A DNA stretch of 64,000 nucleotides from Longimicrobiales bacterium (GTDB lineage: Bacteria > Gemmatimonadota > Gemmatimonadetes > Longimicrobiales > Gaopeijiaceae): positions 320,001 to 384,000 of the forward strand of contig JAWLHJ010000003.1 of NCBI GenBank assembly GCA_041690395.1, given 5' to 3'. A program made the position numbers and the translations under genes. Shown in pieces: positions 1 through 64,000 of this stretch; the stretch's first letter is position 1, and each line of letters starts with the position of its first letter. The notes under the pieces were generated by a model, which was not told the DNA's origin, did not search any database, and was given only the letters and a program-made list of their open reading frames with translations.

Positions 1-676
1 GCAGCGTCGGCGTGGAGCCACCGCTCACGATCTCGGGCTCCAGGCCCTCGGACCGCAGGGCGTCGAGCGTCTCGGCGACGCGATCGGACACGCGCGCGAC
101 GGCGGGCCCCTGATCTGCCTCCGCGCCGCGGATATGCCCCGGGTAGAACTGGATGCCACGGAACGCGACCCCGTCCAGGTCGGCGGCCCTACGCGCCAGC
201 TCGACGACCTGTTCCGCGGTCTGGACGCCTACCCGCCCGAGGCCGACGTCGAGCTCCACCAGCACGCCGATCGTCACGCCGGCGGCGGCCGCCGCGGAGG
301 CGAGGGGGACCAGCACGTCGGCCGCGTCGAGCGCCACCTTGAGATCGACCCGCTTCGCGATCCGGGTGACCCGTTCGAGCTTGGCCGCGCCCACCGGAGG
401 ATACGCGAGGAGTAGATCGTCGGTGAGCTCCGACATGACCTCAGCTTCGCGCGGCGTCGCGACCGTCAGCCCCGTCGCGCCGGCCGCGAGCTGGATGCGG
501 GCGATCTCCAGGGATTTGTGGGTCTTGATGTGGGGCCGCCACGCGAGGCCGTGAGCGGAGGCATAGGCGGCCACGCTCCGGGCGTTGGCCCGCACCCGCT
601 CGAGATCCACGAGCCCGACGGGCGTCTCCACGGCCTCCGGATCGGGACGGGAGCCTTCGATGTCGCGTTCCGTCAC
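1..676 (-). CDS. D-threonine aldolase / D-serine dehydratase family PLP enzyme (alanine racemase-like fold), partial, runs off the window start
   Basis: Not in the ORF track; translated by hand from GTG 676: ETPVGLVDLERVRAN, WRPHIKTHKS (PLP lysine motif), VELDVGLGRVG, FYPGH, VSGGSTPT. GTGA overlap with the TlpA stop. Confidence 0.85.
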   Translation of the reverse strand, partial: MTERDIEGSRPDPEAVETPVGLVDLERVRANARSVAAYASAHGLAWRPHIKTHKSLEIARIQLAAGATGLTVATPREAEVMSELTDDLLLAYPPVGAAKLERVTRIAKRVDLKVALDAADVLVPLASAAAAAGVTIGVLVELDVGLGRVGVQTAEQVVELARRAADLDGVAFRGIQFYPGHIRGAEADQGPAVARVSDRVAETLDALRSEGLEPEIVSGGSTPTL

Positions 677-1209
677 AGGACCTCGTCCAGCGCCGCGAGG
701 AACTCGGGATCCCCTTCCGGGATCGGGCCGAATCGGAGCCAGCGCAGCGTCCCCTCCCTGTCGATGAGGAACGTCGCCGGGAGACCGAGCGCCTGGTACA
801 GGTCCATGCCCCGCATCGCGGGATCGTGCAGGATCGTGTACGTGACGTCGTACTCGTCGACGAACATGCGGACCGCGTCCGCCTGGTTACGCGTGTCCAT
901 CGAAGCCCCCACGATCTGGAAGCCCCGGTCCCTGTGCTCCTCGAAGATCTCCTGTAGATACGGGGTCTCCTCACGGCACGGCGTGCACCACGTCGCCCAC
1001 AGGTTGAGGAGGACGACGTTCCCACGGAGCGACTCCAGGGAGACCGTGTCCCCGTCGAGCGTCACCGCCTCGTAGGCGCGCGTGGGCTCACCGATTCTCG
1101 GCGGGCCCTGGCGCTCCGGCGCGGCGCACGCGGTCCATGTCGTCATGGCGACCGCGACGATCCACGCGGCGGCCGTCCTGCGGTGCTTCGGTCTCTTTCG
1201 ATGCATCAT
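673..1209 (-). CDS. TlpA/ResA-like thiol-disulfide oxidoreductase, probable lipoprotein
   Basis: LLNLWATWCTPCREE CxxC motif, GLPATFLID cis-Pro loop, N-terminal hydrophobic segment ending WTAC. ATGA overlap with the upstream gene. Confidence 0.9.
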   Translation of the reverse strand: MMHRKRPKHRRTAAAWIVAVAMTTWTACAAPERQGPPRIGEPTRAYEAVTLDGDTVSLESLRGNVVLLNLWATWCTPCREETPYLQEIFEEHRDRGFQIVGASMDTRNQADAVRMFVDEYDVTYTILHDPAMRGMDLYQALGLPATFLIDREGTLRWLRFGPIPEGDPEFLAALDEVL

Positions 1210-2444
1210 CGGTCGTCCCGGATGTCGAGTCTGGCCATGCGGACGGACGGGCGCTCTCCCGTCGCGTCGGTCCAAGCGAGCACCACGTCTCCGCCGGTGA
1301 CCGGAGCCATGCGGGGAAAGCCGCTGGCCCTCGCGGCGGAGCTCTCGCTCACCGTACCGCTCGGACCCACCGCGCCGGCCGCGTCGACGGTCCGCACGCG
1401 GATGGCCGCGGTCTCGGCGCCGGTCTGCTCGAGCCAGCTCACGAGCGCCCGACCGTCGTCCAGATACAGAATGTCCACCCGGCCGATCGGGTTCCCGTCG
1501 TCGACCGTCACCGGCGCGCCGAAGCTGGCGCCCCCGTCCGAGGACAGCGCGACCTTGGCGCGGGGCACGTCGTCGGCCCCCGTGAACCACGCGACCGCGA
1601 CGTTCCGACCCCGGGCGGCGATCGCCGGTCCGTTCACGGGACAACCGCCGATCTCCCAGCCGTCGTCATGAACCGGAACACCCTCGGTCCAGCCGTCCCC
1701 CACGCGGCGCGTGACGTAGATGTCCCGGATCTCGTCCGCGGTGCGGTCACGGTAGACGACGACGGCCCCTTCCGAGGTCATGGCGGCGGCGGTCTGGCAG
1801 CAGTCGCACACGCGCGCGTCCACCAACATCTCGGGGCCAGCCTCACCGTTCGAGCCCACCTCACGATGCCGGAGCGTCATCTCCTCGGTCGCCTCGCCGT
1901 GGGCGCCGTCCACGTACTGTCGCCCGTCGAGCCAGGTCATGGCGATACCGTCCGCCGAAGGCAGGACCGAAACGAAGCCGTGCTCGGTGGGCGACGCGTC
2001 CTCGTGCGGGGTCCACGGCTCGCTCCAGCTCACCCCGCCGTCGTCCGAGCGCACCACACGGATCCCGTAGTCGTAGCCGCCCATGTCGCCACGCTCGAGC
2101 CAGTGCGCCCAGAGGGTGCCGTCCGCGGCCGGGGTCACCGACGGGAAGTCCGCCCAGTTGACGAAGAACCGCTCGCTCCGCTCGACGGTCCTCGCGTCAC
2201 TCCACCCTTCCCCGCCCAGGCTCGCGACCCGGAGCTCGTGGCTCCCGTCGGCCATCTCCTCGAGCCAGCTCATGTGGACCCGCTCGCCGTCGCTCGACAG
2301 GAAGGGCTCTCCACTGCCCTCCCCGGCGGGCACCGTCACCGGCTCCATGGACATGAACGGAGACTCGGGGGTATCAGGCGCACAGGACACGGTCGCGAAA
2401 AGGGCGAAGACCCAGAGCGATCGGGCGGACGTTGTCGTGACCAT
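1206..2444 (-). CDS. BNR/Asp-box (sialidase-like) beta-propeller lipoprotein
   Basis: Asp boxes SDDGGVSW and SSDGGASF; FVNWADFP, TEHGFVS, VCDCCQT and WEIGGCPVNGP motifs; lipobox-like TVSC. Confidence 0.85.
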   Translation of the reverse strand: MVTTTSARSLWVFALFATVSCAPDTPESPFMSMEPVTVPAGEGSGEPFLSSDGERVHMSWLEEMADGSHELRVASLGGEGWSDARTVERSERFFVNWADFPSVTPAADGTLWAHWLERGDMGGYDYGIRVVRSDDGGVSWSEPWTPHEDASPTEHGFVSVLPSADGIAMTWLDGRQYVDGAHGEATEEMTLRHREVGSNGEAGPEMLVDARVCDCCQTAAAMTSEGAVVVYRDRTADEIRDIYVTRRVGDGWTEGVPVHDDGWEIGGCPVNGPAIAARGRNVAVAWFTGADDVPRAKVALSSDGGASFGAPVTVDDGNPIGRVDILYLDDGRALVSWLEQTGAETAAIRVRTVDAAGAVGPSGTVSESSAARASGFPRMAPVTGGDVVLAWTDATGERPSVRMARLDIRDDR

Positions 2445-2628
2445 GGCGATTCGGACCTGAGCGAGGGTTCCGGCGCACCCCACCGACCGGGAAATCGGCT
2501 TGCGGGAGGGCGCATCATACCGGAGAATCTCGGCGCGGGCCCCATCACGGTCAAACCGATCGCCGTCGTCCGGGGTCGAGGCGCGGAACAAGCGAGCCCG
2601 GACGGTGGTTCCCAAGGAAGGACCGAAG

Positions 2629-2644
2629 CGGCACGTCGTGTGCA
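2629..2644 (+). promoter_or_regulatory. Putative sigma-54 promoter (-24/-12)
   Basis: cGGCACG-tcgt-gtGCa (GG-N10-GC), about 100 bp upstream of ATG 2746. Confidence 0.5.
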
Positions 2645-2745
2645 AGTCATTCGTGCTCAATCGTCCTACATTGCGTAGTCGGCACACCCGACGGGCAGCT
2701 GGCACACCGGCTTCCGGAACTCGAGCGAACATCCAGGCGGCGATC

Positions 2746-5700
2746 ATGCGTTTCACCAACGGCGGCACGACGCGATTCCTAATGGCGGCCCTCCTCGCGT
2801 CGAGCGCGGCGGTGGCGCTCCCGGGAGACGCCTCTGGCCAGTACTTCGGGCGTAACAAGGTCCAGTTCGAGGACTTCGACTTCCGCGTGATGCGGACCGA
2901 TCACTTCGACCTCTACTTCTACGGCGACGACCCGGAGCCCATCGAAGACGCCGCCCGCATGGGTGAGCGCTGGTACGAGCGTTTCGCTCGGACCTTCCAG
3001 CACGAGTTCGAGACCTCCAAGCCGCTGATCCTGTACCGGGATCACCCGGATTTCCAGCAGACCAACACGCTCTCCGGCAGCATCGGCGAAGGCACGGGAG
3101 GTGTGACCGAGTCGCTGAAGAACCGGGTGATCATGCCGCTCACCGGCTCCTACTGGGACACCGATCACGTGCTGGGCCACGAGCTGGTCCACGCCTTCCA
3201 GTACAACATCGCCCAGTCCCGTCGGGGCGGCGGAATCCAGGGGCTCATGGCTCTTCCCCTCTGGCTCGTCGAGGGGATGGCCGAGTACCTGTCGGTCGGT
3301 CGCGAGGACCCGCTCACGGCCATGTGGATGCGCGACGCGATCCGTCGCGACGAGCTCCCGACCATCCGCCAGATGACGCGCGACACCCGCTTCTTCCCCT
3401 ACCGGTTCGGCCAGGCGCTTTGGGCCTACATCGGCGGAACGTATGGAGACGACGCGGTGATCCAGATCTACCGGCGCTCGCTGCGCGTGGGCTTCGAGAA
3501 CGCCATCCAGCAGGTGCTCGGCCAGCCGACCGACTCCCTTTCCGTCCGCTGGAAAGAGCAGGTGGCTCTCGACTACGGTCCCGTGCTCGAGGGGCGGCTG
3601 GCGCCGTCCGAGGATGGCGATTTGATCCTGGCTCCGAGCACCGGCTCGGGCCGGACGAACATGTCCCCGGCCATCAGCCCGGACGGACGGTTCGTGGCCT
3701 ATCTCTCGGAGAAGGACCTCTTCTCCGTCGACCTCTTCCTGGCCAATGCCGAGACCGGTGAGGTCGTGCGCAAGCTGACGAGCGCGAACTCGGATCCGCA
3801 CATCGAGGCACTCCGCTACATCGACTCGTCCGGCACCTGGTCTCCGGATTCCCGCTTCTTCGCGTATTCGGTGATCGCCGGCGGTGACAACCGCCTGATC
3901 ATCGTGGACGCGGAGAATGGCGACGTCACCCGTCGCATCGACCCGGGCTCGAACATCGGCGCGCTGAGCAACCCGAGTTGGTCGCCCGACGGGCGCTACA
4001 TCGCCTTTTCCGGCATGGTGGAGGGCCTGAGCGATCTCTTCGTCTACGACCTCGAGACGAGCTCCCTGCGCCGGCTCACCGACGACAAGCACGCCGATCT
4101 GCAGCCGAACTGGTCACCGGACGGCCGGAGCATCGTCTTCACGTCGGACCGGGGAGCGGGCACCGACTTCGAGCAGCTCACCTACAGCTCGTTCCAGCTG
4201 GCCACCGTGGACGTCGCGACCGGAGTCGTCGAGCCGATCTCCATCTTCGGAGACGTCAAGCACATCAACCCGTTCTACTCCGCGGACGGCACCGAGATCT
4301 ACTTCATCTCCGACCGGGACGGCGTGAGCGACATCTACGCGCTCGAGCTGGAGTCGCGGAACGTGCGCCGCATCACGAACCTGGCGACGGGCGTGAGCGG
4401 GCACACCTACATCTCGCCGGCGATGTCCGTGTCGCGCACCGGGCTCGCGGCCTACACGGTCTTCGACTCACTCGAGTTCCACGTCTACACGAAGTCGGTC
4501 AACCAGGGGACCATGGTGGCTGCCGTGGACGAGGGCACGGACTTCCCGGGCCGCCGGCTGCCGCCGGTCGATCCGGACCGCTTCAGCCGTGTCGAGACCT
4601 ACCTGTCCGACGCCGGGACGGGCCTCTACGCCTCGGGATCCTTCCGCGCGGAGGAAGCCGAAGAGTACTCCGCGGGGCTTTCGCTGGACTACGTGGGCCA
4701 GCCGTCCATCGGCGTGGGCGCGGACAGCTACGGCAGCTACGTCGGCGGAGGTGCTTCGGCCTACTTCAGCGACATGCTGGGCAACAAGGTGCTCGGGGTG
4801 GCCATCCAGGCGCAGGGCACCTTCAAGGACATCGGCGGCCAGGCGTTCTACACCGACATGTCGAACCGGTGGAACTGGGGCGTGGGAGGCGGCCGGATTC
4901 CCTACATGCTCGGCTACCGCCAGTTCGGCCAGGACGAGCTCGGCTTCATCGAGGAGCAGACGCTCTTCCGGATCTACAACACCTCGCTGATCGGCCAGGT
5001 GGCCTACCCGTTCTCATCCACCCGGCGCGCGGAATTCGGCCTCGGAGCCACCCGCTACAGCTACGACGTCGAGACGTACACCTACTACTACGACTCCTTC
5101 GGGCGCCCGTACAACCTGGTCCGGGAGGATCGTGACGACCTCGCGCCCGATGCGCTCAGCCTGGTCGAGGCCTCGGCCGCGCTGGTCGGCGACAACACCT
5201 TCTTCGGCTTCGTCTCCCCCGTGCGCGGCGGACGGTATCGTCTCGAGGTACAGCAGACGTTCGGCAACGTCGACTTCACGACGCTGATCGTGGATTGGCG
5301 CCGCTACTACGCCGCTCATCGGAACCTGACGTTCGGCGTCCGGGGCATGCACTACGGGCGGTACGGGCTCGACGGCGAGGAGTCGACCCAGGGCGGCTTC
5401 GGGCTGCTCAGCCCCCTCTTCCTCGGCTATGAGACGCTGGTCCGCGGTTACGCATGGGAGAGCTTCGAGAACAGCGAGTGTGCGGCCGGGTCGTCCGCCG
5501 CCGACAGCTGCCCGACCATCAACCGTCTGCGAGGCCAGCGCATCGGCGTAATGAACCTCGAGATGCGGATTCCCTTCATCGGTGTGGAAGAGTACGGGCT
5601 CATCAACTTCCCGTTCCTCCCGACCGAGCTGGTGGCGTTCGCGGACGCCGGCCTGGCCTGGAACACGAACGACCAGTTCAACCTCGAGATCTCGCGCTCG

Positions 5701-5850
5701 TCGACGGACCGGGTGCCGGTGATGTCCACCGGGGTATCGCTCCGTTCGAATCTCCTCGGCTTCCTGATCCTCGAGGCGTACTACGCCTACCCGTGGCAGC
5801 GGCCGGACAAGGGTTGGCACTGGGGCTTCCAGATCGCTCCGGGCTGGTAG
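2746..5850 (+). CDS. Outer-membrane protein: zincin (peptidase MA-like) domain + TolB-like PD40 propeller + Omp85/BamA-type C-terminal barrel
   Basis: Signal peptide then QYFGRNKVQ; HELVH...WLVEGMAEY metallopeptidase motif; repeated WSPDG; barrel region with VRGY and C-terminal aromatic GW. Confidence 0.85.
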   Translation: MRFTNGGTTRFLMAALLASSAAVALPGDASGQYFGRNKVQFEDFDFRVMRTDHFDLYFYGDDPEPIEDAARMGERWYERFARTFQHEFETSKPLILYRDHPDFQQTNTLSGSIGEGTGGVTESLKNRVIMPLTGSYWDTDHVLGHELVHAFQYNIAQSRRGGGIQGLMALPLWLVEGMAEYLSVGREDPLTAMWMRDAIRRDELPTIRQMTRDTRFFPYRFGQALWAYIGGTYGDDAVIQIYRRSLRVGFENAIQQVLGQPTDSLSVRWKEQVALDYGPVLEGRLAPSEDGDLILAPSTGSGRTNMSPAISPDGRFVAYLSEKDLFSVDLFLANAETGEVVRKLTSANSDPHIEALRYIDSSGTWSPDSRFFAYSVIAGGDNRLIIVDAENGDVTRRIDPGSNIGALSNPSWSPDGRYIAFSGMVEGLSDLFVYDLETSSLRRLTDDKHADLQPNWSPDGRSIVFTSDRGAGTDFEQLTYSSFQLATVDVATGVVEPISIFGDVKHINPFYSADGTEIYFISDRDGVSDIYALELESRNVRRITNLATGVSGHTYISPAMSVSRTGLAAYTVFDSLEFHVYTKSVNQGTMVAAVDEGTDFPGRRLPPVDPDRFSRVETYLSDAGTGLYASGSFRAEEAEEYSAGLSLDYVGQPSIGVGADSYGSYVGGGASAYFSDMLGNKVLGVAIQAQGTFKDIGGQAFYTDMSNRWNWGVGGGRIPYMLGYRQFGQDELGFIEEQTLFRIYNTSLIGQVAYPFSSTRRAEFGLGATRYSYDVETYTYYYDSFGRPYNLVREDRDDLAPDALSLVEASAALVGDNTFFGFVSPVRGGRYRLEVQQTFGNVDFTTLIVDWRRYYAAHRNLTFGVRGMHYGRYGLDGEESTQGGFGLLSPLFLGYETLVRGYAWESFENSECAAGSSAADSCPTINRLRGQRIGVMNLEMRIPFIGVEEYGLINFPFLPTELVAFADAGLAWNTNDQFNLEISRSSTDRVPVMSTGVSLRSNLLGFLILEAYYAYPWQRPDKGWHWGFQIAPGW

Positions 5851-5869
5851 GACGAAGCGAGAGCATCGG

Positions 5870-5907
5870 AAAAAGCGAAGGGCCGGGGGACATCCCCCGG
5901 CCCTTCG
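5870..5907 (-). terminator. Intrinsic terminator, possibly bidirectional, between the convergent Omp85 gene and mlaD
   Basis: Perfect inverted repeat CGAAGGGCCGGGGGA / TCCCCCGGCCCTTCG (5876-5907). An A run on its left gives a U tract on the minus strand. Confidence 0.8.
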
Positions 5908-5940
5908 TCGTTCGGCGGTGGCTCGAGACCCGGTTCGCCG

Positions 5941-6900
5941 TCAGAAGATCGACAGGCTGATGTACTTGCGCGGGTTCTCCTGCAGGTCGACGAGCAGGGC
6001 GTTCAGACTCTGGGCCGCGGTGTGCAGGCTCACGTAGAGCGCCTCGTCGGTCGAAAGGCGTCCCAGCGTCCCCTCGCCCCGCTCGATTCGCCCGAGCACC
6101 TCGCGGAGCGACGCGGCCGCACCGTCGAGGGTACGGCTCGTGGACTCGAGCTGGGCCATGGCGGAGTCCGCGCGGGCGATGGCGCTCGCGATCTCCGGAC
6201 CCGCCGCGCTGGCCTCCTCGAGGCCGGCGGCCGAGCGACGCAAGCTCTCGGTGAGCTCCCGCAGCCCACCCCGCTGCTCGTTCGCGATGGCGGAGAGCTC
6301 CGTGAGCAGCACCTCCATCTCCTGAGCGCTTCCCTGGACCGACCCGATCGTCTGCTGGTCCAGGAGCTGGTTGATGCGCTCCATCACCGAGCCGGCCTGG
6401 CCGCTGAGCTCGTCCACGGCGCCGAGCATCCCCTCACCCGCCGCCGACTCGCCCGGGATCGTGTCCCAGGCCTGGAGCATCTGGGACGACTCACCCGGCT
6501 CGATCACGAGCGTACGCCCGCCGAAGATGCCGGAAGCGCCGAAACGCGCTCGCGAGTCCACCGGGATCTCCCAGCGGCCCTCGATCTCCATGGTGATGTC
6601 CACCCGTCCGGGCTCCGTCAGCTCGAAGTCGTGGACGCGGCCCAGATTGATCCCGTACATCTGGATGGGGTCTCCCGCGCGTACGCCGCCCGCGTCCGTA
6701 ACGGTCGTCACGACCTTGTAGCGCCCCCGGAAGGTGGCGGGATCGGTCATCCAGAAGAGGACGATGACGAACGACACCAGTCCCAGGAGGACGAAGACCC
6801 CGACACGCGCGTTCTTGGCCCCCGACTCCTGGGGGACGGCGGCCATCAGCTCTTCGTCGCTCACGCCCTTCCGGGCGCGATCCTTCTTCTCTTCAGTCAT
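5941..6900 (-). CDS. mlaD: MCE/MlaD family protein
   Basis: N-terminal TM (RVGVFVLLG), DAGGVRAGDPI..GINLGRV MCE motif, helical tail with EGTLGRL and NPRKYI; operon with mlaEF. Confidence 0.9.
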   Translation of the reverse strand: MTEEKKDRARKGVSDEELMAAVPQESGAKNARVGVFVLLGLVSFVIVLFWMTDPATFRGRYKVVTTVTDAGGVRAGDPIQMYGINLGRVHDFELTEPGRVDITMEIEGRWEIPVDSRARFGASGIFGGRTLVIEPGESSQMLQAWDTIPGESAAGEGMLGAVDELSGQAGSVMERINQLLDQQTIGSVQGSAQEMEVLLTELSAIANEQRGGLRELTESLRRSAAGLEEASAAGPEIASAIARADSAMAQLESTSRTLDGAAASLREVLGRIERGEGTLGRLSTDEALYVSLHTAAQSLNALLVDLQENPRKYISLSIF

Positions 6901-7667
6901 GCCGCATTGGTTCCATTGTCGAGCGCGGCCTCCGCAGCCGCCCGGTCCACGAAGGCCCGGACCCGGGGGTCCGGTGATTTCCTGAACTCGTCCGGCGTCC
7001 CGCAGAAGCGCAGGTGTCCGCCGTCGAGCATGGCGACGCGATCACACATCAAGAGCCCGCCCTCCACATCGTGCGTGACGAGCAGCGAGGTGACCTCGAG
7101 CTCGTCGGAGAGACGGGTGATGAGTCGTTCGACCGCGGCCGTGTTCACCGGGTCGAGCCCCGTCGTCGGCTCGTCCCAGAGGAGCACCTTCGGGCGCCCC
7201 ACGATGGCGCGGGCGATGCCGACCCGCTTCCGCATGCCGCCCGACAGCTCGGCGGGGATCTTGGCCATCACCTCGGCCGGATCGAGGTTCACCGTCTCGA
7301 TGGCCGACCAGACCCGCCGCGCTACGTCCAGCTTGGCCGTCCGGGCGAGCTCCTCCTCGGGAATCCCCATGGCCACGTTGTCGTAGACGTTGAGGGAGTC
7401 GAAGAGCGCCGCGTTCTGGAACACGTATCCGACGCGGCGACGCACACGTCCCAGTGCATCGGGGCCGCCGCGATAGACCGAGATCCCGTCGACCTCCACG
7501 TCCCCCCGGTCCGGCACGATGAGCGAGAGCGTGGTCTTGAGGAGCACGCTCTTACCCGTGCCGCTCGGCCCGAAGAGCGCGAACATCTCGCCGGCGTCGA
7601 CCGTCAGGTCGATCCCCTGGAGGACCGGCTGATCGAACGCCTTGTGGATGTTCCGGTAGGTGATCAC
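6897..7667 (-). CDS. mlaF: MlaF-type ABC ATPase
   Basis: Walker A GPSGTGKS, FQNAALFDSL, signature LSGGMRKR, Walker B WDEPTTGLDP. Confidence 0.92.
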   Translation of the reverse strand: MITYRNIHKAFDQPVLQGIDLTVDAGEMFALFGPSGTGKSVLLKTTLSLIVPDRGDVEVDGISVYRGGPDALGRVRRRVGYVFQNAALFDSLNVYDNVAMGIPEEELARTAKLDVARRVWSAIETVNLDPAEVMAKIPAELSGGMRKRVGIARAIVGRPKVLLWDEPTTGLDPVNTAAVERLITRLSDELEVTSLLVTHDVEGGLLMCDRVAMLDGGHLRFCGTPDEFRKSPDPRVRAFVDRAAAEAALDNGTNAA

Positions 7668-7677
7668 GTCGGGCCTC

Positions 7678-8463
7678 CTACTGGAGCAGGAGCGGCGGGA
7701 ACATGGCGTCGATGATCAGGAGCGCCAGGATCATGAACATGACGGCCTGCGTCGTCGTGAGCCCCACACCGGCCGCGCCGCCCTTGGTGCGGAGTCCCAT
7801 GTGCACGGACACCAGGGGAATGATCAGGCCGAACACCACCGACTTCGAGAAGCCGTAGAAGAGGTCCCAGGAGTGCCAGAAGAGGCGGGCCCCGTAGAGG
7901 AACGCCTCAGTCCCGAGCCCCGTCGACAGATTCGCGGCCACCATGCCGGCCGCGATTCCAATGACGTCCGCGAACCCCACCAGGAGCGGCATCGTGATGA
8001 CCCCGGCGATGACACGCGGCGCCCCGAGGATGGCCACAGGATCGCGCCCGAGGGCCTCGAAGGCGTCGATCTGCTCGGAGACCACCATGGTTCCGAGCTC
8101 TGCGGTGATCCGCGCGCCGATCCGTCCGACGAGCACGATGGCGGTGAGGAGCGGGCCCAGCTCGAGCACGACGCTCTGCACCACCAGCGTGCCCAGCAGA
8201 TAGGCCGGGGACGTCGAGGCGAGCTGGTAGCCGCCCTGCTGGCTCGTCACGATGCCCGCCAGCGAGGCCGTGACGAACACGATGGGGAGGCTCTGGATCC
8301 CCATGATGTACATCTGCCGGAGCACGTCCTGAGAGCGTACCCGCCCCTGCGCGATCGCCTTCACGATGCCCACGCTCAGGATTCCGAGCGCGCCCGCGTG
8401 GTCGAGCGTGATGACGGACGCACGCCCGAACCCGCTGAGCCAGCGGTGGATGAACGACGGCAC
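7678..8463 (-). CDS. mlaE: MlaE-type ABC permease
   Basis: ELGPLLTAIVLVGRIGARITAELGTMVVSEQIDA and GGAAGVG motifs. The GTG 8463 start is an estimate. Confidence 0.9.
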   Translation of the reverse strand: MPSFIHRWLSGFGRASVITLDHAGALGILSVGIVKAIAQGRVRSQDVLRQMYIMGIQSLPIVFVTASLAGIVTSQQGGYQLASTSPAYLLGTLVVQSVVLELGPLLTAIVLVGRIGARITAELGTMVVSEQIDAFEALGRDPVAILGAPRVIAGVITMPLLVGFADVIGIAAGMVAANLSTGLGTEAFLYGARLFWHSWDLFYGFSKSVVFGLIIPLVSVHMGLRTKGGAAGVGLTTTQAVMFMILALLIIDAMFPPLLLQ

Positions 8464-8669
8464 GGGAAGCGCGCGAGTGGAACGCTTCAAGACAGGATGG
8501 CTCCGAGCGAGTGGGTCCCCGGCTGGTCGTCCCGGGGTGTAGAGCGATGAACCTTCGGAAGAACGCCGGCCAAAATCAACCGGCGGTGGTGTCGGGGAAG
8601 CGCACACGCTACCGTCATCGTGCCGACTCGTCGGCACACCAACCACTGTTGAAACCCGGAGATGTCCAT

Positions 8670-9965
8670 ATGACACGGTCCCTCTCGATGGGCGCGCTCG
8701 GCGCCGTCGTCGCCTTCGGCCTGGCCGCTTCGCCGGCTTCGGCGCAGACCCCCGACTACGCCGCCGAGATCGAGCGGATCGCGGCGCACCCGGCGGTACA
8801 GCGGGCCATGGACATGATCGAATCGACCGACGACCGGACCATGGCCGACCTGCGCGAGCTGACGCAGATCCCCGCGCCCCCGTTCATGGAGACCGAGCGC
8901 GGCCTTCGTTTCCAGGAGCTGCTGCAGGAAGCCGGCGCCGACTCCACGTGGATCGACGAAGAGGGTAACGTCATCGGCCTGCGGCGTGGCAGCGTCGGCG
9001 ACGAGGTGATCGCCATCAGCGGGCACCTCGACACGGTCTTCCCCGAAGGGACGGACCTCACCATCCAGGAAGACGGCGACACCCTGCGCGCTCCCGGCAT
9101 CGCCGACGACACGCGTGGGCTCGCCGCCGTGTTGGCGATCCTGCGGGCGATGAACGAGGCGGACGTCACCACCGAGGACGACGTGTTGTTCATCGGGACG
9201 GTCGGCGAGGAGGGCCTCGGAGACCTTCGGGGAATGAAGCACCTGTTCCGCGAGGGCGGGCCACGCATCGACGCCTTCATCTCGATCGACGGGACGAGCC
9301 ACGAGCGCGTGACGCACCAGGCGCTCGGATCGTACCGGTACCGGGTGACGATCCATGGACCCGGCGGACACTCGTGGGGAGCGTTCGGCCTGGCCAATCC
9401 GCAGCACGCGCTCGGCCACGCCATTGCCCACTTCGATGTGGCGGCCGACGCGATCACCCGCATGGGGCCGCGCACCAGCTACAACGTGGGCCGCATCGGC
9501 GGGGGCACCTCGGTCAACTCGATCCCCTTCGAGGCCTGGATGGAGGTCGACATGCGCTCGGAGAGCCCGGAGAGCCTCGACCGAATCGACGCCGCCTTCC
9601 GTAGGGCCATGGAGCGGGCCGTCGACGAGGCCAACGCCACGCGTCGCGAGGGTGAGCCGCTCAGGTTGGAGCTCGACAAGATCGGCGAGCGGCCGTCGGG
9701 CGAGATCCCGGCGAGCGATCCGTTCGTGCAGCGCGCCGTCGCGGTTACGCGCCACCTCGGCATCGAGCCGAGCCTCGGACGCAGCTCCACCGACTCGAAC
9801 ATCCCGATCTCCATGGGCATTCCTTCGTTCACGCTCGGCGGGGGCGGCATCGGCGGCAACGCGCACTCGCTCGACGAGTGGTTCGTGAACGAGAACGGCC
9901 CACTCGGCATCCAGAGGGCGATGCTCATCGTGGTGGCGCAGGCGGGGATTCCCGGCACGAGCTGA
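8670..9965 (+). CDS. Secreted M20/M25/M40 family metallopeptidase
   Basis: Signal peptide (ASA-Q); SGHLDTVF, PGIADD, GEEGLGDLRG and AHSLDE zinc-ligand motifs; GGAG RBS. Confidence 0.9.
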   Translation: MTRSLSMGALGAVVAFGLAASPASAQTPDYAAEIERIAAHPAVQRAMDMIESTDDRTMADLRELTQIPAPPFMETERGLRFQELLQEAGADSTWIDEEGNVIGLRRGSVGDEVIAISGHLDTVFPEGTDLTIQEDGDTLRAPGIADDTRGLAAVLAILRAMNEADVTTEDDVLFIGTVGEEGLGDLRGMKHLFREGGPRIDAFISIDGTSHERVTHQALGSYRYRVTIHGPGGHSWGAFGLANPQHALGHAIAHFDVAADAITRMGPRTSYNVGRIGGGTSVNSIPFEAWMEVDMRSESPESLDRIDAAFRRAMERAVDEANATRREGEPLRLELDKIGERPSGEIPASDPFVQRAVAVTRHLGIEPSLGRSSTDSNIPISMGIPSFTLGGGGIGGNAHSLDEWFVNENGPLGIQRAMLIVVAQAGIPGTS

Positions 9966-10058
9966 GGCCCCGGGGGCGGCGGCCCAGACGCTGCACGCCG
10001 CCGTCCCCGACCTCGCAGCCGACACACTTCGACACTCAGAGCGGGACGTTCAGGATTC

Positions 10059-10817
10059 ATGGCGGAAAGCGAGAGGTTGGACGGCAAGGTGGCGGTGGTC
10101 ACGGGCGCTTCGGCGGGCATCGGGGAGGCCACGGCGCTCGCCCTGGCCGAAGCGGGCGCCTCGGTGGTGCTGACCGCGCGGCGAGAGGATCGGCTGGAGG
10201 CCCTCGCGAAGCGTATCCGCGACGCGGGCGGCAAGGCCCTCGTCCACGCGGCCGACGTGGCCTCCCTGGACGATGTGCGCGCGCTCACCGACGCCGCGCT
10301 CTCCGGGTTCGGTCGTATCGACATCCTCGTGAACAACGCAGGGTTGATGCCGCTGTCGCCCCTGGCCGAGGTCCGCATCGAGGACTGGACCCGGATGGTG
10401 GACGTGAACGTGAAGGGCGTCCTCCACTGCATCGCGACCATGCTGCCGGGGATGATCGAGCGCGGCTCGGGACACGTCGTCAACGTGGGATCGCTGGCGG
10501 GCCGTCGCCCGTTTCCGGGCGGTTCCGTCTATTCGGCGACGAAGTTCGCCGTGCGCTCGCTGTCGTGGGGGATGCACCTCGAACTCGGCGCCGCGCACGG
10601 AATCAAGGTGACCGACATCCAGCCGGGCTTCGTCTCGACGGAGCTCATGGACACGGTGCCGGACCCGGAGCTCAAGGAGCGCTGGGACGAGGCGTGGAAG
10701 GGTCGGCGGACGCTGCAGCCCGAAGACGTCGCGCGATCCGTCATGTTCGCCGTAACTTCGCCGGATCACGTTTCGGTGAGCGAGGTGCTGGTGCGCCCGC
10801 TCGATCAGGCGACCTGA
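10059..10817 (+). CDS. Short-chain dehydrogenase/reductase (SDR)
   Basis: TGASAGIG, NNAG and YSATK motifs. Confidence 0.95.
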   Translation: MAESERLDGKVAVVTGASAGIGEATALALAEAGASVVLTARREDRLEALAKRIRDAGGKALVHAADVASLDDVRALTDAALSGFGRIDILVNNAGLMPLSPLAEVRIEDWTRMVDVNVKGVLHCIATMLPGMIERGSGHVVNVGSLAGRRPFPGGSVYSATKFAVRSLSWGMHLELGAAHGIKVTDIQPGFVSTELMDTVPDPELKERWDEAWKGRRTLQPEDVARSVMFAVTSPDHVSVSEVLVRPLDQAT

Positions 10818-10870
10818 CTCTTCGGGTCCGGCCGGCCCCGAACCACATCACGACCGGAGTTGGAAGAACG

Positions 10871-12925
10871 ATGGACCGGACCCCTCCCGCTCGACGCCTG
10901 GCTCTCTCGACGCTCGCGGCGCTGACGCTCCTCCTAGCGCCCGCTCTTTCCCGGGACGCACAGGCCCAGGAGCGGCCGGTCCGCCTCACCGCGGAGCCCG
11001 CGCGCGTCCAACTCGTGGTCGGCGAGGATGCGTCCCTCACGGTGACCGCCGTGGGCCCGGACGGGGAGCCGGTGGACGTGGCCGTCCGCTTCGCCGCGCC
11101 CCGCAGGGCGCTGCAGGTCCGCGACGGAAGGGTACGCGGCCTGGCCGTCGGGAGCTGGGAGGTCGTGGCGACCGCGGCCGTCGCGCCCGACGCCGACGGC
11201 GAGGTGCCGACCGTGACCGTGCCCGTCGTGGTGGATTGGCCCGCCGTGACGCGCGTGACCGTCGAAGGGGAAGGCCCGCAGCTCTACACGGGGACCACGC
11301 TCGAGCACCGGGCGGCGGCCTTCCACGCGGACGGGACGCGCCGGCCCGAGGCCGACGTGGCCTGGAGCGTGTCGGACCCCCGGGTCGCGACGGTCGACAG
11401 GTTCGGATCGGTGACGGCGCTCCAGGAAGGATCCGTGACCGTGACCGCCACGGTCCAGGGCGTCAGCGAGGACGTGGCGTATCGGGTGCTCCCCTTCCCG
11501 GCCGTCGAGCTCGAGCTCGACGGCGGCGCGGCCGAAGCCCGCACCGGAGACGTGCTCCGGTTCTCCGCGCGCGGCGTAGCAGCGGACGGCGGGAACGTCG
11601 ACGCTCTGCCCGTCACCTGGGCGTACACGTTCCAGCCCGACGACTCGATCCAGGCCCCGGGGGCGGCCGCGATCATCGACGACGGTGCGTTCGTCGCGGA
11701 GGTACCGGGCCGTTATACGGTGTTGGCCATGTCCGGCCCGCTGTCGACGCGGGCCGCGGTGCGGGTCACGCCACGCGAGGTCGTGCGCAGGGTGGAGTTT
11801 CAGGGTCAGGGACGGGTGTCCGACGTCCACACGTCGGACCTCTGGGTGTACGAGGGCGTCGATGGGCGCGACTACGCCGTGACCGGCACCTGGGGCGCCG
11901 ACGGCTGGGCGTACTTCTGGGATGTGACCGACCCGACCAACCCCGTCAGGACGGACTCCATCCAGGTGGACGCCCGGACCGTCAACGACGTGAAGGTGTC
12001 CCCCGACGGGCGCTACGCCGCCCTGTCCCGCGAGGGCGCGTCGAGCCGCAGGAACGGGGTCGTCATTCTCGACCTCACCGACCCGGCGCACCCCAGCATC
12101 GCGTCGACCTTCGACGGGAACGGGGTGACGGGGGGCGTGCACAACATGTTCGCCACCAACGATCACCTGTTCGCGCTGGCCGGTGGCGACAAGTACGTCA
12201 TTCTGGACGTCACCGACATCCGGAATCCGCGGTTCGTGAGCGAGTACAACCACCCGGACAGCCGCATCCACGACGTCTGGGTCCACGACGGCATCGCCTA
12301 TTCGTCGGAGTGGGAGAACGGCGTGGTCGTGGTCGACGTCGGCAACGGACGGTGGGGCGGGACCATCGAGAACCCGGTCTTCGTGACCAACGTCCCCTAC
12401 CCCGTCGGGCGCACGCACGCCGCGTTCCCGTACGTGCAGGAATCGACCGGCAAGGTCTACCTCTTCCTGGGCGACGAGATCCTCACGCGAGAAGGCGCCG
12501 CCTTCGAGGGCTTCGGCGGGGACGCCGCGTACGACGCGGCGACCGGCACCGGGGGCGTCCAGTCTCCGTCGAGCGGATACGTCCACATCATCGACTTCAC
12601 CGATCCCGAGAATCCGAAGGACGTGGCGCGTTACGAGATCCCCGAGGCCGGGACGCACAACATGTGGATCGAGGACGACGTCCTGTACCAGGCCTACTAC
12701 GAAGGCGGCCTGCGGCTCGTGGACATCTCCGGCGAGCTGATGGGCAACCTCGCGACCCAGGGGCGTGAGATCGCGGTCTTCAAGCCGTTCGACCCTCAGG
12801 GCTTCATGGCGAACCAGCCCAACGTCTGGGGCGCGCAGCCGCACAAGGGACACGTCTTCTTCAGCGACTTCAACTCGGGGCTCTGGTCGGTCCGGGTCCA
12901 GCCGCCCTCGCGCCCGATCTCCTGA
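10871..12925 (+). CDS. Secreted Ig-like (Big_2) + LVIVD-repeat beta-propeller protein
   Basis: Signal peptide (AQA-Q); WSVSDPRVATVD Ig repeat; repeats VVILDLTDP, YVILDVTDIRNP, VHIIDFTDPENP, LRLVDIS. Confidence 0.8.
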   Translation: MDRTPPARRLALSTLAALTLLLAPALSRDAQAQERPVRLTAEPARVQLVVGEDASLTVTAVGPDGEPVDVAVRFAAPRRALQVRDGRVRGLAVGSWEVVATAAVAPDADGEVPTVTVPVVVDWPAVTRVTVEGEGPQLYTGTTLEHRAAAFHADGTRRPEADVAWSVSDPRVATVDRFGSVTALQEGSVTVTATVQGVSEDVAYRVLPFPAVELELDGGAAEARTGDVLRFSARGVAADGGNVDALPVTWAYTFQPDDSIQAPGAAAIIDDGAFVAEVPGRYTVLAMSGPLSTRAAVRVTPREVVRRVEFQGQGRVSDVHTSDLWVYEGVDGRDYAVTGTWGADGWAYFWDVTDPTNPVRTDSIQVDARTVNDVKVSPDGRYAALSREGASSRRNGVVILDLTDPAHPSIASTFDGNGVTGGVHNMFATNDHLFALAGGDKYVILDVTDIRNPRFVSEYNHPDSRIHDVWVHDGIAYSSEWENGVVVVDVGNGRWGGTIENPVFVTNVPYPVGRTHAAFPYVQESTGKVYLFLGDEILTREGAAFEGFGGDAAYDAATGTGGVQSPSSGYVHIIDFTDPENPKDVARYEIPEAGTHNMWIEDDVLYQAYYEGGLRLVDISGELMGNLATQGREIAVFKPFDPQGFMANQPNVWGAQPHKGHVFFSDFNSGLWSVRVQPPSRPIS

Positions 12926-12968
12926 TTCACACCGCGGCGGTGGCCCGGCGCGCCGTCGGCCCCGCCCG

Positions 12969-14186
12969 TCAGGGCGTGGCGGGCTCCATCTTCCAGAACG
13001 CGATCCCGCCGGCCTGCTGGCCGACCTCGGCCGAGCCGATGCGCTCGAGGGAGCGCAGATCGAAGACGTCGACCTTCCCCGGCTCGGCGCCCTTCCCCTC
13101 GACGCTGATGAAGGCGTACCGGGAGTCGGGGGTGACGGCCACACCGTGCGTCACCGTCGTCGACGACGGAAGCACCGCGAGGCTCTCACCGGTCGTGAGG
13201 TCGAAGAACTGGACCTGGCCGGCCGTCTTGAGCGACGCAACAAGGATCCGGCCGTCCGGCGTGACGTCCAGATTGTAGGGCCCGGCCCCCGTGGGGAGCT
13301 TGCGCTCCAGCGTCCAGGACGCCCGGTCGACGACGAGGATCTCGTTGCTCCGGTTACAGGCCACGTAGACCCGGTCACCGTCCGGTGACGGCTCCGCCCA
13401 GGTGGGCGAGCAGGTCGGCGCCGTCGCTTCGTGCTCGTGGTGCATGCCCTCCATCCCTCCCATGGCGCCCTCGGCGGGCGCGGCGCGCATGCCACGGGCA
13501 CCCGTCATGATCTCCGGCTCGGCGTAGTGGGCGATGGGAGCTTCGGCGCCCGAGGCGACCGAGAAGCGCCGGGAGACCTCGAAGGTGCGCGTGTCGATCT
13601 CGACGAGCTGGTCGTCCATCATGCACATCGAATACGCGAACAGGCCATCGGGAGATAGCCGCATGCCGTGGGGCATGGTGCAGGTGGGAATCTGATCGAC
13701 CTCGACCATGTTGGGCGTGTAGACCACCGACACGGTCGACGGGACGTGCTCCCCGTGCAGGTTGAAGTTCACCACGAACGCGTAGAGACCGTCCGGCGTG
13801 ACGTCGAGCGTGGCGGGAAAGTTGCCGAGAAGGACGGGGGCGGCGACCAGCGTATCCGCGCCCGTGTCGAGCTTCCACAGCTTCCCGTCGGGGACGCCGT
13901 GCGCCGTGGTCATGTACAGGTGGCGGCCGTCCGGCGAGATCGCCAGGCCGTGCGGGCCCTCGGTCTCGACCGGGGTCTCCCCGACGGGCGTCGTGCGCTC
14001 CACCGTCACGCCGTCGGGCCCGAGCCGGACCACGTGGATCAGGTCCGCCGACTCGGCGCCGACGTAGACGTAGTAGGCCTGGTCCGTGGCCGTCGGGCTC
14101 GGAGCCGGCCCGCCCGACGGAGTCGCGGCCCCGGCACAGGCGCCGAGGAGCGGGGCGAGAGCCAGGCAGAAGAGGCGCTTGAACAT
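12969..14186 (-). CDS. YncE-like beta-propeller lipoprotein with a His/Met-rich loop
   Basis: Lipobox LLGAC; repeats PHGLAISPDG, PHGMRLSPDG, PYNLDVTPDG, THGVAVTPD; insert MGGMEGMHHEHE. Confidence 0.8.
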   Translation of the reverse strand: MFKRLFCLALAPLLGACAGAATPSGGPAPSPTATDQAYYVYVGAESADLIHVVRLGPDGVTVERTTPVGETPVETEGPHGLAISPDGRHLYMTTAHGVPDGKLWKLDTGADTLVAAPVLLGNFPATLDVTPDGLYAFVVNFNLHGEHVPSTVSVVYTPNMVEVDQIPTCTMPHGMRLSPDGLFAYSMCMMDDQLVEIDTRTFEVSRRFSVASGAEAPIAHYAEPEIMTGARGMRAAPAEGAMGGMEGMHHEHEATAPTCSPTWAEPSPDGDRVYVACNRSNEILVVDRASWTLERKLPTGAGPYNLDVTPDGRILVASLKTAGQVQFFDLTTGESLAVLPSSTTVTHGVAVTPDSRYAFISVEGKGAEPGKVDVFDLRSLERIGSAEVGQQAGGIAFWKMEPATP

Positions 14187-14370
14187 CGATCTGATCCGGG
14201 AGTTTCGGCGCTCGGGCGGCTTCCTTCACCGGAGGCGCGCGAGCGTGCGCGAGTCGGGGGCCCGAAGTCGAGCCGGAACGTCAAGTTCGTGACTCGGGCG
14301 GTCGCTCGCCAGACCCGGAGTCGCCGGGGCGGGCCACCGCGTCCATCCCTCTCCCGGAGACCTGGCGGCT

Positions 14371-15084
14371 CTACTTCCTGCGCTCGTCGGAGTCCACCAG
14401 GCCGTCGACCATACGCACGATCCGGTCGCAGCGACCGGCGATCGCCTCGTCGTGCGTCACGATGAGGAAACCGGTCCCGTGGTCCTCGTTCACCCGGCGG
14501 AGGAGGTCGAAGACGCGGTCCCCTGACTCGGTGTCCAGGTTGCCGGTCGGCTCATCGGCGAGGACCAGCGCCGGCCTCATGACGAGGGCCCTCGCGACGG
14601 CGATACGCTGCTGCTGCCCACCGGAGAGATCCGTCACCTTATATCGGGCCCGGTCCGACAGATCGACCTGTTCCAGTAACTCGAGCGCCCGCTCGCGCAT
14701 CCAACCCTCCGGCCTACCGTGCCGTGACAGCAGCGGCATCATGACGTTCTCCACCGCGGTGAACGCCATCAGCAGGTGGTGGAACTGGAAGATGAAGCCC
14801 AGCGACTCGGCCCTCATCGTGGTTCGGCCGGCGTCGTCGAGCGGCCCGGTGTCCCGGCCCTCGAGCAGGACCCGACCCGTGGTCGGCCGGTCCAGCAGCC
14901 CGAGGATGTTCAGGAGGGTGGTCTTGCCGCACCCGGAGGGCCCGGTCAGGGCGCAGAACGCACCTCCTTCCAACTCCAGATCGATACCCTTGAGGGCTTC
15001 CGTCACCACGCGCGTGCCGTAGGTCTTGCGGACGCCCTCGGCCACGAGGAGCGGTGCGGCCGCGACCGTCGCCGGCTCACCCAT
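14371..15084 (-). CDS. LolD/MacB-type ABC ATPase
   Basis: GPSGCGKT, LSGGQQQR, LADEPTGNLD, VTHD. Confidence 0.92.
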   Translation of the reverse strand: MGEPATVAAAPLLVAEGVRKTYGTRVVTEALKGIDLELEGGAFCALTGPSGCGKTTLLNILGLLDRPTTGRVLLEGRDTGPLDDAGRTTMRAESLGFIFQFHHLLMAFTAVENVMMPLLSRHGRPEGWMRERALELLEQVDLSDRARYKVTDLSGGQQQRIAVARALVMRPALVLADEPTGNLDTESGDRVFDLLRRVNEDHGTGFLIVTHDEAIAGRCDRIVRMVDGLVDSDERRK

Positions 15085-16306
15085 CGCGGATGACGGTCGC
15101 CGGATCCATGCGGGCGGCACTCCGGGCGGGAACGAGCGACGCCACCACCCCGACCCCCAACGCCACGCCGGCCGAGCGGAGGAAGAGCCATCCCGTCAGG
15201 TTGACGGGGAAGGTCGCCGAGCCGTCTGCGTTTCGCGCGACACCCTGGAAGAGCCAGGAGAGCACGGAGCCCAGGCCGATGCCCAACAGCGAGCCCACGA
15301 GCCCGAGGATGGCGCCCTGAAGAACGAAGACCAGCGTGACCGAGGAAGCCCGGGTGCCCGTCGCTCTCAGAATGCCGATCTCCCTGGACCGTTGTACGAC
15401 GGACACGGTCAGGACGCTCGCGATGCCGAGCGCCACGGCGATCACGACGAAAACCTGGATCATGACGCTGGACAGGCTCTGTGAGCGAAGACCGACCAGG
15501 AGATCCTCGTTACGGGCGATCCAGCTCTCCGTGTCGGTCCCGGTGCGCTCCGCGATCCGCGTCGCGAGCGCATCGGCCTCGAAAACGTCCCGGTTGCGAA
15601 TCTCCAGCGACGACACGCCACCCTCGAGGTCGAAGAGGTTCTGGGCACTCGGCAGGGACACAAGGACGAGGCGCTCGTTCAGGTCCGTGCTTCCGTAGTC
15701 GGACACACCCGCGACCGTGAAGACCCCGCCACGGTCTCCCGCCACCTGCAGCCGCACCCTGCCACCCACGCCCACCCCGAGTGACTCCGCGAGGCCCGTG
15801 CCGACCACCGCCCGGAATCCGTCCAGCGACAGCGCGCCTTCCACCAGCCGCTCCTCGACGTCGACGATGGCGAGGTACGACGAGGGCTCGATCCCCCGAA
15901 TGGAGACGGACACGGAGCCGAGGCCCCGCACCGCGATACCCGGTCCGTCCACGGTTGGCGCCACCGCCGTCACACCCGGCAACCGCTCGATGGAAGCCCC
16001 GATCGCCTGCCACTCCGCGATGGAGCGGACCCGCTGAGCAGGGCGTTCGACCTCCACGATCTCGATCGTTCCGGTACCTCCCCCTTCCTCCCGGGCGAGC
16101 ACCCGCGGCATCTCCTCGGGAGGACGAACCGAGACGAGGGCCTGACTGCCCAGCGTGCGATCGATCAGGCTGTCCTGCAGGCCCGTGATGAGCGCGGACA
16201 GGAAGATGATGACCCCGACTCCGACCCCGATCCCCGTCAGGATCAGAAGCGTCTGAAGGCGGCCGTCCCTCAGATAGCGGAGCGCGACGAAGAGCTCGAA
16301 CGGCAT
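15077..16306 (-). CDS. LolC/E / FtsX-type ABC permease
   Basis: ALRYL then TM1, large periplasmic domain, REIGILRATG, PARSAARMDP. Confidence 0.9.
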   Translation of the reverse strand: MPFELFVALRYLRDGRLQTLLILTGIGVGVGVIIFLSALITGLQDSLIDRTLGSQALVSVRPPEEMPRVLAREEGGGTGTIEIVEVERPAQRVRSIAEWQAIGASIERLPGVTAVAPTVDGPGIAVRGLGSVSVSIRGIEPSSYLAIVDVEERLVEGALSLDGFRAVVGTGLAESLGVGVGGRVRLQVAGDRGGVFTVAGVSDYGSTDLNERLVLVSLPSAQNLFDLEGGVSSLEIRNRDVFEADALATRIAERTGTDTESWIARNEDLLVGLRSQSLSSVMIQVFVVIAVALGIASVLTVSVVQRSREIGILRATGTRASSVTLVFVLQGAILGLVGSLLGIGLGSVLSWLFQGVARNADGSATFPVNLTGWLFLRSAGVALGVGVVASLVPARSAARMDPATVIRDG

Positions 16307-16314
16307 GGGCGGCG

Positions 16315-17484
16315 TCAGCCTCCGTTCCCGGGCCGCACGCGGTCTCCCGGCTCGACCTCGTCCGCGGCCCGGATGACGGCGTCCCCGGGTTCCAGGCCCT
16401 CGGTGACTTCGACGAACGCGTCTCCTCGCACACCCAGACCCACATCCCTGCGCTCACTTCGGCCGTCACGCGCGAGCATGACCCAGGCCTCGTCCGTGGC
16501 CAGCCCGCGCACGGCGCTCACGGGCACGGTCACGCCGGCTCGACGCCGCTCCACCTCGAGGTTCACGGAGACCGTCATGCCCGGACGGAGGTAGGGGACC
16601 GTACCGTCGATGGACAGGCGGACCTCGACGGTTCCCTGCGCGTCATCGACCGCGGGTGCCACCAGGCTCACCGTAGCCTCGAAGACGTCGTCGGGGTACG
16701 CGTCGGCGGACACCCGTGCCGGCACGCCGACCGCGATGCGAGCCAGGTTCTCCTCGGCCGGAAACGTGACCAGCTCGGTCGGCCCGTCGGCGGCCAGCGC
16801 GAGCAACCCGCGCCCGGGCTGCACGGCGTCGCCCGGCTCGACCAGTCGGCTCAGGACGGTCCCGGCGTAAGGCGCGGCGATGGTGTGCCGAGCCAATCGG
16901 GCCCGTGCAGCCTCGAGCCCCGCGCGGGCCTCCGCGACCCTCGCGGTTCCCCCGGTGCCACCTGCTCCGGCGCGGGCGGCCCTCAGCCGGCTGAGGGCGT
17001 CCGCCTCACGCTGCTCGGCCTGCTCGAGGCGCTGCTGCGTGAGCCCACCCTCGAGGACGACGGAGCGAACGCGCTCCGCGTCGCGTCGGGCTTGCTCGAG
17101 CTCGAGCTCGGCCCGTCGGATCTCGTCCTCCGCGACGGCCTCCACGTCGGCGAACCGGGCCTCGGCCTGCGCCACGAGTGCCCGGGCCTCACGGTCGTCG
17201 AGCCGCAGGAGCAGGTCGCCGGCCCCGACGGCGTCGCCCTCTCGAACCGCCACGATGTCCACCACGCCGGCGACCCCAGTGCCGACGTCCGAGCGAATCG
17301 GCGGCCGCACCCGGCCGGTCACGACGAGCGTGCGCACCACCTCCCGGGAAGCCGCCTGCACGACCTCGACCTCCGTCGTCCGCACCCTCGGGTAGAGCAC
17401 GGCGGTGGCCGCCACGACGGCCACGCCCACGACCGTCCGCACCACCCACTTCCTTCGGCCGGTCCATCCGGCCTCGGAGGTCAC
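16315..17484 (-). CDS. Periplasmic adaptor / membrane fusion protein (MacA-like)
   Basis: N-terminal TM, VREGDAV..GDLL lipoyl half-motif, coiled coil, IAAPYAGTV, LRPGMTV, EGLEPGD. GTGA overlap with the upstream gene. Confidence 0.9.
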   Translation of the reverse strand: MTSEAGWTGRRKWVVRTVVGVAVVAATAVLYPRVRTTEVEVVQAASREVVRTLVVTGRVRPPIRSDVGTGVAGVVDIVAVREGDAVGAGDLLLRLDDREARALVAQAEARFADVEAVAEDEIRRAELELEQARRDAERVRSVVLEGGLTQQRLEQAEQREADALSRLRAARAGAGGTGGTARVAEARAGLEAARARLARHTIAAPYAGTVLSRLVEPGDAVQPGRGLLALAADGPTELVTFPAEENLARIAVGVPARVSADAYPDDVFEATVSLVAPAVDDAQGTVEVRLSIDGTVPYLRPGMTVSVNLEVERRRAGVTVPVSAVRGLATDEAWVMLARDGRSERRDVGLGVRGDAFVEVTEGLEPGDAVIRAADEVEPGDRVRPGNGG

Positions 17485-18593
17485 GGGACCTCCTCCATCC
17501 GCGGGTTGTCGCGATACCATCGTCCGACCTTCGCGGCCGGCTCGCCATCGAGACGCACGACGTCCGCCGTGTAGTCGTAGCGCCCCCCCATGAGCGCGGA
17601 GCCGACCCCGTACGAGTCTACGGGCACGCCCATCTCCTCGAACATCCGGATCTTGTCGACCGTGAAGCCGCCCGAGACGGCGATGTGCACGTGTCCGAAG
17701 CCCCCGCCGTCGAGGGCCTCCCGCACGCGGTACACCAGGCGCGGGTTCACGCCGGTCGGGTCGAAGTCGCCCATCTCCTCGAAGAGCGCGCGGTCCACCA
17801 GCTTCGAAGAGGTATCGAGCCGGACGCCCCAAAGGCGCTCGCCGAGCGCCTCCGCCACCGCCAGCGACGTACCCACGCAGTCGTTGTCGAAGTCGACGAG
17901 CGAGATCACCCGCACATCGTCCGGCATCGTGTCCGCGAACGCCCGGGTCGCCCCCACCGTATCGCCACCGAACGCGGCGATGAGCGCGTGCGGCACCGTG
18001 CCGATCCCCTCGGAGCCCCACCACGACGCCTGCGCGTCGGTCGACACGCCGATGGCGCCGGCGACGTGGGCCGCCCAGCCGTCGCCGGTCTGCACCATCC
18101 AGTGGTCGTGGCGGGCCGGAAAGAACATCACCGGCCTCGGCCAGGCCGCCTCGACGACCGCGCGCGTGTTGGACGCGATCCGGGTACGTCGGGCGAGCAC
18201 GCCCAGGTAGAGGGTCTCGAGGTGCGCGAAGGCCGCATAGGGCCCGGTGACGTGCATGACCGGCTCCCAGGGCTCCGCCCCGTCCCCGTCGCGGAGCGCG
18301 CGGACCTCCAGGTCAGAGAAACGGTAGCCGTCGGTCAGGCAGAGCTTGAGGATGGCGATCGCCTCGTCGGTGCCCGCCACGAACGCGTCGTTCTTCTGGA
18401 AGACCTGCATGGTGACCTCCGCGCCGGGCCGCTCGGCCAGCACGACGTCACGGGCACGGACGAAGTACTTGTCCGAGTAGTATCCCTCGCGCATGCGGTC
18501 GACGGGAAGCTGGAAGACCGACGGGTCGAGTCGCTCCGCCGGGCGAAGCGGGTCCGGAGGTCGCGGGCGGGCCGGGTCTCGAGAATCGGTCAT
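17481..18593 (-). CDS. Nicotinate/quinolinate phosphoribosyltransferase family protein
   Basis: GYYSDKYF, FPARHDHW, GTVPHALI, LVDFDND, GVRLDTS, SGGF, YGVGS, YTADVV, AKVGR. Confidence 0.85.
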   Translation of the reverse strand: MTDSRDPARPRPPDPLRPAERLDPSVFQLPVDRMREGYYSDKYFVRARDVVLAERPGAEVTMQVFQKNDAFVAGTDEAIAILKLCLTDGYRFSDLEVRALRDGDGAEPWEPVMHVTGPYAAFAHLETLYLGVLARRTRIASNTRAVVEAAWPRPVMFFPARHDHWMVQTGDGWAAHVAGAIGVSTDAQASWWGSEGIGTVPHALIAAFGGDTVGATRAFADTMPDDVRVISLVDFDNDCVGTSLAVAEALGERLWGVRLDTSSKLVDRALFEEMGDFDPTGVNPRLVYRVREALDGGGFGHVHIAVSGGFTVDKIRMFEEMGVPVDSYGVGSALMGGRYDYTADVVRLDGEPAAKVGRWYRDNPRMEEVP

Positions 18594-18773
18594 GGGCGGC
18601 TCGGGTCGGGGGCTTAGCAGCTTGTTGCCAGCCCTCCTACCCCGGACCCGACGATGGATCCGCGGCGCCGCGCTCGGTCGACCTCCGTCGGGCCAGCTAG
18701 TATCTTCCCGTTTCGACTCTCAGCGGCCGTCCCCGCACCGAGGGCCGCCCCTTCGAACACGGAGCGACAGAGC

Positions 18774-19202
18774 ATGGCCATCCGAAGCGCCAACGCGGTT
18801 TGGGAAGGAGACCTCAAGGGAGGCCGGGGCATGGTCTCCACGGAGAGTGGGGCCCTCGACGTGCCGTACGACTTCCGGTCGCGGTTCGAGGAGGGTCAGG
18901 AGACGAACCCGGAGGAGCTGATCGGAGCGGCGCACGCAGGCTGCTTCTCCATGGCGCTCGCGAACATTCTGGCCGAGGCCGGCCACGAGCCGACCCGCGT
19001 CAGCACGACCGCCCGGGTGAAGCTCGAGATGCTCGACGACGGGCCGACCATCACGTCGATCGCGCTGAAGACCCGTGGCGTGGTGCCGGGGCTGGACGAA
19101 GCCGCCTTCCGCGAGCACGCCGAAGCGGCGAAGAAGGGCTGCCCGGTGTCGCGCGCGCTGAAGGCGGTCGACATCACCCTCGACGCCGCGCTGGAGGGCT
19201 GA
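18774..19202 (+). CDS. osmC: OsmC family peroxiredoxin
   Basis: AVWEGDLKGGRG, TNPEELIGAAHAGCFSMA, CPVS. Confidence 0.93.
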   Translation: MAIRSANAVWEGDLKGGRGMVSTESGALDVPYDFRSRFEEGQETNPEELIGAAHAGCFSMALANILAEAGHEPTRVSTTARVKLEMLDDGPTITSIALKTRGVVPGLDEAAFREHAEAAKKGCPVSRALKAVDITLDAALEG

Positions 19203-19236
19203 CCGACGGGCGGGCTCAGGGCCCGCCTACCCTCTC

Positions 19237-20460
19237 ATGATCACACTCGCGTGGATCCTGGGCGTCGCGCTGACGACGTCTTTCCTGTGCTCGATCCTCG
19301 AGGCGGTCTTCCTCTCCGTCTCGCACTCCTACACCGCGCTCCTCAAGGAAGAGGGGCACTGGGTGGGCGAGTGGCTCGAGAAGGCTCAGCGGAACATCGA
19401 CGAGCCGATCGCCGCCATCCTGACGCTGAACACGATCGCCCACTCGATGGGCGCCGCGATGGGTGGCGCCGTGGCCGCGAGGGTGTTCGGCGAAGCCTGG
19501 GTGACCGCCTTCTCGGCGGCGCTCACGCTCGCCGTGCTGCTCTTCTCCGAGATCGTGCCGAAGACCGTGGGCGCGACGTTCTGGAAGCAGCTCGTGGTTC
19601 CGTCGGTCTACGTCCTGCGCGTGATGATCGTGGTCATGAAGCCCGTCCTGATCCCCCTGGGATGGCTCTCACGAATGCTCACGCCCGACGGCGAGCAGCC
19701 GACGATCAGCCGTGCCGAGCTCGAGGTCCTGGCGGAGATCGGGCGTCGCGAGGGGGCCCTCGACGAGGACGAGTGGCGCGTGGTGTCGAGCGTCATCCGG
19801 CTCGACGAAGTGTCCATCGGCGAGGTCATGACGCCGCGTACCGACGTCGTGGCGATCGAGTCGACCGCGACCATCCAGGACGCCCGGGACACGATGCTCG
19901 AGGTCGGCCACATGCGCCTCCCTGTCTACGAGGAGAACCTCGACCACGTCCTGGGGATCGTGATCGGACGTGACGTATGGCGCGCCGACCGCGACGGGAT
20001 CACGGACCTCGAAGCCATCATGCGGCCTCTGCCCTTCGCCCCGGCTTCTAAGCCGGTCGAAGACCTCATCCCCGAGATGCGCCAACAGCGGACCAAGATG
20101 GCGGTCGTGCTCGACGAGTTCGGTGGAACCGCGGGGATCGTCACGCTGGAGGACCTCATCGAGGAGATCGTCGGCGAGATCCAGGACGAGCACGAAGCCG
20201 ACGAGCCCGTCGACTTCCAACCCCTGGCGGCCGGTCGGCTGCGCGTGTGGGGCGGCGCCTCGCTAAGGGAGGCCACCGAGCGGCTCGACTTCACGCCCGA
20301 CGAGGACGAGGACTTCGACACGGTGGGGGGGCTCGTCTTCGGACGGCTCAACCGCATTCCGTCGGTCGGCGACGAGATCGACATCGGGTCCGGCCGGCTA
20401 CGGGTGACCCGTATGCGGGGCCGGCGCATCGAGTATCTCCTCTTCCTGCCGGCCGCCTAG
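19237..20460 (+). CDS. CNNM/CorC (hemolysin-like) DUF21-CBS-CorC metal transporter
   Basis: FLCSILEA, SEIVPKT, VMTPRTD, VLDEFGGTAGIVTLEDLIEEIVGEI. Confidence 0.92.
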   Translation: MITLAWILGVALTTSFLCSILEAVFLSVSHSYTALLKEEGHWVGEWLEKAQRNIDEPIAAILTLNTIAHSMGAAMGGAVAARVFGEAWVTAFSAALTLAVLLFSEIVPKTVGATFWKQLVVPSVYVLRVMIVVMKPVLIPLGWLSRMLTPDGEQPTISRAELEVLAEIGRREGALDEDEWRVVSSVIRLDEVSIGEVMTPRTDVVAIESTATIQDARDTMLEVGHMRLPVYEENLDHVLGIVIGRDVWRADRDGITDLEAIMRPLPFAPASKPVEDLIPEMRQQRTKMAVVLDEFGGTAGIVTLEDLIEEIVGEIQDEHEADEPVDFQPLAAGRLRVWGGASLREATERLDFTPDEDEDFDTVGGLVFGRLNRIPSVGDEIDIGSGRLRVTRMRGRRIEYLLFLPAA

Positions 20461-20502
20461 AACGTCCCCGCGCGAGTAAGGCGGGCCTCGCGCAGGGCCT
20501 CG

Positions 20503-21078
20503 TCAGAGGGGATCCGCCTCCCCCGCCGCGGCGTCCACTCCAGCCCCCTCCGTCTCGGTGCCCTCCACTTCAGCGGCATTCTCGGCCGCCGCAGCTTCCC
20601 GTGCGATCTGCTTCTCCTCCAGCCAGAACGAGATCGCCAGCATGACGGCGCCGCAGGTGATGGCCATGTCGGCCACGTTGAAGATCGGGAAGTACCAGAA
20701 CCCCAGATCGAGCGGACCGATGAAGTCGACGACGCCACGGTCCCACCGGAGCCGGTCGTAGAGATTGCCCAGCGCGCCGGACACGACGAGCGCGATCGCC
20801 CCGATGCGCAGCCAGTCACCCCGCTCCGCCTGCTTGAAGAGGACGCCAAGCAGGCCCAGTGCCACGAACGTGATCGGCACGAAGAGCCAACGCGAGTCCT
20901 CTCCAACGCTGATGCCGAAGGCCGCGCCCTTGTTGAAGGCCAGCGTCAACGGCACCAGCCCGCCGAACAGCTCGCCCCGCTCGAAGGCCAGGGTGCGGAG
21001 CGCCCAGCTCTTGGTGACGAGATCGAGCGCGAGCACGACCGGGAGCGTGACGGCGAGAACGGTGAGCTTGGATCGCAC
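20503..21078 (-). CDS. lspA: Lipoprotein signal peptidase II
   Basis: LDLVTK, NKGAAFG, GALGNLYDRL, VVDFI, FNVAD. Confidence 0.95.
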   Translation of the reverse strand: MRSKLTVLAVTLPVVLALDLVTKSWALRTLAFERGELFGGLVPLTLAFNKGAAFGISVGEDSRWLFVPITFVALGLLGVLFKQAERGDWLRIGAIALVVSGALGNLYDRLRWDRGVVDFIGPLDLGFWYFPIFNVADMAITCGAVMLAISFWLEEKQIAREAAAAENAAEVEGTETEGAGVDAAAGEADPL

Positions 21079-21165
21079 GGGCGGTCCGATTCCGGGAATC
21101 GAGGGACGGGAGGGTTTCGCCAGTCTACGCGTTCGGCGGCGGTTCGTTCCCCGCGGGCGCGCGCG

Positions 21166-22746
21166 TCAAATGCGTCCGGGCTCGTCTCCGACACGCCCCA
21201 CCCACGAGATCGAAAAGAGGTCGGTGCGACGGTCGTTCCACGGCTGCACCGTCCCCGAGTAACGGTGGCGGCGGAGGAGCGCGAGGTCGACGTCCGCGAT
21301 GACGAGCGTCTCGACGTCGGGCGTGGACTCCGCGGCGATCCCGTCACGGGCGAAAGAGAAGTCGAGCGGGGTGAAGATGGCCGACTGCGCGTAGTGCACG
21401 TCGGCGTTGTCCACGAACGGCAGATTCCCCGTGCAACCGGCGATCGCGACGAACACGTCGTTCTCGACCGCCCGCGACATGGCCGCGTAGCGAGTCCTCA
21501 GGTAAGCCGACCGATCGCTCGCCGTGAACGGAACGAACAGGATCTCCGCACCGAGCCCCGAAGCGATGCGGGCCAATTCCGGGAACGCGACGTCGTAGGA
21601 CACCAGGATCGCGATCTTGCCGTGGTCCGTATCGAACACGCCGAAGCCCTCACCGCCCTCGAGGCCCCACCAGCGTCGCTCGTCCGGGGTCACGTGCAGC
21701 TTAGCCTGCTGCTCGATCGTGCCGTCGCGCCGGAACAGGTAGGCGATGTTGTACAGCCGATCGCCCTGCAGTGTGAACTGCGAGCCCCCGATGATGTTCA
21801 CGTTGTACTTCACCGCGGACCGGGTGAAGAACTCCAGATAGTCCGCGGTCCGGCCCGCCACGCCGCGCACCGCGTCGGCCGGCCGCCCCGCCGCCTCGAG
21901 CGCAAGGAGCTGCGTCGTCACGAGCTCGGGGAACAGCACGAAATCCGCCTTCTGGTCCGCCGCCGCATCCAGGAAGTACGCGCACTGGCGGCAGAACTCG
22001 TCCCAGCTCTCGATGGGACGCATCTGGTACTGCACCGCGCACAGCCGTACGGGGACCACGCGCTGCCAGGCCTTCTGGGGGTCGGGCACGTAGTCCAGGT
22101 TGGTCCACTCGAGGTGCGTCGCGTACCCGCGGGATGCCTCGTCCGACGGGAAATAGTCGGGAATGAGCGCCTTCAGCACGAAGCCGTTCGCGACCTGAGT
22201 GGTGAGCACGGGATCGTACAGCCCGCGTTCGGTCACCTTCTCGACGTACTCGCGAGCGGTCATCTCCTCGGCCTGGCCGCCGTACCCGGGAATGCGGCCG
22301 CCGATCACGATGCGCGCGAGGTTGAGGCGCCTGCAGAGGTCCTTGCGGGCGTCGTAGAGGCGCCGCGCAAGGTGCATGCCCCGGAAGTCCGGGTCCACCA
22401 TGATCTCGATGCCGTAGAGCGTGTCGCCATCGGGCTCATGATTGCGAATGAAGCCGGCGTCGGAGATCCGGGTCCAGTCGTGCCAGTCCTCGTAGCGATC
22501 GTAGTCCACGATGAGGGAGCTCGACGAAGCCACGATACGGCCGTCCAGCTCGATGCAGAGCTGCCCCTCCGGGAAGGTCCGGATCTGACTCTCGATCTGG
22601 TCGCGGCCCCACGGCTTCATGCCCGGAAACGAGCGGAGCTGCATGTCCACGAGCGCGTCGTAGTCGTCTTGCCGAATCGGTCGAAGCCGTATCTTCTTCT
22701 CGAAGTCCTTCAGCCGAAGCTTCACGCCCGTCCTCTTTTCCGACAT
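21166..22746 (-). CDS. Bifunctional GNAT acetyltransferase / carbon-nitrogen hydrolase (nitrilase nucleophile Cys replaced by Ser)
   Basis: [32 protein letters not shown] hydrolase: FPEL, KLHVTP, but SYDVAFPE in place of CYD(V/I)EFPE. GGAG RBS before ATG 22746. Confidence 0.88.
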
Positions 22747-22762
22747 CGAAGGCTCCAAATAA

Positions 22763-23578
22763 ATGCTGATCGATTGCCACGTGCACCTGAATAACTACTA
22801 CACCGAAGAGGGCAAGCATCCCAGGCCGACGCGTGAGAACGTCGACCTCCTCTTCCAGGAGATGGACACGCACGGCATCGACCACGCGGTCGTGCTCACG
22901 TCGTATCTGGTCAACGTCTCCCGCCCGGCCGTCGAGGAGCTGCTCGAGCTCCTCGCCGAGGACGGTCGCACGACCATCGTCGAAGGCCTCCGGTGGCGGA
23001 GCGAGAACCGGACCGACCTGTTCGTCATGGAGGAGCGCATACGGGACGGGCTCGTGAAGGGCATCAAGCTCTACCCGGGATACGACCGTTACGCCATCAA
23101 CGACCCCTCGCTCGAGGCGGTCTTCCGGATCGCGGCCAAGCATGACGTGCCGGTGATGATCCACACCGGAGACACGTTCGCCAAGGGAGCGAAGGTCAGC
23201 CAGGCCCACCCGCTGCTCGTCGACGACGTGGCCGTGGACTTCCCGGACGTGCGCTTCGTGATGTGCCACCTGGGCAACCCGTGGTTCATGGATGCGGCTC
23301 AGGTCCTCTACAAGAACGACAACGTCTGGGCGGACGTGTCGGGGCTGGCGCTGAAGGAACCCGACGACGTCTACATGCGCTTCCTGGCCGACGGGGTCCA
23401 GCGCATGGTGTCGTACATGGGCGACCCCGGGACGAAGCTGATGTACGGCACCGACTGGCCGTTGGCCGATATGGGGATGTACCGCCGGCTCTTCGACCGC
23501 CTCGGGCTTCCCGAGGAGTCCAGGGAGGGCATCCTCTGGAAGACCGCTGCGGACCTTTTCGGGATCGAGGTTTCGTGA
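22763..23578 (+). CDS. Amidohydrolase family protein (Amidohydro_2-like)
   Basis: [38 protein letters not shown]. Confidence 0.92.
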
Positions 23579-24273
23579 CGAGTGTCCCGGCCGGGGCGGC
23601 GTCCGGGCGGGCAGGCGGCGCGCGCGTGAGGCGCCCGCCCTTCCGGGCCGTCGCGCTCGGTGGACGAACCTACCAGGCGCTGGACCTCGACCACCCCGAG
23701 ATCGTGCGCGAGGTCACCCGCGACATGGACGAAGGCATTGCCGTCTACTACGACCGGAGGTGGGGGCTGACCGAGCGGTTCTGCCGTTTCCTTCTCGAGC
23801 GGCCCGCCCTGGTCGAGGGGCGCAAGGTCCTGGTGGCCGGCGCGGGGGTCGGCCTCGAGGCCGTGGTGATCGCGTCGCTGGCCGGACGGACGGTCGTCAA
23901 CGACCTGGCGCCGGCCTCGTTGACCCTCGCCGCGCGTCAACTCGAGGCGAACGGCCTGCAGCGCTTCGATCTCGACCCAGGGCTCTTCCAGGACGCGGAT
24001 CTCGACGGCGTCGACCTGGTGATCGCGTGCTTCGTCGTGTACAACGGAGAGACTCGAGACGCGATGGCCGAGCTCCTCCGCCGTGCGGCGGGGCGCGATA
24101 TCCCCGTCGTCCTGGCGAACGAGGACGTGGGCTCGTACTTCCAGGAGGTGCTGGACGGCGCCGCGGGGTCCGTGGAGACGATGGCGGAGTTCGAGCGCGG
24201 GCGGGTCGTCCGAGTGGGTGGTCCGGCTGGATCGAGTGGGCGAGGAGGTGAGTCTTTCTCCGCCTCCTCGTGA
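23575..24273 (+). CDS. Class I SAM-dependent methyltransferase (lysine methyltransferase-like)
   Basis: VEGRKVLVAGAGVGL glycine-rich SAM motif followed by VVND. GTGA overlap with the amidohydrolase. Confidence 0.7.
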   Translation: MTSVPAGAASGRAGGARVRRPPFRAVALGGRTYQALDLDHPEIVREVTRDMDEGIAVYYDRRWGLTERFCRFLLERPALVEGRKVLVAGAGVGLEAVVIASLAGRTVVNDLAPASLTLAARQLEANGLQRFDLDPGLFQDADLDGVDLVIACFVVYNGETRDAMAELLRRAAGRDIPVVLANEDVGSYFQEVLDGAAGSVETMAEFERGRVVRVGGPAGSSGRGGESFSASS

Positions 24274-24300
24274 GTCGTTCGATGTTCGAACGGTTTCTTT
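24273..24300 (+). terminator. Putative intrinsic terminator
   Basis: AGTCGTTCGA-tgt-TCGAACGGTT stem running into TTTCTTT immediately after the stop codon. Confidence 0.6.
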
Positions 24301-24455
24301 CGCCTCGCCGACAATGACGTAGGACTCCTATGTCCCGGTGGGGTGCGGAGATACGCTCAGGGGGTCCCCATGAGCGATCCTCTCCAAGTCGTTCGACTTT
24401 CGAACGACTTTCGAAGCTCGCGTGCAAGGGGCCGCAGCACGAAGCCGGTCGCACT

Positions 24456-25331
24456 CTACCGCGAGAAATCGATCGACTCCAGCTCCACCGTCCTCCGCCA
24501 CGCGTCATACTGCCGACGAAGGTCCAGGAGCGGATTCTCAGCCAGCCGCTCGGTGTGCACGGAGAGCGCAAGCCACGGCGCGTCGGGGGTGCCGGCGTCG
24601 GTCATGCCGATGTTCTCGGTCGCGTAGGGCTCGTCCCCTCCGCGCGCCACCAGGATGGCGGCCATGGACGTCGTCTGGCGGACGTTCCCCTGATTACAGC
24701 GAACGTCGCCTCCCGCGACGGACCCCGCCTCGAGGGCCCTCATGAGCCGGTCGGGGAGCGAGTTGAAGCCGGCCGGGTCGTCCCGCCGGTAGGCGTCGAG
24801 CGGCGCTCGCACGACCTCGGGGCTCTCCAGGGTGTTCCCCTGTGAGCTCACCCCGTGGCTCGCGTCGGCCATGACGCCCGCGTACCGCACCGAACCGTCC
24901 TCGTCGGTGGTCATCCCCTGTCTGGACGGCGTGGTGTAGCCGGCCACGTGCACCAGTCCGTCGTGCATGGTGACCACCCCGTACTGGCGCCGGTCGAGCT
25001 CGGTGTCGCGCTCCGGATCGGTGACGCGCAGGATCACCTCCTCGGCCGTCAGCCCCTCCTGGATGGCCTCGAACACGACGTTCCGGTTGTCGATGTCGAA
25101 GCCCGCCTGCGTGGCGGCAGCGCCCATCCCGGGCACGAGCGCGGCCACCCCGTCGCCGAACGTCTCGACGCACGACGACACCGCGACCCCGACGTCTCCG
25201 GTCTCCGGATCCACCGCGACCACGGACCACGTGGTCATGTCGAGCTCGCGGGGATACTCCGGCTCCTCCGGGGCGCACGCCACCAGGGTCACGAGGGCGA
25301 AGATGGGGGCGGTCCGCAGGGTCGGGTGCAT
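24456..25331 (-). CDS. DUF1028 family (Ntn-hydrolase-like) lipoprotein
   Basis: Lipobox LVAC; TWSVVAVDPETGDVGVAVSS, AATQA, RQYGVV, QGNTL, ALEAG..AGGDVR. Confidence 0.85.
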   Translation of the reverse strand: MHPTLRTAPIFALVTLVACAPEEPEYPRELDMTTWSVVAVDPETGDVGVAVSSCVETFGDGVAALVPGMGAAATQAGFDIDNRNVVFEAIQEGLTAEEVILRVTDPERDTELDRRQYGVVTMHDGLVHVAGYTTPSRQGMTTDEDGSVRYAGVMADASHGVSSQGNTLESPEVVRAPLDAYRRDDPAGFNSLPDRLMRALEAGSVAGGDVRCNQGNVRQTTSMAAILVARGGDEPYATENIGMTDAGTPDAPWLALSVHTERLAENPLLDLRRQYDAWRRTVELESIDFSR

Positions 25332-25433
25332 CGAATTCACTCCGTGAGGTTTCGTTGGGTCGCGCCAAGGTAGGGCGGCGCGAGGGAGGGCGCCACGCGG
25401 TCCGTCTCGCACTCGAGCGCGACATCTCCTCCG

Positions 25434-25511
25434 GTCACTTCCGAGTCACCGAAAGCGCGCGAAGCGGGCTCATTCCGGTGCGCCGGTCACGGCTCCGTAA
25501 AATGCTGTAAA
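25434..25511 (+). promoter_or_regulatory. Pho-box-like direct repeats upstream of phoX
   Basis: GTCAC at 25434 and 25445 (11-bp period); GTCAC 25486, GTAAA 25497 and GTAAA 25507. Confidence 0.4.
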
Positions 25512-25608
25512 GAGATGGCTTCGAGGGCCGAAATCGCATTGTGGGACGGGCCTTTCTACCGGTAGCGTCATCGCGTCCCATCGACGCATCCTCCCTCGGA
25601 GACACCCC

Positions 25609-27003
25609 ATGACCGACCTCTCACGCCGCAACTTCCTGCGCAGGGCCGCCATCGCGGCACCTTCGCTCGCGGGCCTCGTCGCCTGCTCCGACCGCACGAT
25701 CCTCGAGCCCCTGGCGGGCGACGCGCCGTCGCTGGCCAGGGGTGGCCTGGGCGGCCGCCCGGGATACGGCGAGCTGAAGGTGTACAAGGACTACCCGCAG
25801 ATCTCCCTCCCCCCGGGGTTCCACGCCCGGCTGCTCAGCACCTCCGGCGACGTCATGAGCGACGGCAACATCACCGGCAACGCGCTGGACGGAATGGGCG
25901 CCTTCGCCGCGGGCGGCAACCGCGTCCGCCTGGTCCGAAACCACGAGATCCGGAACGGACGGAACGACCCGAACCGGCGTCCGCTCGCGAGCGGTAACCT
26001 CTACGACGACTTCGCGCCGTCCGGCAACACGACGCTCGAGGTCGAGGTACGCCCCGACGGCTCGGCCGAGCTCAAGCGTGACTTCGTGTCCCTCGCCGGT
26101 ACCTACGTGAACTGCGCCGGTGGCGAGACTCCGTGGGGGAGCTGGATCACCTGTGAGGAGACCGTGGCGGGAACGGGCGCCGGTTGGGCGCGGAATCACG
26201 GGTACAACTTCGAGATCCCGGCTGCGGCCAATGGCATCGTCGCCCCCGTCCCGCTGCGCGAGATGGGACGCTTCGTGCACGAGGCCATCGCCGTGGACCC
26301 GGACACCGGCATCGTCTACCAGACCGAGGACCGGAACCCGAGCGGGTTCTACCGCTTCATCCCTCGTGTGCCGCGTCAGCTCGACCAGGGCGGAACGCTG
26401 GAGATGCTGGCCATCCGGAGCCAGCCGCAGTACGACACCCGCCGCGGTCAGATCGTGGGCGTGAGCCTCGAGTGCGAGTGGGTGCCTATCGAGAACCCGG
26501 ACACGGACGAGCCATCGATTTCGAGTGGCTTCGTGTTCGACCAGGGCGACGCGCTCGGCGGCGCCCGGTTCGCCCGTCTCGAGGGATGCTGGTGGGGCGA
26601 CGGTGGCGTGTACTTCAATGCCACGAGCGGCGGCGACGCGGGTGCGGGCCAGGTGTTCAAATTCACGCCCGACGGCATCAACGGCGGAGAGCTCACCCTC
26701 GTGTTCGAGTCGCCCGGGACCGACGTGCTGAACTCGCCCGACAACATCTGCATCAGCCCGCGCGGCGGCATCGTGATCTGCGAGGACGGCTCCGGCACGT
26801 GTTACGTCCGGGGCATCACCCGGAGCGGCGAGGTCTTCGACCTGGTGCGCAACAACGTGAACACGGCCGAATGGGCCGGCGCATGTTTCAGTCCCCAGGG
26901 CCGGACCCTGTTCGTGAACATCCAGGGCTCCACGAACAGCGCGTCGTCGACGCTCGGTCAGACGTTCGCGATCTGGGGGCCGTGGGAGTCGGGTCCGCTC
27001 TAA
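25609..27003 (+). CDS. phoX: PhoX-family alkaline phosphatase (DUF839), Tat-exported
   Basis: SRRNFL Tat motif; DGMG, RNHE, NCAGGETPWGSWITCEE, GRFVHEA, ARLEG, PDNI, ICED, EWAG, FVNIQ. Confidence 0.9.
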   Translation: MTDLSRRNFLRRAAIAAPSLAGLVACSDRTILEPLAGDAPSLARGGLGGRPGYGELKVYKDYPQISLPPGFHARLLSTSGDVMSDGNITGNALDGMGAFAAGGNRVRLVRNHEIRNGRNDPNRRPLASGNLYDDFAPSGNTTLEVEVRPDGSAELKRDFVSLAGTYVNCAGGETPWGSWITCEETVAGTGAGWARNHGYNFEIPAAANGIVAPVPLREMGRFVHEAIAVDPDTGIVYQTEDRNPSGFYRFIPRVPRQLDQGGTLEMLAIRSQPQYDTRRGQIVGVSLECEWVPIENPDTDEPSISSGFVFDQGDALGGARFARLEGCWWGDGGVYFNATSGGDAGAGQVFKFTPDGINGGELTLVFESPGTDVLNSPDNICISPRGGIVICEDGSGTCYVRGITRSGEVFDLVRNNVNTAEWAGACFSPQGRTLFVNIQGSTNSASSTLGQTFAIWGPWESGPL

Positions 27004-27032
27004 CCGCCCCCGGATGAGCCACCAGCAGCACG

Positions 27033-27070
27033 CGTCGGCGCCTCCTCCGGGGGGCGCCGACGTTCCTTCC
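27033..27070 (+). terminator. GC-rich hairpin after phoX, possible weak terminator
   Basis: CGTCGGCGCC...GGCGCCGACG inverted repeat followed by ttccttcc. Confidence 0.5.
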
Positions 27071-27092
27071 TCCAAGAAACGACGAGAGAACG

Positions 27093-27560
27093 ATGTCGAC
27101 CAGATTCGTACACATCGAGACCGACAAGGGCCGCATTACCGCCGAGCTGTTCGAGCGTGACTGCCCGGGAACGGTCGAGCATTTCGAGCAGCTCGTGCGG
27201 GACGGCTTCTACGACGGTACGGCGGTCCACGGCGTTGAGCCGGACCGCCTGCTCGCCGCGGGAGACCCGCTCTCCCGGGACCTCCCCGTCGACGATCCAC
27301 GGGTAGGAACCGGCGGTCCAGAGCGGACCATCCCCTGCGAATGGGTGGGGAACAAGAACCGGCACGAGCAGGGGGCGCTGACCATGATCACCGACGGCCC
27401 GGACACGGGTGGCAGCCGCTTCGGAATCGTGCTGGCCGAGGACGGACTGCCCGAGCGAGACGGAGCGCACACGGTGTTCGGCGAGGTGACGGAGGGCATC
27501 GAGGTCGCGCGTGCGCTGGAAGTCGGCGACCGCCTCCGGGTGCTCACGATCCACGAGTAG
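27093..27560 (+). CDS. Cyclophilin-fold protein with a degenerate active site
   Basis: IETDKGRI, PGTVEHF, GFYDG, GTGGP, DTGGS, HTVFGEV are present, but HGV replaces HRV, LAAGD replaces IQGGD and SRFGI replaces SQFFI. Confidence 0.85.
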   Translation: MSTRFVHIETDKGRITAELFERDCPGTVEHFEQLVRDGFYDGTAVHGVEPDRLLAAGDPLSRDLPVDDPRVGTGGPERTIPCEWVGNKNRHEQGALTMITDGPDTGGSRFGIVLAEDGLPERDGAHTVFGEVTEGIEVARALEVGDRLRVLTIHE

Positions 27561-27642
27561 CGCCGGCGCTGGCCAGAGGCGGCGGGGTGTCCCATGATAG
27601 GCGCAGATCTCCGCCGCCTCGCCCTCGACAGGTCGCAGCGCC

Positions 27643-28857
27643 ATGCCGAGTCTTCGACCCCTGCTCGCCCTCACCGCCATCGTGGCGGCGTGCACCTCCG
27701 ACAACGACCGTCCCGACGCCCCCGCTGCGGCCACGGTGCGCGACAGCGCCGGCGTCACCCTCGTAGAGAACGCCGCGGCCGCCTTCGACGCCGACGCCCC
27801 CTGGACCGTCGGAGCCGAGCCCACGCTCGACCTCGGTACGGTCGAAGGAGACGGTCCCGAGGCCTTCTTTCGGGTGACCGACGTCCATCGAGCTCCGGAC
27901 GGCCGCGTCCTGGTCGCGGACGCCGGACACGCGGAGGTGCGGGTCTTCTCGGCGGACGGGTCGCATCTCTCGACGTGGGGCCGGCAGGGGGACGGGCCCG
28001 GCGAGTTCCGAGCGCCCGGCGCCCTCCTCCCCTGGCCGGCGGGCGATACCATGGCTGTTTGGGACCAGCGCCAGAGGCGGCTCACCCTGTTCGACGCCGC
28101 CGGCAACCCGGGCCGGTCCCTGCCGATGTCCGAGGCGGCCGGCATCACCTCTCCGCGTGTGCCGGGAATCCTGCCGGACGGAGCGCTGCTCCTCACAGGC
28201 ATCGATTTCTCCTTCGACGACGCGGGCGACGGACTGGTTCGCCCGCCCAACTCGGCCGCTCTAGTGGAGCCCGATCTCTCGGAGCGAGCCCATCTCGGCA
28301 CGCACCCGGGATCCGAGGCGCGCATGAGCGTGTCGCCGGAGCGGGTCGAGATCTTCCGCGTGCCGTTCGCCCGGGGCGTCGTGGCCGAGGTCGTTGGAGA
28401 CCGAGTCGTCTTCTCGCCGACCGACCGGTGGGACCTCCGGATCCACGGGCGCGACGGACGACTCGAACGGATCGTGCGGGTGGACAGGGCCGCGACTCCC
28501 GTCACGCCGGCGATGGTCGAGGCGGAGATCGAGCGGCAGGTGGCCGGCGCTCCCGAGGTCGCCCGGGCGGGACTACGCACCCGACTCGCCGAAGGCCCCC
28601 ATCCCGAGGCCCTGCCCGCGTTCGGCGCGGTGGTGGGCGACGCCGGAGGACGTCTGTGGGTCGAGGTGTTCCGCCCGGAGGCAGAGGCCGGCCCGGCCCG
28701 CTGGGTCGTGTTCGACGCCGAGGGACGCCTGCTCGGTGGCCTGACGCTCCCCGAGGGGTTCACGCCGCATCGGGCCGGCGAGGGGTGGCTGCTCGGCGTC
28801 GCGGTGGACGAGCTGGGCGTCGAGAGGGTCCAGCTCTGGCCCCTGGCGCGTCGCTGA
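27643..28857 (+). CDS. 6-bladed beta-propeller (NHL-like) lipoprotein
   Basis: Lipobox VAAC; VRDSAGVTLVEN, WGRQGDGPGEF, C-terminal DELGVERV. Confidence 0.8.
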   Translation: MPSLRPLLALTAIVAACTSDNDRPDAPAAATVRDSAGVTLVENAAAAFDADAPWTVGAEPTLDLGTVEGDGPEAFFRVTDVHRAPDGRVLVADAGHAEVRVFSADGSHLSTWGRQGDGPGEFRAPGALLPWPAGDTMAVWDQRQRRLTLFDAAGNPGRSLPMSEAAGITSPRVPGILPDGALLLTGIDFSFDDAGDGLVRPPNSAALVEPDLSERAHLGTHPGSEARMSVSPERVEIFRVPFARGVVAEVVGDRVVFSPTDRWDLRIHGRDGRLERIVRVDRAATPVTPAMVEAEIERQVAGAPEVARAGLRTRLAEGPHPEALPAFGAVVGDAGGRLWVEVFRPEAEAGPARWVVFDAEGRLLGGLTLPEGFTPHRAGEGWLLGVAVDELGVERVQLWPLARR

Positions 28858-28935
28858 ACGAGTCACCTTGTCCATCGCGCAAGCGCGCCCCATCCTGGCA
28901 CCCCATCCGCAACCCGTGACCTCATGGAGGCCTCG

Positions 28936-29880
28936 ATGGCGCTCGGCTCCTGCGACCACACCGTTCACCAGCGACACCATCAGCACGTCTGGGACAGGGA
29001 CATCGACCCCGTGGTCGAGGTGGACGACGGTGCCAGCATCGAGTTCGAGACCACCGATTCATCGGGGGGACAGCTCGACGCGTCCTCCACCGCCGCGGAT
29101 CTCGCGGCCCTGGACTTCGACCGGGTGAACCCCGTCACCGGGCCCGTCTTCGTGAAGGGAGCGGCCCCGGGCGACATGCTCGAGGTCGAGATCCTGGAGC
29201 TGGGCACCACGGGCTGGGGGTGGACGGCCATCATACCGGGCTTCGGGCTCCTGGCGGATCAGTACCCGGACGGCTGGCTGAAGCATTGGGAGCTCGAGGC
29301 CGGCGCGCCGACCGCGGTGTTCGCCGACGGTGTCGAGATTCCGGTCGCGCCCTTCCCCGGCACGATCGGGGTCGCGCCACCGGACCCCGGTCCACACAGC
29401 ACGGTGCCCCCCACCAGATGGGGTGGGAACATGGATACCCGGCACCTCACGACCGGCACCAAGCTCTACCTCCCGGTGGGTGTCGAAGGCGCGTTGTTCT
29501 CCGTCGGGGACACGCACGCCGCCCAGGGAGACGGAGAAGTCTGCGGCACCGCCGTCGAATCCCCGATGCGTATCGCCCTCCGCTTCCGGGTACGTCGGGA
29601 CCTCGGCCTGCGGGCACCCGCGTTCGAGACCTTCGGGGCCGCACCCGCCGACCGCGCGACGTCCGGCTCCTTCGTCACGACCGGTGTCGGACCGAGCCTC
29701 ATGGACGCGGCGCGCGACGCGATCTCCGGCATGATCGACCACCTCATGGCCAGCCGCGGATTGGACGCGAACGAAGCGTATGCGCTGTGCAGTGTGGCGG
29801 TCGATCTCCGCATCCACGAGATCGTGGACCAGCCGAACTGGGTCGTGGGCGCCTGGCTGCCCAGGGAGATCCTGCGCTAG
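28936..29880 (+). CDS. Acetamidase/formamidase family protein
   Basis: NPVTGPVFVKGAAPGD, PFPGTIG, GGNMD, GDTHAAQGDGEVCGTAVE, EAYALCS; GGAGG RBS. Confidence 0.93.
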   Translation: MALGSCDHTVHQRHHQHVWDRDIDPVVEVDDGASIEFETTDSSGGQLDASSTAADLAALDFDRVNPVTGPVFVKGAAPGDMLEVEILELGTTGWGWTAIIPGFGLLADQYPDGWLKHWELEAGAPTAVFADGVEIPVAPFPGTIGVAPPDPGPHSTVPPTRWGGNMDTRHLTTGTKLYLPVGVEGALFSVGDTHAAQGDGEVCGTAVESPMRIALRFRVRRDLGLRAPAFETFGAAPADRATSGSFVTTGVGPSLMDAARDAISGMIDHLMASRGLDANEAYALCSVAVDLRIHEIVDQPNWVVGAWLPREILR

Positions 29881-29932
29881 CCACGGACCCGCCCCGCCCA
29901 CCAAACACGGACCACCACCCGGAGGACCACCC

Positions 29933-30922
29933 ATGCTCCCCGCTCCACCCGCATCTCGCACGAGGCGTATGCGCCTCGCCCGGAGGAGCGCCCTCCCGAC
30001 GCTGCTGCTCGCGGGACTGGCCACGCTGTCGCCCGGTCACGAACTCCAGGCGCAGGACGCGCACCGGGAGATCCTGCGCCAGCACCTCCAGGAGCGCCTC
30101 GAGAACATCGTCTCCGGCTACGAGGGCGTCGCGGGCGTGCACGTCCTGGACCTCACGGACGGCACCCGCTTCGCGGTCCGGGACGACCTCGCGTTCCCCC
30201 AGGCATCCTCCATCAAGATCCCGATCCTGCTCGAGCTCTTCCGCCGCGCGGAGGCGGAGCCGGGCCTGCTCGAGCGTCGGGTGGAGATGACCGACGAGGT
30301 GCGGACGGGCGGCAGCGGTGTGCTCCAGTACCTGACCGACGGCGGCTCGGCGCTCTCCCTAGAGGACTACGCGGTCTACATGATCCTCTACTCGGACAAC
30401 ACGGCCACCAACGTCCTCATCGACGCGCTGGGCATGGACGCGGTGAACGCCCTGTCCGCCTCGCTCGGCGCGACCCGGACGCTCCTCCAACGGAAGATGA
30501 TCCGCCCGGAGGAGTCGGCTCGGGGCAACGAGAACCTGTCCACGCCGAGCGACGCGGCGCGCATCATGGAGCGGATCGCGTCCTGTGACCTACCCATGAG
30601 TGAGGCCTCGTGCGAGCGCGCCCGGGAGATCCTGGAAATTCCCAAGGGTGGCCCGTTCCGGGATCCCGTGCCGAGCTCCGTACCGGTGGCCTGGAAGCCG
30701 GGGGGCATCACGGGCGTGGCCGCGGCGTGGGGCCTCGTGGACCTTCCGGACCGACCGTACGTGCTCGTGGTCATGTCGAGCTACGGAGGGGACGGCGGCG
30801 CGGTGATCCGGGAGATCTCGACGGCCGCCTGGGACTACTTCTCGCGCCTCTCGGGCGTGACCGAGTACGGGACCCGCGTTCCGCTGGAGGTGAAGCGCCG
30901 GATCGGCGGAGGCGGATCGTGA
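29933..30922 (+). CDS. Secreted serine hydrolase, class A beta-lactamase-like fold
   Basis: ASSIK (SxxK), SDN and KPG (KTG-equivalent) motifs; signal peptide; GGAGG RBS. Confidence 0.85.
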   Translation: MLPAPPASRTRRMRLARRSALPTLLLAGLATLSPGHELQAQDAHREILRQHLQERLENIVSGYEGVAGVHVLDLTDGTRFAVRDDLAFPQASSIKIPILLELFRRAEAEPGLLERRVEMTDEVRTGGSGVLQYLTDGGSALSLEDYAVYMILYSDNTATNVLIDALGMDAVNALSASLGATRTLLQRKMIRPEESARGNENLSTPSDAARIMERIASCDLPMSEASCERAREILEIPKGGPFRDPVPSSVPVAWKPGGITGVAAAWGLVDLPDRPYVLVVMSSYGGDGGAVIREISTAAWDYFSRLSGVTEYGTRVPLEVKRRIGGGGS

Positions 30923-31134
30923 GCCTGCGGGGGGCACGCCTCCTGACCGGCGGCTACTTCCTGCTCATGCTGCTCTTCACCACCTGGCCAGGCGCCGTTC
31001 CGTTCGCCCGCATCCGCCCGCTCGTGCTGGGCCTTCCGTTCTCCTTCGCCTGGGTCGCGGGGTGGATTCTGGGGTCGGTCTTCGTGCTGGTCGCGCTGGA
31101 CCGGGTCGAGAAGCGACACAGGACGGACGACTGA
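30919..31134 (+). CDS. Small membrane protein (DUF3311-like SSS accessory subunit)
   Basis: Two TM helices with PLVLGLPFSFAW; overlaps both neighbours and sits directly upstream of an SSS permease. Confidence 0.75.
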   Translation: MSLRGARLLTGGYFLLMLLFTTWPGAVPFARIRPLVLGLPFSFAWVAGWILGSVFVLVALDRVEKRHRTDD

Positions 31135-32621
31135 TGGAGCGCTGGGTCGTCGTCTCGATCATCATCGCGATCTACCTGGGCGTGACCCTCACCATCGGGC
31201 TCCTCGCGGGGCGCCGATCGTCCCACAGCGTGCAGGGCTACGTCGCCGGAGACCGCAGCTTCGGCCTGCTGGTCATGTACTTCGTCACCGGGGCGTCCGT
31301 GTTCAGCGCGTTCGCCTTCCTGGGCGGGCCCGGCTGGGCGTACTCCCGCGGCGCCGCGGCCTTCTACATCCTCGCGTACGGGGCTCTGGGCATGGCCCCC
31401 TTCTACTGGATGGGCCCCCGCATCGCGGCCCTGGGGCGCAAGCACGGATACGTGACCCAGGCGCAGCTCCTCTGCGGCCGCTTCCCTTCCCGTCAGCTCT
31501 CGACCCTGCTGGCGATCCTCAGCCTCATCGCCTTCGTCCCCTATGTCACCCTGCAGATGCGCGGGGCGGGTATCGTCATCGAGGCGGTCACCGACGGGAA
31601 CGTCCCACTGTGGCTGGGCGCGCTGATCGCCTACGGGATCGTGATCACGTACGTGTTGAGCGCGGGCGTGATGGCCGTGGGCTGGACCAACACGTTCCAG
31701 GGGATCTTCATGGTGGTCATCGCCTGGACGCTCGGGCTGTACCTGCCCATCCGCATGTACGGGGGCGTCGGCGAGATGTTCGAGCAGATCGCCGCCGCCC
31801 GGCCCGAGATGCTCACGCCGCCGGGGTTGGACGCCGCGGGCGGGCCCTGGAGCTGGGGCGCCTACTCGTCGTTCATCCTGGTGAGCGCCATCGGGCTCAT
31901 GATGTGGCCGCATCTCTTCATGAAGGCCTTCGCGGCGAAGGACGACGACACCATGCGCCGGACGGTGATCCTCTTCCCCACCTTCCAGCTCTTCCTGATT
32001 CCCGTCTTCCTCATCGGATTCGCGGGCGTGCTCTTCCCGAGGTCACCGACGTCCCCCGACTTCATCCTCCCGTTCATGATCCTGGAGACGAGCCTGCCGG
32101 TCGTCGTGGTCGGCCTCTTCTGCGCGGGGGCGCTGTCGGCGTCGATGTCCACGGGCGACGCACTGCTGCATGCGGCGGCCTCGGTGGTCGTGGAGGACGG
32201 CGTGGGGCCGTGGAAGCGACTCAGCGACCACCAGCAGCGCATGCTGATGCGGCTCCTCGTGCTCCTGGTCGGCGCGGTCGCGTACTGGGCCGCCCTGGAT
32301 CCGGACTCGTCCCTGGTCCTTCTGCTGGCCACGGCGTACGGGGTGATCGCGCAGTTCGCGCCCACCGCGGTGGCGGCGCTCTACTGGCGGCGGGCCACGA
32401 CGCCCGGGGCGTTCGCGGGCCTCGTCGCCGGGACGCTCACGGCCGTGTTCTTCTGGATGAACCCCGAGCTTAAACCCTGGGAGATCCATGAAGGCGTGCT
32501 CGGCGTGCTGGTGCACGTGCCGGTGCTCGTCGCCGTGAGCCTGGCCACCGCGCCGCAGGACGATGCGCACCTGAGACGCTTCTTCCCGACTCCCCGGCCA
32601 CCGCGGCGGGCCGCCGACTAG
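31134..32621 (+). CDS. Sodium:solute symporter family protein
   Basis: Polytopic membrane protein; YVAGDRS, FSAFAFLGGPG, WTNTFQG, ALSASMST. Confidence 0.93.
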   Translation: MERWVVVSIIIAIYLGVTLTIGLLAGRRSSHSVQGYVAGDRSFGLLVMYFVTGASVFSAFAFLGGPGWAYSRGAAAFYILAYGALGMAPFYWMGPRIAALGRKHGYVTQAQLLCGRFPSRQLSTLLAILSLIAFVPYVTLQMRGAGIVIEAVTDGNVPLWLGALIAYGIVITYVLSAGVMAVGWTNTFQGIFMVVIAWTLGLYLPIRMYGGVGEMFEQIAAARPEMLTPPGLDAAGGPWSWGAYSSFILVSAIGLMMWPHLFMKAFAAKDDDTMRRTVILFPTFQLFLIPVFLIGFAGVLFPRSPTSPDFILPFMILETSLPVVVVGLFCAGALSASMSTGDALLHAAASVVVEDGVGPWKRLSDHQQRMLMRLLVLLVGAVAYWAALDPDSSLVLLLATAYGVIAQFAPTAVAALYWRRATTPGAFAGLVAGTLTAVFFWMNPELKPWEIHEGVLGVLVHVPVLVAVSLATAPQDDAHLRRFFPTPRPPRRAAD

Positions 32622-32830
32622 TACACAGGAACGGACGCTCGATGACGTATAGCTCAAGCGACGGCATCGAGGCGTTGAGGGGTCGCAACGGGCCGTGAGC
32701 CGGACTCAGCCGAGCGCCCTCGGGAGATGCTGCAGGGCGACGGTCGCGTTGGCGCGACATTGGGATCGATCGGTGTCGCGCTGCCGCATACATCTGCTGC
32801 TGAGAAGCGCGTCGCGGTCCGACGATCGCG

Positions 32831-32847
32831 TTGGCCCGGCTCTTGCG
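32831..32847 (+). promoter_or_regulatory. Putative sigma-54 promoter
   Basis: TTGGCCCG-gctc-TTGCG, near consensus; palindrome GCGCGACA-N14-TGTCGCGC upstream at 32752-32781. Confidence 0.7.
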
Positions 32848-32971
32848 ATTCCAAGCAGAAACCGAGCCGATCGACCGTTGCCGCGTTCCGGCGACGCCGT
32901 GGACACACGTCGGGCAGTTCCTGGGCGAGAACGCCCGAACCAGAGAGGTGACGAGAGTGAGGAACGAGACC

Positions 32972-33733
32972 ATGCGATCCGCAGCGCATCCGCTGCGTCA
33001 CGCTCAGACGTTCATGCTCCAGAACCTTCGCCGTGCGGCCCACTCCTTCATGGGTGGACCGCTCCGGCAGGCGAGCTTGCGCCGCTCCCTCCTCCGTGCC
33101 GTCGCTGACCCCTCGCGACCGTTGCGTGTGGTCATCGGCGGGGGGTTCAAGCTAGCGCCCCGCGGGTGGCATTTGACGGATGAGCAGATTCTCGACATCA
33201 CACGGCCCGACGCATGGAAGGCGCTGTTCGGAGAACGCTCCCTGGACGCACTCCTGGCCGAGCATGTCTGGGAGCACCTTCCTCCGGATCTCGGGCTGGA
33301 GGCGGCCCGACAATGCCGACGCTTCCTGAAGAAGGGGGGGACCCTGCGCATCGCCGTGCCCGACGGATTGCATCCCCACGACGCATACCGTCAGCACGTC
33401 CGCCCCGGTGGCGTCGGCCCGGGAGCCGCCGACCACAAGGTGCTCCTGACGCACGTGTCGCTGTCCGCCCTTCTGGAGGAAGCAGGCTTCGTCGCCGTTC
33501 CGCTCGAGTATTGGGACGAAGAGGGCCGCTTCCACCACGAGAGTTGGACCGCGGCCGAAGGCGGTGCTATTCGCCGTCGGCCACGCTTTCCGCCGGAAGC
33601 CGGACGCTTCGTGAGGGGACCGGAGTATGCTCAGTTCAACGACGAGAGCATCACTCCCAAACGTCGCCTGACCAGCGCCGTCTGGCCCTACAATTATACC
33701 TCTCTCATCGTGGATGCTCGTAAGGAGGCGTGA
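32972..33733 (+). CDS. SAM-dependent methyltransferase (type 11 / COG4627-like)
   Basis: VIGGG, LDIT, AEHVWEHL, LKKGGTLRIAVPD. Start could be GTG 32948. Confidence 0.8.
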   Translation: MRSAAHPLRHAQTFMLQNLRRAAHSFMGGPLRQASLRRSLLRAVADPSRPLRVVIGGGFKLAPRGWHLTDEQILDITRPDAWKALFGERSLDALLAEHVWEHLPPDLGLEAARQCRRFLKKGGTLRIAVPDGLHPHDAYRQHVRPGGVGPGAADHKVLLTHVSLSALLEEAGFVAVPLEYWDEEGRFHHESWTAAEGGAIRRRPRFPPEAGRFVRGPEYAQFNDESITPKRRLTSAVWPYNYTSLIVDARKEA

Positions 33734-33835
33734 ACGCCGAGGAGGCGGGCCGCTACAGCGAGACCGTGAGGACGTGGACGGCGAGGTGGTGAGCGTCGAG
33801 CGACCGCCGGGACGGTCATGAGCCCGCACCATGGG

Positions 33836-34096
33836 TCAGCCCGGCAGGCCGTGTGCGTCGTATCCGAGGATCTCCTCGGGGGTGCGCGCATCCCGGTCGG
33901 GCAATGCCGCGACGAGGCGCTGAACCTCTGCGACCTCCGCGAGCAGCAGCGTCTCATCCTCGATCTCGTGCCGGGCTTCGGCCCGAACCTGAGGTCGGAG
34001 AGCGTCCGTCACGGCGTCCGTGAGTGTTCTGCCCGAGGCATCGGCCAGGGCTTTGGCGAGGCGATGTGCCTCTTCATTCTAATTATTGAGTGCCAC
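33836..34096 (-). pseudogene. vapB: Rv0623-like VapB antitoxin interrupted by an in-frame TAG at codon 6
   Basis: Hand translation after an AAGGAGG RBS: VALNN*NEEAHRLAKALADASGRTLTDAVTDALR...LPDRDARTPEEILGYDAHGLPG. TAG at 34079-34081. Confidence 0.85.
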
Positions 34097-34118
34097 GCAT
34101 CCTCCTTGGTAGAAACGA

Positions 34119-35219
34119 TCAGGCGTGGTGCTCCTTCGCCACCGCGTCCGCGCCCGCCTCCGACAGGAATCCGGCCTGCACCGCATGATCGGCCATGGTC
34201 CTGGTGTCGTCCGTCAGAATGAGCGCGCTACCGGCCTCTACAAGCTCCCTGGCCAGGTCGCCGATCTCGTTCGCCCGTTTCGTCGACCGGGTCACGTCCC
34301 GGATGTAGACGGCCGCGATGCGGCCCGGGTGCTCACGCACGATCCGGGCATAGACCTCGGGGTCGTGCTGTCCGCTGTCCCCGATGAGGAGCACGGGCAG
34401 GTCCCGGTAGCGGTCCAACATCCCTTCGATGAGATCGCGCTTGTGGTCCTCCGCCCGGCGGGGGAGCGGTCGTTGCAGAGTGAGTCCCCATTCCCGGAGG
34501 AAGAGGACCGGCCCCTCGGGGATCTCCTGGAGACGGAAGAACGTCTCGAGCACCTCGTAGATGCTCCAGGGCGCGCGGGACACGTAGAGCATCGGGTTGA
34601 ACTGCCGGCCGGCCGGACCCTCGTGGAGTCCCCGGTAGAGGGCCGCCACGCCGGGAAAGGCCACGCGGCTCTCCGCGGGCTGGACGAAGAGGCGCCAGAG
34701 CATCTTCAGCTTGTTGGCCACGCCCGTGTGCATGACGGTGTCGTCGATATCGCTGATGACCAGCAGCCGAGCCGCCGGTGGCGGAACGTAGACCATCCCC
34801 TCCGCTGTGGCGGTCTCCCCCCGCCGGCTCGCCTCGAGGTGCACACGGTGCCACCGCTCGTCGGTCTCGAGCCTCTCTTCCGGCCGCAACTCGATGTGGA
34901 AATAGCCATCGCGGTCGGTCGTGAATGAGCGCTCCGCACCCGCCAGACGGGCGGAGACCGTGACGTCGCCCAGCCCGAATCGCGCGAGCCGGCGGAAGAG
35001 ATCGGAGATCTCACGGAATACCGATCCCGGAGCGAGGCCCTCCCCGAAACGCGGCTGCCGGAACACCCGACCCACGAGATAGACCATCTCCGGCGTCCCG
35101 TACCCCCGGTACGGCTGGATCACCACGCCCTTCAGCCCGCGGTCGCGGCGCACGGGCCGGCTGATCACGCGCATCGCGCGCCGGAGCCCGTGGAAGATCC
35201 TCCTGAGGAAGTCGGACAC
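34119..35219 (-). CDS. App1-like phosphatidate phosphatase (DUF2183)
   Basis: ISDIDDTV, YVSRAPW, LIGDSGQHDPEVY, VYIRDV; GAGGAG RBS before GTG. Confidence 0.88.
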   Translation of the reverse strand: MSDFLRRIFHGLRRAMRVISRPVRRDRGLKGVVIQPYRGYGTPEMVYLVGRVFRQPRFGEGLAPGSVFREISDLFRRLARFGLGDVTVSARLAGAERSFTTDRDGYFHIELRPEERLETDERWHRVHLEASRRGETATAEGMVYVPPPAARLLVISDIDDTVMHTGVANKLKMLWRLFVQPAESRVAFPGVAALYRGLHEGPAGRQFNPMLYVSRAPWSIYEVLETFFRLQEIPEGPVLFLREWGLTLQRPLPRRAEDHKRDLIEGMLDRYRDLPVLLIGDSGQHDPEVYARIVREHPGRIAAVYIRDVTRSTKRANEIGDLARELVEAGSALILTDDTRTMADHAVQAGFLSEAGADAVAKEHHA

Positions 35220-35314
35220 GTGCTCTCCTCGCGGGCGGGCCGGCTCGGGTGGTCGGCTGGCAGTCGGGCGCGGGGTCCGGGCCGCGTCGCGACCCGGACC
35301 CACGCGCTCCGCCA

Positions 35315-36310
35315 CTACCCCTTCAGCAGCTCCTCGACGACGCTCCGCTCCTCACGCAGCTCCTCGATGGACGCGTCGATGCGCGTCCGCGCGAAGTCGG
35401 AAAGCTCGAGCCCCTGCACGATCTCGTAATTCCCCTTGCCGTCCGTGCGGACGGGGAAGCTCGAGACGAGTCCCTTCTCGATGCCGTACGAACCGTCGGA
35501 CGGGACCGCCATCGACACCCAATCCCCCTGGGGCGTGGGCGTGCCCGCCAGCCAGTCGCGGACATGGTCCACGAGGGCGCTCGCGGCGGACATCGCCGAC
35601 GACTGGCCGCGCGCCTCGATGATGGCCGCGCCCCGCTTCTGCACGGCCCGGATGAAGTCGCCCTCGAGCCATTCACGGGCGTCGAGGACCTCTGCCGCCG
35701 GCTTGCCGTCGATGCGCGCGTTCTCGAAGTCCGGATACTGCGTCGCGCTGTGGTTCCCCCAGATGCCCACGTTGGTCACCCGGGACACCCCGACGCCGGC
35801 CCGCTCGGCCAGCTGCGCGGCCGCGCGGTTCTGGTCGAGCCGCGTCATCGCCGTGAAGCGCTCCGCGGGAAGGCCCTTGGCGTTCGAGAGCGCGATGAGC
35901 GCGTTCGTGTTCGCCGGGTTGCCGACCACGGCGACCCGCACCGAGTCGTCCGCGACGTCCGCGAGCGCCTCACCCTGCCCCACGAAGATCGGTCCGTTCT
36001 CGCGAATGAGATCGCCTCGCTCCATCCCCTTGCCCCTGGGCTTGGCCCCGACCAGCAGCGCCACGTGGGCTCCAGCGAAGCCCTTACGCGGATCGTCGGC
36101 GAGCTCGACGTCGCGGAGGAGCGGGAACGCGCAGTCGTCCAGCTCCATGGCGACCCCGCGCAGGGCGTCCATCTGACCCGGAATCTCGACCAGCTGGAGG
36201 ATGACCTCCTGGTCGGCCCCGAGCATGTCCCCGGAAGCGATCCGAGGTAGCAGGGCGTATCCGATCTGGCCCGCGGCCCCGGTGACGGCGACTCGCATCG
36301 GCTCTTTCAA
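35315..36310 (-). CDS. mdh: Malate dehydrogenase (dimeric type)
   Basis: [46 protein letters not shown]. Confidence 0.97.
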
Positions 36311-36416
36311 CGTTGGTGCTCCTGATCTGTGGTTGCGTTGCCCGGACGCGGGCCACGAACGGCGCGCGCCGGATGCTCAGGACACGACCCCCGAGAGGCG
36401 GTAGTGTTTCGTCGAC

Positions 36417-37034
36417 TCAGTCACGGGGATCTTCCCGCAGCGGAATGCTTTGCTCCTGGGACGGACCGATGGTCCCGGGGTCCAAACGAGCCACGGTGCT
36501 CGCCTGGGGCCCCTTGTCTCCTTCGGCCTCGGCGTAACGCACTTCCGCTCCCACATCGAGGTCGTCGTAGTCGACGTCGACCAGCGCCCCTTCCTGAAAG
36601 TAGATGTGACGACCGTCGCGCGATTCCAGGAAGCCATAGCGGACGCCCGTTGGATCCGTGAGCAGCCGTACGACCCGCCCGTGGGGCGGAAGATCGTGCG
36701 ATTTCACCGCACCCTGTTGGCGATCCTTCTCCTTTTGGAGAAGCCTCCGGCCGATCTTGAACGCGTCGCTGATGGTCTGGTCGACGGCCCTGGGCTCGCC
36801 ATCGGTCGGCGCCGTCTCGTCCACGACGACGGTCTTACCGGGAATGCCGATGTCCAGCCTCGCCCGGTAGCTGTTGCCGCTCTGCCGCGACGGCGTGGTG
36901 TCGGATACCATGACGCGGCAGGAGACGAGTCGTGGATAGACCTCCTCGAGGTCGTCGATGCCGGTGAGAATGAGCTCCTTGAGCGTGTCTGCCGGTTCCA
37001 TGCCTCGGAAGGCGATCTCCGGTGGTACATCCAT
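36417..37034 (-). CDS. HPF/RaiA-like domain fused to a cold-shock-like domain
   Basis: EIAFRGME...VSCRV...DIGIPG, then PHGRVVRL..YGFL..DGRHIYF..EGDKGPQAS; GAGGAGG RBS. Confidence 0.85.
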   Translation of the reverse strand: MDVPPEIAFRGMEPADTLKELILTGIDDLEEVYPRLVSCRVMVSDTTPSRQSGNSYRARLDIGIPGKTVVVDETAPTDGEPRAVDQTISDAFKIGRRLLQKEKDRQQGAVKSHDLPPHGRVVRLLTDPTGVRYGFLESRDGRHIYFQEGALVDVDYDDLDVGAEVRYAEAEGDKGPQASTVARLDPGTIGPSQEQSIPLREDPRD

Positions 37035-37048
37035 GCTGTTCCTCCTCT

Positions 37049-37870
37049 TCATCCAAGCGCTACGTCGAGAATCATCATGACGATGAAACCCCCGAGCGCG
37101 CTCATGGTGGCCAGGTCGGTGTATCCTTCCTGCTGCGATCCCGGGATCAACTCCTCGATGACGACGTAGAGCATGGCGCCCGCGGCGAACGCGAGCGCGT
37201 AGGGCAAGATGGGCTCGATCATGAGCACCGCGGCCGCCCCGACGACCGCCGAGATGGGCTCCACGATGCCCGACAGCTGACCGTACCAGAAGGACCTGCC
37301 ACGTGAGAGCCCTGCCGCTCTCAGGGGCATGGCGACCGCCACGCCCTCGGGGAAGTTCTGGAGCCCGATGCCCAAGGCCAGCGCGATAGCGGCGTTGAAC
37401 TGTGTCGCACCTTCCGCGAGGGCGGTCGCCGCGCCCCCGAAGACGACACCGACGGCGAGGCCTTCCGGAATGTTGTGCAGGGTGATCGCGAGGACCAGCA
37501 GGGTGGAGCGGCGTAGCTCCGTCTTCGGGCCCTCGCTGTCCTCGATCGGCCTACCGGGATGCAAGTGGGGGACGAATCGGTCCGCGATGCGAAGGAACAC
37601 GCCCCCCATCACGATCCCGATGGCAGCCGGGACCCAGCCGGGAAGTCCCCCTTGTGCCTCCGCGATCTCGATGGCCGGGACGAGCAGCGACCAGAAGCTC
37701 GCGGCGATCATGACGCCGGCCGCGAAGCCGAGCATGGCGGTGAGCAGCGCCCGGTTCACGGTACGCGTGAACAGACACACCGTGGCTCCCAGGGCAGTCA
37801 CGCCCCAGGTGAACAGCCCCGCCAACCCCGCCTGGTAGACCGGGTCGAGGCTCTGGAGCCACGCCGTCAT
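37049..37870 (-). CDS. ZIP family metal transporter (GufA/ZupT-like)
   Basis: [48 protein letters not shown]. Confidence 0.93.
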
Positions 37871-37872
37871 AC

Positions 37873-38364
37873 CTACTCCTCCAGCACGACCCGTTCCGCG
37901 CCCGCGTCGTCCAGAATCCGGCGCGCCAGATCCGCGAGCTCGTCGCTCCGCACCTCGACCACCGCGCTGCCGCCGTCCAGGTCCACATCGCCGAGCTCGT
38001 CCTTCTTCCTCCAGCGCCCCATCCAGATCACGGCTCCGAGCGGAACGCCACCGACCATCCCGATGAGAGCGCCGCGCAGGACCCACGACAGACCGACCAC
38101 CGACCACAGCTCGGACCAGCCGACGTAGACGCCGATCGCGACGATCGCCGCGGCGAAGCCCAGTCCGGCACCCGCGCCCGCGCCCACCAGGGCTCCATGG
38201 AGGACACCCGACTCGTCCTCCACGGGAACGACCCGTTTCGGCTCGCCCTCGGCGTCCATCAGCGTGACGGTAATCTGGTCCGTCGGGACGCTCTTCCCGA
38301 CGAGTCGCTCCACCGCGCGGGTAACCCGCTTCCGGTCGTGGAACACACCGCTCACCTTCATCAT
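37873..38364 (-). CDS. Hypothetical membrane protein with glycine-zipper TM segments
   Basis: VSGVF...AVERL N-terminus, [14 protein letters not shown]-terminal [10 protein letters not shown]; compact co-directional packing. Confidence 0.65.
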
Positions 38365-38409
38365 GGTCGTCACCCCGTCTCTGTCATGAGTGCCCCGGAA
38401 GAATAGCAT

Positions 38410-38426
38410 CGCAACAACCACGCCAA
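38410..38426 (-). promoter_or_regulatory. Putative sigma-54 promoter
   Basis: Minus strand TTGGCGTG-gttg-TTGCG, about 45 bp upstream of ATG 38364. Confidence 0.65.
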
Positions 38427-38440
38427 CGCTGGCTCGCCCC

Positions 38441-38887
38441 TCAGGCGGTCTCCTCTTGCCGTGCGTCATCGGTCTTCAAACGCGCGACGTAGCGTAGGGT
38501 CACGAAATTGATGAGCGACGCCACGATCGCGACCTCGTAACGCCGGAAAGCGACCGCCACTCCGATGAGCCCGGTGTTCCAGATGCTGGCCGCGGTAGCC
38601 GTGCCCATGACGCTCCCCTTGCTCTTGAGGATGGCACCTCCGCCGATGAAGCCGATGCCCGTGATGAGGCCCTGGAGCACGCGAGCCTCCGCGTCCGTCG
38701 TGTCGAGGACGGAGATCCCGACCAGCGTATAGCCGCAAGCCGCGACCGCCACGAGCGGGAAGGTCCGCAGTCCCGCGCTACGGCTCTCGAGCTCACGGTC
38801 CCACGCCACGGGCAGGGTCAGGACCCATGCGATCAGCAGTTGGACGAGCTGGACCCACGCCTGCGCCCAAGAGATGCCGATATCCAT
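38441..38887 (-). CDS. MgtC/SapB family membrane protein
   Basis: DRE...AGLRTFPLV, GIGFIGGGAIL, TAASIW. Confidence 0.92.
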   Translation of the reverse strand: MDIGISWAQAWVQLVQLLIAWVLTLPVAWDRELESRSAGLRTFPLVAVAACGYTLVGISVLDTTDAEARVLQGLITGIGFIGGGAILKSKGSVMGTATAASIWNTGLIGVAVAFRRYEVAIVASLINFVTLRYVARLKTDDARQEETA

Positions 38888-38897
38888 CAGCCGCCCC

Positions 38898-39347
38898 TCA
38901 CTCGAAGATGTAGGCGATCACCTCGGCCGCCTGATCGAGCGTCTCGACCGTGACGGCGGCGAACGCGTCGAGATCCTTCAGGGCATGCGTGTGCTCTGCG
39001 TCGCGCACGAGGATCACCGGGATGTCGGCAGCGGCCGCAGCGCCGGCGTCGGCCGCGGTGTTCCACTGCTTGTACTTGGGTCCGAAATACGCCACGCACA
39101 GGTCGGCCCGGGCCATCTGGACCCGACGGCGGAGGTTGTTGACCTGCCCGCCGACGAGATCACGGTACCGAGCACTCGGCTGTTCGCCGAGCACGTCCTC
39201 TCCGACATCATCACTCCGGTCGTGCACCTCCTGCGGGCCGACCCAGCTGATCTCGGCGTCCAGATGTTTCGCCCCCACAAGCCGGCGCAGTTCCTCCCGC
39301 CACGGGGCGTGGATCTCTCCGGCGAGATAGATCGTCAGGTCGTTCAT
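38898..39347 (-). CDS. YtoQ family protein
   Basis: IYLAGEIH..WRE, HDRSDD, FGPKYKQWN.AADAG, HALKD; AGGAGG RBS. Confidence 0.85.
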   Translation of the reverse strand: MNDLTIYLAGEIHAPWREELRRLVGAKHLDAEISWVGPQEVHDRSDDVGEDVLGEQPSARYRDLVGGQVNNLRRRVQMARADLCVAYFGPKYKQWNTAADAGAAAAADIPVILVRDAEHTHALKDLDAFAAVTVETLDQAAEVIAYIFE

Positions 39348-39576
39348 GGATGCCTCCTGTCTGGTCTCCAACGGTCCGAATGACGAAAGGACGGATGACG
39401 AGGCGACGCAAGCCGCATGGGTCATGGCGTGGTAGTTTCCCTTCGACCGTTCCGACCTGTCCGCCCGCATCGCCCGGGAGCGTTCCCATGGTCCAGCATC
39501 TCAGCGGCTCGCCATCCACCCTCCCCCGGCCAGCAGCCATCACGGGCTCCGCCCCACTCGCACCGGAGGGCGCCTG

Positions 39577-39924
39577 ATGGCCTGGGTGGAGCCGATCGCC
39601 CATGTGCTCGAGGGCGCAGGCGTGGTGATCATCGTCATCGGCGCCATCGTGTCGATGGGGATCTTCGCCGTCGCGGCGATCCGTGAGCAGCAGTTCGAGC
39701 TGATATTCAACCGGTTCCGGGCGAATCTAGGACGGGCCATCCTCCTCGGGTTGGAGTTCCTGATCGCCGGCGACATCATCGCGACCATACTGGTCGAGCC
39801 GACTCTGGAAAGCGTCGGTTCACTCGGACTCATCGTCCTCATCCGGACCTTCCTCAGCTTCTCGCTCGAGGCGGAGATCGAGGGCCAGCTCCCCTGGCGG
39901 CGGCACGAGAAGCGCACGTCCTGA
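39577..39924 (+). CDS. DUF1622 membrane protein
   Basis: LGRAILLGLEFLIAGDII, IVLIRTFLSFSLE.EIEG.LPW. Confidence 0.88.
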   Translation: MAWVEPIAHVLEGAGVVIIVIGAIVSMGIFAVAAIREQQFELIFNRFRANLGRAILLGLEFLIAGDIIATILVEPTLESVGSLGLIVLIRTFLSFSLEAEIEGQLPWRRHEKRTS

Positions 39925-39935
39925 CCCGGTGACGG

Positions 39936-41783
39936 TCAGGAGAGGAGCACGGCGAGCCCCACGACGAGCATCACGACCACGCAGGCCACGACCCGCCCGC
40001 CGGCCAGCAGCAGGTCCCGGTCGGCGAGCCGGGAGGCTCCGGTGCGGGCCAGCCTCCATCCCCGCTTCAACGCTTGCGCCCGGAGATCCCGGTGCACGTA
40101 CCAGGCTTCGTCCCGAAGTTTCGCGATTCGCCGGACCAGCGTCTCGAAGGGAAGGAGCAAGTCCCCCGCCGGGACGCGGAGCTTCTGAAGGCCCAGCAGC
40201 AGGGTCGGCCGTCGCGCGACGAGCCAGGCGAGTATGATGCCCACCAGCACGGTTCCGGCAGCCGTGCTCCAAGAAGCGAGAGGGCCGGACGGCCCCGCTC
40301 CGCCGACGTCTGGAACCACCTGGGGCAGCCACCAGGGCCCGGCCAGGCAGACCAGAAGGAGCAGCGCCCAGGGCGCGACCAGCGCGGCGGTCGCTCGAGG
40401 CGTCGGCGCCGCGCCTTCCGGGGCGTCCGGCACTCGCGCGTCTCGACGCTCCATGCGGCGCATCAGCAGGAGCAGGAAGCGAGCCAGCAGGAGCGTCGTT
40501 CCGACCCCTGCCGACGTCAGTACGACCCCCAGCGTGTCGTTCAGGCCGGGCGCGAGCTCGTAAATCGCGTCTTTCAGCGTGGCCTTGGACATCGACCCGG
40601 TCGACCCCGGCGCACCGCTCAGCGCGAGCGCCGGAAGCGCCGCCCCCGCCAGCACCCACGGATTCCAGCTCCCAGTAGCTCCGCCGGACGTACCGTCCGC
40701 CGAGGACCGGTCCACCGGCAACGGTATCCGATCCGCCACACCCACCGACAGGAAGAGCGCCCCCTTGGCCACGGCATGGTGGAGCGCGTACACCACCACC
40801 GCCAGGATCGCGACCGGCACGGCCGCGCCGCCCCGCGCCGCGAGCCCCACACCAAGGGTCATGAAGCCCATCTGGCTCACGCTCGAATAGGCCAGCACGG
40901 TCTTGGGGTCGTCCTGGGCGAGCCCCACCGCGACCCCGTAGAGCGTCGTGAAAGCTCCCAAGGCGATGAGCGCGCCACCGACGGTGGGAAGCGCCGCCTC
41001 GGGCGGCAAGTAGCGGATCCACGCGAGGAGCCCACCCTTGATCATCGCCCCGCTGAGCAGCGCGCTCGCCGCGGTCGGGGCCACGGGGTGCGCGAGGGGC
41101 AGCCACAGGTGGAGGGGCACGAGCCCGGCCTTGATGCCGAATCCGACGACGACCAGCGCCGCGAGGCCCTCAGCATGCCCCGCCTCGGAGACGACGCTCC
41201 AGGCCCGCGCCATGCCGGTGCCGAAGCCCGGCGCTCCGTCCGCCGCCGCGCCCAACATGAACAGCGCCGCCAGCACCGCGATCTCGCCCAGCACCGCCAT
41301 GACGATATAGACCCGCCCCGCCCGGAAGGCCTCTTCGTCCGCGCGGTGCACGATGAGGCCGTAGGCGGCGAAGGTCATCACCGCGAAGAACAGGTAGAAC
41401 GAGAGCCCGTCGGCCGCCACGACGAGACCCAGATTGCCCGCCATGGTCGCCACGAAGAAGCCGAGGAAGCGACTCTTCTTCGGATCGTCCCGATGGTAAC
41501 GTGCCGCGAACGCGCCGACCACGAGCCAGAGCAAGGCGGTCACCACGAGGAACGCGCGCGCCACGCCGTCCACTTCGAAGCGGAGCCCGGTCATGACGCC
41601 GAAGGTGGCCCACGACGCCCCCTCGGCGGTGGGAAGGAGCGCGAGGACGAGGGCCGGTAGCGCCGCCCAGGGCGCCACGCGCTCGAGCAGCGGACGCAGG
41701 CGCGCGACGGGCCAGGACATCGCGACGGCGGCGGGAAGCCCCGGAGTCAGAATCAGGAGCAGATCGGCGAAGTCCAGGCTCAC
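39936..41783 (-). CDS. Mrp/complex-I antiporter-like subunit (third MrpD-type paralog)
   Basis: GFGIKAGLVPLHLWLPLAHPVAPTAASALLSG, LAYSSVSQMG, HHAVAKGALFL. GTGA overlap. Confidence 0.88.
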   Translation of the reverse strand: MSLDFADLLLILTPGLPAAVAMSWPVARLRPLLERVAPWAALPALVLALLPTAEGASWATFGVMTGLRFEVDGVARAFLVVTALLWLVVGAFAARYHRDDPKKSRFLGFFVATMAGNLGLVVAADGLSFYLFFAVMTFAAYGLIVHRADEEAFRAGRVYIVMAVLGEIAVLAALFMLGAAADGAPGFGTGMARAWSVVSEAGHAEGLAALVVVGFGIKAGLVPLHLWLPLAHPVAPTAASALLSGAMIKGGLLAWIRYLPPEAALPTVGGALIALGAFTTLYGVAVGLAQDDPKTVLAYSSVSQMGFMTLGVGLAARGGAAVPVAILAVVVYALHHAVAKGALFLSVGVADRIPLPVDRSSADGTSGGATGSWNPWVLAGAALPALALSGAPGSTGSMSKATLKDAIYELAPGLNDTLGVVLTSAGVGTTLLLARFLLLLMRRMERRDARVPDAPEGAAPTPRATAALVAPWALLLLVCLAGPWWLPQVVPDVGGAGPSGPLASWSTAAGTVLVGIILAWLVARRPTLLLGLQKLRVPAGDLLLPFETLVRRIAKLRDEAWYVHRDLRAQALKRGWRLARTGASRLADRDLLLAGGRVVACVVVMLVVGLAVLLS

Positions 41784-43306
41784 AGCACCCCCCGTTCCAC
41801 GATGAGCCTCGTCCATCCGAGCGGGCTCCAGGGCGCGCCCGCGAACAGCCCCGCACCGAGCGCCAGAGCGGCCGTGACGAGGGCCGGCACCACCAGCTTC
41901 CAGTCCGCCTCGAGCCAGCGGCCCCTGCCCACGTCCTGCCAGGCGGCGTTTCGGTCATCGAACCAGGCGGTGCGCAGGATGGGCAGGAAGTACGCCGCGT
42001 TCAGGGCACTACTGACAAGCAGCACGGGAACCACCCACCATGCCCCGCTGTCCAGCGCGCCGACCCCCAGATACCACTTGCTCGCGAACCCGGCGAGGGG
42101 CGGCAGACCGATCATCCCGAGCGCGCCCACCGAGAACGCCAGCATCGTGAGCGGCATGCGCCGGGCTACGCCACCCATCTCGCTGACCTTCTTGACGTGC
42201 AGCGTCTCGGAGAGGAGCCCGGCGCAGAAAAACAGGGTGATCTTCATGATCCCCTGGTGGACGAGATGTACCACGCCGCCGATGTGTGCCGTCGGCGCGA
42301 GTAGCGCGGCGCCGAGCGCGATGTAGGACAGCTGGCTCACCGTGCTGAACGCGAGCCGCCTCTTGAGGTCGTCCTGCTGGAGTGCGCGCAGCGATCCGTA
42401 GATGATCGTCACGGCGGCGAGTCCGGTCACGAGCTGCGCGAGCCCGAGCTCGGTTGCGACGTCGATCCCGAAGATCGAGTGCAGCAGACGGAGGAGCCCG
42501 AACGCGCCGGCCTTCACGACGGCGACGGCGTGCAGGAGCGCGCTGACCGGAGCCGGGGCGACCATGGCCACCGGCAGCCACCCGTGGAGCGGGAAGAAGG
42601 CGATCTTGACGCCGACTCCCGCCAGGAGCAGCAGAAAGACGAGGGTGTACGCGCCCGGCGCCGCGGCGACCGCCTCGGGCGCCACCATGCCCCCGGCTCG
42701 AAATTCGACCGATCCGGCCAGGACGTTCAACGCCACGGCACCGACCATCAGAAAGGCACCGGCGGTCAGCGTGTAGACGAGATACGTGCGGCCGGCCCGC
42801 ACCGCCTCTACCGTCCCGCGGTGGACGATGAGCGGGTACGTGGTCCACGTCAGCGCCTCGTAGAAGATGACGAAGGTGAAGAGGTCGCCGGCCATGGCGA
42901 GCCCGGTGGTCGCCGTCACACAGAGGCTGAAGAATGAGAAGAAGCGTGTCCGGTTCGGTGACCCCTCGAGGTAGCCCACCGCGTAGATCGTCGTGACGAG
43001 CCACAGACCCGCGGACAGGGTCACGAACAGGAGCGCGAGGGAGTCCCCGACCAGCCTGAGCTCGAAGCCCGGGAGGACCTGGAAGCTCCATTCGTGCCGG
43101 ACTCCGAGCGCGACGCCCCAGAGCATGAGCCCCACCAGGAGGACCTTGAGGACGGCGCCGACCAGGTTCAGTGTCGTCCGGAGCGTATGCTGTTCCTCGC
43201 GCAGCAGCATGATGCACAGCCCCGGCACGAACGAGCTGAGCACGACCAGGAGGGGGAGCGCCGTCCAGCCGGTGGCGACCGAGAGGGCGCCGCGTATCAG
43301 CTCCAT
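41780..43306 (-). CDS. mrpD: MrpD-type antiporter subunit (second paralog)
   Basis: KIAFFPLHGWLPVAMVAPAPVSALLHAVAVVKAG, LKRRLAFSTVSQ, GLPPLAGFASKW. Confidence 0.9.
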   Translation of the reverse strand: MELIRGALSVATGWTALPLLVVLSSFVPGLCIMLLREEQHTLRTTLNLVGAVLKVLLVGLMLWGVALGVRHEWSFQVLPGFELRLVGDSLALLFVTLSAGLWLVTTIYAVGYLEGSPNRTRFFSFFSLCVTATTGLAMAGDLFTFVIFYEALTWTTYPLIVHRGTVEAVRAGRTYLVYTLTAGAFLMVGAVALNVLAGSVEFRAGGMVAPEAVAAAPGAYTLVFLLLLAGVGVKIAFFPLHGWLPVAMVAPAPVSALLHAVAVVKAGAFGLLRLLHSIFGIDVATELGLAQLVTGLAAVTIIYGSLRALQQDDLKRRLAFSTVSQLSYIALGAALLAPTAHIGGVVHLVHQGIMKITLFFCAGLLSETLHVKKVSEMGGVARRMPLTMLAFSVGALGMIGLPPLAGFASKWYLGVGALDSGAWWVVPVLLVSSALNAAYFLPILRTAWFDDRNAAWQDVGRGRWLEADWKLVVPALVTAALALGAGLFAGAPWSPLGWTRLIVERGVL

Positions 43307-44817
43307 GGACCGACGCCCCCGATCCGGAGCAGTTCCATGATCTCGACGCCGCGCAGACCGAGCAGGACCGCCAGAAGAGCGAGCGCCAGTGCCGTCCACT
43401 CCATCCGACTCGGGACGGCCCTGAAGTCTCCCGGGTCCTCCGGGGCGTCGAACGCCTCCCGGGCGACCATGAGCACGTAGGCGAGCGTCAACAGGCCACC
43501 CACCGCGATGACCACGGCCCAGATCCAGCGCCCGGCCTCGAGCGCGGCTCCGAGCAACAGCCACTTCGCGAGGAAGCCCCCCGACGGAGGGACGCCGGCG
43601 AGGCTCAGCCCGCCGAGTCCGAAGGCCAAGAGGGACATAGGGAGCCTCCGGGCCACGCCCGAGATCGACTCGATGGCGTCATCGGCGACTGCGTAGGTCA
43701 TGTTTCCGGCCGCCAGGAACATGGCGGCCTTCGCCAGCCCATGGCACAGCGCGTGGTAGATCCCTCCGCTCCACGCGTCGAAGCTCCAGGCACCCGGTCC
43801 GGCATCTCCCGTCGGCTGTGCGAGGAGAGGGAACATCACGAACAGGTACCCGAGCTGAGCCACCGTGGAGTAGGCAATCAGGCGCTTGAGGCTCACCTGA
43901 CGGAGGGCCATGACCGACCCCCACACGATGGCTCCCGCTCCGAGCGTGCCCATGAGGACGAGCGCGCCCTGGGCGTCCGCGCCGGGAAGCGTGAGTCCGA
44001 ACACGAACAGCCAGAGCCGCACCATCACGTAGAACGACGACTTCACCACTAGCGCCGAGAGGATGGCGCTGGCCGGGGCCGGCGCGGCGGCGTGGGCCGG
44101 AGGAAGCCAGGCGTGTAGAGGAAAGAGCGCGGTCTTGGCGGCGAGGCCCGCGGTCGTGAGGGCGAGCGCGGAGGCGGAAGCGAGTCCCGAGGGTCGCGCC
44201 AGGGCAAGCTGCTCCAGCGAAAGCGTCCCGTGGACGAGGTACAGGATCGCGATCCCCAGCAGGAACAGCATCGATCCGGAGAGCGAGACGAACAGGTAGC
44301 GCATGCCCGCCTGGGTGGCCTTGCCGGTGACCGCCAGCGTGACGAGCGCAGCCGCGGACAGCCCGACGATCTCCAGCATGACGTAGAGGTTGAAAAGGTC
44401 GCCGGAGAGGAAGACCCCGTTGAGCCCGGCCCACAGGAACAGGCTCAGGGGGGTGAAGTAGCGGGCGCCCCGCGCACCGGGCGCGCTGTAGTCACCGGGT
44501 GGGGCGGTCTCCCCGAAGTAGATACTCGCGTAGACACCGACCGCGGTGCCTACGACGGCGGCGAGAGCGAGGAAGAGCACCGAGAGCCCGTCCACATAGA
44601 GTTCGATGCCGAGCGGACGTCCCCATCCGCCCAGAGCGTGCCGGGCCACGCCGTTGGCGATCACCGTGAGGTAGAGGCCCGCGGCCGCGGTGAGGGAGCC
44701 GGCCGAGCCCAGGGCCAGTCCCGCGAGAATCGACCGGCGACCGCCCACGAGGCTCACCAGCGCCCCGACGACCGGCGCGACGATGGCCAGCGTGCTCCAG
44801 ATCTCGACCGAAATCAC
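43297..44817 (-). CDS. mrpD: MrpD-type antiporter subunit (first paralog)
   Basis: GGWGRPLGIEL, GDLFNLYVMLE, KTALFPLHAWLPPAH, LKRLIAYST, GVPPSGGFLAKW. Confidence 0.92.
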   Translation of the reverse strand: MISVEIWSTLAIVAPVVGALVSLVGGRRSILAGLALGSAGSLTAAAGLYLTVIANGVARHALGGWGRPLGIELYVDGLSVLFLALAAVVGTAVGVYASIYFGETAPPGDYSAPGARGARYFTPLSLFLWAGLNGVFLSGDLFNLYVMLEIVGLSAAALVTLAVTGKATQAGMRYLFVSLSGSMLFLLGIAILYLVHGTLSLEQLALARPSGLASASALALTTAGLAAKTALFPLHAWLPPAHAAAPAPASAILSALVVKSSFYVMVRLWLFVFGLTLPGADAQGALVLMGTLGAGAIVWGSVMALRQVSLKRLIAYSTVAQLGYLFVMFPLLAQPTGDAGPGAWSFDAWSGGIYHALCHGLAKAAMFLAAGNMTYAVADDAIESISGVARRLPMSLLAFGLGGLSLAGVPPSGGFLAKWLLLGAALEAGRWIWAVVIAVGGLLTLAYVLMVAREAFDAPEDPGDFRAVPSRMEWTALALALLAVLLGLRGVEIMELLRIGGVGPWS

Positions 44818-45173
44818 GACTGCGGCCCGGAAGAGTCGCTTTCCGGTCCGGTGCTACCGGCCCCGGAACGGGGGGCGTCCTCGGAGAGAAACGGTCCCCC
44901 CGAGCGAACGACGACACGCAACGCCATGCCGAGCGCGAGCGCCGACGAGGCGGCGGCGACCACGATCCCGGTGAGCACCATGGCCTGGGGCACGGGGTCG
45001 GCACCCTCGCCGGGGAGTCTGGGCGCGGCCGCGATCAGGATCAGGAAGATGCCACTGCCCATGAAGTTGACGCCCAGGACCTTCCAGAAGAGGTGAGCCC
45101 GACCCAGCGTCCCGGCCAGCCCCGCCACGAAGACCGCCGCACCGGCGATGACATAGGCGATCTCGGAGCTCAC
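44814..45173 (-). CDS. mrpC: MrpC subunit
   Basis: DPVPQAMVLTGIVV motif, 3 TM. Confidence 0.92.
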   Translation of the reverse strand: MSSEIAYVIAGAAVFVAGLAGTLGRAHLFWKVLGVNFMGSGIFLILIAAAPRLPGEGADPVPQAMVLTGIVVAAASSALALGMALRVVVRSGGPFLSEDAPRSGAGSTGPESDSSGPQS

Positions 45174-46240
45174 TCGTCTTCCTCCGGACTCCGGATCAGC
45201 GCTCCATCCAGCGTCAGCGTCCGCCCGAGGGGGTCACCCGTCGGATCGACGGTGGCCAGCCGCGGGTCGACCTCGGGAGCCGCCGGCACGTCGATGAAAA
45301 GCTCGAGGAGGATGACCGCGATGGACAGCGTGAGCACGCCCTCCACCACGAGCGTGATCACATAGCCCCAGCCGTCCGGGTAGGCGAGGAAGGCGCCCGT
45401 CCAGGGCATGAGCCCCACGCCGACGAACACGAACAGTCCGAGCCCCATGGTCCCGATGGCCCGCACGGCGGGGGCACCCGACGTGATCGGGCGCATGAGC
45501 CCGCTGGCCGCCAGCAGGACACCGACACCCGCGAGCAGCGCGGCGCCCTGGAATGCGCCTCCCGGGCCGCTCGATCCGGACCAGACCAGATAGACGGCCA
45601 ACACCCCCGCCACCGGTGCGACCAGCCGGGTGAGCGTCTCGAGCACGGGGTCCTCCCGGAGCTCCTTCGGGTCGCGGGCGAAGTTCCGGTTGCCGCGATC
45701 CAGCGACCATACCGCCACCATCGCGACGACCAGCGCGCACACCTCGAAGAGGGTATCGTAGGCGCGAAATCCCAGGAGCACTCCGGTGACCGGGTTGGAC
45801 ACACCCGTATGCTCGAGGGAAGCACGCACCTCCTCGGCGAGCACGGCGTCCCTGAGCGGTATGCCCACCAGGATCGTCATCAGCGTCACGGAGAGCACTC
45901 CCGCCGCGCCGATGCTCACCACGCGCAGCACTCCGGATCCCGAGCCGGGCCCCCGATCGATCACGTGGCCCGGGCCGGCACCCGACGTGCCCGGATCGGT
46001 CCGCGCGAGGCGCTGGAACGCGTTCAGGAACAGGGCCCCCGTCACACCGGCGCCGAGCGCGGCCTCGGCCAGCGCCACGTCCGGCGCGCCCAGCCTGACC
46101 CAGGCGAGCGAGAGCGTCAGGCCGACGGCGATGAACAGCACCACGGCTTCCAGGAGGTCCCTGGTGAGCATGGCGCGCGCCACGAGCGTCACGAGGAGGA
46201 CGGCCACGCTCACGTCGAGGGCCCAGACCAGCGTGCTCAC
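45170..46240 (-). CDS. mrpB: DUF4040 + MrpB fusion subunit
   Basis: APDVALAEAALG, NPVTGVLLGFRAYDTLFE, PGGAFQG. Confidence 0.9.
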   Translation of the reverse strand: MSTLVWALDVSVAVLLVTLVARAMLTRDLLEAVVLFIAVGLTLSLAWVRLGAPDVALAEAALGAGVTGALFLNAFQRLARTDPGTSGAGPGHVIDRGPGSGSGVLRVVSIGAAGVLSVTLMTILVGIPLRDAVLAEEVRASLEHTGVSNPVTGVLLGFRAYDTLFEVCALVVAMVAVWSLDRGNRNFARDPKELREDPVLETLTRLVAPVAGVLAVYLVWSGSSGPGGAFQGAALLAGVGVLLAASGLMRPITSGAPAVRAIGTMGLGLFVFVGVGLMPWTGAFLAYPDGWGYVITLVVEGVLTLSIAVILLELFIDVPAAPEVDPRLATVDPTGDPLGRTLTLDGALIRSPEEDE

Positions 46241-46548
46241 CCGCCCTCCCCGGAGTCACCGCGCCACGGCTCGATGCCCTGCCGCAGGGCCGATCGCGCC
46301 AACAGGTGGCAGACGGTCGCGGCCGCCACGAGGACGAGGAACCACGTGAGGACGAGCTGGAGCCGCGTCGACCACGGCATGGGCTGGAGGATGAGCCCGG
46401 CCACCAGCATGCCCAGGCCCAGGTTGTCGGCCTTGGTGAGCGCATGGAGCCGGCAGTAGAAGTCGGGGAAGCGCAGCAGCCCGACGGTGCCGGCGAAGAA
46501 GAAGAAGGCGCCGGCCGTGAGGAGCAGGACGGAGAGGACCGCCGTCAT
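46237..46548 (-). CDS. mrpG: MrpG subunit
   Basis: GLLRFPDFYCRLHALTKADNLG. Confidence 0.92.
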   Translation of the reverse strand: MTAVLSVLLLTAGAFFFFAGTVGLLRFPDFYCRLHALTKADNLGLGMLVAGLILQPMPWSTRLQLVLTWFLVLVAAATVCHLLARSALRQGIEPWRGDSGEGG

Positions 46549-46877
46549 CGGGCTCCTTCGGGCGTGCCCGCCGTCCCCGGCCCGGAGCCGTCCCCGCCCT
46601 CGCGACCGTCCCCGTCCCGGGGCTTCCTGACCCACCCCCGCTTCACGAACGCGACCGACATCACGACGGCCAGCACCGCGAAGACGAGCGCCACGTCACG
46701 GAGCGCGGGCGTATCGGTGGCCGTCGCGAGCACGAGCAGCGTCGCCACCCCGTGGGTCCCGAAGAGCTGGGCCGCGACCATGCGATCGCCCGGCGTCGGG
46801 CCCCGCGCCACACGGATGAGCCCCAGGGCCAGGTTCAGCATGAGGAGCACGGCGATCCCGAAGAGGAACGAAGTCAT
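46545..46877 (-). CDS. mrpF: MrpF subunit
   Basis: RVARGPTPGDRMVA, DVALVFAVL. Confidence 0.92.
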   Translation of the reverse strand: MTSFLFGIAVLLMLNLALGLIRVARGPTPGDRMVAAQLFGTHGVATLLVLATATDTPALRDVALVFAVLAVVMSVAFVKRGWVRKPRDGDGREGGDGSGPGTAGTPEGAR

Positions 46878-47344
46878 CGGTCGCGGCCCCTGAACAGGGT
46901 GGCCACGCGGCGCTCGAGCTCGACCACCCTCGACTCCGACCGCTTCCCGCCGACCAGGAGGTGAACCGTCAGCACGTCGTCCCGAAGGTCCGCCGCGAAC
47001 GTCCCGGGCAGGAGGCTCAACGCGTTGCTCATGAAGACGCGGGCGGAGCTCGAAGGCAGCGAGAGTCGGTGCGTCATGACTCCCGGCGAGATGGGGAGCC
47101 CCGGACTCAACGCCCTACGGCTTACATCCCAGCCGCCGAGCACCGATTGACCGACGAAGTAGAGGCCGAAGCGCGCCAACCGCAGCGGGCGAACCCCGAC
47201 CGGGCTCATTCGGCTGGCATACAGTCGCAGCCCCACCCCGGCCGCAACGGCCACGACGCCCGCCATCCACGAGCCGGGCACCGGTTCCAGGATCCACCAG
47301 ACCAGCGCCAGGAAGGCCGCCCATGCCAAAACTCCGCGGATCAA
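46874..47344 (-). CDS. mrpE: MrpE subunit
   Basis: ISPG, NALSLLPGT, LTVH, LERRV; TTG start. Confidence 0.88.
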   Translation of the reverse strand: MIRGVLAWAAFLALVWWILEPVPGSWMAGVVAVAAGVGLRLYASRMSPVGVRPLRLARFGLYFVGQSVLGGWDVSRRALSPGLPISPGVMTHRLSLPSSSARVFMSNALSLLPGTFAADLRDDVLTVHLLVGGKRSESRVVELERRVATLFRGRDR

Positions 47345-47451
47345 TGCGCCCCCCGGCCGATGTGGTGCTTTGCTGCAAGCTCACCGTACGGTATTCAACC
47401 CTCGGCTCGCTTACCAGCTTGGGACGCCCGGGAGCCGCTCCCGCATGGGGG

Positions 47452-49878
47452 TCAATCGACTCCGAGGCGCTCCTCGGCTTCCGCGACCGCCCTCAGCACG
47501 TCGACCACCGAATCCGGATTCACCGATATGGAATCGATCCCGGCCTCCACCAGGAACGCGGCGAAGTCGGGGTAATCGCTCGGAGCCTGGCCACAGATTC
47601 CGACGGGTCGGTCGGCCGCGTGGGCGCGTTCGACGACCATCCGGATCATCTCCTTCACGCCGGGATCCCGCTCGTCGAAGAGATCCCGCAGACGCTCCGA
47701 GTCCCGATCGACACCCAGCACCAGCTGCGTGAGGTCGTTGGACCCGATGGAGAATCCGTCGATGCGCTCCGCGAACTCCGCCGCCCTGAGCACGTTGGAG
47801 GGGATCTCACACATGACGTAGACCTCGAGGCCGTTCTCGCCGCGTCGCAATCCCTCTTCCGCCATCGCCTCGAGCACCCGGTCCGCCTCGTCGGGGGTGC
47901 GACAGAACGGGATCATGGGGATGACGTTCCGGAAGCCCATCTCCTCGCGGACGCGCCGGAGGGCCCGGCACTCCAGCCCGAAGCCCTCCCGGTACTCGTC
48001 GGCGTAGTAGCGGACGGCGCCGCGGAAGCCCAGCATCGGATTCTCCTCCTCGGGCTCGAACTGCGCGCCACCGAGCAGCGCGGCGTACTCGTTGGTCTTG
48101 AAGTCACTGAGACGGACCACCGCGGGATGCGGATGGCAGGACGCCGCGACCCGGGCGATGGCCCGGGCGAGACGGTCGACGAAGAACTCCGTCGGCTCCT
48201 CTCCGTCCAGGCGCTCCTCGATCTTCCGTCGCACCTCCTCGTCATCGAGGCTGTCGAACCGGGTGAGCGCCACGGGGTGGATTCCGATGAGATCGGCCAC
48301 GATGAACTCGATCCGGGCGAGTCCGATGCCCTTCAGCGGCAGCCGCCACCAGCGGAACGCGGTGGCCGGATCGGCGACGATCATCATGATGGGCGTGCGC
48401 ACGTCCGGAAGCCCGTCGAGGTCGACGTCCCGCTCGTCGTAGTCGAGCCGACCCTCGTACACGACGCCCTCGGCCCCTTCCGCGCAGGACACCGTCACCT
48501 CGTCTCCGCTCTGGATGAGCTCGGTCGCTCGGCCGGTGCCGACGATCGCCGGGATGCCGAGCTCGCGGCTCACGATGGCCGCGTGGCTCGTGCGCCCACC
48601 ATGATCGGTGACCACGGCGCTGGCGCTCTCCAGGATCGGGCCCCAGTCGGGGTCCGTGCGGTCGGTGACGAGGACGGCGCCATCCTCGAACCGGTCGATC
48701 TCTTCGGGCGAGTCGAGCCGGATGGCGGTACCCACAGCGATGGCGCTCCCGATGGCGGCGCCCCGCACGACCGGCTCTCCCCGCTCGCGGAGCTCGTAGA
48801 CCTTCAACCGTCCGCCCGCTTCACGGGACCGCACCGTCTCCGGTCGGGCCTGGACGATGAAGATCTCCCCGGTCTCCCCGTCCTTGGCCCATTCGATGTC
48901 CATGGGACGCCCGTAGTGCGCCTCGATGACGACGCCCCACCTCGCCAGACGCAGCACGTCGTCGTCGTCGAGCACGAACCGGCGGCGATCCTCCTCGGTG
49001 ACGTCGACCTCCTTCACGCCGCCCCCGTCGTCTTCGCCATAGACGATCTTCACGTCCTTTCCCCCGCGCCGCTTCTCGATGATCGGAGCCAGACCCTCGT
49101 CTTCGAGGAGCGGCTTGAACACCATGAAGCGGTCCGGGTTGACGATACCCTGCACGACGGATTCGCCGAGACCCCACGCCGCGTCGATGAGGACGACGTC
49201 GGGGAAGCCGCTCTCGGTGTCGAGGGTGAACATCACGCCGGCCCCGCCGAGGTCCGCACGCACCATGCGCTGCACCCCCACGGAGAGGGCGACCTCGAGG
49301 TGATCGAAGCCCTTCTCCTCTCGGTACGAGATCGCCCGGTCGGTGAACAACGAGGCGTAGCAGTTCCGGCAAGCCTCGAGGAGCGCGTCTTCGCCGCGCA
49401 CGTTCAGGAACGTCTCCTGTTGCCCCGCGAACGACGCTTCCGGGAGGTCCTCGGCCGTAGCGCTGCTTCGCACGGCCACGGCGATGGGCTCGTCCCCGTG
49501 TCGGCCCGACAGCTCCCGGTACGCGGTCCTGATCGCCTCGGCCACGTCCTCCGGGAAATCACCCTCCCGGAACATCTTCCGGATGCGACTGCCGACGTCG
49601 CCCACGCGCTCGAGGCTTTCCAGATCGGACAGGGCATCGCGGATGCCCTGCTCCAGACCGTTCTCCTCGACGAAAAGGCGGTAGGCGTCGGCCGTGGTGG
49701 CGAAGCCGCCGGGCACGCGTACGCCCTGCTCGGCGAGAGCGCCGACCATCTCTCCCAACGAAGCGTTCTTCCCTCCCACGAGGGCGACGTCGCCTTGATC
49801 GAGCTCCTGGAGGCGTCGTACCCAGCGGGGGTCGGGCGTGCTCGTCGATTGCTTCGTACCGTCCGTGTCTTCGCTCAT
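47452..49878 (-). CDS. ppsA: Phosphoenolpyruvate synthase (pyruvate, water dikinase)
   Basis: VGGKNASLGEM, RSSATAEDLPEASFAGQQ, GGRTSHAAI phospho-His, EENPMLGFRG, FSIGSNDLTQ, GICGQAPSD. Confidence 0.97.
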   Translation of the reverse strand: MSEDTDGTKQSTSTPDPRWVRRLQELDQGDVALVGGKNASLGEMVGALAEQGVRVPGGFATTADAYRLFVEENGLEQGIRDALSDLESLERVGDVGSRIRKMFREGDFPEDVAEAIRTAYRELSGRHGDEPIAVAVRSSATAEDLPEASFAGQQETFLNVRGEDALLEACRNCYASLFTDRAISYREEKGFDHLEVALSVGVQRMVRADLGGAGVMFTLDTESGFPDVVLIDAAWGLGESVVQGIVNPDRFMVFKPLLEDEGLAPIIEKRRGGKDVKIVYGEDDGGGVKEVDVTEEDRRRFVLDDDDVLRLARWGVVIEAHYGRPMDIEWAKDGETGEIFIVQARPETVRSREAGGRLKVYELRERGEPVVRGAAIGSAIAVGTAIRLDSPEEIDRFEDGAVLVTDRTDPDWGPILESASAVVTDHGGRTSHAAIVSRELGIPAIVGTGRATELIQSGDEVTVSCAEGAEGVVYEGRLDYDERDVDLDGLPDVRTPIMMIVADPATAFRWWRLPLKGIGLARIEFIVADLIGIHPVALTRFDSLDDEEVRRKIEERLDGEEPTEFFVDRLARAIARVAASCHPHPAVVRLSDFKTNEYAALLGGAQFEPEEENPMLGFRGAVRYYADEYREGFGLECRALRRVREEMGFRNVIPMIPFCRTPDEADRVLEAMAEEGLRRGENGLEVYVMCEIPSNVLRAAEFAERIDGFSIGSNDLTQLVLGVDRDSERLRDLFDERDPGVKEMIRMVVERAHAADRPVGICGQAPSDYPDFAAFLVEAGIDSISVNPDSVVDVLRAVAEAEERLGVD

Positions 49879-50011
49879 CGGCCTCCCTCGGTCCCTTCGA
49901 TCGTGCGCTCGTCAGCACAATACCCCCCAACGGTACCCACGGCACGTCGGGGAGGGAGGGATGGCCTCTCGGGGGCCCGCGCGGGCGAGCCGGTGTGGTC
50001 CGGGTCCGGCG

Positions 50012-50215
50012 TCAGCGTCGGGAGCGCGCGAGAACGTGCTCGGGGGCCGTCCGGTTGGGCGTGTGGCCCAGCTCGAGCTCGTCCAGCGCCGGTGCGCGAG
50101 CATCGTCGGGCTCGTCCGCGGGCCGGAACCCGAAGCCCAGCGCGACGAAAGCGCTCCAGAAAGCGACACCGGAGATCACCCAGATTTCGACGGCCGCTCC
50201 CAGTTCGATGCTCAT
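50012..50215 (-). CDS. Putative small (67 aa) single-pass membrane protein
   Basis: GGAG RBS before ATG 50215; MSIELGAAVEIWVISGVAFWSAFVALGFGF then an acidic tail. Confidence 0.45.
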   Translation of the reverse strand: MSIELGAAVEIWVISGVAFWSAFVALGFGFRPADEPDDARAPALDELELGHTPNRTAPEHVLARSRR

Positions 50216-50325
50216 CTCTGCTCCGTGGACCCTGGTCCTCGCGGTCCTTGCGGTCTGAACGATGCACGGAGAGCCTCTCGGGCACCCCGGTCCTTCGCCA
50301 TCGGCGAGGGATGACCCCATATCGA

Positions 50326-50487
50326 TACAAGATCCGCACCGGACGGATGCCAAATCACATATGTCTCTTTCCTGCAGTAGCTTATGTCGCCATCCCACCG
50401 TCGGAGGTGTCGGCGCGGGCTTCGCAGGACGCCCGTTATTGGGGCCCTGACTGTCACAATATGCGACACCATGTCCGGATTCGGACA
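50326..50487 (-). promoter_or_regulatory. Variant sigma-54 promoter plus TGT-N10/11-ACA palindromes
   Basis: Minus strand cGGTGCG-gatc-TTGTa (50326-50341); TGTCACAATATGCGACA 50452-50468; TGTCCGGATTCGGACA 50472-50487. Confidence 0.4.
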
Positions 50488-50631
50488 GCGCGCATCGTGC
50501 GTCCGGCCACACCTCCTCCTGGCCGCTCCGCCTACGCCGGAAGGGTGCCGGTAGCACACGGCAGACCCGCACCCTACCTTGGCCGAACCCCCCTCGGCAT
50601 CCACCAGCATCCATAGGCCGGCTGCAGCTTC

Positions 50632-51780
50632 ATGGAACATATCCCAGAGGACCTCAAGGGATCCGACTTCGTCGCGATTCTCGAGGCGCTCGCGAGCGGG
50701 GTCTCCATCGCGAACGCGGAGGGGCGGATCATCTACTCGAACGGCGCGGCGAACCGTATTCTCGGTACGGCGCGCAGCGACGCCCCACCGTCGGAATGGG
50801 CCGACCACTACGGGGTGTTCGTTCCGGGCACGGACACCCCGTTCCCTGAGAGCGATTACCCATTGGTTCGAGCCCTGAAGGGCGAAGAAGCCGACGACGT
50901 GGAGCTCGTGATCCGCAACCCGGCACACTCCGGCGACGTCACCATCCAGTGCTCGGCCCGCCCCCTCAGGAACGGCGGAGATTCGCTCACCGGCGCCGTC
51001 GTGATCTTCCGCGACGTCACTGCCCTGAAGGAGGCCCTCGCCGACCTGGAGCGCTCCAACGACGAGTTGCACCAGGCGCAGCGGATGAAGGAAGAGCTCA
51101 ACGCATTCATCGTGCACGACCTGAAGAACCCCATCCAGACGGTCCTGGCCCTCGCCGACCTGATGGAGACGGCGGAGGAGATCGATCCGGAACAGGTGCG
51201 CGCCGATGCCGCCGAGACCCGGGCCGCCGCCGAGCGCATGCACCGCATGGTATTGGATCTGCTCGATCTCCAGCTCTCGGAAGACGGACGCCTGGAGGTC
51301 GAGCGCGAGCCGGTACTGGTCCGGGACCTCCTGGAAGAGGCCGCCCAGGCCCTCCGCACCCGGGCGCCGGGCATCACGGTCGGGAGCATCTCACCGGGTC
51401 TGACCCTCGAGATCGACCGCTCGCTGGCCTTCCGGCTGCTGACGAATCTGGTCGACAACTGCGTGAAGTACGGGCCAACCGAGGGGACGATCCTTCTCGA
51501 AGGGTCGGCGACGGGAGACGGATCGGCCATTCTGTCCGTTCAGGACGAGGGACCCGGCGTCCCGGAGGAGCTCAAGGAGCGGATCTTCGACAAGTACGCG
51601 CAGTTGGAGCGCAACCTGGGCCGGCGAGTCGCCGATAGTCGCGGGCTCGGGCTGCGGTTCTGCCGGGTCGTGGCGGAGGCGCACGGAGGGGAGATCTGGG
51701 TCGAGAACGTGCAGCCGACCGGAGCGCGTTTCATCGTGAAGCTGAAGACCCCGTCTGGAGACAACCATGTCGTTCCGTAA
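50632..51780 (+). CDS. Cytoplasmic PAS-domain sensor histidine kinase
   Basis: PAS region ending FRDVT; VHDLKNP H-box; NLVDNCVKY, DEGPGV and GLGL boxes. Confidence 0.93.
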   Translation: MEHIPEDLKGSDFVAILEALASGVSIANAEGRIIYSNGAANRILGTARSDAPPSEWADHYGVFVPGTDTPFPESDYPLVRALKGEEADDVELVIRNPAHSGDVTIQCSARPLRNGGDSLTGAVVIFRDVTALKEALADLERSNDELHQAQRMKEELNAFIVHDLKNPIQTVLALADLMETAEEIDPEQVRADAAETRAAAERMHRMVLDLLDLQLSEDGRLEVEREPVLVRDLLEEAAQALRTRAPGITVGSISPGLTLEIDRSLAFRLLTNLVDNCVKYGPTEGTILLEGSATGDGSAILSVQDEGPGVPEELKERIFDKYAQLERNLGRRVADSRGLGLRFCRVVAEAHGGEIWVENVQPTGARFIVKLKTPSGDNHVVP

Positions 51781-53995
51781 GGCCCCCTTCGTCGTCGCTA
51801 TCGCATGCGCGGCGCTGGTCGCCGCCCCCGCTCCCGTGTCTGCGCAGGATGGTCCGCGCTTCTCGACCGAGTTCGCGCTCGACGTGCGCTCGCCCCAGAT
51901 CGAAGACGTCACCGACGACGGGAGGCTGGCCGCGATCGTCGTCCGCACCCGCCGGGGTCGCGTGGACGTGGACCACGAGCGCTTCGGCGACCCGACGTAC
52001 GTCGCGCCGAGTCTCGTCACGGCGTTCGTGCTCGACACGCGCTCCGGGGAGCGGACGTGGCTCCACGAGAGCCCGGCCCAGTTGGGGGAGTTCACGTGGT
52101 CACCGGACGGGACCCGGCTCGCGTACCTCCACTACGACGGCGACGTGCATCGCCTGCGCGTGTACGACGCGGGTTCAGGCTCCGCTCGCGAGGTCGAGCT
52201 CGACACCGATCTCCCCGTCGCGTCGTCGTCCCCGTTGGTCTGGTCCCCGGACGGGAGCCAGCTGCTCATGGCCGTGCGCCCCGCCGGATGGGCGGAGCGG
52301 GCGCGCAACGCATTCTACTCCATGACCGAGGCGCCGGTCATCGTCCAGGACTCACGCAACGACTTCCTCGCGTGGGACCGGGTGCGGAACATGGCCGACG
52401 AACAGACCACGGTGCTCGTCTCGGTCGCGGACGGCTCGGTGCGCGAGCTGCTCGGAGAGGTGGTCCCGCAAGACCCGGCGTTCTCGCCCGACGGGGCGCG
52501 CCTGACGTACAGCACCGCCGTGGACACGAAGACGTCGTACACCCGCAGGGACGGCGCCGACTACGCCCTGTACACGATGGATCTCGAGAGTGGCGAAGCC
52601 GCGGAGCTCGTGGCCCCGTCCGAGGACCGCATCCAGGTCGAGTGGAACGACGCGCGGGATGCGTACGCCTTCGTGGAAGAGGGCGCGGTCATGGTCCGGC
52701 GTCTCGGGGAGGACGAGCCCATCGACGTCACCGAGGGACATCGGGACCAACCCGGGGACACCACCGACCTCGACTACGGGCTGGAGCGGTGGAGCCCGGA
52801 CGGCGGGCGCCTCCTCCTGACCGATTCGACGGGATGGCACCTGCTGGACCTGCAGTCCGATGAGCTCCGGACCGTGCTTCCGCTGGAGGAGGACGAAGAC
52901 ACCCGGCCCCGCCGGAGCGTCGAGCAGTGGTCCGACGACGGGCGCTTCCTCTACTTCACGTACTCCGCGCGGGACAGGTGGGAACGTGGCCTGAAGCGCC
53001 TCGACCTCGAGAGCGGCGCCGTGGACGACCTCGTGCTCGACGACGGCGTCTACGGAGACTGGCACGTGAGCGACGACGGGGGCACCGCCGTGTACACGCG
53101 CTCCGACGGTGATCGGCCCGACGAGGTCTGGACGCTCGCCGCCGGATCCGCCCCGACCCGCCTGACCGACCTCAACCCCCAGCTCGAGGACGTGCCCCTC
53201 GCCCGCACCGAGCTCGTCGAATACCTCGACGTCGACGGCAACACGCTCTACGGCATCCTCTACTACCCGATCGGCTACGAGCCGGGACGCTCTTATCCGC
53301 TGGTCGCGGAGATCTACGAGGAGTACTTCGACAACGGGTTCAACGAGAACATGAACCTCGTCACGGCCCGGGGATGGTTCGGTTTCCGGCCATCGGTCCG
53401 GTTCGAGGAGGGATACCCGGGCGAAGCGTGGCTCAAAGCGGTTCCGAACGCCGTGAACGCGCTCATCGAGCGGGCGCTCGTGGATCCGGACCGGGTCGGC
53501 GTCTACGGTCAGAGCTACGGCGGCTACGCCGTGAACCTGCTCATCACCCAGACCGACCGCTTCGCTGCGGCCGCGAACGTCTCCGGCAAGGTGAACATCA
53601 TCTCCTTCCTCGGTGATTCGCCGAAGATCACCACGCGGAACTACGCCGCCGCCGAGGTGGGCCAGGACCGCATCGGCGCGACGCTCTGGGAGCAGCCCCA
53701 CAAGTACATCGCGACCTCGGCGGTCATGTTCGCCGACCGCATCGAGACCCCGCTCCTCATGCTGTCCGGCGAGGGCGACTGGAACGTGCCCGCCACGAAC
53801 CAGCGCGAGATGTACAACGCGCTCCGGCGGCTCGGAAAAGAGGTGGTCTGGGTGCACTACACCGCGGGCGGGCACGGCGCCGGGCGCGCCAGCACGGTGG
53901 CCGACTTCCACGACCACTGGCGGCGGATGCTCGACTGGTTCGGCGAGCACCTGGAGGAAGCGGAGGGCGGAAGCACCGACGGTTCCAGCCAGTAG
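51767..53995 (+). CDS. Secreted S9 family peptidase (beta-propeller + alpha/beta hydrolase)
   Basis: Signal peptide; WSPDG repeats; GQSYGG, GEGDWNV and GGHG catalytic triad motifs. Confidence 0.92.
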   Translation: MSFRKAPFVVAIACAALVAAPAPVSAQDGPRFSTEFALDVRSPQIEDVTDDGRLAAIVVRTRRGRVDVDHERFGDPTYVAPSLVTAFVLDTRSGERTWLHESPAQLGEFTWSPDGTRLAYLHYDGDVHRLRVYDAGSGSAREVELDTDLPVASSSPLVWSPDGSQLLMAVRPAGWAERARNAFYSMTEAPVIVQDSRNDFLAWDRVRNMADEQTTVLVSVADGSVRELLGEVVPQDPAFSPDGARLTYSTAVDTKTSYTRRDGADYALYTMDLESGEAAELVAPSEDRIQVEWNDARDAYAFVEEGAVMVRRLGEDEPIDVTEGHRDQPGDTTDLDYGLERWSPDGGRLLLTDSTGWHLLDLQSDELRTVLPLEEDEDTRPRRSVEQWSDDGRFLYFTYSARDRWERGLKRLDLESGAVDDLVLDDGVYGDWHVSDDGGTAVYTRSDGDRPDEVWTLAAGSAPTRLTDLNPQLEDVPLARTELVEYLDVDGNTLYGILYYPIGYEPGRSYPLVAEIYEEYFDNGFNENMNLVTARGWFGFRPSVRFEEGYPGEAWLKAVPNAVNALIERALVDPDRVGVYGQSYGGYAVNLLITQTDRFAAAANVSGKVNIISFLGDSPKITTRNYAAAEVGQDRIGATLWEQPHKYIATSAVMFADRIETPLLMLSGEGDWNVPATNQREMYNALRRLGKEVVWVHYTAGGHGAGRASTVADFHDHWRRMLDWFGEHLEEAEGGSTDGSSQ

Positions 53996-54079
53996 AACGT
54001 GGTGGCGCGACACCGCGACACCCGTCGCAATGGAGAACCAGAATCGTCCCCATACGCGGCCATTTCGGCCCGGTGGGCG

Positions 54080-54095
54080 GGGCACGCATCGTGCA
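54080..54095 (+). promoter_or_regulatory. Putative sigma-54 promoter
   Basis: gGGCACG-catc-gTGCA; GCGACA half-sites upstream at 54007 and 54015. Confidence 0.55.
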
Positions 54096-54301
54096 TTTTG
54101 AGGGCTCACCAGAGCACGCCCCGCGTTCGAGACGTCGAGGCGACGCCCCTCCTCACTCCCGATCTTCAACTGGAACTCGATGCCCTGGAAGGGAGCCGGT
54201 CCCGAGATACGGCGATCACTCGCGCGCGGATGGTCCCACCTGTTGCCCGGCGTGGCTAGTACCTCGTGCATTGTCCGGGCTCTGGCCAACCGTGGTCACA
54301 T

Positions 54302-55858
54302 GTGACCGACCAACCGGGAGTCGCCCAACTAGCAGCCAAGGAATCGTCCGACCGTGTGACCCGAAAGCAGATTCGGGGATCGGGGCTCCTCCTGTCGGGC
54401 CGTGGCGTGGGACAAGGCCTCAAGTTCCTCGCCGAGCTCATGGTGGTCCGCTACCTGAGCACCGAGGGGTACGGAGCGTGGACGTACGCTCTGGCCGCGG
54501 TCACCTTCCTGCGCGGCATGTCCGCCCTCGGTCTCAACCGGGCGCTCAGTCGATACCTCCCCCTGCACCTCGAGCGCGGGGAGTTCCAACAGTTCTATGG
54601 GGTCCTGGTGTTCGTGTTCGGCGCGCTGGTCGCGGCCGGTACGATCGTGGTGGCGGGCTTCTACGCGCTGCCGGAAGAGGTGGCCGCCCTGGCGGGGGTC
54701 TCCTCCGAGCAAGCCCTGGCGCTCCTGTTCATCGTGATCTTCCTGGTACCGGTCGAGATCATCGACATCGGGCTCACCGGCGTGAGCGCGGCGTTCGGCG
54801 ATTCCCGGACGATCTTCGTGCGACGATTCCTCCTCCACCCCGGCCTGCGGATCGCCGTTGCGGGGACCCTGGTCCTCATGAAGGCCGATATCACGCTGCT
54901 CGCATACGGCTACCTGTTCTCGGGCGTGGTGGGAATCGCCTACTACGGGTGGGCCGTGGCCGTCCAGATGCGGGACCGCGGCCTCCTCGATCGTGGTCTC
55001 TTGCGCGGCTTGCGACTACCGGTGCGCAAGGTCCTTTCCTATACGACGCCCGTCATGGCCTCGGACTGGTGCTCCATCTTCATGCTTACGGCAGGTCCCT
55101 TGCTCCTCGGCTACTTCACCGACATGAGCACCGTGGCTCTCTACCAAGTCGTGGTTCCGGTGGCTGCCTTGAACACCCTGGTGGCGCAGAGCTTCACCAT
55201 GCTGTTCGAGCCGTCGGCTTCGCGCCTCCACGCAAGAGGCGATGCGACCGGTCTGAACGATCACTACTGGCGCACGGCGGTCTGGGTGGCGGTGCTCACT
55301 TTCCCGCTGTTCGCGCTGTCGTTTACGGCGTCTATTCCCCTGACGGTCTTGTTGTTCGGGGAGCGCTACGCCGCGGCCGGACCGATCCTCACATTGCTCG
55401 CGTCGGGCCACTTCATCGGTTCGATGGCGGGATTCAATTCCGAGGCGTTGCGCGTGACCGGAAGCCTGCGGTGGCTCATCGCGGTGAACGCCCTTGGAGC
55501 TGCGACCACGGTCGGCTTGAGCGTGCTGCTCATCCCCGGCATGGGTGCCATGGGGGCCGCCATCGGATTCGCGGCAGGACATTTCCTCTACGCGGTACTC
55601 AAGCAGGTCGCCGTCCAGAGGGCCACGGGCGTCAAAGCCTTCGATCTCACCTACAAGGGACCATACATCACCATGGCGGTCGTCGCGCTGCTCTTGCTCG
55701 TGACGAGGTTGACCTGGCCTGCCGAGCCGTGGATCCTGGTGCCGGCCGCGGTTGTCGGGTCGCTCGTTGTGTACTTCAGCGCGCGCGCGAGCTTGTCGGT
55801 GCTGGACACCTTCCCGGAGCTGGGAAGGTCCAAGCTGATGCGAACCATCTTCGGCTGA
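54302..55858 (+). CDS. wzx: Wzx-type oligosaccharide flippase
   Basis: Polytopic membrane protein; VRYLSTEGYG, VALYQVV, LFGERY, LIPGMGAMGAAI; polysaccharide gene context. Start approximate. Confidence 0.88.
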   Translation: MTDQPGVAQLAAKESSDRVTRKQIRGSGLLLSGRGVGQGLKFLAELMVVRYLSTEGYGAWTYALAAVTFLRGMSALGLNRALSRYLPLHLERGEFQQFYGVLVFVFGALVAAGTIVVAGFYALPEEVAALAGVSSEQALALLFIVIFLVPVEIIDIGLTGVSAAFGDSRTIFVRRFLLHPGLRIAVAGTLVLMKADITLLAYGYLFSGVVGIAYYGWAVAVQMRDRGLLDRGLLRGLRLPVRKVLSYTTPVMASDWCSIFMLTAGPLLLGYFTDMSTVALYQVVVPVAALNTLVAQSFTMLFEPSASRLHARGDATGLNDHYWRTAVWVAVLTFPLFALSFTASIPLTVLLFGERYAAAGPILTLLASGHFIGSMAGFNSEALRVTGSLRWLIAVNALGAATTVGLSVLLIPGMGAMGAAIGFAAGHFLYAVLKQVAVQRATGVKAFDLTYKGPYITMAVVALLLLVTRLTWPAEPWILVPAAVVGSLVVYFSARASLSVLDTFPELGRSKLMRTIFG

Positions 55859-56078
55859 GCGGCTTGCTCCTCGTCCGGTTGCATCGGTGTTCGGTAACCG
55901 CGGCGCACCGTCCGAACCGTCGTACGAATCGAACAGTCGTCCCATCAGGGGCACCGCCCGCACTGAACTGCCTAGCGCTCGTGGAAGCCTCGCCGTCGGG
56001 GCGAAAACCGAGGCGCAACAAGGCCGGAGCGAAGCCGCCCGGGTCACCGTGGAGGGGCCGCCTCCGGCACGAGATGGT

Positions 56079-56094
56079 AGGCACGAGGCTTGCG
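56079..56094 (+). promoter_or_regulatory. Putative sigma-54 promoter
   Basis: aGGCACG-aggc-TTGCG, about 60 bp upstream of the GT2 start. Confidence 0.7.
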
Positions 56095-56152
56095 CCCTGC
56101 AGGGTCATTGTCGGCGATCTCCGCCGCTCGGTATCGTTCGAACGGGAGTAAC

Positions 56153-56980
56153 GTGTTGACGGAAGAAAATGACGTGCGACGACCCGACGTCTCCGTGATC
56201 GTACCGGTGAACGCTCAGGGCGATCTCGGGAACGTACGCACCCTACTCGCGGACGTGGGAAAGTACGAAGGCCCCCTGATCGTCGAGACGATCCTCGTCG
56301 TCAACAACTTCCCGGAAGGCGAGATCCCCAGCGAAGCTGATGATCTCGCAGAACTCGCGACGACCGTATTGACCATCCCTGACGTCCGCAAGCCGGGCGA
56401 GGCCGTCGGGTTTTCGGCTCGCATTCCGGGCATCCGGGCGGCATCCTCGCAGTGCTGCGTGCTCTTCGACGCCGACTGTCGGATTCCCGACCCGACCGCG
56501 CTTCTGGACTGGTATCACGAGCAGTTTCAGCGCGGCGCTGATGCCGCCTACACCCATGTGGCCTACCACGACTACGACGACGCGCTGTCCGTACGTGTGT
56601 ACTTCGCCGTGCACCACACCGCTCGATGGGTGAAGCGTCGGCTGCTCGGCATCCCTACGACCCGGGGAAGCAACTACACCGTCCGACGGGACGTTTTGCT
56701 CGAGCTCTACGACCAGGGCCTCCTGGCCGATGAGATGAACGTGGGCCCCACGATGAAGCGCTTGAAGGGCCCGGTCGTCTACGGATCCGACGAGGAGCTG
56801 ACCGTCTATACCTCAGGAAGAATGTTTTCGCCGGGATGGCGAAACTTCATTCCTTACTTCTTCTATAGGTTGCGCTACAACCTGCGGGTCCTCCCTGTGC
56901 GGCCCAACGTGGCCAGCGTGACCGGTCGTGAGAACGACCCGGTCAGGCGGTACGAAGACAATGCGCCGATCAGGGACTAA
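56153..56980 (+). CDS. GT2 family glycosyltransferase
   Basis: VSVIVPVN, ILVVN, LFDAD (DxD), GSN.TVRR, TSGR; GGGAG RBS. Confidence 0.82.
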   Translation: MLTEENDVRRPDVSVIVPVNAQGDLGNVRTLLADVGKYEGPLIVETILVVNNFPEGEIPSEADDLAELATTVLTIPDVRKPGEAVGFSARIPGIRAASSQCCVLFDADCRIPDPTALLDWYHEQFQRGADAAYTHVAYHDYDDALSVRVYFAVHHTARWVKRRLLGIPTTRGSNYTVRRDVLLELYDQGLLADEMNVGPTMKRLKGPVVYGSDEELTVYTSGRMFSPGWRNFIPYFFYRLRYNLRVLPVRPNVASVTGRENDPVRRYEDNAPIRD

Positions 56981-57235
56981 CCCTGACGTCGCGCTCGGTT
57001 GACCTGCTCTCTGTGCTTCCTGGCTTCCGCCAGCTTCTCCTTCCGCTCCTGGATCCTGGCCGCGGGATCGCCCTCCCAGTACTCCGCAGGCGGAAGGTAG
57101 CCCAGCGCCGAGTGCCTGCGCCTCGGGTTGAACCAGCCCTCGATGTAGCGGAACACGGCCATGCGCGCCTCGGCGTGGCTCCTGAAGATACGCCGGTCTC
57201 ACTCATGAGGTGTCCACCGAACCGGGTCAACTCCA
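56977..57235 (-). mobile_element. Internally deleted IS3-family remnant (terminal inverted repeat + transposase C-terminal stub)
   Basis: Terminal repeat TGGAGTTGACCCGGTTCGGTGGACAC (57235-57210), followed about 12 bp later by DRRIFRSHAEARMAVFRYIEGWFNPRRRHSALGYLPPAEY. Confidence 0.85.
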
Positions 57236-57385
57236 GTTATAGAAAAGCGGCTCGGGCCATGAGGATCTCATCTCATCACTCGGTGTGAACGCTCACGAAC
57301 ACGCGGAGGAAGAGAAATGGCCCCATGACCCGAAACCGCCGGCCCACCCACGAACCAACTCAGGACAGCTGAACGACCCCCAGGC

Positions 57386-58987
57386 TTAGCGGTGGGTCCA
57401 GCTCGTGTAACCCACGGTACGTCCCGCCCCCGCCACACCATTCATCGGGAACGACTCCCCGTAGGCGTTGTTCACCAGCTGCACCACGTCCCGGGCACGA
57501 TCGCCGTCGAACCAGCGGACGTCGCCCGTTTCCGTGCGCAGGTGCATGAGGTACTCGTGCGTGCGGAGCACCGCGCGGTCCGCGACCTCGAACGCAGGGT
57601 ATCCGGCATTCTCCAGAATGACCGCGGCGGGCACCAAGCCCTCGAGTCCGACCCAGGCATACTGCGTGTACCCCGGTTCCCACTGGTACAGTCCCCCACG
57701 CCGCATGTCACCGACCAACGCCCCGTCGATCCTCCGCACACTGCCGGCGCCGACGCGGCCTGAAGGAACACGCTTGGTGGCTCCGGCCGGATTCACGGCG
57801 CATGGATTCTGGTCGTCGTGCGTCCACCCGTCTCTCACGGGGGGAACGAGATAGATGTTCTCGCGGTCCGGCGCTCCGGGATCGCACACGAAGGTACGAT
57901 ATGCGTCCCATCCCCGCTCCATCGCCCAGTCGTCCTGCAGATAGCCCGCCACAGCCACGTACGCGAAACCCTCCTGAGCGGCCGCGTTGGCGGACGAGTG
58001 GAAGGGACCGAAAGGCCGAAGCTGACTGAGGTTGTTGTTGTCGCTGAGTCGTAGGGTCAGCCATTCGGTGGCCCACTCCTCGAAGCGGGTCCCGGCGCTG
58101 TTCGGGTCACCGTCGGCACGAAGGTCGAGCATGTCGGCTGCGATCATGTACGCTGCCAGGTTCCGACCCACGGCCAGCCAACGTCCGCCCCGCTCGGTGC
58201 CGATGGCGTCGAGCAAGCCTTGCCGCGCCTTCGCGCAGTACTGACCGGTGCGTACGCAGACCAGAGCAGCGGCCATGGTGTAGACGTCGTGGCTCGAGTC
58301 CTGGTCTGCGATATTCGCCGTTCCCGCGTCCCTGCCGGCGTCGCGCAGGAGCCTGTCCCATGCCGCACCCGAGGTGGGCAGGGCCATGATCTCATCCCTG
58401 TCGATCCAGATACCTCGGCTCGGGGATATGTCGTCCCACGAACCCTCCGGTACGTCCGCGTCCACACTGGTGGTACGGCCGACCGCGATATTGGAGTAGT
58501 TGGCGTCGGCCCAGGCAGTGCCTTCGATCCGATACGACATCATCAGGAACTCGTAGTCCGTGTCGGGATCGAGCCCCTCGACGGTGCACGACACGGTCGC
58601 GCCGACTCCCCCGAGCTCAGCGACCGGGTCACAACCAACGGAAGCCTCGCGCCATACGATGGAGGGCCGCGAGTACTTCACGCGGTAACGCGCCGGGTCC
58701 CCGGTGCCATCGTCGATATGCGTCCACGTGAGCTCAATGGACGACTCGTCCGCACGGGACACGGCCAGGTCGGGCACGCCCCCGGGCGTCGGGTACGCGG
58801 CCTCGACCGGAACGACGTCAGTCGGTTCGACGGTGACGGCCGTCGGTGAAGCGTCACCACAGGCCGTAAGAGGGGCCAGAAGGACCATCAGTGGAGCGAG
58901 CACGTTTCTCCCAAGTCCGGGAAGTCGCTCCAACATACCCTTCGACGCTACGGTTGTCCCACTGCGATCAGCAGCCATACCAGGCAT
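57386..58987 (-). CDS. Lipoprotein with an FN3 domain and a C-terminal helical, alginate-lyase-like domain
   Basis: Lipobox LTAC; SIELTW...VEGLDPDTDYEF...SN FN3 motif; C-terminal GIWIDRDEIMALPTSGAAW...NLAAYMIAADML. Start 58987 or 58936. The lyase call is inference. Confidence 0.7.
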   Translation of the reverse strand: MPGMAADRSGTTVASKGMLERLPGLGRNVLAPLMVLLAPLTACGDASPTAVTVEPTDVVPVEAAYPTPGGVPDLAVSRADESSIELTWTHIDDGTGDPARYRVKYSRPSIVWREASVGCDPVAELGGVGATVSCTVEGLDPDTDYEFLMMSYRIEGTAWADANYSNIAVGRTTSVDADVPEGSWDDISPSRGIWIDRDEIMALPTSGAAWDRLLRDAGRDAGTANIADQDSSHDVYTMAAALVCVRTGQYCAKARQGLLDAIGTERGGRWLAVGRNLAAYMIAADMLDLRADGDPNSAGTRFEEWATEWLTLRLSDNNNLSQLRPFGPFHSSANAAAQEGFAYVAVAGYLQDDWAMERGWDAYRTFVCDPGAPDRENIYLVPPVRDGWTHDDQNPCAVNPAGATKRVPSGRVGAGSVRRIDGALVGDMRRGGLYQWEPGYTQYAWVGLEGLVPAAVILENAGYPAFEVADRAVLRTHEYLMHLRTETGDVRWFDGDRARDVVQLVNNAYGESFPMNGVAGAGRTVGYTSWTHR

Positions 58988-59095
58988 CCTCTGCTCTCAG
59001 GTGTTCGGTTCCGTGAGGTTTCGGCGGGGCGGTGGAATGCCTGTGGATCGCCGTTGGAAGACCCGGCCAGACGTCGCACCATGTTTCCGGTGTCG

Positions 59096-59200
59096 AGCGC
59101 TGGCGGTCCGGCTGGCGTGATGACCGTCGCGTGACGGCCACGGTAGCCCCGTGACTCTGCGCCACCGTCTTTCAACGGCTTTGCTCTTGGCAGCGTCGTG
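59096..59200 (-). ncRNA. GEMM-I (c-di-GMP-I family) riboswitch, A20 variant (candidate 3',3'-cGAMP sensor)
   Basis: Minus strand: CGCUG-CCAAG-A-GCAAA-GCCGUU-GAAA-GACGGU-GGCGCAGA-GUCACGGGGCUACCG-UGGCCGUC-ACGC-GACGGUCA-UCACGCCAGCCGGAC-CGC-CAGCG. P1, P2 with GAAA tetraloop, P3 and the conserved junctions are all present; located in a 5' leader. Confidence 0.9.
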
Positions 59201-59282
59201 CGAAGGCAAGCTCAAGTTGTCGACCCAACGCGTCAAGTGTCGCGCCGACGATACAGGCTCCCCGCCCCAGCCCACTGTTGGA

Positions 59283-59299
59283 AGCATGAATCGGGCCAC
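59283..59299 (-). promoter_or_regulatory. Putative sigma-54 promoter for the riboswitch leader
   Basis: Minus strand gTGGCCCG-attc-aTGCT (GG-N10-GC), about 85 bp upstream of the aptamer. Confidence 0.6.
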
Positions 59300-59538
59300 T
59301 TTCGCCGCGTCGGCACAACATGTCGCTCCAATAATGTTGCACCCACACGGCAATTCGTAGCTTAGGGGCGAAGTCGAATGGGCCTCACGAGGAACCGCTG
59401 ACGGGATCGATGACCGTTCGTTTTGCGAACAGTCTATGACGCGGGCGATCGACACCGAGGGGGCTGTGGTGGGTGGTGCCTGCGCGGCATGTGAGCATTT
59501 GCGCGGCTCCGAGGGGGGCACGATGCCTACTGTTGCCG

Positions 59539-59553
59539 TGGCGCGCCTCTTGC
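59539..59553 (+). promoter_or_regulatory. Putative sigma-54 promoter
   Basis: TGGCGCG-cctc-TTGC, about 70 bp upstream of GTG 59622. Confidence 0.7.
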
Positions 59554-59621
59554 CCCTTCAGCTAGACAGACCATCGATCCGGCCGGCAAGACGACCTTCA
59601 CCACACGGAGGAGGCACCTCA

Positions 59622-60326
59622 GTGGAACTACATCTGGATCACCTGAAGCGCTATGGCGTGCGGGCGTGGTTCCTTAGAGGCGCCTGCGGCGTGGCCCATC
59701 GTGCAGTCGGGTTCAAAGCGCTTCGAGGCATGACGCTCGAGCCGGACGACATGGACCCGACCTACCTCGGCGACGCCCCGCCCTTCACGCACAGGGTATG
59801 CGGTGCCGCGGACTTCTCGAGGTTGGACGACGCTCCCAAGCTGGCGTCGGACGAGTTCTACGAGGGCGCGATCGGACGGGGTGACCGTTGCCACTACATG
59901 GCGGACGGGGACCGAGTGGCGAGCTACGGCTGGTACGCCACGGCTCCGGTGCCGGCCTTCGAGGACACGTGGATCCACTTCTCGCCCGAGTACGTCTACA
60001 TGTACAAGGGGTTCACGTCTCCCGAGTACAGAGGGAAGCAGTTACACGCATACGGGATGGCGCACGCGGCGGCGGAAGCACGGACCCTTGGATACCGGGG
60101 TCTCATCAGCTATGTGGAAGTGCAGAACGAGGGGTCGCTGCGCTCTGTCGCGCGGCTGGGCTACCGGTCGTTCGGTACCTGCATCTGCCTGCGCGCCTTC
60201 GGGCGAACGCTGACTTTCAGCTCGCCGGGATGCCGTCCCTACGGCTTCGAGCTTTCGGTATCGCCGGAGCAGACCGCCAGGGCGAGGACAGTACCCTCAG
60301 CGGCCTCGGCTCATCTCGCCGAGTAG
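59622..60326 (+). CDS. GNAT family acetyltransferase (polysaccharide-locus associated)
   Basis: GGAGGAGG RBS; FTSPEYRGKQL acetyl-CoA motif; NEGSLRSVARLGY. Confidence 0.82.
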   Translation: MELHLDHLKRYGVRAWFLRGACGVAHRAVGFKALRGMTLEPDDMDPTYLGDAPPFTHRVCGAADFSRLDDAPKLASDEFYEGAIGRGDRCHYMADGDRVASYGWYATAPVPAFEDTWIHFSPEYVYMYKGFTSPEYRGKQLHAYGMAHAAAEARTLGYRGLISYVEVQNEGSLRSVARLGYRSFGTCICLRAFGRTLTFSSPGCRPYGFELSVSPEQTARARTVPSAASAHLAE

Positions 60327-61619
60327 CTTGCGCGCACCCTGGAGGATGTCGAACTCGGCCTCCACCTTCGCTCGCCCCGCGCGGCCGAAGGCCCGCCGCA
60401 ACTCGGGTTCCCCCACGAATCGCTCCAAGCGGTCGGCGAGTGCCTCCGGATCTCCGGACGGCACGAGATAGCCCGTACCCCCGTCGTCCACCAGCTCGGG
60501 GATACCGCTGAGCGCGCTCGCCACGACGGGTAGCTCGCTCATCATCGCCTCCATCAAAGCCACCGGAATCCCTTCGCGTCTTCCTGACCGCGTGGGGTGG
60601 CTGGCGAGCACGAACACGTCCGCGTCGGCCAGGAGGCGCCCGACGACCGGTCGTGGGACGGCCCCATGAAGGGTCACCCGCCCGCTGAGACCGAGCTCCT
60701 CGACGAGCCCCTCGACGTCGGACCGGAGGGCTCCGTCCCCGACGAGATCGAGATGGACGTCGACGCCCCGCCCGGCGAGTAGGTGGCAGGCGCGGACGAG
60801 GAAGCGATGCCCTTTGACCTCCTCGAGCGAAGCCACGCAGACGACGCGTAGCCTGCGGTCCCCGTCCCCGGTGCTACCGTCCCCCTTCCCCGCGGGCGCG
60901 CTGCCCCCCCGCCGCGCGAAGGCCGACGAGTCCGTTCCGCAGTGGATGACCACGACCCTGTGGCCCCGGTGCTCTCCACACTCCCTCGCGATCAGCTCTG
61001 CGTTATAGGCGGACACTGCGACGACGAACGACGCCGACGCCACCTTCGAGGGGAGCATGGTGCGATCGACGTGCAGGTCGGAGCCGTGCGCGGTGAAGCT
61101 GTAGGGAATGTCGCTCAGCCGGTTCACGATGAGCGCGGCCAACGCCGGGTGACTCGCGAAGTGCGCGTGGACGTGCTCCACGCCCAGCGCCTCCATGCGC
61201 TCGGCGAAAGCCACGCACTTGGGGAAGTAGACCACCGCACCGGCGCAGAACTTCGGGCTTCCGAGCGTGCCGGACACCATCTCCCACCACGTGCGGAAGT
61301 ACCGAGACGGAGCTCCGAACATTCGCTTCGCGTTCGCCCGCACGATCTCCCACGACAGGAAGGGCGTGAAGTGGGCCCTCTCCTCGTAGGCGGCGGCCTC
61401 GGCATGGCGTGGCCCGGGCGGCTCGTGGAGCAGCGGAAACACCTCGACCCGGGCACCCAGCTCCTCGAGCGCCTTCATCTCGTAGAGGACGAACGTTTCC
61501 GTGATCTTCGGGAAGCGGGACATGATATACGCCACCCGTAGCCCCTGCGAGGCCGGAGCGGTGGCCCTATCGGTCGCGGCGGACGTGGCGGACGTGGCGG
61601 ACGTGTCGCGCAGGGTCAC
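60297..61619 (-). CDS. GT4 glycosyltransferase (WcaL-like)
   Basis: FPKITETFVLYE, HVHAHFA, FTAHGSD, EVKG, EGIPVALMEAM (EX7E). Confidence 0.92.
   Translation of the reverse strand: MTLRDTSATSATSAATDRATAPASQGLRVAYIMSRFPKITETFVLYEMKALEELGARVEVFPLLHEPPGPRHAEAAAYEERAHFTPFLSWEIVRANAKRMFGAPSRYFRTWWEMVSGTLGSPKFCAGAVVYFPKCVAFAERMEALGVEHVHAHFASHPALAALIVNRLSDIPYSFTAHGSDLHVDRTMLPSKVASASFVVAVSAYNAELIARECGEHRGHRVVVIHCGTDSSAFARRGGSAPAGKGDGSTGDGDRRLRVVCVASLEEVKGHRFLVRACHLLAGRGVDVHLDLVGDGALRSDVEGLVEELGLSGRVTLHGAVPRPVVGRLLADADVFVLASHPTRSGRREGIPVALMEAMMSELPVVASALSGIPELVDDGGTGYLVPSGDPEALADRLERFVGEPELRRAFGRAGRAKVEAEFDILQGARKLLGEMSRGR
61578..61604. repeat. In-frame 9-bp tandem repeat (GGCGGACGT x3)
   Basis: Encodes TSA repeats at the GT4 N-terminus. 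Confidence 0.6.
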
Positions 61620-62593
61620 GAAAGAGACTCACGTTCGCTGCGGTGCCGCCATCGATCGATCTCGGCGAACCATGGCAACATCCGCAACGCGAAAATCGGG
61701 ACGGAGGTGCGGCGCGTGATGTTCGTGCGGCGAAGCTGGAATGGATCCGTCTCGCCGAGCTCGTTCAGTCCGTCTTCGCAGGTGAACCCGAGGGTGCAGC
61801 CTTCCTCGCGTGCGATACGACTCACCGTCGCGTCGTAGACGCCATAGGGATAGGCGATGGGCCGAGCGCCGGCTCCGAGTTCCCGCTCGAGGTCCTCCAG
61901 AGATCCGCGGATCTCGCTACGGACACGGATCTCGTCGAGCTTCGTAAGCGCTGCGTGATGGCGCGTGTGTGCCCCGAAGCTGACACCATCCCGCGAAAGC
62001 GCCCTCAATTCGTCCCATGAAAGCACGGGCGACACCTGACGGGAGGGTTCGCGATCGTCGAGGCCGACCTCCCGGCAGGTGCTGTCGACGAAGCGCTCCG
62101 CTTCATCATGGCCCAGGCGCCGCATCAGGGCACGTACCTGGTGGTGATCTTCGATCGGGGGCAGCGTCACGGAATCGATGGACCCTCTCGCGGCCTCCAG
62201 GGCACGGCCCCAGGTCTCATCCTTGGTGCCACGAACCGTCGCCCGGTGAAGGCGATCCCACCAGAGCGCCCGATCTGGATGGTCCGGGTAGGCCGTCGGC
62301 ACGAAGACGGTCACGGGAATCCCGAGCTCGCGCAGGATCGGCCACGCATACTCCGCGAAGTCCCGGTACGCGTCGTCGACCGTCACGTGGACCGCGCTCG
62401 CGGGCAGGGGTCGCCCCCCCTCCGAGCACGCCTCGACGATCTGCTCGAGGGTTACCGGACGATATCGCCTCCGAAGATGCTCCATCTGCCTTCGGAACGT
62501 CTCGGGCGTCGCACTCACGAGGAGGGGGTCCAGATCCGGGGTCTCGTCCGGCTCCGCGATCCGATGGTAGGTCAGGACTCTCAATAGACTCAT
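61616..62593 (-). CDS. Polysaccharide deacetylase (NodB/CE4)
   Basis: VLTYHR, VTVDDAY, FGAHTRHH, IAYPYG. Confidence 0.92.
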   Translation of the reverse strand: MSLLRVLTYHRIAEPDETPDLDPLLVSATPETFRRQMEHLRRRYRPVTLEQIVEACSEGGRPLPASAVHVTVDDAYRDFAEYAWPILRELGIPVTVFVPTAYPDHPDRALWWDRLHRATVRGTKDETWGRALEAARGSIDSVTLPPIEDHHQVRALMRRLGHDEAERFVDSTCREVGLDDREPSRQVSPVLSWDELRALSRDGVSFGAHTRHHAALTKLDEIRVRSEIRGSLEDLERELGAGARPIAYPYGVYDATVSRIAREEGCTLGFTCEDGLNELGETDPFQLRRTNITRRTSVPIFALRMLPWFAEIDRWRHRSERESLS

Positions 62594-63984
62594 GTCGGTG
62601 CGACCTCCATGTAGTAGGGATCCGCTTCTGCCCCGTACTCCCACACCCAGTCCCTGAGGGTGCCGACCGCCGCCGCCGCCAATGCCACCATGACCCAGTA
62701 GTACCGCTCGTAGGCGAGATGCAGGAAGACTCCCGTGCCCAGATAGGCGAGGAGGACCAACGTGAATCCGGTGGCCAGCCGAGCTAGGTCCGGTCGTGTC
62801 GCGACGAGGGTCAAGCGCAGCCTCCGCAGGTCGAGGAGAAGGAAGAACGGGATCGCCAGGAAGATCAGCAGGCCCACGGTGCCGGTTTCCGCCGCCATCT
62901 CGAGGTAGAGATTGTGCGCTCGGCGTGGCTCGGCGATCTGGCGAAAGCTGAGCTCCGGCAATTCCTGGTATCGGACGGCGTGAAAAGCGATGTACTGCCC
63001 CGGCCCCACCCCCAGCACCGGGTGGTCGGTGTACGCCGCGAGGGCGGAGAGCATGGCCGTCGTGCGTCCCCTCGTCGGTCCGTCGGCCTCGACCTGAGTG
63101 GATCCGAAGAGACCCGCTACGCCTGCCACGCTTTTCGCACGGTCTGCCATCCCCGGCACAGCGGTGAGTGTCACGACGACACCCACGGCCAGCACGCCGA
63201 CCAGTCGACCGGGCCGAATGAGTCGTAGTGGGACCGCGATGACCAGCAGCGCGAACAGCGCGACGAGCGCACCCCGCGAGTAGGTGAGAAGAACACCGCC
63301 GAGCAGCAGCCCGACACAGAGCCAGCCGAGGAGGGCCCCGGCCCGCCGGCCGGCGTTGAGGGCGACCATCACGGAGAGTGCGCCTGCCATCATCAGGACC
63401 TGTGCGAACCGATTCGGTTCGTCCACGGGTCCCCGGGCACGGTGCTCGAGACCGATCTCCTCCCCCGCCGACACCTGACTCGCGGAGGCGCCGAGTCCCT
63501 CGAGGTGCTCGAGGCTCCTCGGCGCGAGACCCATGAACTCCTGGTCGTAGTTCCCCGTCACGGCCTGGAAGACGGTGAGCGCCGCGAGCAGAGTCGCGGC
63601 AGCCACGGTCGCGACGATGGCGACGCGGAGGTCGGGCAAGCCACGAACCGCCTGGCGCACCAGGAACACGATCAGCAGCCCCTCGCTGACGAAGACCAGA
63701 ATGCGCTCGAACGCGACGTCGTACCCCTGGGCGGGCAAGGCCGAGAGAAGAAGAACGGCCAGAAACGACGACATCAGGAGTAGGGTCCGATCGATGACGA
63801 TCGGGCGCCGTCGGATGACGAGCTGATGGACGGCAGCGAGTGCGAGTAGTGCGGGCACGAGCACCACGGACGCGGAGGGTACGATACCCCGCTGCGCCGC
63901 AACGACGGGCCAGTTCGTATAGAGGAGGAACAACCCGAGGGCCATGGCCGGCGCCGAGAAGGTGACTCCGCGCATTCGCCTCAC
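62590..63984 (-). CDS. O-antigen ligase / Wzy-like polymerase
   Basis: Polytopic membrane protein; EPNRFA, TYSRGA, HPVLGVGPG, AHNLYLEMAAETG. Start GTG 63984 or ATG 63975. Confidence 0.9.
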   Translation of the reverse strand: MRRMRGVTFSAPAMALGLFLLYTNWPVVAAQRGIVPSASVVLVPALLALAAVHQLVIRRRPIVIDRTLLLMSSFLAVLLLSALPAQGYDVAFERILVFVSEGLLIVFLVRQAVRGLPDLRVAIVATVAAATLLAALTVFQAVTGNYDQEFMGLAPRSLEHLEGLGASASQVSAGEEIGLEHRARGPVDEPNRFAQVLMMAGALSVMVALNAGRRAGALLGWLCVGLLLGGVLLTYSRGALVALFALLVIAVPLRLIRPGRLVGVLAVGVVVTLTAVPGMADRAKSVAGVAGLFGSTQVEADGPTRGRTTAMLSALAAYTDHPVLGVGPGQYIAFHAVRYQELPELSFRQIAEPRRAHNLYLEMAAETGTVGLLIFLAIPFFLLLDLRRLRLTLVATRPDLARLATGFTLVLLAYLGTGVFLHLAYERYYWVMVALAAAAVGTLRDWVWEYGAEADPYYMEVAPT

Positions 63985-64000
63985 CCTCCCAGAGCGGAAG

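Follow-up and report, generated by a model that had tools for sequence, protein, structure and literature searches.

A GEMM-I riboswitch aptamer of an A20/G48 subtype precedes a lyase-like lipoprotein gene in a Longimicrobiales genome with a candidate cGAMP phosphodiesterase and no recognisable cGAMP synthase

A GEMM-I aptamer carrying A at position 20 and G at position 48 is located on the minus strand of a 64,000 nt stretch of contig JAWLHJ010000003.1 (the window, numbered from its first letter) in the Longimicrobiales bacterium GCA_041690395.1 (hereafter G000; seven contigs, 98.28% complete), in front of a single gene for a predicted lyase-like lipoprotein. We propose, at a probability of about 0.5, that aptamers of this type likely bind both c-di-GMP and cGAMP, and that this one likely reads c-di-GMP in its host and turns the lipoprotein gene on. 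The evidence comes from the window and the remainder of the source genome, from an order set of 61 genomes (G000 and 60 near relatives) and from a phylum set of 401 Gemmatimonadota genomes, in which the tallies of GEMM-I cores, A20/G48 aptamers, Ser motifs and non-Asp motifs also count the unpublished genome G210, on which none of the conclusions rests. For one core gene, the close homologues that bear a name are from Longimicrobiales or Gemmatimonadota, as an earlier note on this DNA had supposed from its letters. In the one RNA run examined, 0.06 of the sequence words are present and the contigs are mostly less than 95% alike, so these contigs belong to relatives.

The aptamer

Covariance-model comparison of the whole window with Rfam 15 (cmscan) reveals a single match at gathering level, to RF01051 (c-di-GMP-I) at 59099-59195 on the minus strand, spanning model positions 1-87 of 87 with 49.0 bits (gathering cut-off 35 bits) and E 1.5e-06. 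The RNA is confirmed as a member of the GEMM-I class, and the complete aptamer with an A20 discriminator that the earlier note described is indeed present: P1, P2 and P3 can all form, A47 and C92 are in place, and A20 is seen both in the sequence and in the model alignment. In Vc2 numbering, read from the sequence, P1 joins 59195-59191 to 59102-59098 through five Watson-Crick pairs with G14-C93 on top, the G21-C46 and C22-G45 pairs are as in Vc2, and P2 (59179-59174 with 59169-59164) has six pairs closed by a GAAA loop. Because the base at 59185 is A, this is not the c-di-GMP-selective G20 form. The aptamer also has G48 and C90, a feature absent from the earlier description. Scanning the rest of the genome for GEMM-I RNAs yields one more (L002, at C1:452991-453081 on the minus strand), which is likewise A20/G48; these are the two GEMM-I RNAs of G000, and the genome contains none of the G20 type. 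L002 precedes an Ig-repeat (Big_1/Big_2) lipoprotein gene in what appears, from its neighbours as judged by eye, to be another polysaccharide-related region.

Table 1. Positions and supporting evidence for the features discussed (window coordinates unless a contig is given).
Feature	Position	Strand	Basis or remark
GEMM-I (c-di-GMP-I) aptamer, A20/G48 subtype	59098..59195	-	RF01051 full length; P1 closes at 59098
A20, base reading the alpha nucleotide of the ligand	59185	-	sequence and model alignment
A47, intercalating base (59158), and G48, subtype marker (59157)	59157..59158	-	sequence; A48 in Vc2 and Gs1761
C92 (59103, pairs with beta guanine) and C90 (59105, partner of position 48)	59103..59105	-	sequence
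Predicted expression platform: hairpin absorbing the 3' P1 strand, then a short pyrimidine run (degenerate terminator)	59060..59108	-	fold energy
Regulated gene: predicted lipoprotein with an fn3 domain and an (alpha/alpha)n toroid domain of alginate-lyase-like type; start codon approximate	57386..58987	-	Pfam fn3, model, fold match
Terminator-like site behind the regulated gene	57319..57337	-	consensus scan, 2 found against 0.9 expected; weak
Divergent GNAT acetyltransferase-like gene	59436..60326	+	stands between the riboswitch unit and the polysaccharide genes upstream
GT4 glycosyltransferase, polysaccharide deacetylase and Wzy_C/O-antigen ligase family genes	60297..63984	-	Pfam
Wzx-like flippase and GT2-like glycosyltransferase	54266..56980	+	Pfam
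HD-GYP protein with RxxQ (RSYQ), candidate cGAMP phosphodiesterase	G000 C2:97679-99349 (L333/L336)	-	motifs

The regulated gene and its locus

The ORF downstream of the aptamer starts about 110 nt after it, and its product has a lipobox-like LTAC motif and an fn3 domain (Pfam E 1e-7). The C-terminal 354 residues, with 236 homologues in a scored set of 7,999 candidates, match nothing in Pfam at E 0.01 and no PDB entry by sequence. They are modelled with a pLDDT of 92.6, and the best fold match is alginate lyase A1-III (4e1y; Z 21.2, rmsd 3.5, 276 residues aligned at 14% identity with VIA-align). AlgL is matched at Z 19.0, lyase-like matches as a group lie between Z 17.8 and 21.2, and non-lyase toroids begin at Z 12.7; an Atlas feature search returns PF05426 clusters (0.95). 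The domain shares the (alpha/alpha)n toroid fold of the PL5-type alginate lyases A1-III and AlgL, of PL38 and of Smlt1473, but at 12–14% identity to these enzymes it is a putative lyase. The regulated protein is accordingly best described as a predicted surface lipoprotein of alginate-lyase-like fold that may cut polysaccharide, and the lyase-like surface output proposed in the earlier note is borne out at that level, as are its polysaccharide surroundings, the neighbouring genes carrying polysaccharide Pfam domains.

The wider locus contains genes for Wza, Wzc, Wzy-like, Wzx-like, GT2, GT4 and deacetylase proteins, a sigma-54 response regulator and a GAF-PAS-GGDEF protein; the AlgL gene also sits within a polysaccharide synthesis locus. 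Since the GNAT gene directly upstream of the riboswitch is on the plus strand, the switch governs one gene and not the polysaccharide operon. Paralogues of the regulated gene (33–34% identity) are located behind A20/G48 aptamers in two other genomes, G001 (two copies) and G032. Just behind the regulated gene, a short stretch on the minus strand (57000-57210) resembles a transposase C-terminus, presumably of the IS3 family.

The predicted expression platform

The hairpin at 59108-59060 has a predicted energy of -30.3 kcal/mol (z -2.5; equalled by 3 of 200 shuffles), and the full leader folds at -111.6 when free against -97.8 with P1 forced. The hairpin is bulged, its U tract is short and weak, and a terminator consensus scan makes no call, so termination may be inefficient. 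An arm complementary to nucleotides 88–95 followed by four or more U is present in 56 of the 134 A20/G48 loci fetched, with a further 12 having the arm only and 66 neither, whereas the corresponding numbers for the 58 G20/A48 loci fetched are 2, 10 and 46, the loci in both groups being partly chosen; the bulged hairpin of the window is counted among the 66. An ON switch acting by anti-termination is the predicted behaviour of the window aptamer.

Spread and composition of the A20/G48 subtype

RF01051 has 111 matches in 33 of the 61 genomes of the order, of which two were dropped as unparsable; the other 109 comprise 53 G20/A48, 49 A20/G48, three C20/A48, two A20/A48 and two G20/G48 aptamers. 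There are several salient features. First, the two changes go together: 49 of 51 A20 aptamers have G48, and 49 of 51 G48 aptamers have C90. Second, position 48 has the highest mutual information with position 20 of any position (0.77 bits), and this is so in both tetraloop backgrounds, with 34 A20/G48, 27 G20/A48 and one other aptamer among those with a GAAA loop, and 13, 25 and six among those with a GYRA loop. On the aptamer tree, there are only 7–8 changes at positions 20 and 48, and the supported branches provide just two independent pairs (p 1 by sign test), so that a few events may explain the pattern. Third, the subtype is widespread. With a fixed-spacing pattern, GEMM-I cores are found in 199 of the 401 Gemmatimonadota genomes (497 matches) and A20/G48 in 86 of them (146 matches by sum), and a scan of the GTDB collection returns at least 121 A20/G48 stretches, at least 90 of them with at least five of the six P2 pairs. 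Those at least 90 that are listed belong to Gemmatimonadota (59), Acidobacteriota (10), Nitrospirota (10), Myxococcota (3), Desulfobacterota (3) and others (5); judged by sequence, and among the matches listed, A20/G48 is a subtype found mostly in Gemmatimonadota, and also in Acidobacteriota, Nitrospirota and Desulfobacterota.

There are some departures from this general picture. Three aptamers have C at position 20 (L076 in G053, L080 in G049 and L084 in G043) and one, L059, has G47; these are possibly further specificity variants or dead copies. Three A20/G48 aptamers (L148, L153 and L243), whose records bear the labels ANGP1, Chloroflexi and Planctomycetota, closely resemble Gemmatimonadota or Nitrospirota copies, a likeness that we read as mis-binning or transfer. 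Triple A20/G48 arrays are present in G064.

Downstream of A20/G48 aptamers, 62 ORFs were scanned (of 93 picked), and the matches are mostly to Big_1/Big_2 or fn3, with four to PilZ, three to REC and two to GGDEF; matches among the 41 ORFs scanned behind G20 and rare types include GH26, M23, DUF4382 and Big_2. Some loci contain mixed tandems, and among the loci chosen from the phylum pattern matches or returned by the GTDB collection scan 12 have A20/G48 followed by G20/A48 and one has the reverse order. The tandems L269-L281 and L188 are in genomes of family f4 (G173, G129, G103, G387, G379, G262, G209 and G098), all eight of which also carry an Asn-type GGDEF enzyme. Their layout consists of an A20/G48 aptamer with a terminator and, 158–196 nt on, a G20/A48 aptamer beside the ribosome site of a lipoprotein gene with Ig repeats; the ribosome site of the G20 unit is paired in both folded states in 12 of 12 cases (unpaired 0.00–0.33). 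A fixed order of this kind is easier to explain with two ligands.

In the literature examined, there is no description of a Gemmatimonad c-di-GMP or cGAMP riboswitch or of an A20/G48 subtype, nor any affinity measurement for an A20/G48 RNA, although the primary aptamer papers and their supplements may hold tested examples. A48 is listed as highly conserved in PMC3764141 and goes unmentioned in the available part of PMC5888326.

Comparison with characterised aptamers

The window aptamer has the three-way junction of Vc2 and RF01051 together with G21-C46, C22-G45, A47, C92, G14-C93 and the GAAA loop, and differs from Vc2 in having A20 for G20 and G48-C90 in place of the A48-U90 Hoogsteen pair reported for that RNA (PMC11705072). 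With the Geobacter GEMM-Ib RNAs Gs1761 and Gm0970 it has in common A20, a surface-protein output and transcriptional ON control, the last of these predicted here. However, Gs1761 is reported to have C-G at 21-46 and A-U at 48-90 (A42-U73), its C15-G40 pair closing P2, and simulations place its counterpart of position 48 in contact with the ligand (PMC6274999), whereas the window aptamer has G21-C46 and G48/C90; the pocket context of Gs1761 is typical of the solved example and is not established as a GEMM-Ib requirement. Geobacter also has the Ser-type synthases GacA and GSU1937, for which G000 has no counterpart, and the output here is a lyase-like lipoprotein rather than cytochromes or pili.

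A20 RNAs outside Geobacter are reported to bind both ligands: binding is at 53 nM for c-di-GMP and 120 nM for cGAMP in Vc2 G20A, and at 30 nM and 463 nM, respectively, in Cbe 1-2 of Clostridium beijerinckii, c-di-GMP being accommodated through protonated A20 (PMC6140456), and an A20 aptamer of Desulfobacca acetoxidans cluster 3 gains cGAMP affinity with little loss of affinity for c-di-GMP (PMC9481103). Gm0970, on the other hand, is about 1,600-fold selective for cGAMP (PMC8835794). Since published A20 RNAs often bind c-di-GMP as well or better, A20 permits cGAMP recognition but does not prove it. By analogy, the window aptamer is most like the bispecific RNAs, which offer the closest working model, and we do not file it under GEMM-Ib because its ligand is a predicted one, its pocket context differs from that of Gs1761 and a Hypr writer is absent.

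The search for a cGAMP synthase

The Hypr signature is given as Ser or Thr nine residues after a conserved Asn together with GGDE[F/Y], and GacA is reported to become an ordinary diguanylate cyclase when Asp replaces the Ser at this (Hypr) position (PMC6456294). Pfam identifies eight GGDEF-type domains in G000, of which two are degenerate and the six intact ones each carry Asp there. The Hypr-type enzyme that the cGAMP proposal of the earlier note calls for is not among them: none of the six intact domains has Ser or Thr there, and Pfam search, six-frame motif scan and a home-made HMM find no such protein in G000. One of the Asp-type genes, encoding the GAF-PAS-GGDEF protein, lies within the Wza/Wzc/Wzy locus of the window. 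The degenerate proteins (C1:475160-476197 and C6:286410-287558) retain a site resembling RxxD and are possible c-di-GMP receptors; a further degenerate GGDEF, at C3:387154-387843 inside the polysaccharide locus, scores below significance.

Other sources were also sought. A tblastn search of G000 with the Fe-S/Asn enzyme and the GAF/Ser enzyme described below matches generic GGDEF domains only. GSU1937 is reported to be a GGDDF enzyme that makes cGAMP and has Ser at the Hypr position (PMC8835794), and the GGDDF protein of G000, considered as a hidden synthase by this analogy, falls in the same clade as two Ser-type GGDDF proteins (support 100); it and 120 of 120 close homologues have Asp, and by its signature it was rejected as a candidate. 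Searches of G000 for SMODS CD-NTases give no match, with controls positive in 3 of 14; PF21654 is also without a match, though no control matched and this search says little; and none of the 30 matches of a CD-NTase motif scan is CD-NTase-like by eye. A CdaA-type DAC is present but was set aside as a source of the ligand, because C92 implies that the beta site is filled by guanine. By these signatures, no recognisable cGAMP synthase is found in G000.

Non-Asp GGDEF enzymes in relatives and other carriers

Four of the 60 near relatives have GAF/Ser GGDEF enzymes with GGDE[FY] (21 pattern matches, four of them real). These proteins (L126, L127, L129 and L135, in G015, G057, G051 and G040, respectively) combine a GAF-like part with a Ser-type GGDEF domain in a layout like that of Myxococcus GacB, and are Hypr-type candidates. 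Across the 401 Gemmatimonadota genomes, the Ser motif is found in six and a non-Asp motif, nearly always Asn, in 137, distributed as 117 of 166 genomes in f4, one of 70 in the family of the window and one of 95 in f5. The f4 enzyme (L291-L331) is a fusion of an Fe-S/[FeFe]-hydrogenase-like sensor with GGDEF, having Asn, or Ser in four cases, and never Asp among the matches listed; a protein query recovers the sensor portion from 14 of the 18 f4 genomes and from none of 43 others, among them G000. An association of A20/G48 with non-Asp cyclases inside f4 was looked for and discarded, the motif being present in 45 of 62 carriers and 73 of 104 non-carriers (p 0.86), where the strict pattern had missed 12 genomes with LK for FK, a correction that raises the share of the carriers, the non-carriers having been searched with the strict pattern only. 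Outside f4, none of 24 A20/G48 carriers has the non-Asp motif, and a looser pattern finds it in none of 18 Gemmatimonadota carriers.

Carriers in other phyla present a different distribution, 24 of 28 having a non-Asp motif and 23 of 28 Ser by codon reading. At least three of the four blank carriers look to us like mis-binned contigs. Of the non-Asp loci fetched, 29 of 30 translate to GGDEF-type domains, and one Ser-type locus carries GGEEF, a pairing reported as inactive. The baseline for the Ser-type motif is 19 of 48 in Acidobacteriota (the unpublished genome G491, on which no conclusion rests, being one of the 19) and 35 of 47 in Nitrospirota, and against it the carriers (7 of 9, p 0.065, and 9 of 9, p 0.18, respectively) are not significantly enriched. 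Counted as motif matches, partly checked as GGDEF domains, the Ser-type (Hypr) motif is common in Nitrospirota (37 of 49) and Acidobacteriota (20 of 49), and wider in distribution than the deltaproteobacterial examples in the literature.

A candidate cGAMP phosphodiesterase

One of the seven HD-GYP proteins of G000 reads RSYQ at the place taken by RPY[KR] in the other six, and its HD and GYP motifs are intact. RxxQ/N is a reported signature of cGAMP activity (bioRxiv 10.1101/600031, in which five of six candidates were cGAMP-active and three selective; also 10.1101/2021.11.05.467447). The motif type is common to the RxxQ/RxxN phosphodiesterases PmxA, Bd2325 and Gmet_3476, from which the G000 protein differs in domain architecture, and its own cGAMP activity is predicted by motif. 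Within the order set, 52 of 61 genomes have an orthologue, and of the 30 loci fetched the 27 that were parsed all read RSYQ. Because the gene is also found in genomes without a GEMM-I match (G002-G005), it does not track the riboswitch. In G000 its neighbourhood includes lexA and trp genes, and it follows immediately on a long conserved gene whose helical product we take to be a HEAT-repeat protein.

Discussion

In the working model that we favour, the signal would come from the Asp-type cyclases of G000, one of them inside the same polysaccharide locus. When ligand is scarce, the 3' strand of P1 would be drawn into the 59108-59060 hairpin and expression would be low; once it sits between A47, C92 and A20 (the last protonated in the case of c-di-GMP), P1 would be locked and transcription would continue. 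With a locus-encoded cyclase as the source, we propose that the lyase-like protein would be made together with the polymer, which it might trim or release. As G000 has no known cGAMP-making enzyme and only a likely cGAMP destroyer, c-di-GMP is the most likely input to the switch in this host. The cGAMP signalling put forward in the earlier note is in part sustained, by the RxxQ HD-GYP protein, by the Hypr- and Asn-type enzymes of other carriers and by the mixed tandems, and in part not, there being no Hypr GGDEF among the six intact domains and no CD-NTase found.

The most serious competitor, which we regard as possible though doubtful, is that A20/G48 aptamers are cGAMP-selective, with G48 adding second-shell selectivity, and that G000 has a non-defensive pathway of two riboswitches and an RxxQ eraser whose writer is missed by current signatures. 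The invariant RSYQ of the widespread eraser would fit such a pathway, as would the Ser-type GGDEF of most carriers in other phyla, the GAF/Ser enzymes of a few near relatives, the Fe-S enzymes with Asn or Ser that are common in f4, the ordered tandems (12 against one, among the loci fetched) and the ligand contact simulated at the position-48 equivalent of Gs1761. Yet a genome 98% complete offers no writer candidate, the RxxQ gene is nearly universal in the order whether or not GEMM-I RNAs are present, the enrichment of Hypr motifs in carriers is not significant, and cGAMP synthesis by the Asn-type enzymes is conjectural. An extension of the same idea, in which A20/G48 is cGAMP-selective across phyla, lineages of the Longimicrobiales and Gemmatimonadaceae type use a third kind of synthase and the tandems are two-input cGAMP/c-di-GMP gates on surface lipoproteins, is more tentative again, and we think it rather unlikely.

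The subtype might instead have been born as a cGAMP sensor in lineages that had Hypr enzymes, with the synthase later lost from this lineage or lying in a part of G000 that is unassembled, leaving the switch idle or leaky. The patchiness of Hypr-type genes in the order (4 of 60), the degenerate platform of the window compared with the clean terminators of relatives and the seven contigs of an assembly 98.28% complete are all compatible with this, but the aptamer core is intact, A20/G48 stays attached to the paralogous fn3-lyase genes of two other genomes, and the subtype is kept in many highly complete genomes without a synthase (0 of 18; Fe-S enzyme 0 of 43), a persistence that a single gap or a recent loss does not explain; we consider this improbable. 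Very improbable indeed is a retuning of the alpha pocket by the paired changes for some other dinucleotide, the beta guanine being kept. The mutual information between positions 20 and 48 in both tetraloop backgrounds and the carriers without known cGAMP synthases could be accommodated in this way, but neither a candidate enzyme nor a precedent was found, the covariation does not reach significance after correction for kinship, and the outputs (Ig-like/fn3 lipoproteins, PilZ, REC and GGDEF) are typical of cyclic-dinucleotide regulons. We therefore retain c-di-GMP as the likely ligand in G000 of an aptamer likely able to bind cGAMP as well.

That GEMM-I is an ordinary riboswitch class and that A occurs at position 20 were known already. 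What is new is the paired change at G48, which defines a subtype present in about one fifth of the sampled Gemmatimonadota genomes, and the mismatch in G000, which has a reader and an eraser of the cGAMP type but no known writer. These bear on which features other than A20 make GEMM-I RNAs selective for cGAMP, and on whether bacteria that have RxxQ phosphodiesterases and no Hypr enzyme have another cGAMP synthase. If c-di-GMP is the ligand, the subtype would serve as a warning that A20 over-predicts cGAMP signalling.
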